In this document: piece by piece, positions 1-64,000 of the stretch
Layout of the letters: every line of letters begins with the position of its first letter
Numbering within the stretch: position 1 is the first letter of the stretch
Source of the DNA: a virus
Taxonomy: Duplodnaviria > Caudoviricetes
Length of the DNA: 64,000 nucleotides
Reading direction: 5' to 3' (one strand)
Virus record (IMG/VR): IMGVR_UViG_2901966883_000003
Program-made: the position numbers and the translations under genes
The notes under the pieces: generated by a model
The model's input: only the letters and a program-made list of their open reading frames with translations
Told to the model about the DNA's origin: nothing
Database searches by the model: none

Positions 1-363
1 TTGCATTTCTTGGTTCAATGTCATGTAAACGTTATAAGCGTCTTCGTCCATTTCCCCTCGTTCGTATATATTTCGTGCTAAGATATAATCGCTTGCTAGA
101 TTTGAGTCTAATACAGCGTTTTCTTCAACGATAGCCTTTTTTAATTGTTGGTATCTAACCGTTAAGAAAGCTACCTGTAACATAGCACTAACTTGTTTTC
201 TACTTTCTGCACCAGCACTATAAAAATGTTCTAACATGCCTTTGATTAAGCCATTGTCTACATCTTCATAATATGGGGTACTATTTAAATCTTTAGCGAG
301 TATTTCTGTTAAGCTAGATTTGCCAGCAGAAATACTACCAATTACATAGATAATACTAACCAA
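1..363 (-). CDS. Deoxynucleoside kinase (5' part, runs off the window edge)
   Basis: Manual translation from TTG at 363: MVSIIYVIGSISAGKSSLTEILAKDLNSTPYYEDVD...LQVAFLTVRYQQ; N-terminal P-loop and dNK-type motifs; not in the ORF track because it is truncated. Confidence 0.85.
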   Translation of the reverse strand, partial: MVSIIYVIGSISAGKSSLTEILAKDLNSTPYYEDVDNGLIKGMLEHFYSAGAESRKQVSAMLQVAFLTVRYQQLKKAIVEENAVLDSNLASDYILARNIYERGEMDEDAYNVYMTLNQEMQ

Positions 364-376
364 CTTCTTTCTCACA

Positions 377-567
377 TTCGTGTGCATATAGGAACAAAAC
401 AAAATATTAGATGATAAAGGCTTATTAAATCTTGAACGCAACAAATTGAGAAACATCTTACATTATCGAAGATACAAGGGATAAGCCTTAGAATATTATC
501 ATATATACGAAAAGACGTTAAATGAATATAACTAGATTTTTATGATTTGTTCCTATATACACACGAA
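377..567. ncRNA. ~190 nt long-stem structured RNA candidate
   Basis: Terminal inverted repeat TTCGTGTGCATATAGGAACAAA / TTTGTTCCTATATACACACGAA (21/22) plus internal AAGGCTTAT/ATAAGCCTT stem. Confidence 0.5.
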
Positions 568-587
568 ATATTATATTTAATTGTTAA

Positions 588-677
588 CGGTAAGTAAGGG
601 ACTCGAACCCTTGCGTCCACAATTATGAACCTAACAGTTTAGCAAACTGTCCCCTTCACCAACTTGGGTAACTTACC
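588..677 (-). tRNA. tRNA-Ser(GCT)
   Basis: Reverse complement folds as a cloverleaf: GGTAAGT/ACTTACC acceptor, ACAGT-TTGCTAA-ACTGT anticodon arm, long variable arm, GGTTCGAGTCC T arm. Confidence 0.93.
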
Positions 678-679
678 AA

Positions 680-1103
680 ATATAACCAGCTATCGAACAT
701 TAAATTGCATTCGCCTCAACAATCTGTTCCCTAGCAAAGTTCGGCGAAAGAACTCCACTGCACCGAGAGGATAACTGGCTAAAGCAACTGGTGGATATAT
801 CTAAACGATTGGGCTTATCCCCAGCGAAAAAGTCATCTCGCCACTTTGAGATAACTTACTAAATAATCGGCACACCTAACTACACACACCAAGCTCGCAC
901 GTATGACAACAGTAGCTATCTGCTGCGAAGTAATCAACTTCCGAACTTGGCATTAGTATGTCCCTTGCGAATTGCTTTATACACTCCCTATACGCTTTTC
1001 ACACTTGGAAGTGATACTCCACAATCCGCCTTACCAACTCCCGTCCCACATTAAAGTACTCATAACGGTACTACCTTGATGAGAGGTGTGTCGGGAGTTG
1101 GTA
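680..1103 (-). ncRNA. Multi-domain structured non-coding RNA(s), class not identified
   Basis: ORF-free and more GC-rich than its surroundings, with many nested stems (TACCAACTCCCG/CGGGAGTTGGTA, GCCAAGTTCG/CGAGCTTGGT, AGTTATCTC/GAGATGACT, AGCCAGTTATC/GATAGCTGGTT); strand inferred from flanking tRNA genes. Confidence 0.6.
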
Positions 1104-1106
1104 CAA

Positions 1107-1151
1107 AACCCACTTCTGGAGTTGAACCAGAATAATACTACCGAGGTGAGT
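1107..1151 (-). ncRNA. Minimal tRNA-like element (acceptor stem + T arm only)
   Basis: ACTCAC...TCTGG-TTCAACT-CCAGA-A-GTGGGT; no D or anticodon arm. Confidence 0.55.
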
Positions 1152-1162
1152 AAACATAAATA

Positions 1163-1375
1163 TATGTTCTTTGACACATATGAGTAGCACATTTTTTGTT
1201 GCCACAGATGTAATAAAAGGTACTGTCTGTCCCACGTACATGTGGGTAACACCAGTTTCCTACGTCTCAAGTGCTATAAACCTTAGTCTGTCCCACATGT
1301 ATGTGGGTGACACTTCTTTATCACTGTAACGCAGTCTGACGGACGTAGTCTGTCCCACGTACATATGGGTAACAC
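1163..1375 (-). CRISPR. Mini CRISPR array: 3 conserved + 1 degenerate 28-nt repeats, 3 spacers of 33-34 nt, type I-E-like repeat
   Basis: Repeats at 1225-1252, 1286-1313, 1348-1375 (minus-strand consensus GTGTTACCCACATGTACGTGGGACAGAC with a CCCAC/GTGGG hairpin) and a degenerate copy at 1163-1190; 61-62 bp period; unrelated spacers; leader ending ...GATTTTTAGT on the 1376 side. Confidence 0.88.
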
Positions 1376-1557
1376 ACTAAAAATCAGACCAATAAATCCC
1401 ACAGTACTAGGGTTTTGGGAACTCCTAATTTTTTAGGGTTGCCAAAATTTCATTAGATACATCGTTGCCTTCGTATCAGAAAAATCTGAAATAAAGGTCT
1501 TACATGATAATTACCAAATGCTTTAAAGTCCGCAACAGACAAACGGACTACCTATTT
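1376..1557 (-). ncRNA. Putative TnpB omegaRNA scaffold / CRISPR leader
   Basis: 182 nt between the tnpB stop and the first repeat; hairpins (AGTCCG/CGGACT, TCAGA/TCTGA, CCTAA/TTAGG); position expected for a TnpB omegaRNA. Confidence 0.55.
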
Positions 1558-2814
1558 CTAGGCTAATTGTTTTAATCCTTTGTCTAGGATATTCTTGGCT
1601 GCATTTATATCACGAATATGGTAAGTATTACAGCTAGGACAAGTCCAACTTCTATCTTTTAGTGTTAGCTTGTTCGTATCTTTTGTTCCCATAACATGCC
1701 CACATTCACTACATGTTTGTGTTGTATTCTTAGGATTTACAGTAACAAAAGTCTTACCATATAATTCAGCTTTGTATTCTAGTTTTTGTAGGAATGTTCT
1801 CCAACCTACATCACTAATAGACATAGCCAAAGCGTGATTTCTCAACATATTTTTACTTCTTAGATTTTCAGCCACAACCAAATCGTGGTTCTTGATAAGT
1901 GTTATCGACATCTCGTCCAAGAATTTATTACGTTGATTACGCACTCTGTTCATGAGTTTTGATACCACCATACGTTGCTTTTGATAGTTCTTGCTGTCAC
2001 GTAAAGAACGTCCCTCTTTCTTGGCTCTAACTTGTCTGCGTGATAATTTACGTTGTGCTTTAGCTAATCTACCCTTAATTGTTCTATAAAATCTTGGGTT
2101 AGCCACAACATTACCTTCGCTAGTTGTTAAGAAGTTATCTGTGTTTAAGTCAAGTCCAACTTGAGAATTAGTCTTAGGCAACTCTTTAACAAAAGGTGTA
2201 TCAGAACCTAGCTGCATAGAAACATAGTAGATACCAAAAGCGTTTTTAGAAATAGTAGTTGTACCAATTCTAATATCGCCTTTATTATCCAATAGCTTTC
2301 TATATGAACCACTCACACGAATAATACCCAACTTAGGAATATTGATATGCTTATTATCTACGAACCTAATTGAGCCAGTCCACATATTTACTGGTTTCTT
2401 CTTACTTGGATAAGTACCACTTGTTTGATACTTCTCCTCGTAAGTTTTCTTATGGAAATTAGGTGTCCCAGCGTTATGAACTTTTCTAAACATATTCCAT
2501 GCAGCTTTATAAGAACGCATTGCCATAGAACGACAATGACTATCAATATAAGGGTGTTTCATGTAGGTATAGTGCGTTGCTAAATGGTTTTGAGCCTTCT
2601 TACGTTTTTCCAATTCAGCAATACGTGTTTGAATTGTATCAATAGGTAGTTTTACCTGTTTTAATTGGTATAACTCTTTATCAATCGCAACCATAGCGTT
2701 ATATACAGCCCTAGATACATCACTGTTCATCTTAATGATTTGTTTTTGCTTCGTGCTAGGGTGAATACACATCTTCAAGCCATAGTGGTATTTTAACTCA
2801 CTCATTGTCTTCAT
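1558..2814 (-). CDS. tnpB: TnpB-family RNA-guided endonuclease, CRISPR-adjacent
   Basis: N-terminal HTH_OrfB-like segment, RuvC-I GLDLN, RuvC-II VAENL, Zn finger CSEC...CPSC, RuvC-III RDINAAKNIL; D/E/D triad intact. Confidence 0.95.
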   Translation of the reverse strand: MKTMSELKYHYGLKMCIHPSTKQKQIIKMNSDVSRAVYNAMVAIDKELYQLKQVKLPIDTIQTRIAELEKRKKAQNHLATHYTYMKHPYIDSHCRSMAMRSYKAAWNMFRKVHNAGTPNFHKKTYEEKYQTSGTYPSKKKPVNMWTGSIRFVDNKHINIPKLGIIRVSGSYRKLLDNKGDIRIGTTTISKNAFGIYYVSMQLGSDTPFVKELPKTNSQVGLDLNTDNFLTTSEGNVVANPRFYRTIKGRLAKAQRKLSRRQVRAKKEGRSLRDSKNYQKQRMVVSKLMNRVRNQRNKFLDEMSITLIKNHDLVVAENLRSKNMLRNHALAMSISDVGWRTFLQKLEYKAELYGKTFVTVNPKNTTQTCSECGHVMGTKDTNKLTLKDRSWTCPSCNTYHIRDINAAKNILDKGLKQLA

Positions 2815-2860
2815 CTATCTCACCTCTTTTCTGTTATATATTTATAGTCTTAAAGACTAA

Positions 2861-2920
2861 TTGCAACGGTGGGGCTCGAACCCACATCATCCTTTGCTCT
2901 ACCATTTGAGCTACGTTGCT
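2861..2920 (-). ncRNA. tRNA-like element lacking the anticodon arm
   Basis: GCAACG/CGTTGC acceptor, D arm GCTC-AAATGGTA-GAGC, 10-nt linker AAAGGATGAT, T arm GTGGG-TTCGAGC-CCCAC. Confidence 0.75.
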
Positions 2921-3065
2921 AACCTTCTAATTCTAAAAGGAGGAAATCTTAAACCATGAACCAATCCGTAAGTCGTAATGAACCCGCTCATGAATTAACT
3001 TATTAATGTCGCATTATTACTTAACGCAAAGTTATAATCTCGGGGTAGTCATGCCCTACCCCTAT

Positions 3066-3116
3066 TACCACATTAGGAGTCGAACTCATAAAATGTACCT
3101 TTTAACATCTGTGGCA
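3066..3116 (-). ncRNA. Degenerate minimal tRNA-like element; matches the last CRISPR spacer
   Basis: GCCACA/TGTGGT acceptor-like stem and GTTCGACTC T loop; 3095-3124 matches spacer 1191-1224. Confidence 0.5.
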
Positions 3117-3225
3117 ACAAAAAAAATAATTTAAAAAAGGAGTGTTGATTAATACGCAAAACCTAATCAACTAATAAAAAATGAACGAATTAATAAATGT
3201 TTGTTTCGAGGTGTTTCCACCTCTA

Positions 3226-3299
3226 TGTCATAGTAAGGACTTGAACCTTGCTGCTCTCGTGTTAAGGACGAGTGTGTTACCCGCATACACCATATGACT
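3226..3299 (-). tRNA. Atypical tRNA-like gene with TTA at the anticodon position
   Basis: GTCATA/TATGAC acceptor, GTGT/ACAC D stem, CTCGT-CCTTAAC-ACGAG anticodon arm (C33 instead of U33), AAGG-TTCAAGT-CCTT T arm. Confidence 0.6.
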
Positions 3300-3683
3300 A
3301 CCGATTAGGATAGATATTTATTGAATAATTACGCATAGGTTTACTAACTACACTATTCGCGTTCGCCTATCCGCTCCCACATTCCCTTTAAAGTCTGTGA
3401 GCGTGGTATGTAAAAGCCGCATATGAGCTTGTGTGGTATAGTGTTCCCGACAGTCCAACATTTTACATACCAAATGTCTACTCGTTTATTCTCTAAACTC
3501 TTAACATATAGTAGACTGTTTTTGGGAGAGCATTTTAATAGCTCCTAGAGAGAACGGGACGAAAAACTGTGTCAGTATCGTAAGTTGTATTAGGGGTTAA
3601 TTATAGCTGTATTTCATTGAGTTGAAAGGAAGTGAAAACCAACCCGTTCCCTTTAGCAACCATCAAAGCTGCCTTATGTAGTT

Positions 3684-3899
3684 TTAGTGTTTTCTCTTAA
3701 CAGAATAGATATGTTTCTTGTGCCATTCTTTTATATTGCTAAACCCAGCTGCCAAACCAGCTAAATAAAATAACTTAGTCCAGAAACCATAGCTATAAAA
3801 GATTAGGTCAAACGCAACGGTCATAATAAACAACCATTGAATTAAATACCATGTTCTCGTTAAGAGAAATCTATCAATCATATTACTTAGTTTATCCAT
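3684..3899 (-). CDS. Small membrane protein
   Basis: ORF track 3684..3932; the ATG at 3899 has a GGAGGTG RBS; two hydrophobic segments. Confidence 0.7.
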   Translation of the reverse strand: MDKLSNMIDRFLLTRTWYLIQWLFIMTVAFDLIFYSYGFWTKLFYLAGLAAGFSNIKEWHKKHIYSVKRKH

Positions 3900-4448
3900 C
3901 TTTACACCTCCAATTAAGGATGGATATATCAACGAGTAGTTAAAAATGGAAATATATAATCAAGAGCATAAAAAATACATTAAAAGTCAACCGCCTACTC
4001 GCTGATATATCAACCCTAATGGGCTGACATTCAGATAAAAACAAAAATAGTATAAAAATAAAAGTTTTAAAGAGATGATATTAAAATCAGTATTAATGTA
4101 ATTAACAAAATAGACTAGAGATACACTAACCATAGAATATCATCAAATATAAGAAAAATTTGGAAGTACAAATCCTTTTTAGATTTGCGAAAGTTGTTTA
4201 GGTAAACTAAGTTTTGTCTACCTACATAGGATTTGGAAACTTCTTGACGGAAGGAGTTATAAACCAATATTCTAACCAAACCCTATGTAGATGGGCAATA
4301 CCGTTATTCACCCACCTACCAATATTTTGGAGGTGTCGCCACGATAACCGCTACATAAGTAAAGAAAATAAACAAAATATTTTAGTAAAAGGAGGCACAT
4401 TCATTGTGAATGCACAAAATCAAGTATCATTATAGTTATCGTGACAAA

Positions 4449-4527
4449 TATCGGATTGATGAATTGAACACCAAACCTTACAAGTACCGTTATCATACTC
4501 ATACGCTCTGCCATTAAGCTATCCGAT
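4449..4527 (-). ncRNA. tRNA-like element with an extended (~9 bp) anticodon stem
   Basis: ATCGGAT/ATCCGAT acceptor, GCTT-AATGGCA-GAGC D arm, TATGAGTAT-GATAACG-GTACTTGTA arm, TGGTG-TTCAATT-CATCA T arm. Confidence 0.6.
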
Positions 4528-4616
4528 TGTTGAATCACGTAAGGACAATTACATTAAGTTCAACATATTTAATAGATTTAATATATTTAATTTTGTTGTA
4601 GCCTTAAGTTATTCGT

Positions 4617-4676
4617 TTATTCTCTTAACTCTTAACTACATATATTATAATACCATATAAAAAATAAAAGTCAACA
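4617..4676 (-). promoter_or_regulatory. SigA-type promoter for the tRNA/ncRNA/tnpB cluster, with conserved leader motif
   Basis: TTGACT...TGGTATTATAAT followed by AGTTAAGAGTTAAGAGAATAA. Confidence 0.7.
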
Positions 4677-4682
4677 TAAAAA

Positions 4683-4943
4683 CTAAGAAATCTTCATCTT
4701 TTTTTGAAGATTGTTTAACTTATCCATTCGTAGCCCAGTCCATGTATCATCTTCTGTAACTACAACAGACAAACTACGTAGTCCTCTTTCTAACAAATAA
4801 TCTAATGCTTTGGGGTCTTCATCTACATTGTATTCATGATAGTCAATTCCCATAGAATGTAATTTGCGTTTTGTTATCTTACATTGTTGGCAATTATTCT
4901 TAGAATATACTGTTACTACATTGCTACTTGATACTGTCGTCAA
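4683..4943 (-). CDS. nrdH: NrdH-like glutaredoxin
   Basis: VTVYSKNNCQQCKITKRKL...YNVDED...WTGLR; CxxC redoxin motif. Confidence 0.88.
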   Translation of the reverse strand: MTTVSSSNVVTVYSKNNCQQCKITKRKLHSMGIDYHEYNVDEDPKALDYLLERGLRSLSVVVTEDDTWTGLRMDKLNNLQKKMKIS

Positions 4944-5298
4944 CCGTTCTATTCACCTCCTTATGTCTGTTATACTCATTTTCCCAGTATTCAATATTAT
5001 CAATGAAATTGTCTACTATATTAGAAACATAAGTCATCAAAGCAAATGATATTGCCTCTACTCCTGTAACAAATATGGTTGGTATTTCATACTTACCCCA
5101 CCCCATACCAATATACACAACTAGAGCTGCTGTAACAAAAAGCCAGAAGGTAACACTATGACTTTCTAGTTTCTTCATTTCATCATATACTCTACGCATA
5201 GATTTTAGTTCAATGTCAGCAGAAATCATATCACCACTCTCAAGGTATGTAGATAGATTACGCACTGATTTATTGAACTCTCTTTCAGCACTTGTCAT
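4924..5298 (-). CDS. Hypothetical membrane protein
   Basis: ORF overlapping its neighbours; two hydrophobic helices. Confidence 0.7.
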   Translation of the reverse strand: MTSAEREFNKSVRNLSTYLESGDMISADIELKSMRRVYDEMKKLESHSVTFWLFVTAALVVYIGMGWGKYEIPTIFVTGVEAISFALMTYVSNIVDNFIDNIEYWENEYNRHKEVNRTVDDSIK

Positions 5299-5705
5299 TT
5301 GTACGGATAATCTCCCTTCTTACCACTAAATTCAAAATAGTTTTCGATTGTGCTAAGGGCTAACGTCATATTCAATAATGGATTCCCAAATCTCATCTTA
5401 TAAGCATTTAATACAATTTCACCATCGTCTTCAATTTTGCATCCATACCACTTAACGATGGGACGTAGTTCATCATAGCGTTCAGATGGAATATGAGAAA
5501 AATTAATACCGAGGGTATAGCCATCATCAGAATAGACATTATCCTTGTTATAGATTTCCACGTTATCGTGCATATAGTCTACCGCACGCAGCGTATAAGA
5601 TGTCCATCCATTATCTAATGGCAATTTATACCACACTAAATTATCATAGACTTCTACAATCTTAGATGTATCTATATCGTTTATGTTCTGTAACGGTCTA
5701 TCCAT
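5295..5705 (-). CDS. DUF1828-like protein
   Basis: YSDDGYTL motif; RBS GGAGGG. Confidence 0.55.
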   Translation of the reverse strand: MDRPLQNINDIDTSKIVEVYDNLVWYKLPLDNGWTSYTLRAVDYMHDNVEIYNKDNVYSDDGYTLGINFSHIPSERYDELRPIVKWYGCKIEDDGEIVLNAYKMRFGNPLLNMTLALSTIENYFEFSGKKGDYPYK

Positions 5706-5866
5706 GAGCTATCCCTCCTAATCAAGTTTTCTCAAAATATCTTCAAGTTCCCAATAAATTAGAACCAACATTGCAGCTGAAATTTTCATTGCCATATCTA
5801 TTTCTGAGAAAGCTATACCTACAGTTATTAATATGAATACTATTGTTGTTAGAATGTTCCATACTT

Positions 5867-6133
5867 TCATAGAACTCCTCCCTCCATGTTAATCGCACTT
5901 TTAAGAAGTGAACTCTTATTAATGAGTACGCAATTCTTGTTATCAAAGAACCTTAACGCAGTTTCTTTAACATCATGCTCCCAATAATATATATGAATAT
6001 GCCCGTCATGAAGATTAACAACGCATGAATTGTTTGTTTCTAGCGTAAACATATAGAAACTATCGTTATCTCTAACATAGATTATATCACCGTATTTAAC
6101 CTCGTACTTATCCAATATCTCCTTAATCTTCAT
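5867..6133 (-). CDS. Small phage protein, tandem paralog family
   Basis: MKIKEIL...GDIIY...NLHDG pattern shared with neighbours. Confidence 0.7.
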   Translation of the reverse strand: MKIKEILDKYEVKYGDIIYVRDNDSFYMFTLETNNSCVVNLHDGHIHIYYWEHDVKETALRFFDNKNCVLINKSSLLKSAINMEGGVL

Positions 6134-6228
6134 TGCTTAACACCACATTTATGTAATTTGTTGTAAATACTACTGTACTCTTACAGTCATCTTTTATAAT
6201 AGTAGACTTAAAGTAATCTTTACTCTCT

Positions 6229-6507
6229 TTAATCTGTGTCATTATCTTCCTCCGTTTCTCTAACAGCTTTATATTCATCTACAAGTTCCACATCATCATC
6301 ACCAAAGAAGTCTTCCCAAAACTTGACGGAATTACCTACTGCTGTATCATCACTAAGAGCAACACCACATTCTAAATCAATGACGCATGCGAAAGTATCA
6401 AATTTAACAAAACTACATGCCAACATGAAATGTTTGTCAACGGTTCTGTCATAGACTACGTCACCAAAACGCAAATCATCTCTACTTAATATCTCTTTAA
6501 TCTTCAT
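6229..6507 (-). CDS. Small phage protein, tandem paralog family
   Basis: MKIKEIL...GDVVY...DLECG; RBS AAGGAG. Confidence 0.72.
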   Translation of the reverse strand: MKIKEILSRDDLRFGDVVYDRTVDKHFMLACSFVKFDTFACVIDLECGVALSDDTAVGNSVKFWEDFFGDDDVELVDEYKAVRETEEDNDTD

Positions 6508-6522
6508 ATGTACACTCCTTAC

Positions 6523-6810
6523 TTAATTAGACACGTCTATTTCTGCGTCCACGATACCCCAATCTACAATAGCGTCACCACATAAAATTGCTTCAATCTC
6601 TGATGGTGTATCAGCTGATATTCCAGCTACACCCGTAGCTATATCGACTGCGTGATACCGTTTACCCCCAAGTTCTTTTATTACAAACCAGTATTCTTCG
6701 TACGCACTTTCACCGTTATAAACAACTTTAATCACGTCACCGCATTCTATTCTTCTTTTGTTTAAGACCCTTTTATTAATCTTCATCAAAACACCTCTAC
6801 TTAGATACAC
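6523..6810 (-). CDS. Small phage protein, tandem paralog family
   Basis: MKINK...GDVIKV...YWFV...DIATG...VDAEI. Confidence 0.7.
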   Translation of the reverse strand: MYLSRGVLMKINKRVLNKRRIECGDVIKVVYNGESAYEEYWFVIKELGGKRYHAVDIATGVAGISADTPSEIEAILCGDAIVDWGIVDAEIDVSN

Positions 6811-7606
6811 TTAGCTTGGCGTCTACAACTTCCCAGTCATCAACACGAGCGTTTAATTCATCACAAATATCTCTATCAAAATCTATTGAAATCACGATAC
6901 TACCAGACTCCAAATTAACTAGGTGGTACTTGCATACACCAGGGTCATATACTACTATGACATAACATTCTTGTATCTCAACGACCAAAGCCTCTTCGTT
7001 TTCGGTGTCGGAAAACAAGATTTTGATTACGTCACCAGACCCAATAATATTGTTACGACTTAAATCTTTTACAATTTCCATTGTTCTACCAATCCCTAAC
7101 TCTAACTTATTATCAACGAAACATGATTTGATTTCTTCATTTGTATAATCTCTTGCTTTGTTTGCACAAATTTCATCTTTAAAATCTTTCCAACTAGAAT
7201 GTGAGTGTGTCATTTCCACCAATTTCCATGGCTCTATAGCAACTAATCTCCCCACAATTTTTTTAAAATCATTTACAACATTACTATTCAAGATATTATT
7301 ATCCATTTTTACTGTATGAACATGTATAATCCCATCTTTAATATTTGCTACTTTGTATTCGTAAGTTATTGGAATTGCTCCATTATTTTTAAAATTTCGG
7401 TATACTTCTTCCTCAACTGGTCCATATCTCCACTTAGAAAAATTGCCATTTATTAAAGGAGTATCGTATTCAGATAAACAATAACCCTGTAAAAAGAATA
7501 ATACCTTTTGTAGCTTTAGATTTGTTACTGGCTTATCTTCTTTTTTAGCAACACCAATTATAAAATTAGCCACAGCCATAGGGCTTTGTGATTCAAATCT
7601 TTCCAT
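6797..7606 (-). CDS. Panacea (DUF4065/SocA-like) antitoxin domain fused to a paralog-family module
   Basis: VANFII...TNLKLQKVLFF...W-YGPV...LVEMTH..SSW Panacea signature; C-terminal ~95 aa MEIVK...GDVIKI...NLESG...VDAKL resembles the neighbouring small ORFs. Confidence 0.82.
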   Translation of the reverse strand: MERFESQSPMAVANFIIGVAKKEDKPVTNLKLQKVLFFLQGYCLSEYDTPLINGNFSKWRYGPVEEEVYRNFKNNGAIPITYEYKVANIKDGIIHVHTVKMDNNILNSNVVNDFKKIVGRLVAIEPWKLVEMTHSHSSWKDFKDEICANKARDYTNEEIKSCFVDNKLELGIGRTMEIVKDLSRNNIIGSGDVIKILFSDTENEEALVVEIQECYVIVVYDPGVCKYHLVNLESGSIVISIDFDRDICDELNARVDDWEVVDAKLSVSK

Positions 7607-7626
7607 TACTATCCTCCATCTCCAAA

Positions 7627-7959
7627 TTAATACCTATGTAATGGGCATTCCCATCTGACCCACCCCACGTCTTTTTTGATGTTCAATTCCGTTTCTAACG
7701 CTTTAATCCTACAACCCAAAAAATAATATTTAGACGCTGAATCTAAGTCGTGAGCCTTTAGTACATTACCTGTCCTTAGATTAGTCATGCAATACTCTTT
7801 GTCGTCATCTTGCTCACACAAACCCATGAGCCAATAATCACGCTTATAATCTTCGTCATATGGTTGAGCCACTTCAAACATCTCACCAATTCTAATATCA
7901 CTTAATTTGCATGTATTGGGTCTTTCGTCATAAACTTTCATACTTATACTCCTAATCAA
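7627..7959 (-). CDS. Small phage protein, tandem paralog family
   Basis: IRIGEMFEV...YWLMG...TNLRTG...YFLGC...TELNI, clearly similar to 7952..8224. Confidence 0.72.
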   Translation of the reverse strand: MIRSISMKVYDERPNTCKLSDIRIGEMFEVAQPYDEDYKRDYWLMGLCEQDDDKEYCMTNLRTGNVLKAHDLDSASKYYFLGCRIKALETELNIKKDVGWVRWECPLHRY

Positions 7960-8224
7960 TAATATTTAGTTCTGTATCTACAACTCTAATGTCGCAGCCC
8001 AAACAATAGTGTTTAAGCATTCCGTCAGCATTCTTTCCTATCAAAGATACACCAGTTTCCAAATTAGTAAGTACGTAGACATCTATGTTCTCATCTTTTA
8101 ATTGTCCGTTATAACCAACAATCCAGTATTCGTGGCGATGGTCTTCTGGGTTAATCACTTCTAAAACATCGCCGATTTTAATGTTTTCATCAACAATTAC
8201 GTTACGATTGTCTATTATTTCCAT
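7952..8224 (-). CDS. Small phage protein, tandem paralog family
   Basis: IKIGDVLEV...YWIVG...TNLETG...YCLGC...TELNI. Confidence 0.75.
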   Translation of the reverse strand: MEIIDNRNVIVDENIKIGDVLEVINPEDHRHEYWIVGYNGQLKDENIDVYVLTNLETGVSLIGKNADGMLKHYCLGCDIRVVDTELNIID

Positions 8225-8262
8225 AAAAATCTCCTTATAAAATATCCATTTTATTCACGCAC

Positions 8263-8664
8263 TTATTTTCCGTCTGTCAAATCAATAGGAACGTGTTTGA
8301 TGTGATTGTACTTTCCATCGAAATTAACACCAGCCATATTGAAATCTAGGCAATCTTTATATGCACCTTCGTCATCTTCGCCTTCTGGAACATTGTAGGC
8401 AACTAACGGTGCGATATACTCAATATCTCTTGTATGGAAAGCCCCACCCGCAGTATTAACCCACCTCGTAAACTCATCATAATTATCTAATTTGTCAAGA
8501 ATAGCATTATAGCCCCTTTCTAATTTAAGAAGACTATCATAATGTAAATAATGTATGATATAACCGTCATTCAAACCACTCTTAATATAAGTAACAATGC
8601 AATAGTGATACTCGTACTTGGTATCTACCATCAAACCATCGATTTTTCCTAACTGAAATGTCAT
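8263..8664 (-). CDS. Hypothetical protein
   Basis: ORF with GGAGGTG RBS in operon. Confidence 0.7.
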   Translation of the reverse strand: MTFQLGKIDGLMVDTKYEYHYCIVTYIKSGLNDGYIIHYLHYDSLLKLERGYNAILDKLDNYDEFTRWVNTAGGAFHTRDIEYIAPLVAYNVPEGEDDEGAYKDCLDFNMAGVNFDGKYNHIKHVPIDLTDGK

Positions 8665-8667
8665 ATC

Positions 8668-9066
8668 CTACACCTCCGTTTTAAAAGTCATTATAGTTGG
8701 GGTTGCACCCCATATCCACCAAATTACACACATCCACCATGTTGGATAGCACAGTGTCAAACGACACAAATAATATGGGATGACTGTATACCACATAATT
8801 ACTAAAATACTAGCAAGTGTAGTCCCCAATTTTGTAAGGTAGCCTTCTAAGATTTCACTGATTAAAAAGAATACACCACCCATAATCATAGATATTATTG
8901 GCATCATGATAGCCCATATATAGTAAATTAAAATTCCTTGTAAATTCCCCGTTAATATCATGGCTGAAAAGCATAGTGGCATGAAAACAAAATATAAAAA
9001 ACATGAAAATATAAGCATTGCAAACAATGTACTTTCCCCCTCTGCTAACACATTTATCAATCTCAA
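8668..9066 (-). CDS. Hypothetical multi-pass membrane protein
   Basis: About four hydrophobic segments. Confidence 0.65.
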   Translation of the reverse strand: MRLINVLAEGESTLFAMLIFSCFLYFVFMPLCFSAMILTGNLQGILIYYIWAIMMPIISMIMGGVFFLISEILEGYLTKLGTTLASILVIMWYTVIPYYLCRLTLCYPTWWMCVIWWIWGATPTIMTFKTEV

Positions 9067-9086
9067 TTTGTTATAGTCGCATTGAA

Positions 9087-9323
9087 TTAATCACCTAAGC
9101 TATCTATAATAATTAGCAGCACTACAACTAAACCAATCGTAGTTTGTATGCCAAAGAACAACCAGTATAATATCAACCAACCAACCCCAAGACATACATG
9201 GATTGCATGTGGAAAGAAGTAAATCACACAAGCTAATAGAACTAAATACGCAAGTGTTAATAGTCCCAATAATATTCCATCAATTATCTTTCCTATTATG
9301 GAAATCACTCCTTTAATCTTCAA
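9087..9323 (-). CDS. Small membrane protein
   Basis: Two hydrophobic helices; co-oriented with the operon. Confidence 0.6.
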   Translation of the reverse strand: MKIKGVISIIGKIIDGILLGLLTLAYLVLLACVIYFFPHAIHVCLGVGWLILYWLFFGIQTTIGLVVVLLIIIDSLGD

Positions 9324-9508
9324 ATAGGTCTACTAACATTGAATATGATAGATGACCCATGCCTATTACGATTAATGCAGACATGAAACCAAGCACAAAC
9401 ATACCTACCATGAATGCTCTACTTGAGATGTACAAGAAAAGGAAAGCCAATGTAAAGGCACAAGTTCCTACGAATAGTTTCAAAACTTCCATCTATCTCA
9501 CTTCCTTT

Positions 9509-9739
9509 TTATCGCCAATCTAACAGAACTATCATCGTAACCAATCCAGCTACGAAGCAAAAGAATGAAGGTACAAAAATGAAAAAACCATTTATTAGCA
9601 ACAATCCGCTTGCTACTCGACTTGTACCCCAATACATAGCAAATAATGCTACATATGTGCTTGCAATAATAAAACCGACAATGGTTGAAAATACCCAGAT
9701 AATTCTGTTGCGTTTTTCTCTTTCTGTATTATTCATCAT
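9509..9739 (-). CDS. Small membrane protein
   Basis: Strong RBS AAGGAGG; two hydrophobic helices. Confidence 0.7.
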   Translation of the reverse strand: MMNNTEREKRNRIIWVFSTIVGFIIASTYVALFAMYWGTSRVASGLLLINGFFIFVPSFFCFVAGLVTMIVLLDWR

Positions 9740-9839
9740 ATCTTCCCTCCTTTTAGAAACAGTAGCTCTTGTCTACCACTTCTAAAAGACTGGAAAACCC
9801 AGTCTACAACAACCATTATTCTTTTAGCAAATAGGAGTC

Positions 9840-10607
9840 TTATTTATTATTATGATGGAACCAGCTAATCTTCTTATCGAATAATGCAACTGCGTCATTA
9901 GATAAGTACAATAGGTATGTTACGAATAATACCCAGTTAACTGCTCCACTTGCTGCGGTAATTCCCCATAAAACAACAGAAGAAAGACCTTGTGCAATCC
10001 AGAAATAGTAGCTTTCTGAAAAACGTAATGTAGTTAACATAGCACCTGTAATACCAATAGCTGCTGCCACACTATCTACAACTGGACGTGGGCTAATGAA
10101 CCAATGTGTATCTGAGTAGTACAATACCAAAGCAACTACTACAAAGAATACTAATGTTAATAACCAATTACGCTTACCTTTACCACCTTCATGTAAGAAA
10201 CGTACCTTTTCTTCAACGTTCTTTGCCCAAGATGGCATAAGCAATACTGGTAAGTCTAATAACAGGATATAAACAGTTTGCAATAAAACATCATTGAAGT
10301 TCTTAGCATGAATAGCTACTGTAATGTAAATCAAAGCACTAACCAAACCAAAAATACCGTTTAATGGTTTAGCGTTTGTGATAGAAATAGTACATGTGAA
10401 ACCTAATGTACCAGCCAACAAAGTTAAAATTGAGATACCATTGATACCACTAGCAGCTGTCATACCAATAATTGCACCCAAACCAAACATCAACAGCATG
10501 TAGCTAGGAAAAGACCAGCCTTTCATTTGTTCTACATACCATGTTGGTTTCAACACGTTATACCATGCACCTGTGTTATCAAACTTATCTATTGTATTGT
10601 TTTCCAA
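9840..10607 (-). CDS. pnuC: PnuC-family nucleoside / nicotinamide riboside transporter
   Basis: About 7 TM helices; NGIFGLVSALIY, DSVAAAIGITGAMLTTLRFSESYYFWIAQ motifs. Confidence 0.85.
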   Translation of the reverse strand: MENNTIDKFDNTGAWYNVLKPTWYVEQMKGWSFPSYMLLMFGLGAIIGMTAASGINGISILTLLAGTLGFTCTISITNAKPLNGIFGLVSALIYITVAIHAKNFNDVLLQTVYILLLDLPVLLMPSWAKNVEEKVRFLHEGGKGKRNWLLTLVFFVVVALVLYYSDTHWFISPRPVVDSVAAAIGITGAMLTTLRFSESYYFWIAQGLSSVVLWGITAASGAVNWVLFVTYLLYLSNDAVALFDKKISWFHHNNK

Positions 10608-10719
10608 AATAATTCAACCTCTTTCTTCTCTTTAGCTTTCAGTCTTACGACTTGCTTATCCACGATTAACATCGCTTCTTAATTTGTTATAGAAAACGTA
10701 ATGAATTTAAGGTATAATA

Positions 10720-10890
10720 GGTATGAACCGAGTGTACCTCTAATTGTTTTAACATACTGAAACTGAAACGAAAAATGTCAAAAACACCTTTCTTACTTCC
10801 ATCCTGTAAACCTAATATTCGGAATTAAAAAAGGTCGGTACACTCACGAGGTTCTAGGATAGCTGATTCTGATAAGGCTATCCTATTTTT
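10720..10890 (+). ncRNA. Candidate sRNA antisense to the operon, with its own promoter and terminator
   Basis: TATAAT at 10713-10718; stem GAACCGAGTGTACC / GGTACACTC..GGTTC; terminator TAGGATAGC/GCTATCCTA-TTTTT at 10855-10890. Confidence 0.6.
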
Positions 10891-10897
10891 ATACCTT

Positions 10898-11044
10898 TTA
10901 ATAAATCATACCCATCAATTCACTACGCTTTCGTAGTTCTAAGACTAACTCTGAATAGACATACTCCAACTCTTTCCATCTTCCAGAACGTAAAATGTAA
11001 TTGAGTATATCTAATAATTCAGAAGTTTCATAATCATCAAACAT
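10898..11044 (-). CDS. Small hypothetical protein (48 aa)
   Basis: Manual translation MFDDYETSELLDILNYILRSGRWKELEYVYSELVLELRKRSELMGMIY; below the ORF-track cutoff. Confidence 0.5.
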   Translation of the reverse strand: MFDDYETSELLDILNYILRSGRWKELEYVYSELVLELRKRSELMGMIY

Positions 11045-11077
11045 TACATACCCTTGCACACTTCCCGAATGTTAAGA

Positions 11078-11461
11078 CTATACACGTTCGATATTAAAAC
11101 CTTTATGTTTATTGATTTTGCCATCTAAGACACGTCCAATAAACTCATCTTTTAGCTTGTTATCATCAACAAACTTTTGGTATTCTTCGCTGTTTTCTTC
11201 AAACACATTTTCATTACCATCTGTGTCAGTAAATTTAATCTTATTGACTTGTGTTTGTTCTTCTTGCTTTGGTTCGTCCTGTAAATCACTAGCAACTTCT
11301 AGGCTTTCTTCACGAGTATCTTTAACTTCATGAACATCAACTGCTGGAATTACTTCCTTAGTATAGAAGTGTTCCAACCTAGTAAACATTTGATTGCCTA
11401 TGTAGTAGACTCTCTTCATGATAACAGGCTCACCTTTATACCAACGATATGGTTTTGTCAC
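11078..11461 (-). CDS. Hypothetical protein
   Basis: ORF abutting the recD2-like stop; RBS GAGGTG. Confidence 0.7.
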   Translation of the reverse strand: MTKPYRWYKGEPVIMKRVYYIGNQMFTRLEHFYTKEVIPAVDVHEVKDTREESLEVASDLQDEPKQEEQTQVNKIKFTDTDGNENVFEENSEEYQKFVDDNKLKDEFIGRVLDGKINKHKGFNIERV

Positions 11462-13782
11462 TAAATTTCACCTCGCTTTCTGGCTTCCAAAGACATGAAT
11501 GCAGATAGATTTGTCTTATGCACCTTGTTTGTAGACTTCTTAATAGCCTTAGCCAAAGTAGCATAACTAGATATTACAAAACATAATTCACTTGTACGTG
11601 TAATAGCTGTATAAACCAACTCACGACTGTTCAACATGAATTGGAATGGTAATACCACAATTACACATGGGATAGTAGAACCCTGTGACTTATGTACTGT
11701 AATTGCATAACCAAGTCTAATACTTCTTAAATCACCACTGTCCAAAAGCACTCTGCCGATACCGTCAAAGTTGATTACAGACTCAATATATTCATCGCCA
11801 TCTTCGTCAACTTGTTTTGTAATAGACTCGATTATCCCAGTGTTACCATTATAAATAGGAGTAATAGCATTGCCTTTTTCAGCAGAAACAGTACGTCTAT
11901 TATTTACTGTATTGATGACCTTATCACCTACACGTAAAACATAATCATCATCTTTGTTTTGGAATGAAACGACATACTCTTCCTTTTTCCTATTCTTAGG
12001 GTTAGCAATCTGTTGGCAAAGGGCATTTAACGCATTACAATTCTTTGTAGTTTGTGTGATAATCTGAATGTCTTTTACTTTATACTTACTCAAGGCTTTC
12101 TTGAAAAAGACCAAAGCGTTAGGAATTAGATTATCTACCACTCTACCTTGATTATCATGTTCCTTCTCATTCTCAAGTAACTTATATACTAAGTCCTTTT
12201 TAGTACCACATAGGAATAAACCTTCTTTGTTTACTTCCTTTGGCATAGTACCTTTACGATACGTAATAGAATGAGATATAATGGCACTTTCTTCTGCTTG
12301 TCTATGAATTTCAGTTAAGGTGATTGTAGGAATAACTTGCGAGTCTAAAATGCCAGACATAACACCGATACCGATTGAATCAAGCTGACCCGAGTCACCT
12401 ACCATGATTAACTTAGCCCCATCTTTGATTGCACTAACCAAACTATAAAACAGGTCTAAATTAACCATTGAAACTTCATCTAAAATAATTACATCATAAG
12501 GCAATGGGTTCTTCTTCCAATAATTAAACATGGAATCTGAACTGGGATTGTATTGCAATAATCTATGAATAGTCATACCTTGCAACCCTGTAACTTTAGT
12601 TAAGTTATCCGCTGCCTTACCAGATAAAGCACATTGAGCTATTGTAAAGTCATTAGCTTGCATAGCTCTTACTACTGCTTTAAGCAAAGATGATTTACCT
12701 GTACCAGAATAACCTTGTAATAAGAAGACGTTATTTGTGGCGATGGTATGGATAGCTTCTAATTGTTGCTTACCATACTTCCAGCCTTGTTCCTTTTCAA
12801 CTTCTGATATGTAGGTATCAATATCATCAATACTCTTTTTGTTATCCCAAGCATTTTGAACCCTTAATAGTTCATAAGCTGTTTTCTTCTCAAGTTCATA
12901 TGTTTCCCTTAAAGCTACGCAATTAACACCATCTTTTTTGAATATCTTAAAGTCTTCATTACCTAAGATAAAGTTAGTAGCACTATCTAAATCAGCATTA
13001 TAGACTTCTGTACGTAGATGATTACGTAGCTTTTCAATAGGAATATATGAGTCACCAGACATGCTTAAATCATCAAAGAAATTATAGATATAAGCCTCAA
13101 CACGTCTTCTGTCATTAGGTGCAATACCATTTTCTAACGCTTTGTTATCAATAGTCTTAAACCCTATGCCAGGAATACGGTCAAGATATAGATTGTATGG
13201 ATTTTCATTCAGCTTTTTAATAGCCAAATCTTGATTGCGATATTTGTTAACGATAGTTTTAATTTTAGAATGAGTAAAGCCCCACTTACCAAATACTGCA
13301 ATAGCCATACTATAATCACGTTGGCTACCATACTTATCTAATATCTTTGAAGCCTTAACCTTGCCAATACCGTTTACCTTTTCAAGCTCACTGGTATCGT
13401 TTTGTTCGAGAGCTTTATTCATAATATCTTTAGTCTTTTCACCGAAGTATTCAGCGACCTTATCAGCACTATTGCCTAGACTAGCCATAAACTCGTTAAA
13501 GTCTTCTGCACTCATATCTTCAATAGCACGTGTACGCTTGTATGACTCGATATTATATTGCTCACCATATTTCTTATCAACAATGTATGAGGCAACAATT
13601 TCATACTCTGTTTTCGGTAGTAGCTCCATACCACCTTTAAGAGTGATATTGCCATAATTGTTGTATCTGAATAAGCCTTCTAGCTCATCAAGAACGTTAA
13701 TACTAGCAATTTTAAAATCACTTGTTTTGGAAGAAAAAATATAGTTATTAAGCGTTCCTACAAATTTAATTCCATCTCTCAT
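11461..13782 (-). CDS. recD2: RecD2-like SF1B helicase
   Basis: N-terminal YGEQY and HhH motifs, GYSGTGKS Walker A, DEVSM, VGDSGQL, YAITVHKSQG, YTAITR. Confidence 0.93.
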   Translation of the reverse strand: MRDGIKFVGTLNNYIFSSKTSDFKIASINVLDELEGLFRYNNYGNITLKGGMELLPKTEYEIVASYIVDKKYGEQYNIESYKRTRAIEDMSAEDFNEFMASLGNSADKVAEYFGEKTKDIMNKALEQNDTSELEKVNGIGKVKASKILDKYGSQRDYSMAIAVFGKWGFTHSKIKTIVNKYRNQDLAIKKLNENPYNLYLDRIPGIGFKTIDNKALENGIAPNDRRRVEAYIYNFFDDLSMSGDSYIPIEKLRNHLRTEVYNADLDSATNFILGNEDFKIFKKDGVNCVALRETYELEKKTAYELLRVQNAWDNKKSIDDIDTYISEVEKEQGWKYGKQQLEAIHTIATNNVFLLQGYSGTGKSSLLKAVVRAMQANDFTIAQCALSGKAADNLTKVTGLQGMTIHRLLQYNPSSDSMFNYWKKNPLPYDVIILDEVSMVNLDLFYSLVSAIKDGAKLIMVGDSGQLDSIGIGVMSGILDSQVIPTITLTEIHRQAEESAIISHSITYRKGTMPKEVNKEGLFLCGTKKDLVYKLLENEKEHDNQGRVVDNLIPNALVFFKKALSKYKVKDIQIITQTTKNCNALNALCQQIANPKNRKKEEYVVSFQNKDDDYVLRVGDKVINTVNNRRTVSAEKGNAITPIYNGNTGIIESITKQVDEDGDEYIESVINFDGIGRVLLDSGDLRSIRLGYAITVHKSQGSTIPCVIVVLPFQFMLNSRELVYTAITRTSELCFVISSYATLAKAIKKSTNKVHKTNLSAFMSLEARKRGEI

Positions 13783-14081
13783 GAACTTTTCACAGCCTTT
13801 ACTATTTGCATTGCTTGAGCGCCATCAACGTTGTAATAATCTAGCATATCTGCTACATGATTACTTGTTTCGTGATAAACCAAAATCGGTCTACCAGACT
13901 CAATAGCTCTGTCCACATCATCTTTACTTAAAACAGCTGATATAGCACCTTTAGAACGGTGATACTCTTTAAGGTCAAGAGTTGTGAACATTTCATAGTG
14001 AATAATCGACTTGAACTTTGCCATGTTAAAATCACGTCTTAACTTGAAAGTCCCACGACCTTCATCAGTTACAATTTCCAT
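13779..14081 (-). CDS. Hypothetical protein
   Basis: ORF coupled to both neighbours. Confidence 0.65.
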   Translation of the reverse strand: MEIVTDEGRGTFKLRRDFNMAKFKSIIHYEMFTTLDLKEYHRSKGAISAVLSKDDVDRAIESGRPILVYHETSNHVADMLDYYNVDGAQAMQIVKAVKSS

Positions 14082-14568
14082 CTATTGTCTCCCTCCCTCT
14101 CAAGTATTTATTGCAAAGTAACTTGTTGTAGGGGTAAGGAATATAGCCTTGTAAATTATTTGTACGGATATATTTAAGGGCTTTTGCCTTACTAGAAAAG
14201 ATAGTAGTATCATCTATGCCGAGCGAACTAGATAATACATAATGATTTTGGTGTTTCTTGACAAGACTTACATATTCTTTGAAGTGTTTATCTGTTTTCA
14301 ACTTCTTTATGAATGGATCGTCTGTCTTTTTACCAGCAAATTTAGAAAGGACTTGCTTGAGAGTTGGTTTTGTTCGTAGAGTTAAGTTTTCCATCACCAT
14401 ATTTGCGAATGCGAAATATCTTTGATAGAAATAACGATTGCTTAGATATTCTCTGCACCATACTAGGTCTGGGTCATTATCATCTAATGTCCATTCAATA
14501 TCTAAACCGTTCTTATACTCTGCGTTTTTTAAATGCTCGTAGAAAGAGTTACTAAGCAGAATTTTCAC
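14065..14568 (-). CDS. Hypothetical protein
   Basis: First ORF after the promoter at 14.6 kb. Confidence 0.65.
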   Translation of the reverse strand: MKILLSNSFYEHLKNAEYKNGLDIEWTLDDNDPDLVWCREYLSNRYFYQRYFAFANMVMENLTLRTKPTLKQVLSKFAGKKTDDPFIKKLKTDKHFKEYVSLVKKHQNHYVLSSSLGIDDTTIFSSKAKALKYIRTNNLQGYIPYPYNKLLCNKYLRGRETIDGNCN

Positions 14569-14599
14569 CTTCCTTATTTCGTGCTTGTAAGTTATTTGT

Positions 14600-14658
14600 T
14601 TATTCTTTAAACTCTTAACTTAACTATTACATTATAACATATATACATATTAAGTCAA
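14600..14658 (-). promoter_or_regulatory. SigA-type promoter with conserved leader motif
   Basis: TTGACT-16-TATAAT with extended TG, then AGTTAAGAGTTTAAAGAATAA. Confidence 0.8.
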
Positions 14659-14668
14659 TAATTAAACA

Positions 14669-14701
14669 TGAAAAAAGCACTCGTTTTTGAGTGCTAATTT
14701 T
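14669..14701 (-). terminator. Intrinsic terminator after the helicase operon
   Basis: AGCACTC/GAGTGCT hairpin followed by a T run on the minus strand. Confidence 0.7.
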
Positions 14702-14702
14702 C

Positions 14703-16184
14703 CTATACCAATGCTCTATCTAAACGACAAGTCCCTACATCTGTAAAGGTATTTAAACCTCGATTTACCTTTAATACAACTTGTTCATTAGTTGTCCCTT
14801 GACGGTTCTTGTCCCAGAATACAATCACATAATCATCTTCTGGTTGTAATTCAACTTCATATCCAGCTGCATTATGCACCGTTAATCTTTCAGAAGCCTT
14901 AGCCTCTGGGTCTTTTTCACTTTGAGTTACATCACGAACCAACATAACAGATGAGGCAACGTCAATGATATTTTTAGAAACCCCTAATTGTGATTGGTCT
15001 AAATATCTTGAATTGCGTCCACCTTTAGATAATTGAGCTGTAACCCAGACATGAACATTCAAGCTTGATTCCTTGATAACGTTATACAATCTAACCATGT
15101 TTTGTTGCATAACTAACCAACTTTTATCACTAACATGTGAACCTGTATCATTATCTAACTTTAACGTATCTAATACGAAATACTTAACATCATACATTGT
15201 TGCATACTTCTTAATCAATCTGATTGTCTTGGCCATACTAAAACTTTCCATACTTACAAATCGTATAGTATTTTCTTCAATATTTGCTTTATACCAATCA
15301 CTTGCTTCTTTTAGATATTCCATTTCCTTATCTGAAAAACCACCAGTAAAGAAACGGTTCTTATTGAAATAAGCATTCTTGTGTTTTGTATTGATAAATC
15401 TAACCAACAATTCCTGTTGCCACTTACTTCTATCTTCTTCGTTGGCGATGATTAATACAGGTTCTTTATTCTCAATACATGATTGAACATGAATTAAAGT
15501 AGTTAAGAAACTCTTACCAACACCAGAATGAGCTGCCAGCATAGTAATATTACCCAAGCGTAAGCCATGCTGTATGTCTTCCATTAACTTTGACTTTAAT
15601 GGTAAACCAGCTTCCTTACCGAGATTAGCGGACTCTATCATTTCGTCCATGCCTCTAAAAATATCTCCAACCTTTTCATATTGACTATCTGTGTCAATAA
15701 AAGCATTATTGACTACATTAGTAAAATAGTCGTTGAGTTCTTCTAAAGGCATACTTTTAAGGTTTTTCCATTGACTTTCGATAGGGAAACCTTTCTTGTA
15801 CAAAATTCTCAACACTTGGTATTTTTGGATATTGTTGTAGTATGTTTCGATATTGCTTTCTTCAACCAATTCCATACCATCAGCAATTTCTTGAAATCCA
15901 CCAAAGGCATTATATAGCTCTTGTAATTTATCACTTTGTCCAGATACATAAGTACCTACCGTAACAGCGTCTAGTTTATGCACATTGCTATTATCTATTA
16001 AGTCTTGTGCAATACCGTAGAACATTTTCCAACCTTCACTAGCAAACATTGTTGGTTTTAATTTGTATTCATAATACAATTCTGTGTCCTTATATATGGA
16101 TAATACATACAAACCTTCTTCACGTTGTTGGTCGTATACTAAGTTCTTTTCAAAATCTGACAACTCTTCTATTTTCTTTGGCAA
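14703..16184 (-). CDS. DnaB-like replicative helicase
   Basis: LAAHSGVGKS Walker A, IANEE, FVLDTLK, TAQL, KNRQG motifs. Confidence 0.9.
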   Translation of the reverse strand: MPKKIEELSDFEKNLVYDQQREEGLYVLSIYKDTELYYEYKLKPTMFASEGWKMFYGIAQDLIDNSNVHKLDAVTVGTYVSGQSDKLQELYNAFGGFQEIADGMELVEESNIETYYNNIQKYQVLRILYKKGFPIESQWKNLKSMPLEELNDYFTNVVNNAFIDTDSQYEKVGDIFRGMDEMIESANLGKEAGLPLKSKLMEDIQHGLRLGNITMLAAHSGVGKSFLTTLIHVQSCIENKEPVLIIANEEDRSKWQQELLVRFINTKHKNAYFNKNRFFTGGFSDKEMEYLKEASDWYKANIEENTIRFVSMESFSMAKTIRLIKKYATMYDVKYFVLDTLKLDNDTGSHVSDKSWLVMQQNMVRLYNVIKESSLNVHVWVTAQLSKGGRNSRYLDQSQLGVSKNIIDVASSVMLVRDVTQSEKDPEAKASERLTVHNAAGYEVELQPEDDYVIVFWDKNRQGTTNEQVVLKVNRGLNTFTDVGTCRLDRALV

Positions 16185-16188
16185 GTTT

Positions 16189-16503
16189 CTATCCCACTTT
16201 CATTAAATTATTGGTTATATAAGCCTTTTCTTCGGCTGCAAATTTACTTAATGTTTCTGGGTCGTATAATGATTTAAGTGTTTTATCACTTCGATACATA
16301 ATTTCCAAAGTATTAAACAGCATATTTAATACCGCCCCATTAGAAACATTAAAATATTTGTGTGTATTGTCTATAATCTTCATGAAAATACGTTCCTTGT
16401 TTTCTGATTTAACAATACCTTCTAATCCAAAACTTGATAGCAACAACATTTTGTTACGTTCAAGTTCATTCTTTACATATTCTAGTTCGCTAGTTCTATC
16501 CAA
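16189..16503 (-). CDS. Hypothetical protein
   Basis: ORF with AAGGAGG RBS in the replication operon. Confidence 0.65.
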   Translation of the reverse strand: MDRTSELEYVKNELERNKMLLLSSFGLEGIVKSENKERIFMKIIDNTHKYFNVSNGAVLNMLFNTLEIMYRSDKTLKSLYDPETLSKFAAEEKAYITNNLMKVG

Positions 16504-16520
16504 CTACAAGCAGAACCTCC

Positions 16521-17372
16521 TTATTTCTCATCTTCAAGCCAAGCCCATCTAGCTTTGCCACTTGTTTTAGACTTGCGTTGATATGGTAGTTTCTCAACGT
16601 TACTCAATCTCTCTTTTTCTGCCAAGCGTTTCTTAGTTTCAATTTCAGTCAATTCCTTTTGACGTTCCATCGCTTTTACTCTACCGTTAATAAAGTCAAT
16701 GTTGTTCCAGATGATAACCATTGCATAGTTAATCTTGTGGTTCATATCATGAAATCTACGACTCGCAAATTCTTCAGTGATTTGTGTTTTAACGTATTTC
16801 ATAGTGTAAAGGATAGTCTTATAAGAATAACCAGCCTCAACACCCATAATAACGTCACCTCGGTTAAGTCTTTTCTTACCAATTCGTAATGCTGCAAGCC
16901 TATAAACAATAGCTTTATTCTCTCTTGCTTGCGATGGTCGCATATTTAGAATTTCATAAGCAAAGTAGTCGTATACTTCTTCCCATTCCTTGTTTTCTTG
17001 CTTTCTCAAGTCTGCATTTTGCATATTGTTAATATACTTGATATAGCAATTAGGGTGATACTTGCCATAGCTATTACCAAACTGGTTATACAACACCAGT
17101 GACTCATCTGTATCAACGAATAATCTTCCACAATACGTACAATTAGGCTTTTTCTGGGCGGTTCTTCTCTCATTCAATTTCTTACGATATGAAGCCGACT
17201 CGATTTCCCCACCCTGTTCTTCTAATACCTTTTTAAATTCTGGCAAACATTTCTCATGAAATCTTCTGTGAGCTGATTTCCCACTTGTATAAGGAACTCT
17301 AAACTCTACAATATCCATTTCATCTTCAAAAGTTCCACCACAGTAGAAACACGTTTTAGCTCTCTTTGCCAT
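16521..17372 (-). CDS. Zinc-binding replication-region protein (possible helicase partner)
   Basis: Two CxxC...HxxC modules; upstream of the helicase as in SPbeta-like phages. Confidence 0.6.
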   Translation of the reverse strand: MAKRAKTCFYCGGTFEDEMDIVEFRVPYTSGKSAHRRFHEKCLPEFKKVLEEQGGEIESASYRKKLNERRTAQKKPNCTYCGRLFVDTDESLVLYNQFGNSYGKYHPNCYIKYINNMQNADLRKQENKEWEEVYDYFAYEILNMRPSQARENKAIVYRLAALRIGKKRLNRGDVIMGVEAGYSYKTILYTMKYVKTQITEEFASRRFHDMNHKINYAMVIIWNNIDFINGRVKAMERQKELTEIETKKRLAEKERLSNVEKLPYQRKSKTSGKARWAWLEDEK

Positions 17373-17383
17373 ATTCCACCTAC

Positions 17384-18628
17384 CTAAAGAGTTACACGTC
17401 TGATTTCGTAACCTTTTTTGTTTACTACAATTATCCCTTGTGACCGACTGGATGCAAAACCTTGTTGTACTGCATAAGGGTCAATACCTTTGAATGAACC
17501 AAAGTTAACTTGGAAACGATTTTCCCCAACTTCTGTCATCTTGTAATGGTGGATATGTCCCGCAATTACAGCGTCATAATGTTTGTTATGAATGTCACCT
17601 AACTTAGATAACACACTATTGTTACTATCCACCTTATGTTTGTCCCCATGTACAAATGCAAAACTATGTCCCATCAAATCAATGTCAGTAAAGTAGTAAT
17701 CTTTAGCCTCAACATATTCAACACGTCCATCAGTAACTTCTGCTAAGCTACGAATAATTTGATTGATTAATGTGGAGGCTGTATCACCAGTTAAAGCATT
17801 TTTGTAGTTACCATTCAAACGGTCATGATTACCAGCAATACCTTCATAGGTTACATACGCTACTTCACTTAATCTAGCTAAGAATTTCCAAATCAATCTA
17901 GCAATTTCTGTAACTTGTTCTGATACAGTCTTACGTACTTCAAATGTATTTTGTTGACGCATTTGAGCATGTTCAATAGAGTCACCTAAATTAACCACAT
18001 GTACGTGGATAATATCTTTACGCATTTTAATGAAACTAATTAATTTCCCAGCGTATTCATCTAGTAATCTAGCAGACATTTCTGGGTTGTATTCATTTTG
18101 TGGAATTGAAAAATCAGCCCCATAATGAATATCAGATAAGCAGATGATTAATGAACTAGGTGATTTAACTTGATTTTTGTAAATCTTACTCTTAGGTAAT
18201 TCAGCGAAATTCATATCAGCAACTAAATTACTAATACTATCTGCCACCAAAGCACCCTTAGATATATCACGTTTAACCTTATTTAGTTCTCTACGTTCCT
18301 GTTGTTCAGCAAATTTAGCGTAATGTAGTTCGCCTATTTTCTCTTTTAAGCCCTGTAACTTATTGCTAGACAACATATCAGCGTGTTTCTCTACACTTGG
18401 TAAACTACCTTGTTCTTTTTGTACAGCTTTGATTAAACAACGATAGCTTTCGTTTGAGTCGCTATCATAAAATCCTGATTTTATCATCAACTTTTTGTGT
18501 TCTTTCCAGTTTGTACGTCTACCAGGACTGGCTTTTTGTAGTTCTTCCTTGATTTTAATCGCAGCAGCGAGATGTTCGTCACTTACAGTAACTGTTTCGC
18601 CTTTGCTATTCTTATATCTTCTTGAAAT
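17384..18628 (-). CDS. Calcineurin-like metallophosphoesterase
   Basis: SDIHYG, LGD, GNHDR, HGD, GHIHH motifs; frame stays open upstream of the track start (18490) to an ATT at 18628 behind RBS AAGGTGG. Confidence 0.85.
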   Translation of the reverse strand: MSRRYKNSKGETVTVSDEHLAAAIKIKEELQKASPGRRTNWKEHKKLMIKSGFYDSDSNESYRCLIKAVQKEQGSLPSVEKHADMLSSNKLQGLKEKIGELHYAKFAEQQERRELNKVKRDISKGALVADSISNLVADMNFAELPKSKIYKNQVKSPSSLIICLSDIHYGADFSIPQNEYNPEMSARLLDEYAGKLISFIKMRKDIIHVHVVNLGDSIEHAQMRQQNTFEVRKTVSEQVTEIARLIWKFLARLSEVAYVTYEGIAGNHDRLNGNYKNALTGDTASTLINQIIRSLAEVTDGRVEYVEAKDYYFTDIDLMGHSFAFVHGDKHKVDSNNSVLSKLGDIHNKHYDAVIAGHIHHYKMTEVGENRFQVNFGSFKGIDPYAVQQGFASSRSQGIIVVNKKGYEIRRVTL

Positions 18629-18693
18629 CTTTCATAAAACCACCTTATCTTTTAATATGAAAAGAACCCACTATCGAAGTGAGTCCCTTTTTA

Positions 18694-19671
18694 TTAAGCA
18701 AAATCAGTCTTTAGGAGTTCTAATGCTTGTGTTAATTGGTCGTCACTAGCTTTACTTAATGTGCCTGTAATGCCAATTTCTGTTTTAATTCGTCCAGCGA
18801 ACTCTTTCTTATCGTCTTGTGATAACTCACCCAACATAACCTTGATTTGTTCTGTCTTTGGTAAGCTATCCAAGTCTTCGTTATCTAATTCTTTTTCATA
18901 ACTTGCCTTAGCTTTTTCTGTATCAACATTGTAATCAACGTCAACCGCCTTTAAATCTTTACGGTCTGCAATTACTTCTGCCCAATCTTCAAAGCTAGGG
19001 TTTTCAATGATTTCATCTCGTAAATGTGCTTCTGTACGGTCTTTTTCAACTTGTGCATAATACTTACCATCTTCCGTATAGAAACGTAACACTACATCAT
19101 AATCAAATTTAGCTTGTTTCTTCATATCTGGTTCAATACCAACCTTGATACGCTTGCCATTACCTAAATCTTCCATTGTGTCTTTAGGTTGTGCAATAGA
19201 AACAATATTCATACCAGTAGAAGCTAATTGTAACTTCATGTTTTGCATTGAACGTGCCTTTTGTTTAATCTTACCCCAAGAACGCATAGAAATATTTGCG
19301 TCTAATGCGTCTTGACCTTTTTCTCTAGCACGCTTTTCATCAACTGTTAACAATGCTTCTTGTAAGTTTTCGTAGATTTTTGTTTCTGAGTCAATTACTA
19401 ATGTTTCAAAGGTCTTATCGCCCTTCTTCATTAACTTAACCAACTCTTTTGTTTGTTGTGTAATATCTTTGAATGATTGTGTTTCTAAGAAACCTACTAC
19501 TTGTTCTGCTTTATCAGTACCTTCGTAGAAAGTAGTACCATTTTCTGCGTCAATGTATGCTGACTTAGGGAAACCTAAAGCAAACAATGTCTTGCCAGAA
19601 CCACTTTCTCCGTAAACTAAGAATGTTGCACCTTTTTTCTTCTTTTCTGGTTTTCTAAATTTTAATGCTAT
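18694..19671 (-). CDS. AAA-family ATPase (Sak4/AAA_24-like)
   Basis: Walker A YGESGSGKT lies upstream of the track start, so the gene must begin at about ATA 19671; IDAENG, LVIDSET Walker B, YDVVL, VEKDRT. Confidence 0.85.
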   Translation of the reverse strand: MALKFRKPEKKKKGATFLVYGESGSGKTLFALGFPKSAYIDAENGTTFYEGTDKAEQVVGFLETQSFKDITQQTKELVKLMKKGDKTFETLVIDSETKIYENLQEALLTVDEKRAREKGQDALDANISMRSWGKIKQKARSMQNMKLQLASTGMNIVSIAQPKDTMEDLGNGKRIKVGIEPDMKKQAKFDYDVVLRFYTEDGKYYAQVEKDRTEAHLRDEIIENPSFEDWAEVIADRKDLKAVDVDYNVDTEKAKASYEKELDNEDLDSLPKTEQIKVMLGELSQDDKKEFAGRIKTEIGITGTLSKASDDQLTQALELLKTDFA

Positions 19672-19718
19672 TTTTCCTAAATCCCACCTTATTATTTATT
19701 TGTGTTATGCAATTTTGA

Positions 19719-20873
19719 TTAGAATAAATCTAATTCATCTAATTCACTTTCGCTTGGTGTGTCAACATCACTTTCACCAAACATATCTGCGATTGAAGCC
19801 TCTTCTGGTTCTTCTTCCTTAACAGATGTATCTAAAACTGAAATATCATAACGGTCTTTAGACATTACTGTAATTTGTTGTGTGCGTGGGTCTTTGTATA
19901 CGTATGGTTTTAATACAATGTTTTCACGAATACGCTTGCCACTTACGGTTGATGTACGTTTCAATTCATCTTCTGTAACCACACCTAAATCTAATAAATC
20001 TTTTAAATCATCTGTTAATTCAAAGTCGCCAGTAGATGTTTCTACACCGTCATACATATCAACGACTAAGACAACTTCACGTACTAAATCGTCATCTTCA
20101 ACTGTCATGAATTTTTCAATAACAAATTTTGCACGCTTGATTTCATCTTCATTATTAGCTTTATATACTAATGTTTGTGGGAATGGTAAGACTTTACGTA
20201 CTTCTACACCTTCTTCTTTACCAACATATTGTGGTACGTGTACTGTAATAGTTGTCTTACCTTTTTCTTCTAATTCATCTTCATAATCTGGGGAAATTGA
20301 GTTCTTAGAGAATAAGAATGATTGTCTAAGTGTTGCTTCGTGGCGACCAGCTGATGAACTGTCTGGTACGATTTGAGAGATACCACGAATGCTTAAACGT
20401 CTTTGGATTTGACCGTTGTAGCGATGATATTCAACATCACCCCAAATGTGAACCGTGTCACCATTCTTAAAGGTCTTTTCCATTTCTTCGATAGCGTCTA
20501 ATTCAGATACGAAAACTTTACGAGCGATGTTCCCATTTTCATCTAATTTACCTACTGCAATTAAACTTTGTGGTGAAACATTAGCTACAATGTTTTCGTT
20601 AAGGCGGTTAGCCCAGGGAATATCCATTAAGCCTTCGCCTTGTGTTTTAGAAAGTCTACGTAAGATAGGACGGTTGGGGTCATACCCACCCATCAATTCT
20701 ACGAAAGTTGAGCGTCCTTCTCCTAAGTCTACGGACAAAGCAGCTCTACGATATTTATATGTTGATGAAGCTGATTGTCTAACTTCACCCCATGAGTCTT
20801 CATTTACTCTTAATTCGCCAAACACTTCAAAACGTGCTTGACCTCTTTTCAATTCTTTTTCTAATTCAGCCAA
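19719..20873 (-). CDS. Probable single-stranded DNA-binding protein
   Basis: Beta-rich OB-like segments (GDTVHIWGDVEY), acidic tail ending ELDELDLF, next to the AAA ATPase. Confidence 0.6.
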   Translation of the reverse strand: MAELEKELKRGQARFEVFGELRVNEDSWGEVRQSASSTYKYRRAALSVDLGEGRSTFVELMGGYDPNRPILRRLSKTQGEGLMDIPWANRLNENIVANVSPQSLIAVGKLDENGNIARKVFVSELDAIEEMEKTFKNGDTVHIWGDVEYHRYNGQIQRRLSIRGISQIVPDSSSAGRHEATLRQSFLFSKNSISPDYEDELEEKGKTTITVHVPQYVGKEEGVEVRKVLPFPQTLVYKANNEDEIKRAKFVIEKFMTVEDDDLVREVVLVVDMYDGVETSTGDFELTDDLKDLLDLGVVTEDELKRTSTVSGKRIRENIVLKPYVYKDPRTQQITVMSKDRYDISVLDTSVKEEEPEEASIADMFGESDVDTPSESELDELDLF

Positions 20874-20899
20874 AAATGGCTATCCCTCCTTATTGTTTT

Positions 20900-21586
20900 C
20901 TACAGTAGTGTATCGTACTTAATTGTTTCGACCTTACTTGTTTCCTTGTTTAGGTACTTAATGCCAGCTAATACATGTTCACCTAAATCTTCGTGAATAA
21001 AAGGTGCTACAGTTAAGCCACTGACAAATGCTTTGACAACATCTTCGTTAATCTTATCTTTGTAAGATTTATTAATGACAAAAGTTACCACATCATCTGC
21101 TTCGTGGTCTTGTAAGTAACCAAAGTAATCACCGATTAACTCTTGTTCTTCATCTGTCATATCTTGTACGATTTTGTCGTCATCATGTAAGTTTTCTGGT
21201 GGTTCTGTCATGAACATACCATCATCTTTCATGTTTTCATTAGGTTCGATATGTGTAGCTGTTGCACCAGCGATTTCACCATTTTCTTCTGGTAATTCTT
21301 CTGGTTCAACTGGTTTCATTTCTTGTGTTGTTTCTGGTTTAGTATCAACAGCTTGACCTTGATTTAAAGGTTCTACTTCACCTTGCAACACGTCAAAATG
21401 TAATGCACCTAATGTAGTTTGTATTTCATCATACTTGTGTTGTAGAAATACTTTCTCAACATCATCTGGGTTGTTTACACCAAGCATATACATTACCCCA
21501 TGAATATTTTCTGGACTAATTGCTTCGTCAATATTCATACCAACTTTAATATTGAGAATATGTGTGTAATTTTTACCTTCTACCAT
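20900..21586 (-). CDS. Acidic hypothetical protein
   Basis: 228-aa ORF in operon. Confidence 0.7.
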   Translation of the reverse strand: MVEGKNYTHILNIKVGMNIDEAISPENIHGVMYMLGVNNPDDVEKVFLQHKYDEIQTTLGALHFDVLQGEVEPLNQGQAVDTKPETTQEMKPVEPEELPEENGEIAGATATHIEPNENMKDDGMFMTEPPENLHDDDKIVQDMTDEEQELIGDYFGYLQDHEADDVVTFVINKSYKDKINEDVVKAFVSGLTVAPFIHEDLGEHVLAGIKYLNKETSKVETIKYDTLL

Positions 21587-21631
21587 TCTGGCTTATTCCA
21601 CCCTTCTTTCTTACATAATATTATTAATACG

Positions 21632-22936
21632 CTATCCCATAACATATTGTTTTACAGTAATTACTTGTTTTTGCCAATTATTACTATGATTAATTAAGTT
21701 GATATTTTTAGTTGAGGTGTAACTTTTATCACTATTGCTTACATACTCACCAAAAATATCTCTTAACCTTACGTTCGTTCCTTTAGACATAAATCCACTA
21801 ATATAGCCTTTCTTGTTACTATCCTTGATTTTGACATAATCATTAAGCCAAAAACCTTTAGCGTACTTAGTATTCTTGGCACTCCTTTTGCTAGTTACAT
21901 TAGGTGTTTTACGACCCTTACGTGCTGTAGCCTCATGTAAGGAACGCTTTTTCTTTCTAAATTGTTTAAACATCATAATGCTAGTTGGCTTTGCTTTGAT
22001 TTTTCTAATACCACTAATTGCTACAGCGTCATTATAGTGGGACTTAGTTAAGTCTAAGTCAGCTCGCTGTAATGTTGTCCATGCTCCATACTGAAATTTT
22101 GCTTGAGGAAAAGCTAAAAATAGCCTTCTTCTTAGAATATTCATGAAAGTCGCACCTTTATATGATTTATTAACCTTCTTTTTATTCTTGCACCATTTAG
22201 CCAAGATTCCAGTTTGGTGGTTCTTAGTTGTGTGGCAATTAGAACATACGGTAATTAGATTATCTACGGTATTAGTTCCACCTAATGAACGGTAGATAAT
22301 ATGGTGGATTTTGAGTTTACCACCTTTTTTCTTACAGGCTTGGCAAGTGTAGTTATCTCTAGCTAAAACAAACTGTTTAACAGTTTGATAACCGTATAAA
22401 TCACCTTGCTGATAACCCTCACCATTTATTTCTGGATTCTTCATTTTCTGTATATCAAATTTACCTACTTCGATATGCAAATCAGCTTTAGGTAAGACTA
22501 ATAATAAACGATTAATCCAGTTGATATTATGGTTAACCTTACTTGCTACTGACGGTGGCAACCAGTTATCTTTTCTACTAGCTGTACGATTTAAAAATCT
22601 AGCTTTACGATAACGTGTTTTACGATTACGTCTGCCCCTACGATATATCCTTCTAGTGTCTAGTAGTTTTTTGACATCTTGTCTTAACTCTACTTCGCCT
22701 TGAAATAAGACTTTATCTTGGCTTGTAACAGCTAATCCAATATGTCTTTGACCGCTATCAATACCGATACTTATATCTTGTTTATAACCAGCTGAGCCAT
22801 ATAAGAGTTGAATGGTAAAAGGCTCTTTTTTTAAGACTTTTGCTTTGCCATCTCTCAACAAGATTCTAGCCTTTTTAGGTTTACAAGGCATTAACGCTTC
22901 GCCATGTTGATTAATTACAAAAACTCGATTTTGCAT
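21632..22936 (-). CDS. iscB: IscB RNA-guided endonuclease
   Basis: ALMP (PLMP) domain, GIDSG RuvC-I, RRxxRRxRR bridge helix, IEVGKFD RuvC-II, HNH (CQAC...HHI...NLITVCSNCH), HYNDA RuvC-III; ATG at 22936 has AAAGGAG RBS. Confidence 0.95.
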   Translation of the reverse strand: MQNRVFVINQHGEALMPCKPKKARILLRDGKAKVLKKEPFTIQLLYGSAGYKQDISIGIDSGQRHIGLAVTSQDKVLFQGEVELRQDVKKLLDTRRIYRRGRRNRKTRYRKARFLNRTASRKDNWLPPSVASKVNHNINWINRLLLVLPKADLHIEVGKFDIQKMKNPEINGEGYQQGDLYGYQTVKQFVLARDNYTCQACKKKGGKLKIHHIIYRSLGGTNTVDNLITVCSNCHTTKNHQTGILAKWCKNKKKVNKSYKGATFMNILRRRLFLAFPQAKFQYGAWTTLQRADLDLTKSHYNDAVAISGIRKIKAKPTSIMMFKQFRKKKRSLHEATARKGRKTPNVTSKRSAKNTKYAKGFWLNDYVKIKDSNKKGYISGFMSKGTNVRLRDIFGEYVSNSDKSYTSTKNINLINHSNNWQKQVITVKQYVMG

Positions 22937-22949
22937 CGCTTTTTCTCCT

Positions 22950-23215
22950 TTCATTTTTCATAAGGTATTAATAACCTTATCACGTATCTATCAGAGTTAA
23001 TAAATACATGTAGTTACCCTTCGACAATGTTATCTCAGCTTATTAACAAGGTTGACTAGCACATTAACCTTATGCTTGTTTACAGTGCCTCCATAGAGCT
23101 AGAAACTAGGGTATCATTTCTAGGTATGTTCACTGAAATAACGTAGTTCTCTAAGAACTTAGTCTAGACAACAAAACTATTTAGCTACCTACTTTAGTAG
23201 GTGGTTACTGTTGAC
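22950..23215 (-). ncRNA. IscB omegaRNA (HEARO-like) and element end
   Basis: Begins GTCAAC..ACCACCTACTAAAGTAGGTAG hairpin; contains AGACTAAG..CTACGTT, CCTAGTTTCTAGCTCT and ACATTGTCGAAGGG motifs typical of IscB omegaRNAs. Confidence 0.82.
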
Positions 23216-23839
23216 CCCTTCTTCTTGTGCTAAATTCTCAACCAACATTGAAATTGTAACTCTCAACTCATCTACATCACTGTTATTATCAATGACATAA
23301 ATACTGTTAAGCACTGAATTGTTTGGAATATTTACCTTGCTAACATTTGGAATGTTAGTCTTGATAGTAGGTAAACTTTCAATAAAGTTAAGTTCCTTTT
23401 CGATTTTGTTACCAAAGTTTTCTGTTTGAACATAACCATCACGTTCTTTTAAACGTGATAAGGCAATGTCTTTGTCAACCTTGATATATAGTGGAACAAA
23501 ACCTTTATCTACAAAGTAATGTGAGAACTCTCTTAGCTTGCGAATGTCTGTTACGATAACATCATCAAGGAATCGTTGGTCTGATTTAATTCTCTTGTCT
23601 GTATCGTTAATCCAAACATCTTTGCCAAAGACATTTCTTAATGACTCACCTACACCTTGTAGATGACTACGCTTAATATCGTCTTCATTACCTAGAATTG
23701 AATAACAAACATCATAAATACCATCTGCTAATGCGTATTTCTTAGAATGTCTGTCATAACTGGCTAGATAAGCCAACAATATATCTGCTACTGTATCTTT
23801 ACCACTTCCACCACTGGAAGCCATAATTCCGAAATTGAT
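23189..23839 (-). CDS. Deoxynucleoside monophosphate kinase; 3' end overlapped by the IscB element
   Basis: GSGKDTVA P-loop, LQGVGESLR, DVWI, VTDIR; RBS AAGGAGG best fits ATC at 23839 (track start 23824). Confidence 0.82.
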   Translation of the reverse strand: MNFGIMASSGGSGKDTVADILLAYLASYDRHSKKYALADGIYDVCYSILGNEDDIKRSHLQGVGESLRNVFGKDVWINDTDKRIKSDQRFLDDVIVTDIRKLREFSHYFVDKGFVPLYIKVDKDIALSRLKERDGYVQTENFGNKIEKELNFIESLPTIKTNIPNVSKVNIPNNSVLNSIYVIDNNSDVDELRVTISMLVENLAQEEGVNSNHLLK

Positions 23840-23880
23840 AAATTTAACCCTCCTTTATCAAATTCTTGTAAGTTAATTAA

Positions 23881-23939
23881 TTATTCTCTAAACACTTAAC
23901 TTAACTATTTTATTATAACATATAATTATATTAAGTCAA
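23881..23939 (-). promoter_or_regulatory. SigA-type promoter with conserved leader motif
   Basis: TTGACT-16-TATAAT with extended TG, then AGTTAAGTGTTTAGAGAATAA; near copy of the 14.6 kb promoter. Confidence 0.8.
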
Positions 23940-23980
23940 TAATTATAAGCAAAAAAATAAACGTGCGATTTCTCACACGT

Positions 23981-25327
23981 TTAGCGAACCCTAGTTCCAA
24001 GATAGTTTGCATAAAACTTATGGTACTGTAATTGTATAAATCTCATGTCGTCAACAGTAATAAAACCATCTGCATGGAGCATGCCATACCTTCTCATGTT
24101 ATTTGCTATTAAATCTAAATTCTCTTTGTCTTCAAAATAATCACCTTTTGGTTTTTCACCATGTTCCTCTTCATACTCACGAACTACGTCCATAAAGTTT
24201 AACATTCTGCCTATTTGCGTTAGGTCGGTAGCTTTTTTCATCTTATCATCATATTTCATCACAGCAACACGCACTTGTCTTTCTGTAATTCGTACATACT
24301 CATCATTTACAGCTCTCACACCGACTATCAAAGAACCGTCAGAAGATTTTGTATGCACCATACCCAAGTACTCGTTCATTTTCAACTTTAAACTCAACGG
24401 TATTTCTATAGTTCTAGTTCCCATTTTAGGATTTCTGATTGTTAGGACACCATTGTCCTTAAAGTCTTTTGAATTAAAATCTTTCTCGTCTAGGTATTGA
24501 AACTCATCTATTGTTGCGCCTAACAATATAAGGCAGATAATAACTTGGTCTCTTGCATTAGTAAACCTATATTTAAAACTTTTGCCTCTGCTATATACTG
24601 TCCCTAATACTTTGTTTATTTCACCATATAAAGTTTGACTACTTTCAAGCTCGGCATTAGAACGTTCTGCCACTTCTTTTACAACATGCTTTATATAAGT
24701 ATCTGTGTATTCTTCTATCTCTGTTTCTGTCATGCCATCGTGTTTCAATAACCCTTTAACACACCACAAAAACTCACTTCTTTCAAAACCAGCTGTTGCT
24801 ATTCTTTCTGAATAAAAATATTTACAAAAATCTTCTACTGGTATTTTGGATAAAGGTTTACCTTCTTTTTCTTCCACCTCCCCTATCCAAGACATTCTAT
24901 CAGCTATCTTCCTCTTTTTTATATTTAGGTCATTAGCTCTTAAAACACACGAATTTTTAAATGCTAGATTGTAGCCCTCATATACTGTATAGTCTATGAG
25001 TTTTACATTACGCACAACCCTCCCAAGTACCATTTTACTAGGAATATTTTGGTAATTGGGGAAATGCACAATTTTAATTCCCTCTTTTAAAAACTCCTCA
25101 TCTGACATTCCGTCCAATCTTTTATACCAATATTCGTCAGAATGTAGACTATAAAAGTAGTCACGAATAGCGTAATATTCATCTAACATTTGATTTAGAT
25201 ATTCAATATCGTCTCTTTTTCTTGCTTCATAAGTCAGATTATGACAAAGACGCATGAGTTTTTCATACTCTTCATGCGTCACCATTCTTACATTAATTTC
25301 ATTAAAAGTTCTCTCCATTTTCATCAC
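23981..25327 (-). CDS. Degenerate tyrosine-recombinase-fold protein (MrpR/YopR-like repressor candidate)
   Basis: NARDQVIICLILLGATIDEFQYLDEKDF...TRTIEIP resembles integrase box I without the catalytic Arg; no HxxR motif. Confidence 0.55.
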   Translation of the reverse strand: MMKMERTFNEINVRMVTHEEYEKLMRLCHNLTYEARKRDDIEYLNQMLDEYYAIRDYFYSLHSDEYWYKRLDGMSDEEFLKEGIKIVHFPNYQNIPSKMVLGRVVRNVKLIDYTVYEGYNLAFKNSCVLRANDLNIKKRKIADRMSWIGEVEEKEGKPLSKIPVEDFCKYFYSERIATAGFERSEFLWCVKGLLKHDGMTETEIEEYTDTYIKHVVKEVAERSNAELESSQTLYGEINKVLGTVYSRGKSFKYRFTNARDQVIICLILLGATIDEFQYLDEKDFNSKDFKDNGVLTIRNPKMGTRTIEIPLSLKLKMNEYLGMVHTKSSDGSLIVGVRAVNDEYVRITERQVRVAVMKYDDKMKKATDLTQIGRMLNFMDVVREYEEEHGEKPKGDYFEDKENLDLIANNMRRYGMLHADGFITVDDMRFIQLQYHKFYANYLGTRVR

Positions 25328-25403
25328 CTGTCCCTATCAATTATACCAAAGACTTATGTTACAGGTCTAGGTGCTAACCTCAATTAAGAGTTTAGTGTAT
25401 AAA

Positions 25404-26432
25404 TTAGTCAACTCCCATTCGAGCTGCGTCACGTGATAACATATCAGCAACTTCTGGTCTATTATTAATCAACATCAATAATTGTTCCTTCTTTAATTTA
25501 CTAAAATCAACGTGTGTATCTGAACTATACAAAATTGTTGTACCACTATCATTTGGGTTGGGATTATTTCTAATATAAGTCATTGTTGTATCTAAACTTT
25601 CATGGTCTAATAGTCTTGATGTAGCAACAATATCTTTAGTAATGCTATAAAATGTAGTAGCAGCACCAACCTTTAATGAATGTGGTGTCCAGTTACGTCC
25701 ACGAAGGTCGCTAAATTCCTTCATGTAATTACGCAAGGTTGTTTGTTTCATACCCTTAAATACTAACTCATCATCATTTCCATCATAACCCATAGTTTCC
25801 TTTAAGTTATTAAAGTGTTTTACTGGAATATCTTTATCATTCAATTTACGTCCCTTATCAATTACTTTTAACTTAGCAAAAGTACCACCATAAGGACTTT
25901 CATAAACTGTAAAGTCACTCCAACGAATAGTGAATGCAGCTGAAACACGAACTGCTGTATGAAACATGAAATCAATCAATGTAGCATATTTATATCCATT
26001 TGACTTGTTATCAATCAACCAACTTTCCATTTCCTTAACTTCTGATTTGGAAATTTGCTCGTTATGTCCACCATCTTTAGCAGATAAATCTTTTGTATAT
26101 AATACATCATTAACCAGATGGTCGAAGTTAACATTAGGATAAATATCTGCACGTCTAATAGCACCAAAATATGACTTGATTGAACGTAGGTAGTTAACAA
26201 TCGTAGTTTCTTTAGCTTTCTTGCTCCCTGTTAAGAATGTTTTGATATATTTACCATAAACATCATGATATGTTAAGTTAACCAAATCTTCTTCTGTTAG
26301 TTCCCAAGCCTCTTTACCAAAGACCATTTCAGAAAAGTTATCTACCTTTGCTTGATATTTTGTTCTTGTGTTTTCTGACTTGCTTTCCAACCAACTTGTG
26401 TATACATCTCTAATTTCCATAATAATTACCAC
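25404..26432 (-). CDS. Tyrosine recombinase / integrase
   Basis: KSENTRTKY N-terminus, HTAVRVSA (R), DKG (K), PHSLK, LLDHESLDTTMTY. Confidence 0.88.
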   Translation of the reverse strand: MVIIMEIRDVYTSWLESKSENTRTKYQAKVDNFSEMVFGKEAWELTEEDLVNLTYHDVYGKYIKTFLTGSKKAKETTIVNYLRSIKSYFGAIRRADIYPNVNFDHLVNDVLYTKDLSAKDGGHNEQISKSEVKEMESWLIDNKSNGYKYATLIDFMFHTAVRVSAAFTIRWSDFTVYESPYGGTFAKLKVIDKGRKLNDKDIPVKHFNNLKETMGYDGNDDELVFKGMKQTTLRNYMKEFSDLRGRNWTPHSLKVGAATTFYSITKDIVATSRLLDHESLDTTMTYIRNNPNPNDSGTTILYSSDTHVDFSKLKKEQLLMLINNRPEVADMLSRDAARMGVD

Positions 26433-26473
26433 CCTTTAATCATTAATCTTTATTGTTATTTTGTTTTTATCTT

Positions 26474-26725
26474 CTAGTTCATTAATCTTTGATAGTCTGC
26501 TTTGCTAACACTTCTAAAACCATTAGCGTTCAATTCACTTACTTGATTATTTAACTCATCTTCATTCATTACATTAACAGCTGGATATTCATGAAAGTTA
26601 ACATAAATATCATCATCTGTTGCTGGAGTACCTTTATAGTACACATTGTTTTCGTAATTGATATGCAATCTCACTTCATTGTTTTCGCCTTGACTTGAGA
26701 TGACTGTTATTAAATTCTTTTTCAT
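26474..26725 (-). CDS. Hypothetical protein
   Basis: ORF with AAGGAG RBS after the promoter at 26774-26801. Confidence 0.7.
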   Translation of the reverse strand: MKKNLITVISSQGENNEVRLHINYENNVYYKGTPATDDDIYVNFHEYPAVNVMNEDELNNQVSELNANGFRSVSKADYQRLMN

Positions 26726-26743
26726 ATTGCATCGTTGCTCCTT

Positions 26744-26801
26744 TATTCTTTTAGCTTTTAACTTTACAACTGAATTATATCACATTTACTACCATTGTCA
26801 A
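26744..26801 (-). promoter_or_regulatory. SigA-type promoter with leader-motif variant
   Basis: TTGACA-16-TATAAT with extended TG, then AGTTAAAAGCTAAAAGAATAA. Confidence 0.75.
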
Positions 26802-26955
26802 TAACAGAAATAACGTTATTTTTGTTATTTCACCTTACACTCTTGCTTTGCCTCTTCTGTTGACACTTGCGACTTTTTACTACTTTTCTTAAATTTTGTA
26901 CTTAAAAAGCGATGAACTTAATCATCGCTCCTCTTGGCTTTTCAGTTACTATATC

Positions 26956-27687
26956 TTATTCTTCTGTACGTTTAACTTTCTTAACTGTACTTTCAAGCAA
27001 GTATCTACCGTCTAAAATAAATCTGATATACCAGTTATTATCATTTTCTTCAACACAAATTTTAACGCTATCAGCTTTTACTTCAGACAAGGTTTTTGCC
27101 ATATCATACGTTACTAAAAATTCTAATTCATCTCTATTACTTGAGATTGTTTCTAAGGATAAAGTATAATCCGTCACACCGATATTTAATTGTCCTTGCT
27201 TTAACTCATGGTGGATTCCAACACTACGTTTATCTAGTGATACGTGTTTTAACGCTTGTTTATACGCTTGTTGTAATTCTTTACCGTCAAGGTCAATCGC
27301 AACCATTGTTTGAGAGTTCATGGTTTTTCTTGAACGCATATCTAAACTACTGTATTTAGTTACGTATGTGCCATTGTTGACTACTAACTGGTTATTAGTT
27401 AGCTTAAACTCTACATCTTCACTTTCAATCTTACTTATTTCATTCTTAAATCCAACTGCGTCTCTAAGTAAAACTAATCCTTCTTCTTGGTTTTCTGCGT
27501 CTAGCACTGCCGCAAACTCAATAAAACCGTTATTGTTCGTTTGGTAAAACTCATCTAACTTTCTAACCAGTAGCAAAGTCTGAGTTTTACCAAACACGAT
27601 TGTTAAGTTGTTATTCGTTTTTTCTACTCCTAACTTAAACAAGTTAGTTAATGTTTCTTGTAATTCTTTGGTTTTTAGTTTATTCAT
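26956..27687 (-). CDS. Divergent sliding-clamp (DnaN)-like protein
   Basis: ALKHVSLDKRSVGIHHELKQGQLNIGVTD resembles the clamp ATD segment and the ORF at 33185. Confidence 0.4.
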   Translation of the reverse strand: MNKLKTKELQETLTNLFKLGVEKTNNNLTIVFGKTQTLLLVRKLDEFYQTNNNGFIEFAAVLDAENQEEGLVLLRDAVGFKNEISKIESEDVEFKLTNNQLVVNNGTYVTKYSSLDMRSRKTMNSQTMVAIDLDGKELQQAYKQALKHVSLDKRSVGIHHELKQGQLNIGVTDYTLSLETISSNRDELEFLVTYDMAKTLSEVKADSVKICVEENDNNWYIRFILDGRYLLESTVKKVKRTEE

Positions 27688-27893
27688 TATCCTGTACTCC
27701 CTTTCTTATCCTTCTCAATCTTATACTCTTATTATCATAGGTTTTTACAAGTTTATCAATATCAATTTCATTTTATCTATCTTGACTGATTGTAGCACGT
27801 CAACTCACCCTAAGTAACACGCTGACACCCTTTTAAATTGAAATTATTTTCAACTTCTATTCTTTGGTAAAAATTCTTTTAATCGCCTAACCA

Positions 27894-28217
27894 TTAGATG
27901 TGGTAGTCTACCAACTCAACATTGCAAAACATATCTGCGATGTATTCAAATAATATTCTGTACTGCTTATTTACTCTAATACTATATTTATTTTTCTTAC
28001 CACCCTTCATGCTGCCTTTTAGAAACTCTAAGCGATTAGAAGGTATTGCTTTTAAATCACCTACGCTATCTGCCTCATCTAATAATGCCAACTTCTTGTA
28101 TGCTGTTTTTTGTATTTGATGTGGTATCTTCTTAGAAAACTTTTTCTTGTAAATCATTTCTGTATTTTTATCTGCGAATGTTAATTCCATGTTAAATTCC
28201 TCCTTGATTATGCCCAT
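27894..28217 (-). CDS. higB: HigB-like (RelE/ParE superfamily) toxin, no adjacent HigA
   Basis: FADKNTE...KKLALLDEA...DL...PSNRLEFLKG...YSIRVNKQYRILF...VELVDYH. Confidence 0.88.
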   Translation of the reverse strand: MGIIKEEFNMELTFADKNTEMIYKKKFSKKIPHQIQKTAYKKLALLDEADSVGDLKAIPSNRLEFLKGSMKGGKKNKYSIRVNKQYRILFEYIADMFCNVELVDYHI

Positions 28218-28954
28218 CTCTTACCAATGCCTTTATTTCTATTTAAACTTCCAGCTTTACCAAATTTTCCATATTGAGCTGCGAACCCATTTGCTAATAC
28301 GTAAACATTCTTTTTACCCAATCTCCTCATTAACAACTTTGAGTCTGGTGCAAGTGAGTCATGATTTTTTTGGATGTAATCCCAGAAGCTAGTGCATTCA
28401 TATTTCTTGAATAAATTTTCCATACCGTTAATTAATTCTTTATCTGTAGCATATTTCCATGTACTTCTTACACCATGTGGTAGTTCACCGTACTTTTCCA
28501 CGTAAGCGTGAATAAAGTCGCCATAAGTAAAATCATGATTTAAGAATGTTCCAAAACCAATGCCAATATCATTCTTAAAATACTTACTCAATTCAGTTTG
28601 CATACCATAACCACCTTCGTGCATAGCTGTTACCGCTTCGTCCATAATTCTTTTTCTGAAGCTATCACTTTTCCATGCTTGCTTACCTACTTTTGCATAC
28701 TTCTTACCTAAATTACGTTTACCTGTTTCACTACTTTCTTTTCGTGAGATTGACTTAAAACCAATTTCTTCTATAAATTCAATCCATGTCATCTTAGATT
28801 TTGAAAAGATAAAACTTGGACTTGGTGCTTTACCACGAATGTACCCGTCATTGTAAGATTGTACCTTTGGGTTATCTTGAATGCCCAATCGTATAATTTC
28901 ATTTCTAACAACTTCTTTCATATGTTCTAAATCCTTGTATTCAAATTTTTCCAT
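28208..28954 (-). CDS. Putative DNA-binding protein with repeated APS/APD-W modules
   Basis: EIIRLGIQDNP...APSP...TW.E motif shared with 30125..30811. Confidence 0.6.
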   Translation of the reverse strand: MEKFEYKDLEHMKEVVRNEIIRLGIQDNPKVQSYNDGYIRGKAPSPSFIFSKSKMTWIEFIEEIGFKSISRKESSETGKRNLGKKYAKVGKQAWKSDSFRKRIMDEAVTAMHEGGYGMQTELSKYFKNDIGIGFGTFLNHDFTYGDFIHAYVEKYGELPHGVRSTWKYATDKELINGMENLFKKYECTSFWDYIQKNHDSLAPDSKLLMRRLGKKNVYVLANGFAAQYGKFGKAGSLNRNKGIGKRWA

Positions 28955-29132
28955 GATTAATTCCTACTTTCTTTTATTTATTTTTAAAGCTCATTGTTCT
29001 GAACTTTTAGATACCCCCTATTTCTAGGAAATATTTAAAAACCCAGAACGCTGGGAAAAAATAATTTTTTGTGTTAATCTTTAGTTGTTCGTGCTAAAGA
29101 TAATTTTTCAAAATTATTTTTATTTTGGTATC

Positions 29133-29954
29133 TTAATCTTGATTGTTTCTTTCAATCATAGGTAAGATGCCTTTTTCTTTTAAGATGTCGTACAATGCCA
29201 AACGACCTTTTTGTGTCCACTTAGTGTACATTGTTACCTTGTCACCATAGCTAGTTGGAATAATTTTTGTTTCTGATGAAGTCCAACCCTTATCTTGGTA
29301 TTTAGAATATAAGAACCATGTTCCGCTTTGCTTGTATTGAATTTTTAATTCCTTCAACTTTTGGTTCATACCTTTACCACTCATACCATAATCCTTAGCA
29401 ATTTGTGTAATTGATACAAGCGATGGATTTTGTAAAATAATGTCGTAGTAAGTTACTTTTGGTTTGGCTTCACTTAATTGTTGTTCAACCATTAATTTTT
29501 CTTCTTTGGTCTTTTGATGTGCCAATCTTTCTTCTTTTAATTGTGTAGCTAATTTGATGATTGTATCTGGATTAGTTAAAATTTCTTCCACAGTTTCTTC
29601 TGTCATATAAGCACCATGTTTACGAATTGATGGTAAAACTTCTTCTGTTACCCAATCTTGAAATTTTTCTGCTACTGGATTATTTGCCTTAATTGCGAGC
29701 TTGTAAAATTGTGGTTCTGTAATGAAATCACCTTTCCCCACATGTGGGGAATTTTCTCCTTTCCGCATATGTGCGGAAACATTATTCAAATAATTATTGA
29801 TTCTTTCCCATTTTACGTAGGTCTTGCCATTCTTGACTTGAGTAATACCCAAACCAATCGCAGCTTGTTCTGCATTGAAATAAACTTGTCCATCAATTTC
29901 CTTAACTGCTAAATCTTGACCTTCAAAATTAAAACTTTGTAATTCATTTGACAT
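29133..29954 (-). CDS. Phage antirepressor (BRO-N + KilA-C/ANT)
   Basis: AEKFQDWVTEEVLPSIRKHGAY, NPDTIIKLA, ITQIAKDYG, KWTQKGR. Confidence 0.92.
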   Translation of the reverse strand: MSNELQSFNFEGQDLAVKEIDGQVYFNAEQAAIGLGITQVKNGKTYVKWERINNYLNNVSAHMRKGENSPHVGKGDFITEPQFYKLAIKANNPVAEKFQDWVTEEVLPSIRKHGAYMTEETVEEILTNPDTIIKLATQLKEERLAHQKTKEEKLMVEQQLSEAKPKVTYYDIILQNPSLVSITQIAKDYGMSGKGMNQKLKELKIQYKQSGTWFLYSKYQDKGWTSSETKIIPTSYGDKVTMYTKWTQKGRLALYDILKEKGILPMIERNNQD

Positions 29955-30124
29955 GTATATGTCCTCCTGTATATTTAAAATTTATTTTTATTTATAATTA
30001 ATTAATTATTAATACTATATATAAACTTTTATGATTTACCACCGTACTTTAACGTACGCTTGTTAAACAATCAATTTAACCACCACCTTAAAGCGATGAC
30101 ACCCTTTTAAATTCAAACTATTTT

Positions 30125-30811
30125 TTAGTACATAATTTCTCTAATAATTTCTTTCCACTTCTTACCAGTACGAACCATTACTGTCGTTGGTGAAGGGCTA
30201 GTTTCTTTATTTCTTTTTTCTTCATATTCATGTCGTCTGTATGGATATTTCATACCTAAACGAATTATTTCTGCCTTTAATTCGTCCAAAATATCCTCGG
30301 TTGGTTTCTTAATTCTTTTTTGTTTTAAGCCCAATCTTTCAAGCACTTCATCCCAACTCAAGTTGTATCTACGTTTCATAGCAATCGGTACTGGTGCTTT
30401 TCCAATCTGTAAATTTTTTCTATAAACAGTTGCTCTAGGATTTTCTTCGATACCTTGACGGTAGATTTCTTCTTTAATCAGTGTTAAAACTTCGTCTAGT
30501 GTGTACTTATCAAACTCGAATCTTCTTTCACGCTTTAAATTCAATCTGTTTTTTATTTTTTCTTTATCCAAAGACATAACCATAACACTCTTATTCCACT
30601 TAACATTTAAGTAGCTATCTGCCATGCCTTCATCTGCACCCCATACTTTCAACTTCATGTTTAATTTCTTTTTAAACATATCTAATAATTCTTGCTGAAT
30701 AACAACTAACTTAACATCATCTACTGTATTTAAAGCTGCAAGCACCTTATTTTGCATTTGTAGCTCACGTTCAAATTGTTTGACTTCTACCAAAATTTTT
30801 TCTTTTTCCAT
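30125..30811 (-). CDS. Putative DNA-binding protein, paralog of 28208..28954
   Basis: Two EI.R.G...Y...(A/S)P.P...W.E repeats. Confidence 0.6.
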   Translation of the reverse strand: MEKEKILVEVKQFERELQMQNKVLAALNTVDDVKLVVIQQELLDMFKKKLNMKLKVWGADEGMADSYLNVKWNKSVMVMSLDKEKIKNRLNLKRERRFEFDKYTLDEVLTLIKEEIYRQGIEENPRATVYRKNLQIGKAPVPIAMKRRYNLSWDEVLERLGLKQKRIKKPTEDILDELKAEIIRLGMKYPYRRHEYEEKRNKETSPSPTTVMVRTGKKWKEIIREIMY

Positions 30812-31089
30812 TATTTTTCACCACCATTCAAAATTTCACGAATTTCATTAAAGTAATTACTCATCAGAAACTTAGTTACTAACGTTGGATAGTTGTATGT
30901 AAAGCCGAATCCTTCATAAAATTTTTCTTCATGCAATAACTCGCCCATTGCATTTTCATATCCAATAGTTAAGATTTTGTTTACCAGAATGTATGCAACA
31001 CTCTTTTCTTCTAGGTTCAATTCTTTGTCGTTAATTGCTTTTAATGATACGTTTAATAATTTTGTTGCTAATTCTTCTTTGTTTTCCAT
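30811..31089 (-). CDS. Hypothetical protein
   Basis: ORF in the early operon. Confidence 0.65.
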   Translation of the reverse strand: MENKEELATKLLNVSLKAINDKELNLEEKSVAYILVNKILTIGYENAMGELLHEEKFYEGFGFTYNYPTLVTKFLMSNYFNEIREILNGGEK

Positions 31090-31128
31090 ATTTAAGACAC
31101 CCTTTCAAATTCAAATTGTTTTTGCTGC

Positions 31129-31725
31129 CTAAAATTGATAATGAAATTCTTTATTTTTGCAAACTAAGTTACTGTACGTATGTGCTTTAATCATTCTTTT
31201 TCCATCAAAACGATAAGCACCTCGATTGCACCAATCGTAAATATTGTAAGGTTGGACACCATATTCTTTGCTGGCAACGTGTACATCATCATATGTTTTG
31301 TGGATAATCATTTCTCTATCAATCAAGAAAATTCTTTTGCCATTTTCTCTTTGTGCCAGATAATCATCATGGTTATCTAATGCTGAGTACATATTGCTTA
31401 AACGCAATCCTTCGCTTTCTAAAATACTTTTTGTATGTCTACCGTAATGAAAGTTAATATCATGTTCGAGTATTTTTTGCAGTCTAAACACTCTATTAAT
31501 TTTTCTTTCACGTTTTGATTTAGGTATAATTTTTCCATTCTTACTAATTGAATGGTTGCTTATAACCTCAATACACATCTTCACTTCATCTTTTAATTTG
31601 TTATCCTTTATGCCATTGAAAAATCTATTGTCTATCTTTCGCCAGTCTTTCGGAAATTCTTTACCAGTAGACAAGCAAAACTCAAACAGATAATTCAAGG
31701 CTTCGCCATATCGTATAGCTTGCAT
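31129..31725 (-). CDS. Hypothetical protein with a C-terminal NUMOD1-like HTH
   Basis: TYDDVHVASKEYGVQPYNIYDWC. Confidence 0.5.
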   Translation of the reverse strand: MQAIRYGEALNYLFEFCLSTGKEFPKDWRKIDNRFFNGIKDNKLKDEVKMCIEVISNHSISKNGKIIPKSKRERKINRVFRLQKILEHDINFHYGRHTKSILESEGLRLSNMYSALDNHDDYLAQRENGKRIFLIDREMIIHKTYDDVHVASKEYGVQPYNIYDWCNRGAYRFDGKRMIKAHTYSNLVCKNKEFHYQF

Positions 31726-31775
31726 ATAATCACTCCTAAAATTATTTTTTTAGTTTGAATTGTGTTTCAAACTGA

Positions 31776-31842
31776 TAAGGTAAAAAGGAATCGAACCTTA
31801 AAATGCAATAAATTATTTTATTGTATTATACCAATTACCCTA
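31776..31842 (-). ncRNA. Intergenic tRNA-like element
   Basis: TAGGGTAA/TTACCTTA stem with AAGG-TTCGATT-CCTT T arm and AT-rich central hairpin. Confidence 0.55.
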
Positions 31843-31889
31843 CATACCAACGTTTCTAAGGTTTATAAAATCGTTATTTTATCCGAACA

Positions 31890-33123
31890 CTATATTTCAT
31901 CAATATTTATTTCCACAAACCGACCATCAATCAATTCACTAAAAGTTACATCATCATATTTACAGTTAAAAATTTCTTTATAATCGAATACCAAACCCTG
32001 TAATGCACCTTCTAAATCGCATGCTAGTAATTCAAGGTTTTTGTCTTTAGTGCGATAATTATCGTAATAGAAGTGTCTATGGTCTAAACCTAAATCGTAA
32101 TCAATGTATCGTAACTCACCAACAGCTTTTCCTTTTACATACACTTTAAAAATTCTTTCTTTCATTTCAATTACCACCTTTTAATTCTTAATTTTTATTC
32201 ATAATCAACTGTAATGATTGTCTGATTGTCTATATAATCCATATCCCACGCTTTGCTTACTCTACCGTTTAGACTTCGTGGTATTGCATAAGCAACAATA
32301 TTACTTGCTAATGCAAAACTTATTTTTTCACTTACAACAATATCTACACGCTTTCTAAAAGTTGGTTTATATACTACCAACTCAACAACCATTGGATATT
32401 CACTGTTTAATTCTTTAAAATTTCTTACTTTCATAATTAACTCCTCCTCTAGTTTTCCATATATTCTTTAAAATTATTTTTGTACATATCTTCGTATAGT
32501 TGATTGTCATCAGTTAAAATTATTTTGTTTGCATTACTCAAAACAATAATGTATTTCATTGGTTTCATACCTAGAATTTTTTCTTTTACTCCATAGAAGA
32601 TGAAGTCTACAAAATAACTGGTATCAAAAGAATACTTATTTTCAAAATCATCTACCAACATTTCTAAAACCTTATTACTTACATTGTTTACTTGAATTGT
32701 GTTTTTCATTTTTGTTACCACCCTTTATAAACCTAATAATTCTGAAAATTCTTTCCATTCATTAAATTTTTCTAACTCTTCTTCATTGTCAAAGTAAAAG
32801 TTATTGTCTGCATAGTTGTACCAACCTTGCATACTTTCATGTACTAAATCATCAAATTCATTAAATTTTTCTGATTTCTCTATTTGACCTAATGCACTAT
32901 CAACCGCCATGCAGTCTAAAGCCTCCATTAAATCGTTAAAACCATATTCACTACCAAACATAAATTTTGTTTCTTCGATTAATTTTTGATATGAAAAATC
33001 ATCATCATTCAAAAATACTGTATCTTCGTAACCATCTAATTTTTCAAAAAAGATATTTAAATCATAAGTGCCACAGCCCAACATTGTTGCTACAAATAAA
33101 TTATTTTCCATTTTTGTTACCAC
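31890..33123 (-). CDS. Run of four small early hypothetical ORFs (31890-32177, 32195-32434, 32449-32721, 32725-33123)
   Basis: Tightly packed co-oriented ORFs, each with a clear RBS (AAG(G)GTGGTAA or GAGGAG). Confidence 0.7.
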
Positions 33124-33184
33124 CCTTTTTAACTTGAATTATTTTTATCTTCGATTTTCTTAATAAAGTTTCTTTATTTTTCTA

Positions 33185-34009
33185 CTATTTAAATGCTCGC
33201 ATTGGTGCTAATACACCGATGTAATTATCTAAACCGTTATATGTTACTTGAATTGGTCTGACGTTTTGACTATTCATAAATTCTTTTTCAACAAAAGCTA
33301 ATGTGATTGTTTTGTTACCAACTAAGAATTTATTTACGTGTTTTTCTAATTCATAGATATTGAGATTAATATCATAATCATCAGTAAACCCTTCAGTTAC
33401 ATCACAGTTAATATTTTCTTTTTTGTAGTAGACACTACCTTCTTCATCTTCGTATTCATAACTAAACACGAATTGACCTTTGATAAATTTAATATTTGAT
33501 TGAATTGTTTTGTTATTCCAATTCTTTCTATGGTATCCAGTTTCTTTAATGTGTTTGATAAATTCTTTTAATTCACGAATGTTAAAAGTAATATTTCTAT
33601 CTTCGTTTACCACTGGTAAAATTCTTTCAACACTTGGATAATTACTTTCTGTCATTGAGCTAATAAATTCTTTACCATTCACAATGTAATTGATTTTGTT
33701 ATCAGAAAATTCAAGGATAATTTCTTTATCAACTAATTCTTTATTTTTTAACTTTGCTACTGCTTGAATTGCTTTTCTAGGTACTGCAAACTCAACATCA
33801 TTGTTATTTTCACAATCAAGCGTTAATTTACCTAGTGAATGTGTATCAGTAGCAACTAAAGTTAATTTATTGTTTTCTACTACATGATTAAGTGTTGCTA
33901 ATATAGGTCTGAAACTTGATTTTGAAACATGTACTAAAATTTCTTTGTATCCTTTTACTAATTCTTTTGCATTTACTTTAATTTCTGTTTTTGTCATGAT
34001 AATTACCAC
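33185..34009 (-). CDS. Truncated beta sliding clamp (DnaN)-like protein
   Basis: VSKSSFRPILATL...LTLVATDTHSL...NYPSVERILP...VLAPMR match clamp domains 2-3; about 270 aa versus about 375 aa for DnaN. Confidence 0.75.
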   Translation of the reverse strand: MVIIMTKTEIKVNAKELVKGYKEILVHVSKSSFRPILATLNHVVENNKLTLVATDTHSLGKLTLDCENNNDVEFAVPRKAIQAVAKLKNKELVDKEIILEFSDNKINYIVNGKEFISSMTESNYPSVERILPVVNEDRNITFNIRELKEFIKHIKETGYHRKNWNNKTIQSNIKFIKGQFVFSYEYEDEEGSVYYKKENINCDVTEGFTDDYDINLNIYELEKHVNKFLVGNKTITLAFVEKEFMNSQNVRPIQVTYNGLDNYIGVLAPMRAFK

Positions 34010-34025
34010 CCTTTAAAATCATTTT

Positions 34026-34235
34026 TTATATTCTATTATTTAATGCTTTGATACCGACTAATAATAAAGTCAAAATTGTGTATGGTATGAATAACATTAG
34101 TTTTAAAAGAAATCTTCTTTTCTTAAATAACCAACAAACAGCATGATAGCTACCCATCAGAATTATTACCAACGCAACAAAACTCATCATGAAAAGCCCT
34201 CCGTAAAATTCCTGATTGTACATATTGATTACCAC
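34026..34235 (-). CDS. Small membrane protein
   Basis: Two hydrophobic helices; AAGGGTGGTAA RBS. Confidence 0.6.
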   Translation of the reverse strand: MVINMYNQEFYGGLFMMSFVALVIILMGSYHAVCWLFKKRRFLLKLMLFIPYTILTLLLVGIKALNNRI

Positions 34236-34284
34236 CCTTTTTACTTAATTTATTTTTGTTACTGAAATTCTTATAAATTTTTCT

Positions 34285-34917
34285 TTATTTTGTAACTTCT
34301 ATTGCATTGTATTTTTCAAACATGTATCTATCCAACATGTTTGAATTATCCAATGAAAATTCTTTTACGTTTCCTTCTTCATCTTCGATTGTGTACCATT
34401 CATCAAAAAATTCTTTTTCTAAATTATCTTTATCTACCAACAAATCATTTTCTAAATTTGTTAGTGGATGATATTCAATCAAATCATAAAATCCAGTATC
34501 ATAAATTCTATTTACTGTTACATAAGTGAAAAATCTATTTTTACTATCTAACCATTCCAAAAAATCATATGCGTCTTCGTTAATTGCCTCCATTACGCAA
34601 TCACTATAATAAAAGCTAGTTGCTAACTCTTTATCGAAAGGTTCGCCCATGTCTTTCCACCCACTATCTACCCACTTTTGCATTAATTCTTCTTGAGTTG
34701 GTAGTCTGAAATAATTTCTTTCTTCTTCTAAGTCATCAACTATTTCAAGAAAAGCATCCGTAATATCTTCTAAAGAATCTGTATAATCAGCTAACTCAAT
34801 ATTACTTACTACATGAATACCTTCGCATTCTAACTTGTCTATAAAATTATCAACATGATACAATTCTTCACTTACCAACAATTCTTTTTTATTTACTGTA
34901 TCTATAAACTTTTTCAT
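34285..34917 (-). CDS. Acidic early hypothetical protein (related to 36463..37155)
   Basis: Shares L..EG.H.VS, QEE....W and EEG....L...YM.EKYNA motifs with 36463..37155. Confidence 0.7.
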   Translation of the reverse strand: MKKFIDTVNKKELLVSEELYHVDNFIDKLECEGIHVVSNIELADYTDSLEDITDAFLEIVDDLEEERNYFRLPTQEELMQKWVDSGWKDMGEPFDKELATSFYYSDCVMEAINEDAYDFLEWLDSKNRFFTYVTVNRIYDTGFYDLIEYHPLTNLENDLLVDKDNLEKEFFDEWYTIEDEEGNVKEFSLDNSNMLDRYMFEKYNAIEVTK

Positions 34918-34967
34918 AATAGATACCTCCTATATAAAATTATTTTTCTATCCTGATTAGGATATAT

Positions 34968-35024
34968 AAGGTAGTAAGGACTCGAACCTTACAAGTTGTA
35001 AACTTTCTACCGACTAGATACCTT
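34968..35024 (-). ncRNA. Intergenic tRNA-like element
   Basis: AAGGTA/TACCTT stem with GTAAGG-TTCGAGT-CCTTAC arm, directly after the motif AGTCAAGAGTCTAGAGAAGAAA. Confidence 0.6.
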
Positions 35025-35055
35025 TTTTTATTTCTTCTCTAGACTCTTGACTGTT

Positions 35056-35700
35056 TTAAAATACGTGTTTTTGAAATTGTTTTACCGCCTCATCCTTCTT
35101 ACCTTGAGTCCACAACTCAGTTATTAAGTAATCCCTTTTCACAATGCTAAAGAAATTAACGTCATAATAATCAGCATCACTCATATCAATATTTTTTTCT
35201 TTCATATACTCATAAATTTCATTTGACCATCTAACTCTTGAAATATCCACAGCATAACTAGCTACCATACCAGGATAAACTTCATCATTCATAAGTTGAC
35301 CTAGTTTTTGTAATTCATGTGTCAAAGCCAATTCAAAACTTGACACTTCTTTACCTTTTTGTTTTTGTTCATACATCCACACCGTTTCTTTAAAATCTTT
35401 TTCATCAAGCTTCATGTTTTCTAAAATTCTTGTGTCATTCAAGTCTAGATTTTCAAACTCTTCTTCGGCATCGAAATCTTCTAGTGTTTCAATAAGTTGC
35501 TTTTCTAAACTTGCAAAAATTTCTTTTTCTGACTTACCTTCTAATTCATCTATATCGTTGTAAGTGTAGTAAATTCTACTGTCGTATTGACCTACAATAG
35601 TAGCCTCTAGGTCATTGGTATATATATTTATATCTTCGATATATAAACCCCACGCATTAACCACGTCATCCATAATTCCAAAAATTTCTTCGTTTGTCAT
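35056..35700 (-). CDS. Acidic early hypothetical protein
   Basis: ORF after the promoter TTGACA-17-TATAAT at 35773-35801. Confidence 0.72.
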   Translation of the reverse strand: MTNEEIFGIMDDVVNAWGLYIEDINIYTNDLEATIVGQYDSRIYYTYNDIDELEGKSEKEIFASLEKQLIETLEDFDAEEEFENLDLNDTRILENMKLDEKDFKETVWMYEQKQKGKEVSSFELALTHELQKLGQLMNDEVYPGMVASYAVDISRVRWSNEIYEYMKEKNIDMSDADYYDVNFFSIVKRDYLITELWTQGKKDEAVKQFQKHVF

Positions 35701-35816
35701 AATAAATTACCTCTATTCTTAAATTATTTTTTGTTATCAAGTTATTCTCTATACCCTTAACTTGATAACTGAATTATAACTTCTTAATTCTTACTTGTCA
35801 ACACTAAAATTTATTT

Positions 35817-38295
35817 TTATTTTATTATTGTAGTAGTACCTTTAAAATCACTTGGTACACTTTCAATTTCAATACCCTTAGCACCCACACCTTGCTCACT
35901 AACCACTCTTAAATTCTTGTCGTTAGGATAGACAACCATATGAAAATCTTTTTTATTGTCATCATAGTATTCTAACGTGAACTTTTTAGTTTTGAGTATG
36001 TTACCACTTTGCAAGTCTAAATTCTTGACGTTATAAGTCAATTCTTGACGTTGCTTTTTGATAACTTTTTCTTGACGTAAATTTTCTTTTTTGAGTTGCT
36101 TATTTTGTTTAATGTATTCATGATTAGATACACCTAAGCACACCACACCTATTATTGTTATTACATTAGTTATTTTTAAAATATTTATTTTATTCATTTT
36201 AATTACCTCACTAAAATTATTTTTTTGTTATGCAAATATTTCTTCTTTGAATTTCTCAAAATATGTTTCTAGTATCGTATCTACATCTTCGGATTCTTGA
36301 TAATCCATAAAGGTTAGAATATCTTCTACACCTTTACTGTAGATATATAAATTCTTTTTCACACCATTAACAATAAATTCAACTTCTATATCATCTAAGT
36401 TGTAAGCAAATCCTACATATTCAATATTATTTTTCATGATTAATACACTCCTAAAAATTCTTTTATTGTTTATAAGTCACTTCATAATCAGCAAGCCAAG
36501 CGTTATATTTTTCTTTCATATATTCATTTAAATATACATCCGCACCTTCGTTACTGATATAGTACCCTGGCAAGTCTTCTAAATTGTCTAATATATCGCC
36601 TTCTTCGTTGCTAGTGTAAATATTTATCCAACTATCAAAACATACACTTTCTAAATATTCTTTTTTGAGTTTTAACGTGGTATCGGTATTCCATACGTAT
36701 GCTATGTCGCCTTGACTATAGCCTCTTAATTCATAGAATAGAAATTCTTTTTTGTATTGCATTAGATACTCACAAACTGTTTCTATATCATGCCAATCTA
36801 GATCTAATCTTTCTGGTATAACTTCTTCTTGTAACCATTCATTAAATTCTTCTTGGTCAAAATAACCGTACCATTCTATAAATTCTTCTTGGTGGCTTTC
36901 AAGGTCAAAGCTAAATTCTTTCATTACTCTAGCTTTTTCTTCTACTAATTCCAGTAATTCTATTTGCTTATCAATAGGTAAAGTTTTTATTTCTTCTAAC
37001 AAACTTTCTTCATCTTCTTTTGTCATGCAATCACTCACAAAATGAAAGCCCTCAACTTTTAAGTTTTCTATTTCAAAATATCCGTAATCTTCATCGTTTA
37101 GCACTACATAAAAATTGTTTTTGTCATCTACATATACATTGTTATTGTTTATCATAATTAATTTACCTCTATTCTTATTAATTCTTTTCTTGATTGCATT
37201 TACTACCTAAAATTTCTTTTTCTATATAATGTTTGTGTAAATTGTAAAAGCATTATCATTAAATTTTTCTATCAAGTGTTTAGCTACTACAAAATTAAAT
37301 TCACTTTCAGTTATTACACCTCTTTTTAAGTGTCTGTTTAGTCTGTCTATATAATCAAATGCTTTTGATAGTGTCCACACGTTCAAATCGTCAAGGTTTT
37401 TCAATTCTTCGTGGCAGTCTATGAAATTCCAAGCCCTTCTAAAATTAGTTTGTTTGTCTATAGTACTTATATACATTATTAGTACCTCCTAAAATTTATT
37501 TTTTTCACTGTAATTTTACAGTGATATAGGATAGCAAGGAGTCGCACCTTGAAAGCGTCCACTTCGTACTAACTACCTACCCTCAGTTTCTTCTCTAGAC
37601 TCTTAACTAATCAAACAATTCTGTTTCTCTCATGCGGTCTATATACTCTAGATTTTCTTGTAACTCATTGCTACTCATTGCAAGTGCCAAGTCCTCAAGT
37701 ACTGTTTCAGCACCTAACATTTCTACCATTTCATCCATCTTTACCATTAGTTCGTTTTTATCTAGTCTCATTGTATTTTCCTCCTTAATTTTTCTATGCC
37801 ATTCTCACATTGATACCGTACTTTTTACCATCTAGGTATTGACGGTAGGTCAAAAACATTAGATTGCAATCTTCTAACCAACTGATAGCACTTTGCAAGT
37901 CGTTAAATTCTTCGGTGTAGTCTGTATAAAGTGAAGCTTCACTCAATACTTCATCAACACTATTGAACACTCTAAAAGAGTCATCCATCTTATCGTAAGC
38001 ATAAAATTTTCTAGTCTTTTTCATTGTTTGTTACCTCCTTTTATATTTCTTCTTGAAATTCTAGCAACTGATATTCAATATCAGACAATTCACTATGTTT
38101 AGGTGCTAGCTCAATCATTAGTCTAGCAATTCTACGCTTTCTTCTTCTTGGTTGAACCTTTACACCAACTCTAGCAAGGGTACGTGTTGTGTATATACTC
38201 TTACTATCCATTAGATTAGTGATGGTATTTTTACTATCACTATCAACTTTACGACTTATCATAATTGTGTCTAAATTTTGTACTATCTTTTTCAT
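35817..38295 (-). CDS. Run of early hypothetical ORFs (35817-36197, 36228-36437, 36463-37155, 37222-37476, 37794-38024, 38041-38295)
   Basis: Co-oriented ORFs, each with a GAGG/GGAG RBS; first genes of the leftward operon. Confidence 0.72.
37527..37579 (-). ncRNA. Intergenic tRNA-like element
   Basis: TAGGTAG/CTATCCTA stem with CAAGG-TGCGACT-CCTTG arm, directly after the motif AGTTAAGAGTCTAGAGAAGAAA. Confidence 0.5.
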
Positions 38296-38309
38296 GATAA
38301 GTACCTCCT

Positions 38310-38804
38310 TAATTTAATTAGATTTTTATATTAAACACTACTGTTGAATAGTGCTTAATAACAAAATCTAATTCATAGATTTTGTTAAGTTAGTCTGTAT
38401 TCTTTTTCTTATCATAGGTTAGAATACAGTAAGATTATATTCTATGATAAGGAGAGTCTCTAGGTATGCACTTGCCCTCTCGTACCAGCTTATTACTAAG
38501 TACCTAGAGTCTGACAGGTCAACATGGTCACAGTATTCCACGTCAGAATGCACTTATTTCTAAGGGTGCTTTTTTAACTTTCACAAGTACCTTCTTACAC
38601 CCTACAAATGACTAGGATGTAAGCTGGTATCATACTCCAGCGACCGAGAGTCTCACTCCGTCTCTGCTGTTGCTACTAACGACTTTGCTATACTGGTATA
38701 GCAATACACGTACTCGCAACGGATAACGAGGGTTAGCATGTACCTCGTACTTCTTGAAGGATGACCTTCTTAAAGTAAAATAAATTATTGAGTTTTGAAA
38801 GAAC
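38310..38804 (-). ncRNA. boxA-led structured leader RNA of the early operon
   Basis: GTTCTTTCAAAACTCAAT (rrn boxA-like) at 38787-38804, then ~450 nt with many stems and a 10-bp long-range pairing TACCAGCTTA/TAAGCTGGTA. Confidence 0.65.
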
Positions 38805-38807
38805 GCC

Positions 38808-39211
38808 GTACCTATAAGGTACATTTAAATGATAACTTTTTGTTTCTCACTTGTCAAGTACTTTTTTATTTTCTTGACAAGTGAGAAGCTTTAAAAACTT
38901 ATCACTTAAATGTACTTTTTAAGTACATTTTCAATTTATCATACTTCTTCTAACTTGTCAACTCTTTTTTTTGAAAAACTTTTAAAAAAATTCTGAAGCC
39001 TTAATTTTTAAGGCTTTAAAGTTTAATCAAGTAGAAGAAGATATTAAATTTTCATAGAACGTGTACTTTTAAAGTACGCTTTTATAATAACCTTTATTTT
39101 TTAGCTTGTCAAGTCTTTTTTTTAAAAAACTTTTAAAAGCCTTTAAAGTATTAAAATCGCGTACCTAACAAGTACAATAAACACTTTAAACCCTTATTGT
39201 TAGCTTGTCAA
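38808..39211 (-). promoter_or_regulatory. Four tandem leftward promoters, each with a GTAC-N7-GTAC operator over the start site
   Basis: TTGACA at 38852, 38956, 39107, 39206, each with a -10 at 17 bp; operators at 38808-38822, 38912-38926, 39063-39077, 39161-39175. Confidence 0.85.
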
Positions 39212-39366
39212 CAGTTTTTATAATATTTTTTGAAAAAAGATTGCTAACATCTAGTATAAAAACCCTTGAAAACCTTGATATAATAACGTTTGTAAGGTAT
39301 AATAAAAATAAGAAACTTGCTTGTTTCTTCTATTATATATAAAAATGAAAGGTTGAAATAATTTAT

Positions 39367-39723
39367 ATGTTGTATAATGAAAAATTAGTGCTAGATAATC
39401 TTAAGCTATTAAGGAATGAAAAAGGATATACACAAGATTATGTATCTAAATTTTTAGGTATTGCTCGTGGCTCTTATGCAAAAACAGAAAACGGTATTAA
39501 TAAAATAACCCTTGATATAGCTTTAAAATTAAGTAGATTGTATAATACAACTGTCGAGGAATTATTGTGCTTATCTAATAATAAAAATAATAAAAATCTT
39601 ATCAATGATAAAGAATTAGACACCATTTTGAAAACTGATGTTACATACAATGGTAAAACGCTTACAAGTACTGATATAATAGCATTGAAAGCCTTTTTAC
39701 AAGGCTTGACTTCTAGCAAGTAA
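39367..39723 (+). CDS. XRE-family HTH repressor
   Basis: NLKLLRNEKGYTQDYVSKFLGIARGSYAKTENG HTH; divergent from the operator array; promoter TTGATA-17-TATAAT at 39275-39303. Confidence 0.9.
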   Translation: MLYNEKLVLDNLKLLRNEKGYTQDYVSKFLGIARGSYAKTENGINKITLDIALKLSRLYNTTVEELLCLSNNKNNKNLINDKELDTILKTDVTYNGKTLTSTDIIALKAFLQGLTSSK

Positions 39724-40481
39724 ATTATAAGATGGTATTATTCAATCACGATTAAACCCTTATTTAATAAGGCTTTAATCGTTTTCATTTACTTTATGAA
39801 AACATTGTGAAAGCTTGATATAATAATGTTTTTGAATTGGTGTATTTTGTGAAGCTTTATTTTATGCTTATGTTTTTGTTATAAGTGTTTTATTATAATC
39901 TTATGGTGGTATGGTGCTATAAATGCTATTATATAAGGCTTTTCATAGTGTTATATATGGTTAGTATTATAGGTGTCTTATACGTGTATATATATGCAGT
40001 TAGTATGTATAATCTATATAATGTAAGCGTGATAAACATTGATATATCAAGGGTTTGAGCGTATGCAGTTTGAGTGAATGGTACTAGATGTTAATATAAT
40101 GTTATGCTTATCGTTATTAGTGCTTATTGTGTTGTTTTCTACTATAATATACATTTATGAGTTAACTTAAAGCTTTGACGGCTTGCAATGTTGTTACATC
40201 TAGTTAATACGCTAACTTATTGTAAGTAAATAAGCAGCTGCATCAAGTAGATGTTATTACTAACTAAAAGTAAGTATATAAGAGTGTGTTTATATGGTTA
40301 GTAGTTTAGAATAGTTATAAATTAGTGAATGTTATAAGGTTGTAAGTGTTATTACTTTAGAATAATTACAAGTTAGTATATTTTATTGAATTGTATTCTT
40401 TATTGGTTTAGAAAAATTATAAGTTAGTAATTATTATTGGTTTCTTGAATTTATTAGTTTAGAATTGTTATAAATTATAGA

Positions 40482-40497
40482 TGTTTCACGTGAAACA
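40482..40497. promoter_or_regulatory. parS: parS site (chromosomal ParB/Spo0J consensus)
   Basis: Exact TGTTTCACGTGAAACA palindrome in a long non-coding region. Confidence 0.85.
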
Positions 40498-42032
40498 TAT
40501 TATTTTAAATATAGTATTGTGTTATTGTGTGGAGTGTGGTATAATAGAGGGTTTGGTGTAACTAATTTTATTAATAGTGCAAAATATAAGTTATTCTTAT
40601 AGATACCATAAATTTTACTTATGAATGTATCTTCACTCTATTAATTTAAAGAATGCTTGATTTTATTCTGAAAACGCTTTCATTTTTAATCTTTTTCAAG
40701 CAGCTAAACATCTACTTTTTTAGCATTCATAAAATAACTAGAATTATTTTACATAGAGGAAGCCCCCTATTTATCTCAAATCTTTTAAATTTTGCACAAC
40801 CTTTCAGATACAGTAGCTCTCCCCACACACCCCAAATTCCTACCACACACCACAAATTCCATTCCCACACACCCCCATTCTAACTGTCTTACATTGCGTT
40901 TTTACTCCTAATTTAGCGGTGTTAGCAGCCTTAAAAGGCTATTCACCATCCCCTTCTTACATAAAATGATACTAACACCCCTTATTAAGCTCAAAAACAC
41001 TATAATCTCACACCTATACTTCTCATATCACTCATACACTACAACCAATACATTACATAACACAAATCTTATAATTCACAAACTCAATTCCAGCCATCAC
41101 AATCACTCCAATTATAATCTTCACAAAATCTTCACAATTTCCAGCTGCAAATTCACTCTACTTTTATAAAATATTTTGCTTTTTCATAGATTTTGACCTT
41201 TTTAGCTCGCTATAATTGCACTCAAAAATCACTCAAAATACAAGCTAAGACACATCAAGTTTTGTCTATAAATCATTGACAAAAGTCCCTGTGAGCTACA
41301 CCCTTGCAACAATACACTCGCAGCCACTCTACTGGTACGAAAATGGAAAGTTCTGATTTCTCTTTCATTCTTCCAAAAAATCTACCTTAATATGCCCATG
41401 TAAACAGTGAATTTTTCACTCACTCCAATTTACTTTTCTCCATACTTTACTATAACTTTATCTTATCTTTATAACATTATTACCTAGTTTTTATTCAGAT
41501 TTTATATTCATGCCTCTAAAATTACCCTTAATAAGCGACACATCTATATCTAGCTTTACAAGGTGGTAAACTTTATGTTTTTACCCCTAAAATCACTCAT
41601 TTCAGAAGTTATCATATTAGCCCCTTATTATCACGCTTACATTGAGTTTTCAAAACAAAATCCTAAAAATAGAATACCCACAAATGCTAAACAGACCTTA
41701 TTTATATGGTTTTTAAGACTTATATGACAATCACTCCCTTATCATGCGTTAAAATACCGTATGTAAATCTATAATGCTGCTTATTATGGTGTAATTCATG
41801 ATACGACTATGATATTGTTCCTTAATTAAGACAAAATAAAAGACCGATACAAATTAATGTAACGGTCTGGAACTCAATTTAGTAACAAACTATGGAGTGT
41901 GATGTTACTAGTATTTTAAGACTAACTCTATAGGCAGAAGGGTTAGTCGGAAAAATATCACATTGGTGACACAGGCGGGCAAAAAGGAGAAAGCCCCTGT
42001 ATCACCTTTTATTATATCACTATTTAGCTTGA

Positions 42033-42479
42033 TTAGATAGGTCTTAAGCTCTTATCTCTATCAAAATACATTCTGACAATATCATCTAACTTGTCGATTT
42101 TATACGCCTTAGTGTCGGGATGTGTAGTCCAATAATTCACCAATGAAAATGTAGCCTCGTTATCGTATTTGATATTCTCTACAATCTTATATCCGTCAAA
42201 CACTCTTCTTGTAAGGTCTTTTAACCTTGCTGATGTGTATCTCTTGTCATCTAATACTAATGGGTCGTCAATGTATTCGCATAAATCATTAAACTTCGCA
42301 CTCTTCTTGCTCTTGTTTGCGTCTAATTCCATATACGTATCAATCACTTCGTCGAAACGAACTAGGTTTTTACTACCACATACACAGCACATATTCGCAT
42401 AATCTGGGTTTTCTGTTCTACATTCTTTACAAAGTTTCATATTAACCATTCTCCCTAAGTAATTTCCTAAAGTTTTCAT
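42033..42479 (-). CDS. Zinc-ribbon protein with partition-adaptor-like C-terminus
   Basis: CKEC...CCVC; IKYDNEATFSLVNYW motif. Confidence 0.7.
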   Translation of the reverse strand: MKTLGNYLGRMVNMKLCKECRTENPDYANMCCVCGSKNLVRFDEVIDTYMELDANKSKKSAKFNDLCEYIDDPLVLDDKRYTSARLKDLTRRVFDGYKIVENIKYDNEATFSLVNYWTTHPDTKAYKIDKLDDIVRMYFDRDKSLRPI

Positions 42480-42843
42480 ATAAATCCTTTTCGTCTTGAG
42501 GTATATGATTAGACCAAAATTCTAACAACCATGCAATAGCTTCGTAATCGTATTTAACTTGTTCCATTCTCTTGAATATCGTTAAATCACCCTTAACACC
42601 TTCATTAACTTTAATATTAACAGCTTGATTTTGGTTCTTAGGTTTATCTTCGGTTACCTTATCTTCTGGTTCTGGTGGTAGAATATCTAAATCATTGCTG
42701 TCAAGCTGCTGCTCGCTAGGATTTATATCAACAACACCAAATGTTTCGGTTAGCTTATACGCACAAAATTTACAATATATTGAGTCATTATCGTTATTGT
42801 TATGACAATTTGGACAAATCATAGTTATACCTCCTATAATCAT
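42442..42843 (-). CDS. Zinc-ribbon protein with partition-adaptor-like C-terminus
   Basis: CPNC...CKFC; VKYDYEAIAWLLEFW motif. Confidence 0.72.
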   Translation of the reverse strand: MIIGGITMICPNCHNNNDNDSIYCKFCAYKLTETFGVVDINPSEQQLDSNDLDILPPEPEDKVTEDKPKNQNQAVNIKVNEGVKGDLTIFKRMEQVKYDYEAIAWLLEFWSNHIPQDEKDLYENFRKLLRENG

Positions 42844-42979
42844 TCGGTTTATACTAAAATTACAACGTAGTGTTAATTATATCGCTGTAATAGTTAATAT
42901 TACGTGATAATTACATGTAAGTTGTAATATATCTTAGGCTTTAATTAACTTATAACAACGTAGGAATAATTAATATCTG

Positions 42980-43426
42980 TTACTTAATCATATTCCTATT
43001 TAGTTCTGATAGTTGTTTGTATAAAGCTCTTTGGCTTTCATCAGCATTAGCTACCCAGAAGTCTAGTAGTCTTGCTAAGGCTTCGTAGTCAAACTTAATA
43101 CCTACAACAGACTTAAAAGCTGTTATGTCTGCTTTAAGACCTTTGTTAATTCTAAAGCCAGCTTGTTGGTTAACTAGATTCTTGCGTTGTTTCTTGGCAG
43201 CACCTTCTTTTTCCAAGATGTTCTTCTGCAATTCAACCATAGACATTTCGTTAACATCTTTTACTGGTTCTTTTTCTACTACCTCTTCTTTTTCCTCAGC
43301 CTTAACAGGTGTTTCTTTCACTTCTTGTTCTTCTTCCTTGTAAGCCTGTTGTGGAATAGAGTTCTTATCCATTTGCCTAGACTTAGCCATCTTAGTTAAA
43401 AATCCACTTTGTTTCTTCTCTGCCAT
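42980..43426 (-). CDS. Small partition adaptor (type Ib, RHH/DUF5388-like centromere-binding protein)
   Basis: Directly after parA; disordered N-terminus; GFRINKGLKADI...IKFDYEALARLLDFW. Confidence 0.65.
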   Translation of the reverse strand: MAEKKQSGFLTKMAKSRQMDKNSIPQQAYKEEEQEVKETPVKAEEKEEVVEKEPVKDVNEMSMVELQKNILEKEGAAKKQRKNLVNQQAGFRINKGLKADITAFKSVVGIKFDYEALARLLDFWVANADESQRALYKQLSELNRNMIK

Positions 43427-43442
43427 GATAATTCCTCCAATA

Positions 43443-44333
43443 TTATCCTAAAAAGTCGTTAATTCTTTGAGCAAATTCAGTAGATACTTTGCGGTATACG
43501 TTCAATACTTGAGTATCGAATCTATCATCTTCACCAATACCTTGAATATGGAATCTCTTTATACGTTCCATGTTAGGCACTACATCAGAAAATACTATTT
43601 CTTCACCCATGTCATTCTTTACTTGTTCCATAATAGCCAAATCAACAGAACCACGTCTGTTATTTAATACAGCTAATAGACCCAACAATTCGATAGATAG
43701 ATTATACTTAACTTTCAAGTCAACCAACTTATCTATATATACCTCAGCACCTTTTAGTGAACCACTTTGTGTTTGCAAAGAGATTAATACAAAATCTGCA
43801 AATACGATAGCATTATCTCTGACTTCACCAATTTGAGGTGGCATATCCAAAATAATGACATCATAATCTTTTGTTAATGGGTCTAACAATGGTTTCAAGA
43901 AATGACTTTCTTCTTCTTCTGTATCTGCGTGTTTGTATAGGTACTTAACAAATCCTTCAAAGTCTGCGTAGCTTGGCAGCAAATACAAGTTATCCTTTAT
44001 TCTAACTGGAAGGTCTGTTAAATCACCGTCAGCAATACCAGACATAATAGTCTTCCCTACCATAGGATATTCTGTTGATGGTGCTTTCCTACTTACAGCG
44101 TCCCTAATACCAGTATGTATTAATGTTTGACTAGCATTTGCCTGTGGGTCTAAGTCGATTACAAGTGTTTTAACACCATTCTCGGCTAATATATAGGAAA
44201 TCAAAGTTGAGTTAGCAGTCTTACCAACCCCACCCTTTTGATTACCAACAACGACTGAAACAGCCTTGCCTCTTTTTGCAACAACATCTTTTAGTTTATT
44301 AAATACAGTTTTATCGTACTCCATGTTTTTCAC
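43443..44333 (-). CDS. parA: ParA/Soj partition ATPase
   Basis: NQKGGVGKT, IDLDPQANAS, YDVIILDMPP. Confidence 0.95.
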   Translation of the reverse strand: MKNMEYDKTVFNKLKDVVAKRGKAVSVVVGNQKGGVGKTANSTLISYILAENGVKTLVIDLDPQANASQTLIHTGIRDAVSRKAPSTEYPMVGKTIMSGIADGDLTDLPVRIKDNLYLLPSYADFEGFVKYLYKHADTEEEESHFLKPLLDPLTKDYDVIILDMPPQIGEVRDNAIVFADFVLISLQTQSGSLKGAEVYIDKLVDLKVKYNLSIELLGLLAVLNNRRGSVDLAIMEQVKNDMGEEIVFSDVVPNMERIKRFHIQGIGEDDRFDTQVLNVYRKVSTEFAQRINDFLG

Positions 44334-44399
44334 CTTCCAGTACTCCTATTTACATCTTTCATTATATCTCTAAAAAAGTTTTTGTCAACTACTGATGAA

Positions 44400-44660
44400 T
44401 TAAATTTCACGTAAGATATATTAACTCTTTAACTCTTTTATCTTGCGTGAAAATTAACACTTTAACACCTACATGATATTATCACATAATATAAAATAAC
44501 TCTTTAACTCGCAGATGTTTTTAATTTTTATATCCTACGTTGTAAATTTTTAAAGAAATGCCTTTATATCAGTACTTAGAATTAGGTTAATTACAACGTG
44601 GCTTTATTTATATTATATCAACGTATATCTTAGGCTGATATAAACTCTTTAATCTATTTG
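44400..44660. repeat. Centromere-like short repeats upstream of parA
   Basis: Several AACTCTTTAA copies; TTACAACGT and TATATCTTAGGCT also recur at 42860-42960 on the far side of the par genes. Confidence 0.55.
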
Positions 44661-45099
44661 ACTGTTAGCTCCTAGATATTAATTAATTCATAATAACCAA
44701 CTATTAAAAATATAATTAAACTATATCCTTACCCTTGCTAAAGATGTAAAAAGTTAATTACTATCTCCTAATTTAACCCTACTATTCCGCTTTCTTTTGT
44801 GTTATATTGAACATAAGAAGTAGGGTAGGGCGGTTATATATACTACGTACGCTGCGTACATATCTCACATCTTATAACTCTCCGCCAGACTTCATATAAT
44901 CGCTTGTGAGCAACTTTAAAAATACATGAGTGTAATTAGCCAGACTTCGTGTAAAGTGCTCAAAACGATTTAAAACATGAAAAAACTTAACATGTCTTCA
45001 TTTTCCTGGTAAGATATATTATGCTAAAGAAATAACCCACGTAATTACCTTAGATAACTACGTGAGTATATATCCAAATAAATTGATAGAATTTTAGAC

Positions 45100-45430
45100 A
45101 AAAAAAATAACCGTTAGTTTTGGCGAACTACGGTTGATAAACAAATTAAATAAATCTATTAAATTATCAAATAGCTTACGTTTTGGCGAACGCAAGCAAC
45201 ACAACAAAAAAAAAGAAACGAAGGTGATATTAAAATCATTAACCACAGAACGAAAATTATAAAGAAAACCTTAAACAAAAACAGAAGGGTATTCTTATAT
45301 GACTAACACTTAATAAAAATCAACTAAATGAAATCAGATGACAATCAATTAGGTGGAAATCAAAAAGTATTCAAATGTGATTAACGCTTCTTTATTGCGT
45401 TACCTATATTATAGCACATTGCTTTTTGGT
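45100..45430. promoter_or_regulatory. repA leader with twin hairpins and an antisense (copy-control) promoter
   Basis: Hairpins at ~45110-45135 and ~45174-45197 share the GTTTTGGCGAAC top; minus-strand TGCTATAAT near 45410. Confidence 0.55.
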
Positions 45431-45472
45431 TTTCATCATAAAAATACTTAGTACGGAAGAAGGAAAATAATT

Positions 45473-46522
45473 ATGATGGAATTAAAAGGCGAAGATACAA
45501 TGGGACGTGCATTCGTTTCTATAAACACAGATTTAGTTAACAATCCAAAGTATAGAAGTTTAGGAACAACAGGTTGGTTTTTATATTCCTTGTATGAACA
45601 ACGTCAACAAGTATCACAATATCATAGTTTGAACGGGGATAAGACATTTACAGACAACAATGGTGCATTTATCTACTTCTCCAATGAAGAGGCTGCAGAT
45701 ATCTTAGGTGTTTCTTTGCGTAAATTAACACAACTACGCAAGCAACTTATCGAATGTGGTCTTATTAAAGTAGTTCGTCATGGTTTAAGAAACTTCAAGA
45801 TTTATGTAAATCAACCAGAACTTACACCAGATGATGTTGAACTAAAAATGAAATGGTCTAACTTTAGTTTTGAAAAGAAAGAAATGGCTCAAAACGTTGA
45901 TACTACGCTAGTAGCAAATAATGCTAGTGACTACTCGCAAAATATGCCAATAAATCAATCTAACAATAATCAATCTAAATCTAATATTACAAGAGAAACA
46001 AATGAAACAGACACTCCCGCACAAAAATCTGGTGTACAACCTGTTTCTCAACCCACTGAACAAGATTTGGACGATATGGCAATTAAATCATTGGAAGAAA
46101 AGGTAGCTCCTGTATTAACTAAATCTACATTTGGACGTATTAAGACACTATCACAAGGTAGTTACAGCAAAGCTAAGTGGTTTGTAGACACTATCTTCAA
46201 GGCAAAGAGCCAAGTTGAAAGCAAGTTATTATCTAGTGATACATGGTTGTATTCACCAGCAAGTAAGGACGCTACACGTTTTGAAACTAATGAATTGTTG
46301 TCTAAAGGGTTGGAATCTGCATTATTACAAATCGCTGAACATGTATATCGTGGCAAAGAAACTATCAGAAATGCCAGCAGCTTTATCTATGTTTATATCC
46401 GTAACTTCATGGCTAGTGCTGTAAGAAACTACATCAAAGACAACTATGAACTCGTAGAAGATGATGAAATTGAATTAAATATGCTCATGAATTTCAAAAC
46501 ACCAGCAGCTTTTGTAGCCTAA
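45473..46522 (+). CDS. repA: RepA_N-family plasmid replication initiator
   Basis: F.SINTDLVNNPKYRSL...LYSL...D.NG.FIYFSNEE.ADILGVS...L...GLI; low-complexity linker where RepA_N origins normally lie. Confidence 0.88.
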   Translation: MMELKGEDTMGRAFVSINTDLVNNPKYRSLGTTGWFLYSLYEQRQQVSQYHSLNGDKTFTDNNGAFIYFSNEEAADILGVSLRKLTQLRKQLIECGLIKVVRHGLRNFKIYVNQPELTPDDVELKMKWSNFSFEKKEMAQNVDTTLVANNASDYSQNMPINQSNNNQSKSNITRETNETDTPAQKSGVQPVSQPTEQDLDDMAIKSLEEKVAPVLTKSTFGRIKTLSQGSYSKAKWFVDTIFKAKSQVESKLLSSDTWLYSPASKDATRFETNELLSKGLESALLQIAEHVYRGKETIRNASSFIYVYIRNFMASAVRNYIKDNYELVEDDEIELNMLMNFKTPAAFVA

Positions 46523-46726
46523 AACACTAAAGTTTTATACCGAAAACGTGAATATATATTGACTTCTGTTTAATTTTTGATACAATAACAGGTATAGAGC
46601 GTTGTTAAAAATGACAATAAACAGTTTATGTATATGTGCGAAATATACATAAAAACATCAAAAGTGTTAAAAATAACTACGCTTAAATCACGAAAAACTA
46701 GCATAATAAGCTAAATTTATCTTAAA

Positions 46727-47635
46727 GTGAGGCATATCTATTTGGAACAAATTAGTAAAACAGAACGAAAAATCGATGCGATTAAAAGCAAATACAAAGT
46801 TGGAAAACCGAATGGTGTACTTGAAAGCTATTCACGCTTACCATTCTTTAAAATTCATAGGTTCTTCCTTGAAGCAGATGGTCGTGTTATCTACTATGGT
46901 GACGAAGGTAGATGTTTCTTAAAAATGCAAGATGTTGGTTTGTATTTTTATCTCAACATGATTGCCACAGAAAATGGTGTAGATAGTTTTTCAAGAGTTC
47001 AATTATTTAATAGTGACGAGATAAGAAACTCTATTAAGGATTTATTAAGCAAATCCAGTGGTGACTCACGTGCTTCAAAAACTATTCGTGACTCCTTTAT
47101 GAGATTAAAGGCTGCTGAATTAATAGTGTGTGACATTGATAACAGTACAAGCATAGAAAGTTACCACAATATCAAAATACCACATAAACATAATACGTAT
47201 AAAACTAAAGGGTTCTTCCGTTTCTACTATGTTGACATACAAAAAGCCATAGAGAAAATTAAAGACGGTGTGATAGACCTAAGTACTAGAGATTTCTTGA
47301 ATTTGCTAGGTGTTTATACAGTTTCATCATTAATATTCTATAACGAGCATGGGAGTAATTATCTTGGCAACGGTATTGTTACAGTTGACAGCTTTTCTGT
47401 GTCTAGGTATGCCAACAGAATTGACTTTACATTTGGCTTAAAACTAACAGGTGGTGTAAGAAAAAAAGGTGTAAAGGAATATATGGATATTTTAGAGGAG
47501 CTTGGGTTAATGGTATCTATGGGAGTGAACTCTAAAATGTACGAAAATCGTTTCACGCTTTATACATTTCCAAAGAATATTGGACAATTCTATAAGATTA
47601 TTGAAGATATTTATGAACAAATGGGTGAAGAGTAG
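46727..47635 (+). CDS. Hypothetical winged-helix-like protein
   Basis: DVGLYFYLN, IRDSFMRLKAAELI, YMDILEELGLM; resembles 48012..48872. Confidence 0.6.
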   Translation: MRHIYLEQISKTERKIDAIKSKYKVGKPNGVLESYSRLPFFKIHRFFLEADGRVIYYGDEGRCFLKMQDVGLYFYLNMIATENGVDSFSRVQLFNSDEIRNSIKDLLSKSSGDSRASKTIRDSFMRLKAAELIVCDIDNSTSIESYHNIKIPHKHNTYKTKGFFRFYYVDIQKAIEKIKDGVIDLSTRDFLNLLGVYTVSSLIFYNEHGSNYLGNGIVTVDSFSVSRYANRIDFTFGLKLTGGVRKKGVKEYMDILEELGLMVSMGVNSKMYENRFTLYTFPKNIGQFYKIIEDIYEQMGEE

Positions 47636-48011
47636 TCATTAACATAATGTACCCTTGTTTATCAATTTTAAAAGTTTAGTAGGAAAAAAATCCTACTTAA
47701 AAAAAATTACGGTATTTAATTTGAACACAAAAGAAAATAAAATGTTAAAATTAACGACACTTATTTTTCTAAAACCGTTGATACGACTGGATTTCTAAGG
47801 GGAAAAGAAGAAAGTAAAAGAAGAAATATATAAACATAAGAACCTATAAATAGGTTTATAATATCTGGAATAGAAGGGAGAGATTAATATCTCTAAATAC
47901 TATACTACTACTCCTAATACTAAAAAATATATAGAAGCTACTACTCATTATCTTAATGCTAAATACTTTCACCTCTTAAAGAGAGGAAAGTATGACTATA
48001 CTAATTCTAGT

Positions 48012-48872
48012 ATGTTTAAACTACCTAAGATTAAATACAATAAATATGATGATATAACCTTATTTGATTTTGGAGTTTACACCTATATTAACTCATTAAC
48101 AACCAGATATTATGATTACACTAATTATATTGAAATGACTAATAAGAAAATGTTACTCCAAAGCATTAAGATGATTTTTGCCAAAAGCAATAATCACAAT
48201 CTTCGTATCATGCCAAAGGTAAAAGAAACCATTGACAAATTAGAGAAGTATAGACTGCTTGATTTTGAACGTAATAGGGTAGCAATACCTCTTGTACAAG
48301 AAAGATATACTTATATCCCACATATTGATATTGAGCATATCACCAATGCAATGCTTGAAACGAACTACAAACACATGAAGTATTTCGAGGCATTAGGTAC
48401 TTATGCGTTAATGTGTTCAACCAACTTCTCAGAAAATACTAATAGGCTTAACTCATCAGCAAATGGTATTGTCATTGCCCCACGTTCAGTAAGAGCTTGG
48501 ACAGCAGCGAAGATTAATGTAATTAAGTCTGATATTCCAAGCAAAAGGAAGCTGGATAAGGAGGAGCAAGACAAGTATTCAAATCAAGTCATTGATAATG
48601 CTCTTGACTGGTTAGAAGATAACAATCTCGTAGCAACTGTTCATATTTACGACTATCATCCCAAATTCCAAGATTTTAGAGAAACAACCTACTACACTTC
48701 ATTCAGAAACATAGAAGGCTTATATTATTTTTATGAAACATATGCTAATTCAGAGTATAATAAGTATATAAAGCTGGATGAAGTTGACGCAATGAAGAAC
48801 TATAACGGTTCTGTAAACGTCATAACAGAAGAATACTGCCAGCAGATGAACGATATTATCCAAACAATCTAA
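48012..48872 (+). CDS. Hypothetical winged-helix-like protein
   Basis: DFGVYTYIN, VKETIDKLEKYRLL, ALDWLEDNNLV. Confidence 0.6.
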   Translation: MFKLPKIKYNKYDDITLFDFGVYTYINSLTTRYYDYTNYIEMTNKKMLLQSIKMIFAKSNNHNLRIMPKVKETIDKLEKYRLLDFERNRVAIPLVQERYTYIPHIDIEHITNAMLETNYKHMKYFEALGTYALMCSTNFSENTNRLNSSANGIVIAPRSVRAWTAAKINVIKSDIPSKRKLDKEEQDKYSNQVIDNALDWLEDNNLVATVHIYDYHPKFQDFRETTYYTSFRNIEGLYYFYETYANSEYNKYIKLDEVDAMKNYNGSVNVITEEYCQQMNDIIQTI

Positions 48873-49184
48873 GAGTCTAGAGTATAAACACTATAACATG
48901 TTCGAGAGTAGCCCTAAAATCATTTCTAAGACGTTTTAAATCATTTCAAGTATAATTATATTAAAAATGGTTAAGATGTCTTAAAACGTAAATTAAACGG
49001 TAATTCAAATTCAACAAATAAAACACCAAAACTTCATACCAAAATCGTGAATACATCTTGACTTTATTTAGATACAATGATATAATTAAGTTGTTAAATG
49101 CGTAAGGACACATTACTAATAGCGGTAGTGTGTCCTTTTTTGGTTGGTCTGAATGAATAAATAATAAGGTGGGTAGTTCCTAGT

Positions 49185-49841
49185 ATTTTTAAGTTTGATA
49201 ATGATTTAAAGTCTTACGCTGATAAAGCTAAGTACATAGAAGATACATTTGATGTAAATAAATTGAATAAAGTGGTAACTAATAAAGTTAAAGGTGGAGA
49301 AAACATATCTGACACAAGTTTTGGGAACTTCTTAGATGATGTAGCCAACTACCTTTTGGAAAGTAAAGACATTGACTCGGGTAGAAAAATTGAAGATACA
49401 TTCTACCGTAATGAAAAACATTATAAGAGTTCATATGCAATGGGAAAAAACACAGCTGTTGATACGGATTTGACTGAATGGAAGATGAATGAACAAACCA
49501 TTGAGGATAGCGTGTTAGATGATTACTCCAGTGTCAATGGTTACCTGAATAGATTGTTTAGCACAGATAATCTTGACAGAATGGAAATTAGAAAATTAAT
49601 AATGAACATAGGTAAACTCGAAAAAGTTACAAGTAAAGAGTTACTATCAGCATTTGAATGGTTTGAAGATGTTTTGAAAGATAGGCTTAGTGAAAAAGAC
49701 TTAGATTTCGTTTCTCTATTCAAAAAATACGACAAGATAGCTGATATTTCAAAAGAATTAAATGTATCATCACAAGCAGTAAGCAATAAGCTGACTAGAG
49801 TATGTGACAAAATTAAGAAAAATCTACAAGAAAAACAGTAA
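49185..49841 (+). CDS. Sigma-region-4-like HTH regulator
   Basis: LSEKD...IADISKELNVSSQAVSNKLTRV; frame open upstream of the track start (49263) to ATT 49185 behind AAGGTGG. Confidence 0.65.
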   Translation: MFKFDNDLKSYADKAKYIEDTFDVNKLNKVVTNKVKGGENISDTSFGNFLDDVANYLLESKDIDSGRKIEDTFYRNEKHYKSSYAMGKNTAVDTDLTEWKMNEQTIEDSVLDDYSSVNGYLNRLFSTDNLDRMEIRKLIMNIGKLEKVTSKELLSAFEWFEDVLKDRLSEKDLDFVSLFKKYDKIADISKELNVSSQAVSNKLTRVCDKIKKNLQEKQ

Positions 49842-49864
49842 GTAGGGTAGGTGGTGAGTGATAA

Positions 49865-50176
49865 ATGACAGAACAAATCATCAAAGATTGGCAAGTTCCA
49901 AGTAGGGAAGAAAGAGAAACGATTTTAACCTACGAAGAAGAAACTAATCAATGGCACATCTACAGTGATGTTCCAAAACATGCTCGAAAGTATGAGAAAT
50001 TCATTGATGAAAGTAAGAATCACAGAAAAGGCTACAATATCAATGGCGGTCAATTAGCAATGATAGATGGATATGTTATTGGTGGAAATGTTGGAATAAG
50101 AAAGAAAATGAGTGATAAAGAAAGAAAAGCAATTTCTGAAAGAATGAAAAAATTACGAGAAGAAAACAAGTTATAA
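49865..50176 (+). CDS. Hypothetical protein
   Basis: ORF with RBS; EERETILTY...WHIYSDVPKH. Confidence 0.7.
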   Translation: MTEQIIKDWQVPSREERETILTYEEETNQWHIYSDVPKHARKYEKFIDESKNHRKGYNINGGQLAMIDGYVIGGNVGIRKKMSDKERKAISERMKKLREENKL

Positions 50177-50324
50177 TTCGTTCTAATTTCCAAAGAAATC
50201 AAGGCTGGGCTTTATTAGAATAACGTAACATACCTTTCAAGTATAATTATACTCAATCGGTGTGTAGTCCATAGAATGTACAATAGGTTGGAAGAAAGAA
50301 CATAACAGTAAAGGGTGTAAAGTA

Positions 50325-51368
50325 ATGAGCAACAAAATAGCCGACAAACAACGTGCAAAAGAAGCAAAGATGGCTGAGAGTATACATGATTTCCTAAAAA
50401 GTGACGAGATGATTAGGTCATTTGTATTCGATGAAGGTGATTATGATGAGGAAATATTGGCATTATTAAAAATGCAAGTGCTTGATGATGAAGGAAAAAT
50501 TGTAGATGGTGTTTACACTATTCTTACCGTAGAATATCTTAGCAATCTCAAAACAAACCTTAATATGCGTTTTGCTGGTATCTATAATGTCCAAAAAGAT
50601 GTATTATATATGGAATATTATAGAACTGTATTTAAACCATTAGATATATTTACGAGTAATGATTTTTGGGTAAAATGGACAAATGAAATTTCACGAAAAT
50701 TCGACTTTGAGCTTAAAAGAAAAGCGGTAGAGCGTGCCGCTGATATGTTTAAAGCTGGTAAGTGGAAAGAGGATTATAAAAACAAGAAAAAAGTTGAGAA
50801 AATAATCATGGATAGAACTGTTGCCGAAATAGTTCATGGTGAAATGGAACAAAGCCATAACGCTTTTAGGCAGTATTTCGGCGAATATTATCAGCCATCT
50901 GATAGACTTTTAGCGCTTGCGAGTGTTAATGAAGACTATGTCGACAATTATGTTGATAGATTATTGGACGAAAACACAAGTTTCGTGATAGAAGAACTAA
51001 AAGAAAAGATATATCAAGATTTGAAGGATAATTTCGTATTGAGTTTTGACTCTGAGAGAAATTTGAATATGTTTTCTGAGATTAATTCCAAGTTGAAGCG
51101 CAATGAAATAAAGAAAAGCTCAATGCTGGATATAATCTACGTAAATAATAAAGGCACAGAGGAGATTTTAAACAATATCAACCCAGAAATTTTCCAACAA
51201 TATTTTGAAACAAAACGGTTGTCAGATTTAGTAAACTATAATGTTCGCACCCTACCAGCTGACAAAGCAGATAAACTATGGAAAAATGAGATTAATATTA
51301 ATGATATCCAGAAACTTATTCTAAACGGTCAAGTCATTTGGACAAGATATAAGGCAGACATGGAATAG
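50325..51368 (+). CDS. Hypothetical protein
   Basis: 347-aa ORF followed by a terminator-like hairpin at 51376-51415. Confidence 0.75.
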   Translation: MSNKIADKQRAKEAKMAESIHDFLKSDEMIRSFVFDEGDYDEEILALLKMQVLDDEGKIVDGVYTILTVEYLSNLKTNLNMRFAGIYNVQKDVLYMEYYRTVFKPLDIFTSNDFWVKWTNEISRKFDFELKRKAVERAADMFKAGKWKEDYKNKKKVEKIIMDRTVAEIVHGEMEQSHNAFRQYFGEYYQPSDRLLALASVNEDYVDNYVDRLLDENTSFVIEELKEKIYQDLKDNFVLSFDSERNLNMFSEINSKLKRNEIKKSSMLDIIYVNNKGTEEILNNINPEIFQQYFETKRLSDLVNYNVRTLPADKADKLWKNEININDIQKLILNGQVIWTRYKADME

Positions 51369-51575
51369 TAACCCTAGAATAGTCATGATTTTTCGTGATT
51401 ATTCTATTTTTTTTGAAAAAATTTGGCAAAAATGTCCTAAAAAAGTGTATATATTACACATAACTTTGCAAAGTATATAGAAGGAGGGTTTGCTTACTTC
51501 CAATAATGTAAGCGTTTCCAATAATAATTAAAGTGCCTCACGAGAGAGTGTGAGAGCGAGAAAGAGGTAAATTTT

Positions 51576-51854
51576 ATGTCAGTAGAAACATTAAATAAAG
51601 CAGATTTTGTAGCTAAGTTAGCTCAAGATAACCAAATTACAAAGAAAGTTGCAGCAGAAGCATTAGAAATCGTTATTTCTGGTGTTAAAGATGTTTTAGC
51701 GGAAAACAAGACATTACGCTTAACAGGTTTTGCAACTTTTGAAACAGTATACCAAGAAGAACATGAACGTAAGTTAGGCTTCACAGGTGAAACTGTTACA
51801 GTACCAGCTGGTTATCGTCATAAAGTTAAGTTAGCTGAAAAGTTGAAGAAATAA
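51576..51854 (+). CDS. hup: HU-family DNA-binding protein
   Basis: LNKADFVAKLA...ITKK.A...LTGFATFE...TGETVTVPA...KLK. Confidence 0.9.
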   Translation: MSVETLNKADFVAKLAQDNQITKKVAAEALEIVISGVKDVLAENKTLRLTGFATFETVYQEEHERKLGFTGETVTVPAGYRHKVKLAEKLKK

Positions 51855-51976
51855 GAATACTTGAAAATACTCCTTTATCTTATGGCTACAACATAGCATG
51901 AGATAAGAAAACCAACGTGAGAGCTGTGAGAGGGTTTAGGGTTCAAATCATAGCCATATTTAATATATCGCAGTCC

Positions 51977-52077
51977 TTCTGCGATTTCATGAGCATAGAC
52001 CAGTAGTTGAAGACACCTCCTTTTAAATAAAAACAGCTTAGCAATTAACTGGATTCTATGTTTTTGAAATCGTAGAA
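51977..52077 (+). ncRNA. Long stem-loop RNA with an anti-SD loop
   Basis: TTCTGCGATTTCA..GCATAGA.CCAGT / ACTGG..TCTATGT..TGAAATCGTAGAA enclosing CACCTCCTTTT. Confidence 0.55.
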
Positions 52078-52095
52078 GAAAGGAGAAGAGAATAT

Positions 52096-52284
52096 TTGAA
52101 AGAAATTATTCAGCTCCGTTGCGACATTAAGAAAATTATGAATAAAATATCAGTTTTAGCAAATAAGGCTGACTTAGATATTCATGATATGGCAGACCTA
52201 GAACGTTACGCAAAAACTTTGAATAACCTAGTAAATGCACTACATACATTAGAATTGAGAGAGAGTGATAGCTATGGCGAATAG
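52096..52284 (+). CDS. Small hypothetical protein
   Basis: TTG start behind AAGGAG. Confidence 0.55.
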   Translation: MKEIIQLRCDIKKIMNKISVLANKADLDIHDMADLERYAKTLNNLVNALHTLELRESDSYGE

Positions 52285-53062
52285 AGAAGGTATATGCGTA
52301 TTCTGCCACAATAAAAAGAGTTTGATTGATAGCAACAATACTCTTTTATCTGAAAATGGTTTCGGAGTTTGTCGAAGTTGTTCAAATCGAAATGTTGAAC
52401 TAGAAAACAAACAATCATTTATTGATATGTGTCTTCTACTCAACATGCCTTTCTTGATTGACAAATACGAAAATACGGTAGAAAGCGGAAAGAAAAATGT
52501 AGCATGGTCTACTTACAAATCACGCATTAGCAAGGTTTGGACGGATGGCTTTGCTAGTTCCATTTTTGAATACGAAGACCAAGATAAACAAGAAGGATTC
52601 GTAATAACTGATGAAATGAAAGCTCGTTGGGGTACGGGCTATGAAACTAGCGAAATTGAAGTTTTGGAATTGTCACTACGAAACCTTTATGCAATTAAAG
52701 AACCAGCAACCAAGTTTGAGGTTGAAAAATACATCTCCAATGTCAAGTTAAAGATTGCTTTAGATAGAGCGTTTGAAGAAAATGATGTGAAGGCTATCCC
52801 AGCGTTACGTAAAGCGTACGAAGATGATTGTAAGACATTGGGACTAGAGGCAGTATTAAATACCAAAGAAGATAAGATTGAAAGCGTGGGCGAAAGCATT
52901 AGACACTGGGAAGCAACAAAGCCTGTTCCTACTCGTAAAGAGTATGAAGACGTAGATGGATATGCCGAATACTTAACTAAGTGGTATATCACCCCACTCA
53001 AACGCAACTTCGGTATGGCAAGCGAAGAAGAGGTGAATGAATTGTATGCAGGGACAGAGTAG
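52265..53062 (+). CDS. Probable terminase small subunit / packaging-associated Zn-finger protein
   Basis: CxxC...CxxC, RWG.GY; immediately upstream of the large terminase. Confidence 0.55.
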   Translation: MIAMANREGICVFCHNKKSLIDSNNTLLSENGFGVCRSCSNRNVELENKQSFIDMCLLLNMPFLIDKYENTVESGKKNVAWSTYKSRISKVWTDGFASSIFEYEDQDKQEGFVITDEMKARWGTGYETSEIEVLELSLRNLYAIKEPATKFEVEKYISNVKLKIALDRAFEENDVKAIPALRKAYEDDCKTLGLEAVLNTKEDKIESVGESIRHWEATKPVPTRKEYEDVDGYAEYLTKWYITPLKRNFGMASEEEVNELYAGTE

Positions 53063-55331
53063 TTATCTCCAAAAGAAAGCCGAAAATTTCGCTGAATGGA
53101 TAGGTTTTTACAGACAAAACCCACATCGTTTCATGGAAGACTATTTTGGTACTCATCTGCATCCATTTCAACGTTTCTTATTCTATATGATGAATAAGGA
53201 CGATAAATTTATGTATATCGCAGCACGTGGTCGATTTGGTCGTCTAGTCAAGTAATTGGTTAGATTATTAGTGCGAAATTAAGCTGGAAACCTAAGTCGA
53301 AAGATATGGTAATCAGAACCGAAGGCTAGTTTTAAAAGACTAGACAGGGGCAGAGCATAGCAACTGAAACTCACTGAGAATATAATGTTGCCACGAGGTC
53401 GCACCACCCTAGCAAGTCAAGTTGTGGGTGAAAAGATATGCCATTCCTAGTCGAAAGATTAGGGCTGAGAGATAAAAAACTCTCAAGCTCATATGAGTAA
53501 ATAGCAAGGTGAATTGATTTGCCTAGTTTAGTAGAAATATTAAACCGTAATCGCAATAGAAAACTGGAAGCCTAAGTCATTTGATAAGGTAATCAGAGTG
53601 GAAGGTTAAAGGTAATATGTTAACCACACGCAGAGCATAGTGGCTGAAACTTGTAAAAGAATATAATGCCACCAAGAGATTGCGACATCTAAACAAGTTA
53701 AGTTGTAGATGAAAAGATATGCCGAACTTATAGGAAACTATAAGAAATAAGAGATAAAAAGCTCTTATGGTAACAAACTGAAATCGTTCTTGATTGCGTG
53801 GTATTGCATTGTTCGCTGTGTTTTATATCCAGGAACGAACATTGCACTTGCCGCTGGTACAAAAGGACAGGCTGCAAAAATAATATCTGAAAAGATTGAC
53901 AAATTCTATGATGAAAATGCAGCGTTGCGATTTGAAATAGGGAATAGACGAGATAATATCAAAACAAGTTATAACGAAGCATACGTTAAGTTTAAAAACG
54001 GTTCTAAGATACAAGCTGTAACTTCTAACGATAATTCACGTGGTATTCGTGCCAATATCTTAATTGTTGATGAGTTCCGTATGGTTAACAAAACAGTATT
54101 AGACAAGGTTTTAAAGCCATTCTTGAACGTAGTTAGACAACCAAGATATTTAACTTTGCCAGAATACAAAGATTATCCAAAAGAAGAAAACAAGCAGATT
54201 TATATTTCATCTGCATGGTGGAAATCACATTGGTCTTGGGACGAATTTCAAGCATATTTAAAGAAAATGCTTAAAGGCGACAAATATTTCGTAGCAGATT
54301 TGCCATATCAGTTATCAATACATCATGGTTTGTTAACAAAACAGATTGTTAATGATGAAAGAACCAGTGATAGTTTCGACCAAAATGGTTTTGATATGGA
54401 ATATGAGGCTATATTTGTTGGTGAAAATGACAAGGCTTACTTCAAATTAGACAAGTTAAATAAGATTAGAACATTAAATAAGGCTTTTATTCCACCTACA
54501 AGTCGAGAATATTTAGAGAATAAGAACTTATCACAACCTAAAAAGTTGTCAAATATGCCTAAACGTAGGGATATTGATGAAATAAGAATTATCTCACTAG
54601 ATATTGCTCTTATGGGTGGTAATAAAAACGTTAAAAATGATACTTCCGCATTTACATGTTTCAGATTAATAAGAGATGGTGATAGCTATCGTAGAGAGGT
54701 TGTTTACCTTGAAAGTATTAACGATAGTATCTCCAGTCAGAATTTAGCTATTAGATTGAAACAACTATATAACGACTTCCAAGCCGATTATGTAGTAATG
54801 GACGCAAACGGAAATGGTTTAGGTGTTTTTGACGCATGTGCAACAGTTCTACACGACCAAGAACGTGATGAAGATTATCCAGCTTGGGCAAGTATGAACG
54901 ATGAAGCAACTAATGAACGTACAAAAACACATGGTTTACCTATTGTATATACGGTTAAGGCTTCCGCAGCATTTAACAATGAAATTGCTCAATCACTAAA
55001 TTCAGCTATTGAAAGTGGGAAATTGAGATTACCAATTAACCACATTGAAAAGCGTGAAGATTTAGTTAACTCTGGTGGTTTCTTAAAGAAGTCAGTAGAG
55101 GAGCAACAAAAAGAATTGTATTCATTTAACCAAGCAACAGCTCTAGTTAATGAGTTGGTTAACCTAGAATACGAGGTGCGTGAAGGTAAAATCCGTATCA
55201 AAGAAGTAGGTACAACAACAAAAGATAGATATAGTTCTATCGCATACGGTAACTTCTATGCTAATGAGTTGGAAAAAGATTTGAGAGCAGAAGAAGCTAG
55301 TCGTAATTTATTGGATTTTATATTTGTATAA
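53046..55331 (+). CDS. terL: Terminase large subunit, spliced from three exons (53046-53231, 53505-53510, 53781-55331)
   Basis: Joining the exons gives YIAARG-QG-KSFLIAWYC (Walker A); then LIVDEFR Walker B, YISSA, SLDIA and KDRYSS nuclease motifs; ATG at 53037 is an alternative start. Confidence 0.92.
53232..53504 (+). ncRNA. Group I intron 1 (273 nt, no ORF)
   Basis: Exon ends in U, intron ends in G; P7-type GCAGAGCATA / AAGATATGCC; core CTGGAAACCTAAGTC...GGTAATCAG shared with intron 2. Confidence 0.88.
53511..53780 (+). ncRNA. Group I intron 2 (270 nt, no ORF)
   Basis: IGS GATTTGCCT pairs with 5' exon AGGU (U-G at the splice site) and 3' exon AAATC; terminal G; same core motifs as intron 1. 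Confidence 0.9.
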
Positions 55332-55344
55332 GGTAGGTGAAGAT

Positions 55345-56832
55345 GTGAGAGGACAAAGAAAAAAGCCAAGACGTAATTTTAGAGCTAACCAAGCAAAACG
55401 TGAAGAATTTGCAAATATTGTAGCTGACCCTAAAGCTGGGTTAAAACCTACAACCACTGGAGCTACTGAAAAGAGTAACGTTGCTACTTATCTGCAACGA
55501 CCATATGATAATGCACCACAGATAGCTGCGACTATCCGAGATAGTGTTAATAAGTATGGTGTTTTGGCTAAAGTAATTGATTACTATCAATCATTACCCA
55601 CATACAATTTCGCAATTAAACCTATCTTAGGTAATAAAGTCTATGACATAGACACAGTGAACATGCGTAATGATTATATAGATATTGCATACGCATTAGA
55701 ACAATACAATATCAAGTATTACGCACCAATATTCTTTAGGGACACACTTATAGAAGGAGTTACTTTCTACTACAAAATAGAAGACTCAGACGGAATATCA
55801 TTTATGAAGTTTCCTATTGAATGGTGCAAAATTCGTGGTATTGAAAATGGTGTTTATCGCTTTATGATAGACGTCACAAAATTCAAACAAGACTTTTTAA
55901 CAACATTACCAGAAGAATTGCAAACAGCTTATGAGCAATATCAAAATGGTAATGCAACTGATGAAAACTCTTGGTACAACAACAGATATTACTTTGTATC
56001 AGAAAAAGGTGTGGCATTTACATTTGACTCTAGTGCATTAGATTATGGTGGCTTAGCAGTTTCACCGTTTGCTGGTGTATTGCTAGATATTATGTCTGTG
56101 GCACAAGCTAAAAACAACGTCGATATTAAAGATGGTATTGACACCACTCGTATTTTACATTCTAAAATTCCAGTCGATAATGACGGTCGTATTCTTATGA
56201 CAGCTAAGGAAGCTAAAGTTTACGACAGTGCAATTCGTTCAAGACTTCCAAAGGGTGTAGTCAATGTTACAACCCCTACTAAATTGGAAAACGTTCCTTT
56301 AACCAATTCTGGTAATACAAATGCTCTTGATACAGTTAAAAAATCAACCGAGCAACTATTCTTTGATGTTGGTACACCAGCCCCATTATTCGGTGGCGAT
56401 ACAACAAGTGCCAACATTGTCAAAACTTCCATTCAAAAAGACGCAAATTGGGTTTATACAAACCTATTCCCATTATTAGAGAACTATTACAACAGTGAAA
56501 TAGCACAAGTTAAGACAAAAGGTAAGGTTAAGTGGGCTATTAAGTTCGTAAGACAAACAACTTTCACCTTAAAAGATGATGTGGCATTACAAAAAGACCA
56601 GTTGTCTTATGGTGGTTCACGCTTGAATTACCTTGCTGCTAATGGTTTCTCACCTTCTGAAATAGTTTCCCAATTAAGTTTTGAACAACAAGCACTAGGT
56701 ATTGACGATTTGATGATTGTAAAACCAACATCTAACACAATCTCGGCTAATGAAGTGAGTGAGCAGGGTCGAGGTAGACCAGAAACGGATAATCCGACTG
56801 ATGATACTGATAGGTTAGATGGCGAGAAATGA
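55345..56832 (+). CDS. Portal protein
   Basis: ~495 aa after the terminase; FPIEWCKI.G, EQGRGRP tail; GTG at 55345 has AGGT RBS (track start 55324). Confidence 0.78.
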   Translation: MRGQRKKPRRNFRANQAKREEFANIVADPKAGLKPTTTGATEKSNVATYLQRPYDNAPQIAATIRDSVNKYGVLAKVIDYYQSLPTYNFAIKPILGNKVYDIDTVNMRNDYIDIAYALEQYNIKYYAPIFFRDTLIEGVTFYYKIEDSDGISFMKFPIEWCKIRGIENGVYRFMIDVTKFKQDFLTTLPEELQTAYEQYQNGNATDENSWYNNRYYFVSEKGVAFTFDSSALDYGGLAVSPFAGVLLDIMSVAQAKNNVDIKDGIDTTRILHSKIPVDNDGRILMTAKEAKVYDSAIRSRLPKGVVNVTTPTKLENVPLTNSGNTNALDTVKKSTEQLFFDVGTPAPLFGGDTTSANIVKTSIQKDANWVYTNLFPLLENYYNSEIAQVKTKGKVKWAIKFVRQTTFTLKDDVALQKDQLSYGGSRLNYLAANGFSPSEIVSQLSFEQQALGIDDLMIVKPTSNTISANEVSEQGRGRPETDNPTDDTDRLDGEK

Positions 56833-56856
56833 TAGTGGAGAAAAGGAAAGTTAGAA

Positions 56857-58452
56857 ATGATTAGATTAAAAAACATTAACCTTCCCACTCACTTTGAAAT
56901 TGGTGAGGTTGAGCCCGATACCAGATTTCAAAAGGTTAAAATCTATATCGCTCATACAGGGGAGAACCTTAATAATTCAGTCTTTTCAAAAGAAGTATTA
57001 GAAAAGATGAGCCCTACTCTAGCTCATGTTCCTATCTTAGGTGTTATCGGCAAAAACGGTAATGATGAAGATGATTTTAGAGGACATGGCAAAGAGATTA
57101 CATGGAACGGTCATGACATAGAAATCAATTTTAAGACCAATGCTTATGGTTTTATCGGCGAAGACCACAATGCTCACTTTGAAGTAACGGGTGGCAAGGA
57201 ATGGTTGGTAGCAGATGGTTATCTATGGACTAGATTTGATGAAGTTATGGAATTGTTTGAAAACTCAAATGGTTCTAAAGGTCAATCTATGGAAATTATT
57301 GACACTGACGGATATATAGACAATCAAGGACGTGTAGTTTTTGAAGATGGCAAGTTTGCTGGTTTATGTATCTTGGGTGATGATGTTCCACCAGCTATGA
57401 CAGGTTCAACAATCTCAACAGAGTTTGAAAGAAATAAAATTAAAGAAACAATCAAAACCATGATGGCTGAATTTGCAGCCCAGAAAGGAGAAATGGTCTT
57501 GGCTGAAAGCAACAAGAAGGAAAACAACGAAGAAGTTGTTGAAGACACAGAAAAGCACGAAGAAAAAACAGCTGAAAAAGAAACAGTTGAAAAAGAACCA
57601 GCAAAGGCTGATGTTGGTGGCAAGTCTGAACTAGAACCCAAAGATGATGGCGAAGAAAAAGATAGTCATGACTCTGGTACAGACGACCACGCAGAAATGT
57701 CCACAGAAGAACCTAAATCAGATGACGATAAAGATGAAAAAGAAGACGTTACTGATGAAGATGATGAGGATTTTTCATGTGGTGGTTCAAAGAGTAAGAA
57801 AAAGAAAGACTTTGCAGATGATGAAAAAGACCCAGAAGACACAGAAGATGAGGGTAGCGAAGATGATGAAAAAGAAAAAGGCAAGTCAGAATTTGAATTA
57901 TCTCTTAGAAATAAAATTGGTGCTGTTGAAAGTGCTGTGGACGCTGCAACAGATTATTGTGCGTCTGTAGTTGATGTATTTGATACACACGCAATCATTC
58001 GTTCATGGGGCGAAGATGACAAATACTACGACTATAACTACTCATTGAATGCTGATGGTTCAGTTAAATTGGGTGAATACACAGAAGTAGTTCCAACTTA
58101 TTTAACACTTGAAGAAGTGGCAAAAGTAGAAGCTCAACGTCAAGAAGTAGCAGCATTGCAAGCACGCTTGGCAGAACTTGAACAATATCAAGCTGACAAT
58201 GAAAAAGATAAAAAACAAAAAGAATTGGATAAATCCAAATCATTGATGAGCAAGGAAGCATACGAAAGTATTCAAAATAACTTCTCTGCTATGTCATTTG
58301 AAGACGTGCAAAAGGAAATTGCTCTTACTCTTTACAAGTCTGGAGCAAACTTTAGTGCAAATACAGAAAACAACAAAAAGGTAGCAGTACAAGCCCATAA
58401 CTTTAGTGAAGATTTTGGTTACGGTGCTGCAAACGCTTTATTCCATAATTAG
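56857..58452 (+). CDS. Prohead protease / scaffold protein
   Basis: HTGENLNNS, GYLWTR, GQSMEI, GLCILG...PAM protease-like N-terminus; acidic linker; coiled-coil C-terminus. Confidence 0.78.
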   Translation: MIRLKNINLPTHFEIGEVEPDTRFQKVKIYIAHTGENLNNSVFSKEVLEKMSPTLAHVPILGVIGKNGNDEDDFRGHGKEITWNGHDIEINFKTNAYGFIGEDHNAHFEVTGGKEWLVADGYLWTRFDEVMELFENSNGSKGQSMEIIDTDGYIDNQGRVVFEDGKFAGLCILGDDVPPAMTGSTISTEFERNKIKETIKTMMAEFAAQKGEMVLAESNKKENNEEVVEDTEKHEEKTAEKETVEKEPAKADVGGKSELEPKDDGEEKDSHDSGTDDHAEMSTEEPKSDDDKDEKEDVTDEDDEDFSCGGSKSKKKKDFADDEKDPEDTEDEGSEDDEKEKGKSEFELSLRNKIGAVESAVDAATDYCASVVDVFDTHAIIRSWGEDDKYYDYNYSLNADGSVKLGEYTEVVPTYLTLEEVAKVEAQRQEVAALQARLAELEQYQADNEKDKKQKELDKSKSLMSKEAYESIQNNFSAMSFEDVQKEIALTLYKSGANFSANTENNKKVAVQAHNFSEDFGYGAANALFHN

Positions 58453-58471
58453 AAAGGACAGAGTATTAAAT

Positions 58472-58918
58472 ATGGCACAAGTATTTTTAGATAGAGTAGC
58501 TGCAACAGCTCACGTAGAATCTATCGCAATCAAAGAAGAAGTTAAGCCAGGACAATTCTTCAAATTAGGTGTGTTAGACGCTGATGGAGAACGCCGCTTG
58601 GTAGAAAAAGCAACAGGAAATGCAGACGCAAATGTATTCTTAGCACCAGAAGTAATTAGCTATGGTGACCCACACTTTGACGTAGCAAACGTTACATTGA
58701 AAGACGGAGATACAGGACGTGCATACCACAAAGATGAAGGTACAATCATTTCTGTAACAGCAGACCTAGCTAAAGGTGTATCAGTTGGCGACCATGTTGA
58801 CGTTGGTGACGCTGGTTTAGGTTTCAAGAAAGCTTCATCTGGTAACGGTGTTGGTTTAGTAATCGGCAAAGAAAATCATGGTGTAGATGGCGAAGTATTC
58901 GTTATCGCATTTGGTTAA
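58472..58918 (+). CDS. Probable capsid decoration / minor head protein
   Basis: Gly-rich 148 aa between scaffold and capsid genes; ATG at 58472 with AAAGGA RBS. Confidence 0.65.
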   Translation: MAQVFLDRVAATAHVESIAIKEEVKPGQFFKLGVLDADGERRLVEKATGNADANVFLAPEVISYGDPHFDVANVTLKDGDTGRAYHKDEGTIISVTADLAKGVSVGDHVDVGDAGLGFKKASSGNGVGLVIGKENHGVDGEVFVIAFG

Positions 58919-58940
58919 TGAAAGGTAGGAATTAGATTAT

Positions 58941-59933
58941 ATGGCAATCGAAATGAAAGATTTAGCAAAATTAGCTAAAGACGCTTATCATAATCGCAAC
59001 CTTGAATTTAACAACGTTTCTGCTTCTGACGCAATGCGTAACGCTGTTAAAGACGCTTTGGGTGGCGAATTTACATCAGTATCTTGGGGAAAGAACAAAT
59101 GGGAAGTATTTAGTATCTTACAAACAGCTTTAGATGTTGTTATCCCAGAACGTTTGAAGAACCAATTAGACGGTTTCGCAGACTACCGTACAGCTAACTT
59201 GGGCGACAAACCATTGTTCACATACAATGACCCTAAAGCAGTTCGTGTAGGACGTATCGCTGGTGGTGCAAACGACATGCGTAGACAAACAATTACAGGT
59301 CGTTCATTCACAATCGAAACAGAATGGTATGGAGCAGCTGTATATGCTGAATTTGAACAATTCATGGCTGGAGATATTGATTGGACAGACCTTGTAAATC
59401 GTGTCGCTGACGGTTTCGTATCATTTATCGAAGAACGTATTGCAGAAGGTTTGGAACAATCATACACACTATTAGGTGCAAACGACAAAATTGAAGGTAG
59501 CTTAACACTTGATGGTCTTGTTAAGTTAGCACAACGTATCAAGATTAAGTCTGGTGGTAAAGAAGTTGCTATCTATGGTACAGCTGCTGCATTAGCTAAA
59601 ATCGCTGCTTTAGACAATGTTCAATTATACAGTGGCGACATGAAGAACGAACTTAACCAAAAAGGTTACTTAGGAATGGTTCGTGGCTTGAAATTAATTG
59701 AAATTCCACAAGCATTTAAGACAAACTCAGATGAATTTGCTATTGGTGATGACAAAGTTATTGTATTACCAGCTGGCGAAAAGATTGTTGGTGTTGTTAC
59801 AGAAGGTACAACAGAAGTGTACGAAGCAGACCAAACATCTAACACATCTATGCAATTAGGATTTGCAACACGTAGAAAACTCGGTGTTGGAGTATTGCAA
59901 ATGCGTGTTTACGGTATGGCTAAATTAGCTTAA
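58941..59933 (+). CDS. Major capsid protein
   Basis: 330 aa, position in the head module, strongly biased codon use. Confidence 0.8.
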   Translation: MAIEMKDLAKLAKDAYHNRNLEFNNVSASDAMRNAVKDALGGEFTSVSWGKNKWEVFSILQTALDVVIPERLKNQLDGFADYRTANLGDKPLFTYNDPKAVRVGRIAGGANDMRRQTITGRSFTIETEWYGAAVYAEFEQFMAGDIDWTDLVNRVADGFVSFIEERIAEGLEQSYTLLGANDKIEGSLTLDGLVKLAQRIKIKSGGKEVAIYGTAAALAKIAALDNVQLYSGDMKNELNQKGYLGMVRGLKLIEIPQAFKTNSDEFAIGDDKVIVLPAGEKIVGVVTEGTTEVYEADQTSNTSMQLGFATRRKLGVGVLQMRVYGMAKLA

Positions 59934-59948
59934 TTATTGTAAGCGATT

Positions 59949-59979
59949 ACATGGTAAAGGTTCGACTCCTTTATCATGT
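59949..59979 (+). ncRNA. 12-bp minihelix capped by a tRNA T loop
   Basis: ACATGGTAAAGG-TTCGACT-CCTTTATCATGT, 15 nt after the capsid stop. Confidence 0.6.
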
Positions 59980-60022
59980 TTAGAGATTTTGGCAAAACTA
60001 AGAGATAGGAGAGTGAGCTGTT

Positions 60023-60580
60023 TTGGCTAGAAATCATGAAAGAAAAAAGAGAGTAAGAAAACAAATTCCAGCAGACGTAGAAGTCACTGTGGCAAATAAC
60101 ACAGATGGAATGTTTGAATATCAATCACCTAACAAGGTTTTAACCTTGAGCATGGAAAAATATGGTGATGAAGAATTTGTAAATTTTGAAGATTTACGTC
60201 AGTTAAAGAGGTATTTAGAAGACTTTTCATTAGTCATTGTGGACGTAAATTCTGATGAATATTCAGTTATTGATATTGCACGTAGTTTACGTGTGAACCG
60301 TAGTTATGAAGAATATTTTAAGTCTATTCTTGGACTTTCAGATGAAGAAATGGAAGAAGAATATGACATTGACCTAGAAGAACTTGACGACTTTATCAAA
60401 GATAGCACTTTGGAAGAATACAAGGTGCAATTAGAAGGTCGTATCAAGAAAACTATCATTGAACGTTCTGTTGCATTATATCGTGAAGGTGAATTAAACG
60501 ATTATAGTAAGCTACAAGCATTGAAAGCAACAAGACCAGTAGATGAACGAGAAACATTTCTGGACTATGTTAAAGGCTAA
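60023..60580 (+). CDS. Head-module hypothetical protein
   Basis: Acidic ORF after the capsid gene; TTG start. Confidence 0.7.
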   Translation: MARNHERKKRVRKQIPADVEVTVANNTDGMFEYQSPNKVLTLSMEKYGDEEFVNFEDLRQLKRYLEDFSLVIVDVNSDEYSVIDIARSLRVNRSYEEYFKSILGLSDEEMEEEYDIDLEELDDFIKDSTLEEYKVQLEGRIKKTIIERSVALYREGELNDYSKLQALKATRPVDERETFLDYVKG

Positions 60581-60606
60581 TCTTCCATTGGAAAGGAAGT
60601 GTTGAA

Positions 60607-62151
60607 CCATTAATAAAAATTATAATAAATTAAATAAAAGTCTATCAGAAAGCGTAAAAATATAGGTAGTCTTTAAGACAATAAATCCAAAACCATAAAA
60701 CGTCTTCATTTTAATATGAATATATATTGGCTTACTTCTATAAAATTAGTATAATATAGAAGATAAAATTATTATACCAATTTAGTGAAATAAAGTGAGG
60801 TGGCATATATGATTAGAACGCAAAAAGTAAGACTTTATCCAAATCAAACCATGAAGAAAGTTCTTGATGATTTATGTGATTATCGTAGATATTGTTGGAA
60901 TCAAGGGTTGGCTTTATGGAATGATATGTATGATAGTTCCTTAATTTTAGATGATAAAAAGCTGAGACCTAATGAGTACAAGGTGAGGAAAGAGTTGGTA
61001 GCTAATAAAGAAGATTGGCAATATCAATTATCTTCCAGATGTTTGCAGTTAGCGAGTGTAGACTTGGGCAAAGCGTGGGATAACTTTTTTAATAAGGCAT
61101 TACCAGATTGGGGCAAACCTAAATATAAGTCTAAAAAAGCTCCTAGACAAGGTTTTAAAACTGATAGAGCCAAGATTGTCAACGGGAAACTAAGACTTGA
61201 CAAACCACACAGAATCAAAACTTGGTATGATATTAAGTTTAAAGGTGCTAAGAGCTTAGATGGTGATTTAAAAGTTGTATCAATCTATCGTGAAAATGGT
61301 AAATACTGGGCTAGTTTACCTTTTGAAGTTGAAATAGCTAAGAAAGATAAAACTTGTAAGAAAACAGCAGTTGATGTTAATGTAGGTCATTTCAACTATA
61401 CCGAAGGTAAAGTTAATACATTGCCTAATCATCTAAAGAAACTCTATAAACGTATCAAACATTACCAACGTCAGTTGGCTAGAAAACGTGTTGTTAATGG
61501 AAAGAAAGCTACTCAATCGCATAATTATGTTAAAACGAGAGCCAAGTTACAACGTGATTATCGTAAAGTGGCTAATATCCAACATGATATTATTCATAAA
61601 TTTACAACTAAATTAGTAAGTGATTACGACAAAATCGTAATCGAAGATTTAGATGTGAAGAAAATGCAGATGACACACGTTGCTTCTAAAGGTTTACACC
61701 GTTCACAATTTGGTTATTTTAGGCAAATGTTGACCTATAAAGCTGATTGGTATGGTAAGGAAATAGTCTTAGCAGACCAATATTATCCAAGCACACAAAG
61801 ATGTTCTGAATGTGGATATATCAAGACTGGCGAAGATAAAGTTGGTCTTAATGGTAATCGTAAGCATGGAACAAAACATAACGAATATATTTGTTATGAA
61901 TGTGGTTCGATTATGGATAGAGATGAAAATGCAGTTATGAATTTATTAAATTTAGTAGCATAAAAATACAACGGGGTGGGCTACACCCTTATGCTATCAG
62001 AGCTAGTCAATGTCATTACCCTTTAGTTAGGATATGGGAATACTAGCGTTGACGGTAGTAAATAAAATCTAGGAAAGGAAAAACTATATTTCTTTCTAAT
62101 AATATAGAACTAATAACTATTGGTCTATATTATTCTACATTTTATATAGCG
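60607..62151 (+). mobile_element. Non-autonomous IS607/IS605-like tnpB element (ends approximate)
   Basis: AT-rich left end CCATTAATAAAA..., tnpB, ~190 nt structured 3' region ending ...TTTTATATAGCG; interrupts the head operon; no tnpA. Confidence 0.65.
60800..61963 (+). CDS. tnpB: TnpB-family RNA-guided endonuclease
   Basis: KVRLYPN N-terminus, AVDVN, VIEDL, YPSTQRCSECG, DRDENAVMNL; catalytic triad intact. Confidence 0.95.
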   Translation: MAYMIRTQKVRLYPNQTMKKVLDDLCDYRRYCWNQGLALWNDMYDSSLILDDKKLRPNEYKVRKELVANKEDWQYQLSSRCLQLASVDLGKAWDNFFNKALPDWGKPKYKSKKAPRQGFKTDRAKIVNGKLRLDKPHRIKTWYDIKFKGAKSLDGDLKVVSIYRENGKYWASLPFEVEIAKKDKTCKKTAVDVNVGHFNYTEGKVNTLPNHLKKLYKRIKHYQRQLARKRVVNGKKATQSHNYVKTRAKLQRDYRKVANIQHDIIHKFTTKLVSDYDKIVIEDLDVKKMQMTHVASKGLHRSQFGYFRQMLTYKADWYGKEIVLADQYYPSTQRCSECGYIKTGEDKVGLNGNRKHGTKHNEYICYECGSIMDRDENAVMNLLNLVA

Positions 62152-62163
62152 AGGTGTTAGTCA

Positions 62164-62703
62164 TTGGATAACGAAGAAGAAAAAGTAGTAGATGGACAAC
62201 CTACTACAAATGAAGAAGTAACAGCTAATGAGAATGAAACGGTGGTTGAGGAAGAAAAGCCACATACAAGTTTTGAAGAAGTATATAAGCTGTTTCTAAA
62301 TTCTATAGACAGTTATGAACTAGCTGCGATTGCTCAAAATGGTGATGATGAACTAGACGAGGTATTACAAGGTTTTCTGAGTAATGCTTTGGGTAGATTT
62401 GTAAATTATATTGCTAAAGATTTACTTGATGTTGATTACGAAAAAGGTCAATTCAATGTTGAGCTTACAAGATATGAAGAAATCATGTTGGCTAAGGCTA
62501 TGAAACTGGAATGGGTACTTAACAAAAAGTATTCAGAAGAATTAATGGTTAAAGCTATTGGTGATAGAGATTATGCAGCTGTTCAAGGTTATAAATATTT
62601 AGAGCAACTACAATCTATGGAAAAACAATTAGTTAAAGAAATTGATATTATGGTACAACGAGTTGAGTTTGGAAATCCAGATGTGTTAGGGGATATGGCT
62701 TAA
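62164..62703 (+). CDS. Probable head-completion / connector protein
   Basis: Position in the morphogenesis operon; TSFEEVYKLFL...FNVELT..E..LA.AM..EW. Confidence 0.6.
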   Translation: MDNEEEKVVDGQPTTNEEVTANENETVVEEEKPHTSFEEVYKLFLNSIDSYELAAIAQNGDDELDEVLQGFLSNALGRFVNYIAKDLLDVDYEKGQFNVELTRYEEIMLAKAMKLEWVLNKKYSEELMVKAIGDRDYAAVQGYKYLEQLQSMEKQLVKEIDIMVQRVEFGNPDVLGDMA

Positions 62704-63824
62704 TGGGATATTCAGATATGTATCTTAGAAGAATGAAATCTCTAGGTGACAATACTTATGAGCGTAACTTTAAGCGTAAAGCACACGAATATAAGATTTA
62801 TTCAGAAAATACATTGAATAGATTTCCTTGTTACATTGACGGTCGTAAAGAATATGCTATATTCCAAGACCATTCACAAGCTAACAATAAAGACTTGTCA
62901 GATGATAAGTATCTTATCTTAGACAATGATGTTGAATGTAACGTTGGTAGTTATCTTCAATGGGACGTACCACAATGGGGGAAGTCTGAATGGCTTGTAT
63001 TTACAGAAGAACATAAAACAATTCCAACTCATCAACAGTTAAAGATTAAAGAAGTAAACCAAAGATTGAAATGGATTGTAGATTATAACGGTCATAAGGT
63101 ATGTAACAACGGTGAAGGCTGGGGAGCATACGTACAAAACCAGACATTATATACACTGGGTGTTAGCTTTGCTGGTAACTATACTTCATTGGTTAATGCC
63201 AAGATGATGTTATATCTACAAGACAATGAAGAAACAAGAAAATTAGGTATCGGGACTAGATTATTTATCGGTAGTAACGTTTATAAGATTGAATTTGCCG
63301 ATAATATCTCTCGTGTAGGGTTGATTAACTTCTTACTTGATGAAGATACTAAGAACCCAGAAATAGATAACTATGAACTAGGGATAGCTGATTATTGGCA
63401 AAAAGATGATTACAAAGATAAAGATAAGGGTGGAAAAGATACGACACCTACAAATCCAGATACAGATGATAAGACTAAAGATGATGAAAATCATGATAAT
63501 ACAGGCGATACACCAGAAGAACCTAACCAGCCACAAATTGACTGGAAGATAGTCGGTGAAGATAGGGCTAAGTTAGGTAGAAGTTATATATATAAGACTG
63601 TTTACACTGATGAACAAGGTGTGGAACAACCTTATAACGTAACAGAATGGGTAGCTGCTGATATTGAAGATTTACCATTCACTATCCAAGATAGAACAGA
63701 AAATACCTTAGCAATTAGGGTTAAGAAAGATAGAAGATTGGTAGGTCAGAAATCAAATATCATGGCAAAAGACGCTAATGGTGTAGTTAAGAATTTAGCA
63801 ATAACTATTGTAAACATGTTCTAG
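62703..63824 (+). CDS. Probable head-closure / neck structural protein
   Basis: Coupled to the previous gene; beta-rich with a C-terminal Ig-like segment. Confidence 0.55.
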   Translation: MGYSDMYLRRMKSLGDNTYERNFKRKAHEYKIYSENTLNRFPCYIDGRKEYAIFQDHSQANNKDLSDDKYLILDNDVECNVGSYLQWDVPQWGKSEWLVFTEEHKTIPTHQQLKIKEVNQRLKWIVDYNGHKVCNNGEGWGAYVQNQTLYTLGVSFAGNYTSLVNAKMMLYLQDNEETRKLGIGTRLFIGSNVYKIEFADNISRVGLINFLLDEDTKNPEIDNYELGIADYWQKDDYKDKDKGGKDTTPTNPDTDDKTKDDENHDNTGDTPEEPNQPQIDWKIVGEDRAKLGRSYIYKTVYTDEQGVEQPYNVTEWVAADIEDLPFTIQDRTENTLAIRVKKDRRLVGQKSNIMAKDANGVVKNLAITIVNMF

Positions 63825-63836
63825 GAGGAAGTTTAA

Positions 63837-64000
63837 GTGAAAAGTTTAAAGATTAAACCACAAGTATTTAAACATTTAGATAGCAATACGGAACTAACCA
63901 TCAATTTGATTAGTGGTATTAAAGAAGTTCAGTTAAACCCAGAACATAGTTATAAATTAAAAATCAAAAACAATACAGGGTATCTAACTGAATATAACTT
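63837..64000 (+). CDS. Start of the next structural-region ORF (truncated by the window)
   Basis: AGGAGG RBS then GTG AAA AGT TTA..., open to the window end. Confidence 0.6.
   Translation, partial: MKSLKIKPQVFKHLDSNTELTINLISGIKEVQLNPEHSYKLKIKNNTGYLTEYN

Follow-up and report, generated by a model that had tools for sequence, protein, structure and literature searches.

CRISPR arrays served by TnpB-like or type V-like effectors are already known, as a kind described only recently (Cas12r, TranC). The Cas12r–CRISPR system of Thermus Lalka phages is functional, and its authors propose adaptation by the host type I-E Cas1–Cas2 (bioRxiv 10.64898/2026.04.20.719267). The transposon–CRISPR intermediates named TranC (described by Jin et al., Cell 2025, doi 10.1016/j.cell.2025.09.004; cited in PMC13565253 and PMC13639567) include the phage-borne CauTranC9 (bioRxiv 10.64898/2026.03.27.714800). 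Effectors without Cas1–Cas2 beside an array that borrows adaptation from co-resident systems are also found in type IV and type V-U/Cas12f (see also PMC10691335). How Cas12 nucleases acquired their arrays is still argued, with duplication of omegaRNA segments set against landing beside an existing array (PMC10691335). Here we analyse a 64,000-nt stretch of a Caudoviricetes phage (IMG/VR record IMGVR_UViG_2901966883_000003; hereafter the window), which carries what appears to be a recent and independent instance of a nuclease of transposon type becoming a CRISPR effector. The first-pass annotation had called the locus a candidate new CRISPR–TnpB system, which overstated its novelty, since Cas12r and TranC are already of this kind.

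The nuclease gene, tnpB, occupies 1558..2814 on the minus strand and encodes 418 amino acids with an intact RuvC triad (D222/E316/D402) and two CxxC zinc-finger pairs. The product matches the Pfam families OrfB_IS605, Cas12f1-like TNB domain and HTH_OrfB_IS605, as well as ISDra2 TnpB (8exa/8h1j; E 4e-36), and aligns over its full length with the TnpB-like designed nuclease 9yyg, an alignment in which D222, E316 and D402 occupy conserved motif positions. The zinc-finger cysteines C368, C371, C392 and C395 are invariant among ten relatives. Reading frame, domain matches and catalytic residues thus agree with the intact 418-residue TnpB originally reported. Amino acid identity to related phages is 95–97%, compared with 79–87% at third codon positions of tnpB, which indicates that the protein is under purifying selection.

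The surroundings of the gene are likewise as first described. Its start was placed about 45 nt past a tRNA-like element, and the corresponding Rfam match (2861..2920, minus strand) lies 46 nt upstream of the start codon. The gene was also said to lie outside an intact insertion sequence (IS), and indeed the canonical IS left end is missing upstream, and the right end (...GTTGAC) is replaced by a leader and array. Of the features that define OMEGA nucleases, the locus has RuvC and TNB domains, the D-E-D triad and an omegaRNA scaffold encoded at the 3′ end of the gene or beyond it; what it lacks is the transposon setting, with left and right ends and a TAM-flanked insertion.

All parts of the array lie on the minus strand. 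Repeat 1 begins 182 nt after the stop codon of tnpB, behind a leader that terminates in GATTTTTAGT; the I-E-like leader end (GGGATTTAT ... TTTAGT; 1376..1400), which we compared with eight host I-E leaders, directly precedes it. Three 28-nt direct repeats follow at a spacing of 61–62 nt: repeat 1 (leader-proximal; 1348..1375), repeat 3 (1225..1252) and repeat 2 (1286..1313), whose hairpin core reads approximately as the reverse complement of the core in repeats 1 and 3. Spacer 1 (1314..1347; 34 nt) and spacer 2 (1253..1285; 33 nt) both begin with T, and spacer 3, at the trailer end (1191..1224), is identical to the last spacer of the related phage G002. The array closes with a degenerate terminal repeat (1163..1190), which is in register, keeps about half of its bases, chiefly in the 5′ half, lacks the hairpin 3′ arm and the 6-nt handle, and is identical in G001 and G002. 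These coordinates agree with the original account of a leader and four in-register hairpin repeats, one of them degenerate, with three spacers, 182 nt past the stop.

The window array is not a chance arrangement, because the same gene, scaffold and array unit recurs with other spacers in three related phages and five metagenome contigs. Although the flanks of the window and G001 are about 97% identical, all three spacers differ; G002 has five spacers, of which only the trailer (leader-distal) one is common to the window. The first-pass annotation had suggested checking whether the array accompanies tnpB homologues with variable spacers, and it does so at nine loci, whose arrays hold about 25 distinct spacers. 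The mini-array is therefore real and fast-changing. One locus, L007, carries duplicated spacer units, and L046 and L008b carry truncated repeats. The absence of cas genes and tnpA was also recorded at the outset. There were no cas genes among the ten largest other open reading frames of the window, and no Cas1, Cas2, Cas6e or Cas7e in G001, G002 (both complete) or G003 (97% complete). TnpA was found in neither G001 nor G002; a Y1 TnpA is present in G003 alone of the three, far from the array.

In the TnpB phylogeny, the nine array-bearing proteins form one clade (support 100/100) together with L008a, the 3′ end of which is replaced; array bearers alone group at weaker support (72/85), with one label change. 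Around this clade, and enclosing it, the tree has about 40 array-less IS copies. The array-less relatives, from Ligilactobacillus, are multi-copy and 65–70% identical to the window TnpB. The tnpB–scaffold–array unit occurs in at least four different downstream genomic contexts, and an array was never seen without a TnpB of the array-bearing clade; other matches to the handle pattern in IMG/VR were coding repeats rather than arrays. As in type V-like systems, the array lies directly downstream of the effector, is conserved with it (nine loci, one clade) and has variable spacers. G003 differs in that the scaffold passes straight into a handle and spacer, in register with the array. We considered this layout as the ancestral form and rejected it: both subclades of the tree have a conserved leader tail, and the G003 layout is therefore probably the product of a secondary deletion between two GGGAT motifs.

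We compared the array with eight real Lactobacillaceae type I-E arrays, each fetched beside Cas6e. In the host arrays, repeats of 28 nt alternate with 33-nt spacers, most of which begin with T, at a 61-nt period, and the window array is alike; their leaders end mostly in a GGGAT...TTTAGT motif, as does the window leader, and the position of the hairpin in the repeat is the same. The phage repeats share 15–19 of 28 bases with host I-E repeats, compared with 9–13 of 28 with canonical omegaRNA 3′ ends; the 99th percentile of shuffled sequences is 14. Profile support for leader homology was marginal (E 0.02–0.6 at the leader–repeat junction), and a leader-only profile gave no signal. Repeat length, period, leader-end motif and repeat identity thus bear out the I-E pattern claimed in the first-pass annotation, and this comparison supports descent of the array from type I-E. 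The phage array departs from these relatives in having no cas genes nearby or in G001–G003, and in the 6 nt that close the repeat and would become the 5′ handle: the GTGATCC end of Lactobacillaceae I-E repeats, which becomes the Cascade 5′ handle, is missing, and the phage repeat shares only 1–2 of these 6 bases with any of the eight host repeats. The opportunity for TnpB and I-E to meet exists, as in one Lactobacillaceae genome an I-E system co-occurs with a 58%-identical TnpB present in four copies.

The 182 nt between tnpB and repeat 1 (1376..1557, minus strand) form a non-coding scaffold homologous to the omegaRNA of the array-less IS relatives, and in alignments this homology stops where the terminal hairpin of those relatives would begin. 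The scaffold had no Rfam match to CRISPR-DR or omegaRNA families, even at E 10. Its identity among syntenic phages is 95–99.5%, compared with 79–87% at third codon positions of tnpB, and also exceeds that of the flanks, indicating that it is under strong constraint. We regard it as a candidate tracr-like RNA, the start of which may lie inside the 3′ end of the tnpB open reading frame.

The first hairpin past the tnpB stop (1527..1549, minus strand) has the loop core GTCTGT (1535–1540), and the six bases that close the repeats (ACAGAC) are its complement. The corresponding loop of the array-less IS relatives pairs with the 3′ strand of their omegaRNA, adjoining the guide, and the pairing covaries. 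Across 23 omegaRNAs of relatives the structure was 90% paired, compared with 72% when shuffled and 33–43% when slid; the pseudoknot helix was 100% paired with compensatory changes, the IS copies showing the states CAACT/AGTTG, CAACC/GGTTG and CAGCTC/GAGTTG. At eight of the nine array loci the repeats pair with their own loop at 6/6 positions, and degenerate trailer-end copies at 5/6. In L007 the loop (GTCCGT) and the handle (ACGGAC/ACGGGC) have both changed and still pair 6/6; in L046 the loop is altered and the handle is not, leaving 5/6 pairs. The complementarity amounts to only 6 bp, with a chance probability of about 0.5% by rough estimate and a single co-change (L007). A longer repeat:anti-repeat duplex between the scaffold end and the repeat 3′ arm was unsupported, because the cross-group control scored equally well (7.06 pairs, against an own-locus mean of 7.0).

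Most spacers had no protospacer in searches of phages, plasmids and IMG/VR. The window, G002, G003 and L008 arrays gave nothing significant against 50,697 phage records, the window array had no target in plasmid records, and the cores of spacers 1 and 2, for neither of which a target was found, had no exact match in IMG/VR. Spacer 3 has an imperfect self-match at 3095..3124 (plus strand; 30/32, including a gap of 2 nt), which lies some 290 nt upstream of tnpB and is flanked by ...AAT, and the trailer spacer of G001 matches 4612..4644 (minus strand; 30/33), just downstream of a promoter-like site at 4647–4674. Both of these protospacers match imperfectly and belong to the lineage that carries the arrays, so the TAM ...AAT is read from n = 2 sites; the TAM of canonical relatives, TTTAAT, is longer. 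A near-exact search of 185,579 species genomes for the repeat/handle pattern and a search of 401 Lactobacillaceae genomes for arrays with the phage handle both returned none. Host I-E spacers gave one partial match (21/22), too little for host assignment.

Set beside the described systems, the locus has the layout of Cas12r, whose repeats (about 29 bp) and PAM also resemble the host type I-E, whose spacers are 32–33 bp, and in which the last spacer is common to relatives and the upstream spacers differ. However, Cas12r has 564 residues, belongs to a branch of TnpB from thermophiles and functions with only a crRNA, needing no tracrRNA, whereas the window protein is TnpB-sized (418 residues) and 65–70% identical to multi-copy IS TnpBs, and its lineage has retained an omegaRNA scaffold with a handle complementary to the pseudoknot loop. 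The window lineage appears independent of Cas12r. TranC also combines a TnpB-like effector with a downstream array, has its omegaRNA functionally split into scaffold RNA and crRNA and lacks adaptation genes, some members being TnpB-sized and phage-encoded; reported TranC repeats are 32–38 bp, compared with 28 nt in the window, and are not known to descend from class 1 arrays. LaTranC (PDB 9jfo) aligns with the window TnpB in the C-terminal third only. ISDra2-type TnpB with its omegaRNA (IS200/IS605 OMEGA; 8exa, 8h1j) shares the domain set, the RuvC triad and a guide 3′ of a pseudoknot-containing scaffold, but the window system is without a left end, a single right end or TnpA, has several guides and takes its terminal module from CRISPR repeats. 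From other effectors that adjoin an array without Cas1–Cas2 (type IV, type V-U/Cas12f) it differs in that the donor is likely to be a class 1 system belonging to the host cell, with the effector carried by a phage.

On balance, we think that the immobilized, phage-borne TnpB is probably a miniature type V-like effector on an array of I-E descent. The independent TnpB-to-Cas12 transition with a borrowed class 1 array that was proposed at the outset finds backing in the I-E-like array, the handle–loop complementarity, the single clade and the four or more contexts. Viruses are well known to carry cas-less mini-arrays that rely on host effectors, and on that precedent the array could instead reprogram a host I-E Cascade, with TnpB an IS remnant in the leader and the loop–handle match a coincidence. 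Likeness to I-E extends to the leader end, the body of the repeat, the length of the spacers and their T at +1, and the ...AA(T) flank is compatible with an AA-rich I-E PAM. We nonetheless consider this fairly unlikely: the 6-nt handle that Cascade would need to read has only 1–2 of 6 bases in common with the eight host repeats and occurs in no array of the species genomes (near-exact) or Lactobacillaceae genomes searched, the array is never found apart from the array-bearing TnpB clade, the scaffold from gene to array is strongly constrained, and in L007 loop and handle are altered together.

In our first working model, a 3′ omegaRNA module made up of hairpin, pseudoknot strand and guide was duplicated serially to give the array de novo, and the I-E dimensions of the array were convergent. 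The repeat has its parts in the order of an omegaRNA end and still finishes with the GAC that closes the canonical right end, the G003 scaffold is continuous with a handle and spacer in register, and the route is favoured in general by Altae-Tran et al. 2023 (PMC10691335). The comparison with the eight Lactobacillaceae arrays led us to drop it as the main reading, because the window array is closer to real I-E arrays: repeat identity is higher to I-E repeats than to omegaRNA ends, and I-E is also the source of comparable traits in the leader-end motif, the exact 28+33 format and the T at +1. As the G003 layout is, moreover, probably derived, we now rate duplication unlikely. That array and TnpB are a decaying relic no longer in use would fit the short arrays, the truncated repeats of L046 and L008b and the duplicated spacer units of L007; it is very improbable given the intact catalytic residues and purifying selection on TnpB, the conserved scaffold and the rapid spacer turnover between near-identical phages.

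For a TnpB effector on an I-E-descended array, we infer RNA processing, cleavage, the adaptation route and targets from sequence as follows. Minus-strand operon transcription would run through tnpB, the conserved omegaRNA-derived scaffold of 182 nt and then the array. The pseudoknot of ordinary IS relatives forms between the first-hairpin loop and the 5–6 nt preceding the guide, with the terminal hairpin just before the pairing strand. The phage scaffold would have no terminal module of its own; each repeat would instead supply an I-E-type hairpin and the rewritten handle ACAGAC, pairing with GTCTGT, and the spacer would serve as guide. TnpB would cleave spacer-matching DNA beside a 5′ motif ending in AAT. 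Spacers would be gained at the leader end, the array probably being loaded by host I-E Cas1–Cas2, which would most likely work in trans on a leader and repeat of I-E type. The system would probably be used against related phages or other mobile elements in conflict with the carrier.

More tentatively, and as a possibility that we would not put at even chances, phage TnpBs may recurrently capture I-E arrays; the capture seen here would then be very early, with a protein still 65–70% identical to mobile IS copies, the scaffold kept, the loop and handle alone co-rewritten and host I-E Cas1–Cas2 (perhaps Cas6e) feeding a phage nuclease. Capture could recur because the I-E unit copies the omegaRNA 3′ module in shape and polarity. 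The unit in question consists of a hairpin, a 7-nt handle and the PAM-proximal end of the spacer.

The lineage forms a closely spaced natural series, from single-guide mobile IS copies to a phage clade with I-E-format leader and repeats in place of the right end, the 6-nt handle and its partner loop alone being different. The small size of the system (418 residues, a scaffold of about 180 nt and 28-nt repeats) makes directly testable by which route the array was captured, how little RNA rewiring suffices and how far cas-less arrays depend on adaptation enzymes of the host. Along with Cas12r in Thermus, it suggests a recurrent affinity of TnpB for I-E arrays in phages.

Analysis of the tnpB locus places the ORF at 1558-2814 (- strand), encoding a 418-aa protein with OrfB_IS605, Cas12f1-like TNB and HTH_OrfB domains that matches ISDra2 TnpB (8exa/8h1j; E 4e-36). 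D222, E316 and D402 fall in conserved RuvC motifs when the protein is aligned with its best chain match (9yyg), confirming the intact D/E/D of the first-pass annotation, and all four Zn-finger Cys are invariant across ten relatives. On the same strand, three 28-nt repeats spaced 61-62 nt apart begin 182 nt 3′ of the stop codon, followed in register by a degenerate fourth copy; the annotated gap, repeat count and coordinates of the locus all hold. We refer to the 182 nt between gene and array as the scaffold. Rfam matches a tRNA-like element 46 nt 5′ of the start codon, and the left end known from IS relatives is absent.

Several other RNA-associated features were seen in this phage. Between the array and a tRNA-Ser, an ORF-poor stretch of ~450 nt (690-1160, -), conserved in the related complete phage genomes G001 and G002, begins with a T-arm-like hairpin (1114-1132); no Rfam model met its gathering threshold there, and it could be a structured RNA. 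ARAGORN called a tRNA with anticodon TTA, reading UAA (3226-3298, -; weak Rfam match), possibly a suppressor tRNA within the same RNA-gene cluster. A second OMEGA system comprises an IscB-type gene (RRXRR and HNH; 21632-22954, -) closely preceded by a full-length HEARO RNA (23010-23215, -). A second TnpB of 387 aa (60800-61963, +) has an Rfam ‘Transposase-1’ RNA match (61994-62052, +) beginning 30 nt beyond its stop codon, with no array seen beside it; G001 likewise has a second TnpB (27% identical).

Comparison with related phages revealed that the array is real and undergoes spacer turnover. G001 (129 kb), the nearest phage compared, carries the same tnpB gene (97% amino acid identity) and is near-identical across the scaffold and all repeats, including the degenerate last one, while all three spacers differ. 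G002 (127 kb) has five spacers, and only its trailer (leader-distal) spacer is held in common, being identical to window spacer 3, which is the polarity expected from acquisition at the leader end. The gene-scaffold-array unit was found with other spacers in a 180-kb phage (G003, 97% complete) and in metagenome contigs L007, L009/L010, L008 (second TnpB), L045 and L046, with at least four unrelated contexts among its downstream flanks. The co-occurrence of tnpB homologues with arrays of variable spacers, which the first-pass annotation had proposed checking, was borne out.

The hairpin core of repeat 2 (1286-1313) resembles the reverse complement of those in repeats 1 and 3 (1348-1375 and 1225-1252), the outer repeat ends retaining their direction; this flipped variant is also present in G001 (repeat 2) and L045 (repeat 1). 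In L007 (4440-4690), spacer-repeat units are doubled in pairs, one identical and the other with a single mismatch, indicating that tandem duplication also enlarges arrays of this TnpB family. L008 encodes three consecutive TnpBs (3001-7353) alongside ParA-like and DUF5388 genes; the first (L008a) is 80% identical to the window TnpB, with a replaced C-terminus and no scaffold, and the second has a scaffold and five-repeat array. In the other genomic contexts, many copies of one related element (65-90% identical to each other, some with tRNA T-arm-like motifs) lie 5′ of tnpB, as in L016 (1000-3000), L046 (1-1136) and the upstream regions of L007 and L009.

Multi-copy IS TnpBs 65-70% identical to the window TnpB occur in Ligilactobacillus salivarius, L. 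agilis and gut metagenomes. Each right end terminates abruptly at ...GTTGAC, beyond which the DNA is unrelated, the closest group inserts after TTTAAT, and no periodic repeats were found downstream of tnpB in ~40 such loci. In a maximum-likelihood tree, the nine array-bearing TnpBs form one clade. This clade is nested within IS copies, and the array label requires a single change on the tree, with support of 100/100 including L008a, whose 3′ end is replaced, and 72/85 without it.

We assessed one stated structure by counting pairs in an alignment of 22 IS-relative omegaRNAs and the G003 scaffold: 90.4% of cells were paired, versus 71.7% when shuffled and 33-43% with partners slid. A long-range helix between the loop of the first post-stop hairpin and the strand immediately 5′ of the guide was 100% paired with compensatory changes (CAACT/AGTTG, CAACC/GGTTG and CAGCTC/GAGTTG in IS copies); ISDra2 omegaRNA is known to form a pseudoknot (PMC13639567). 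In the array clade, the loop is GTCTGT and the repeat ends are ACAGAC or, with one G-U pair, ATAGAC; in L007, they are GTCCGT and ACGGAC or ACGGGC. This loop could pair with the handle, the last 6 nt of each repeat, at 6/6 positions in eight of nine array loci and 5/6 in the exception, L046, as in degenerate trailer-end copies. Scaffold identity among syntenic phages (95-99.5%) exceeds that of tnpB third codon positions (79-87%) and the upstream flank (85-90%), indicating that the RNA region is under constraint. A longer repeat:anti-repeat duplex found no support from a cross-group control.

An initial reading of the repeats as duplicated omegaRNA ends was dropped after comparison with eight genuine Lactobacillaceae type I-E arrays located after Cas6e genes. 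These host arrays have 28-nt repeats, 33-nt spacers starting with T (about three quarters) or C, and a 61-nt period. Phage repeats have 15-19/28 bases in common with host repeats and 9-13/28 with canonical omegaRNA 3′ ends (shuffled 99th percentile, 14). Since 13-17 of the host matches lie within the first 22 nt and only 1-2 in the last 6, the repeat looks like a chimaera in which a I-E body is joined to a handle that suits the pseudoknot loop of TnpB's RNA. Host leaders mostly end GGGAT...TTTAGT directly 5′ of GT.TTCCCC; the phage leader end reads GGGATTTAT, 11 additional bases and TTTAGT, followed by the first repeat. A host leader-plus-repeat profile placed the G001 junction as top match across four phage sequences (E 0.022); those of the window and G002 scored E 0.56. 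As a leader-only profile gave no match in these sequences, homology of the leaders is suggested but not proven. The G003 scaffold leads straight into handle and spacer. Given that both subclades conserve the leader tail, this would most simply reflect later deletion between a pair of GGGAT motifs.

The interpretation is weakest on adaptation and on the targets. G001-G003 do not encode Cas1, Cas2, Cas6e or Cas7e; of the three, only G003 has TnpA, at a site distant from the array. Cas6e was present in 8 of 41 sampled Lactobacillaceae genomes, one of which also has four copies of a TnpB 58% identical to the window's. A near-exact pattern search of 185,579 species genomes found no array with this handle, and none was found among 401 genomes of Lactobacillaceae. 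Nor was a TnpB-less copy of the array found in IMG/VR. Most spacers had no match in sequence searches. Sites matching two trailer spacers lie 0.3-1.8 kb 5′ of tnpB in this phage lineage, and no carrier has a perfect match; ...AAT precedes both sites, and one lies just 3′ of the operon's strongest promoter-like site. These two cases would fit conflict among related phages or a homing-like use.

Altae-Tran et al. 2023 (PMC10691335) left undecided between two origins of type V arrays, duplication of omegaRNA and insertion beside an array. TranC systems have TnpB-like effectors, split omegaRNA and cas-less arrays, and include a TnpB-sized phage example. The closest match is Cas12r of Thermus Lalka phages, a TnpB-like nuclease with I-E-like 29-bp repeats, 32-33-bp spacers, a last spacer common to relatives and experimentally shown interference, for which its authors proposed host I-E adaptation (bioRxiv 10.64898/2026.04.20.719267). 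Cas12r works without a tracrRNA and comes from a different TnpB branch, whereas the system here retains its scaffold. The first-pass annotation had proposed a new CRISPR-TnpB system: the TnpB-array unit is supported, but its kind is already known from Cas12r and TranC. Its interpretation of a TnpB operating on a class 1-type array is favoured by I-E likeness and scaffold-repeat coupling, and we lean modestly towards a working TnpB-array unit on a I-E-derived array. What this would add to the known kind is a lineage that is independent and very young and keeps its scaffold, together with an explicit, testable handle-loop rewiring.

Follow-up and report, generated by a model that had tools for sequence, protein, structure and literature searches.

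Two putative group I introns six nucleotides apart in the Walker A motif of an SPbeta-like phage terminase gene

The gene for the large terminase subunit (terL) discussed here lies in a 64,000-nt stretch of viral DNA (Duplodnaviria; Caudoviricetes; IMG/VR record IMGVR_UViG_2901966883_000003), the whole of which is referred to below as the window. The gene is read in three exons separated by two intervening sequences, named intron A and intron B, and the exon between them is a micro-exon of six nucleotides (Table 1). The terminase is SPbeta-like both in its homology to YonF and in the gene order yonG-yonF-yonE-yonD. The closest named record is the 129-kb plasmid pMP1046B of Ligilactobacillus salivarius JCM1046, which is 97.8% identical over the terL region and has been published as a circular plasmid or chromid, with introns and terminase unmentioned (PMC4165912). 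We infer that the element is an SPbeta-like phage-plasmid of L. salivarius.

Table 1. Features of the terL locus, in positions of the window.
Feature	Position	Strand	Description
YonG-like gene	52265..53062	+	upstream neighbour of terL
terL exon 1	53046..53231	+	62 codons, ends YIAARG, last codon GGT
Group I intron A	53232..53504	+	273 nt, ORF-less, last base G; site A, after RG
Guide of intron A	53235..53245	+	53235-53238, P10 strand; 53239-53245, weak P1
P7 of intron A	53355..53441	+	53355-53359 with 53437-53441; encloses P7.1, P3 3' strand and P8
Junction block	53486..53520	+	3' tail of A, micro-exon, P1 loop of B
Micro-exon CAAGGT	53505..53510	+	6 nt, Gln-Gly of Walker A
Group I intron B	53511..53780	+	270 nt, ORF-less, last base G; site B, after RGQG
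Guide of intron B	53516..53526	+	53516-53520, P10 strand; 53521-53526, P1 with micro-exon
P7 of intron B	53635..53722	+	53635-53639 with 53718-53722
P7.1 of intron B	53640..53672	+	inside P7
P3 3' strand of intron B	53680..53684	+	inside P7
P8 of intron B	53686..53711	+	inside P7
terL exon 3	53781..55331	+	KSF... to stop; remaining ATPase and nuclease domain
Portal gene	55324..56832	+	phrog_2739; neighbour of terL

Joining exon 1, the micro-exon and exon 3 yields a protein of 580 aa that is identical at 577/580 residues to an uninterrupted natural allele (P0124), and the start codon ATG 53046 reproduces the length of that allele, ATG 53037 being an alternative start. The uninterrupted allele matches the Pfam and PHROG terminase families; unlike it, the exons taken separately gave no Pfam match. 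The joined protein is 44% identical to YonF of SPbeta in an alignment that runs through the junction (ARGQGKS in the window, SRGQGKT in YonF), exon 3 shows 43% identity to YonF and other SPbeta-like terminases, and a search by sequence for a relative of solved structure found none. RG-x-GK is kept in 96/96 retrieved relatives with an intact motif match (RGQGK in 80/96), and since all 96 intact motifs read this way, the terminase needs both residues that the micro-exon encodes. An earlier note on this DNA had placed the end of exon 1, both introns, CAAGGT and the start of exon 3 exactly where they are found here. It had also held that splicing restores ARG-QG-KS in frame, which the alignment with the intron-less terL and the YonF homology across the junction bear out, and its further statements that the introns are homologous and without ORFs, and that two accurate splicing events are needed around a 6-nt exon in Walker A, stand as well.

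Introns A and B are 69% identical over about 208 nt, and stop codons close each of the three forward frames in both; an ORF of 61 codons on the minus strand (53371-53556) was taken as chance. Excision of a group I intron begins when guanosine attacks the U.G pair in P1 and is completed by exon joining at the terminal G. Introns A and B would each leave by this route, with attack at the U.G pair of their own P1 and exon joining at their terminal G. The 5' splice sites follow a U paired in P1 (U53231.G53239 in A, U53510.G53521 in B), and the 3' splice sites follow the terminal G53504 and G53780, as set by single-intron alleles. P10 of A has four pairs with the first four micro-exon bases and P10 of B five Watson-Crick pairs with exon 3, while P1 of A is weak (U.G, G.U, G-C, U.G, G.U). 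A P3-P9 core with the P3/P7 pseudoknot was found in both introns. The Rfam group I scan proposed in the earlier note did return both introns as matches to RF00028 (A, 28.7 bits, E 4e-5; B, 22.7 bits, E 0.0025), at scores below the gathering score of 50 bits, so that a default Rfam scan misses both; RF00028 is a general model without the P7.1 insert that A and B carry.

A group I model on 15 homologs had 93.9% of cells paired, with both sides changed in 36/61 pairs; shuffled versions never came as far and slid versions were at most 41% paired, both being generous controls because the homologs are related and intron B served to draw the model. Covariation in these homologs was seen in P3, P6, P6a, P7.1, P8, P9 and P9.1, and P4 and P7 were invariant, P7 with the standard guanosine-binding G-C pair. 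Among 20 copies of intron B, 10 of the 12 variable sites fall outside the modelled stems, where 53% would be expected (p about 0.03, calculated by hand); one of the remaining two keeps its pair and the other breaks it. This stem-avoiding variation fits continued selection for splicing. Introns of subgroup IA carry a P7.1-type extension, located after P7 and before the 3' strand of P3; those of IA2 are recognised by P7.2, an additional hairpin. P7.1 is present with covariation and an optional inner hairpin, and no clear P7.2 was seen; the P7.1 extension would place both introns in subgroup IA, where they appear IA1-like. We consider it probable (about 0.87) that the locus holds two group IA ribozymes at two homing sites six bases apart, one after each of the glycine codons of RG-Q-GK.

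No further introns of the A/B family were found in the 64-kb window. Among its other elements are a HEARO RNA (RF02033, 117.6 bits) at 23010-23215 (-) and an IS605-type transposase/TnpB-like gene at 60800-62052 (+), which is inserted among head genes and followed by an Rfam Transposase-1 RNA at 61994-62052. ARAGORN called a tRNA-like gene at 3226-3298 (-) with anticodon TTA (ochre) and C at position 33, possibly degenerate, and a tRNA-like element at 2861-2920 (-) has an anticodon arm of only 5 nt in the Rfam alignment (41.7 bits). The T-loop-like motif GTTCRANTC occurs 15 times against 3.8 expected (59903-59980, 51941-51949 and 13 further window sites), one copy lying behind the capsid stop codon within an ARAGORN-called tRNA-like fold.

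The boundaries of A and B are fixed by natural alleles, since empty, A-only and B-only forms occur. Among 35 loci, 12 carry A+B, two A(ORF)+B, nine A, three A(ORF), two B and four B(ORF), and three are empty; the window itself is part of this set, as are two contigs that count twice and one NCBI contig whose sequence at the locus equals that of the window, and the loci were found through exact-protein look-ups favouring split alleles and include related sequences that are not independent, so that these are allele counts and not frequencies. Loci checked by hand beyond the 35 comprise one double and three A-only alleles. The terL exons of the compared loci are about 96-100% identical across all allele classes, and the empty loci (3/3) read GGA CAA GGA, with A, not U, at both splice sites. 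Because near-identical phages carry 0, 1 or 2 introns, neither intron nor their pairing is needed. Among the other phage lineages surveyed, in scans partly biased to an intact Walker A, no A+B double was seen. When viral contigs were scanned for other doubles by DNA pattern, there was either no exact match to the junction or only chance matches that lacked an intron core.

Introns of the same family are found in terL at site A, at site B, one to two bases into the Gln codon, 28 codons downstream (ASG/TK) and at other positions, and range over Lactobacillales and more distant Bacillota phages. Some members depart from the usual intron ends. Site-A introns from Limosilactobacillus-type phages (L015:3226-3482; L027:3684-3933, on L. 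reuteri plasmid p53608_1; L052, L133, L134) appear to end in A, not G, at a boundary backed by P10, with a standard P7 and U instead of A as the last J8/7 base. A terminal A at the 3' end is known from a Coxiella intron. Introns one or two bases into the Gln codon (L026:3684-3935, on an L. ingluviei contig; L053, L055, L131, L138) have a 5' splice site without U (C-G or a reversed G.U) and a last base of G, A or U depending on register, that is, non-canonical splice sites in otherwise standard cores. The third hot spot, after ASG at about residue 90 (L055:2376-3500, L057, L072, L094, L102, L136-L138), often holds a LAGLIDADG-type ORF, and in L055 and L138 two introns lie about 80 nt apart.

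Some relatives of the window have a LAGLIDADG ORF in intron A or intron B, placed in its P1 loop. In the near-identical alleles L011 and L008, ORFs of 270 aa and 315 aa, respectively, start after the 5' splice site in this loop, ahead of the guide, and match LAGLIDADG_3 above its cut-off. Site-A ORFs are 44-53% identical among themselves and site-B ORFs 36-48%, against 28-36% between the sites, and the ribozyme cores are closest to introns at their own site in other phages, that of A with 87% identity to L023 (site A) and that of B with 79% to L132 (site B), so that A and B are not mutual closest relatives. Because ORFs and cores group by insertion site, A and B are to be seen as separate mobile introns. 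The 64-kb window contains no homolog of either endonuclease ORF; most likely its introns homed independently, each by means of an endonuclease of its own, and then lost these endonucleases. The endonuclease ORFs themselves (L011:1627-2439, L008:1790-2737) have an N-terminal region of ~50-100 residues before the two LAGLIDADG motifs, with a weak Myb-like match in those of site A, and the site-B ORF ends within the guide sequence of its intron.

The whole 549 nt could also be read as one nested or fused intron, or as a local tandem duplication, that is excised as a single unit. The 69% identity of the cores, a P7 common to both and a hybrid P3 of the 5' strand of A and the 3' strand of B that can pair at -3.2 kcal/mol speak for such a unit, which we nevertheless regard as extremely improbable: its removal deletes the Gln-Gly kept in 96/96 intact motifs, each intron is found alone exactly at its own site, A and B fall into different branches, and the native P3 helices are stronger (-7.9 kcal/mol in A, -6.1 in B). 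Three specific readings were also rejected. Tandem duplication disagrees with cores that are closer to same-site introns of other phages than to each other, a twintron with the coding 6-nt exon in between and with the occurrence of each intron by itself, and an IStron with the lack of a transposase/TnpB ORF in either intron, the IS605-type gene being 7 kb away.

Two separately homed introns raise the matter of how they came together. The junction block is present in 15/15 double alleles and absent from 15 A-only and 6 B-only alleles, and position 53726, beside P9.0 of B, likewise separates all doubles from 6/6 B-only alleles, while upstream sites in intron A recombine freely between allele classes. 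The doubles are not one clone, as 13 distinct cassettes were found among 14, with exon 3 differing by 0-2.9%. A(ORF) combined with ORF-less B occurs (L011, L212), and among the doubles none with an ORF in intron B was seen. The pattern suggests that the double allele arose once and spreads as a cassette. Either insertion should interrupt the target site of the other endonuclease, and repair from a single-intron donor should delete the neighbouring intron, so that doubles would form rarely. Once a double has formed, no crossover should fit in six bases, and the block could spread with the endonuclease of A.

The introns would no longer splice if terL were a dead gene of a cryptic phage-plasmid, to which the weak P1 of A and the description of pMP1046B only as a plasmid or chromid (PMC4165912) would be suited. 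This is very improbable, given that the exons and the portal and capsid ORFs are all intact, that variation in intron B avoids the stems, and that the 13 distinct cassettes among 14 doubles retain all splice signals.

For two active introns, the micro-exon has a double role, as 3' exon of intron A in P10 and as 5' exon of intron B in P1. P1 of B pairs with 5/6 micro-exon bases and reaches into the last two bases of A, including the terminal G, and thus overlaps P10 of A on the micro-exon; because the two helices exclude each other, the reactions of A and B must be sequential. In local folding, the splice-site P1 pair of B has a probability of 0.96 in the precursor and of 0.24-0.30 with A removed, and P1 of A has a probability of 0. 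Since the P1 hairpin of B dominates the precursor and reaches into the last bases of A, the models lean towards B being spliced first and A second; this order is predicted from secondary-structure models of short segments, outside tertiary docking, co-transcriptional folding and ribosomes. After B leaves, the micro-exon would be free for P10 of A and would be retained. Given its weak P1, A may be slow to splice or dependent on host help.

The order might even be built into the junction block, if the block was selected as part of a co-adapted ordered pair since the usual A tail would capture the guide of B. One tail type is found in 15/15 doubles and another in 15/15 A-only alleles, and placing the tail of L004 or L206 before B drops its P1 pair from 0.96 to 0.06-0.07 in folding; the site at 53726 is a further difference from the six B-only alleles. 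The A-only tails of L124 and L126, however, leave P1 of B at 0.90-0.96, and a single origin with no room for a crossover in the 6-nt exon explains the linkage without selection. We hold selection of the block to be rather unlikely, and equally so an obligate order in which the block forces B to go first and hand the six bases to A, with mis-ordering giving a terminase deleted by two residues. If true, such an obligately ordered pair would offer a natural model, from bacteria, of self-splicing reactions coupled by a micro-exon that both introns use.

The error to which this arrangement would be open is loss of the micro-exon by skipping. Cross-pairing for skipping by A is poor, as only two pairs form between its guide and exon 3, and the hybrid P3 is weaker than either native helix. 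The guide core of B, GCCUAG, serves naturally as the guide of the site-A introns of L016, L024 and L075, where the preceding exon ends like exon 1 of the window, and skipping by B is the more plausible of the two. In engineered tandem introns, the second intron skips via the first junction once the first intron has left, and distinct guides suppress skipping (PMC10136302). Splicing of B first and the different guide of A would both favour inclusion of the micro-exon. The skip product would lack two P-loop residues and is very probably inactive; the earlier note had likewise expected an in-frame, ATPase-dead product, with which the RG-x-GK kept in all 96 intact motifs agrees. Some leak skipping to a dead terminase is likely, as a cost and not a control.

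The earlier note had gone further and proposed skipping as a possible checkpoint, in which it would be tuned to give a dead, perhaps dominant-negative terminase until packaging suits. Skipping preserves the reading frame, the guide core of B is in use at site A in other phages, the stepwise route has been shown for engineered tandem introns (PMC10136302), and skipping is reported for terL of phage SIOphi (PMC11878797). Against this, near-identical phages have uninterrupted and single-intron alleles, both sites are filled in no other phage lineage surveyed, each intron also exists in a form that carries an endonuclease, as selfish homing elements would, and no sensor element turned up within the introns or close to them. 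These comparisons do not support the checkpoint, which is very improbable.

Tandem group I introns have precedents in phages. Staphylococcus phage Twort orf142 has the tandem introns I2 and I3 around a 23-nt exon with skipping (Landthaler and Shub 1999, as summarised in PMC10136302). [quoted passage not shown] Among Bastillevirinae, terL introns are described in SIOphi (three, ORF-less, IA2), phiAGATE and Moonbeam, so that terminase genes with two or three introns, like skipping in SIOphi terL, are already published (PMC11878797). That case concerns Herelleviridae terL with endonucleases annotated as HNH/VSR-like, in contrast to the SPbeta-like terL and LAGLIDADG endonucleases here. In Bacillus cereus group prophages, TMP-IVS1/2/3 and term-IVS1 are described as related IA introns adapted to their sites via P1 changes, with ORF-less and ORF-bearing forms, and an ORF inside P1 is reported for a recA intron; the endonucleases given there are GIY-YIG or HNH, and the passages on these introns report no 6-nt spacing (PMC2504315).

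Outside phages, the tandem introns of Coxiella burnetii 23S rRNA flank a 34-nt exon and show skipping (PMC10136302). There the host is an rRNA, the introns belong to different subgroups and the exon is more than 5 times longer than the micro-exon here. Organellar introns are usually spliced with protein assistance. Placozoan mitochondrial cox1 has a single-base exon between two group IB introns, with splicing intermediates seen (PMC5436844), and resembles the present locus in that an essential codon is built with a micro-exon of fewer bases than the guide pairings of the introns on either side. The placozoan case is organellar and fixed in the phylum, whereas this one belongs to a bacterial phage with a segregating series of 0, 1 and 2 introns. 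In the literature searched, which reached few subscription journals, the 6 nt are the shortest exon between group I introns that we found for any prokaryote, and no report of this terL locus came to light.

The locus shows a known phage habit in a more extreme form, not a new mechanism. It would reduce the spacing of prokaryotic self-splicing introns to six bases, too few for both guide helices to coexist, and in practice gene callers break terminase genes of this kind into fragments and default Rfam scans pass over them. According to PMC10136302, no mechanistic analysis of the natural tandem cases had been reported, and the 549 nt, with empty, single and double alleles, offer a natural substrate for asking in what order neighbouring ribozymes react and how they escape skipping. 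The locus also shows that two homing elements with necessarily overlapping targets can co-occur and, as the cassettes suggest, move as one.
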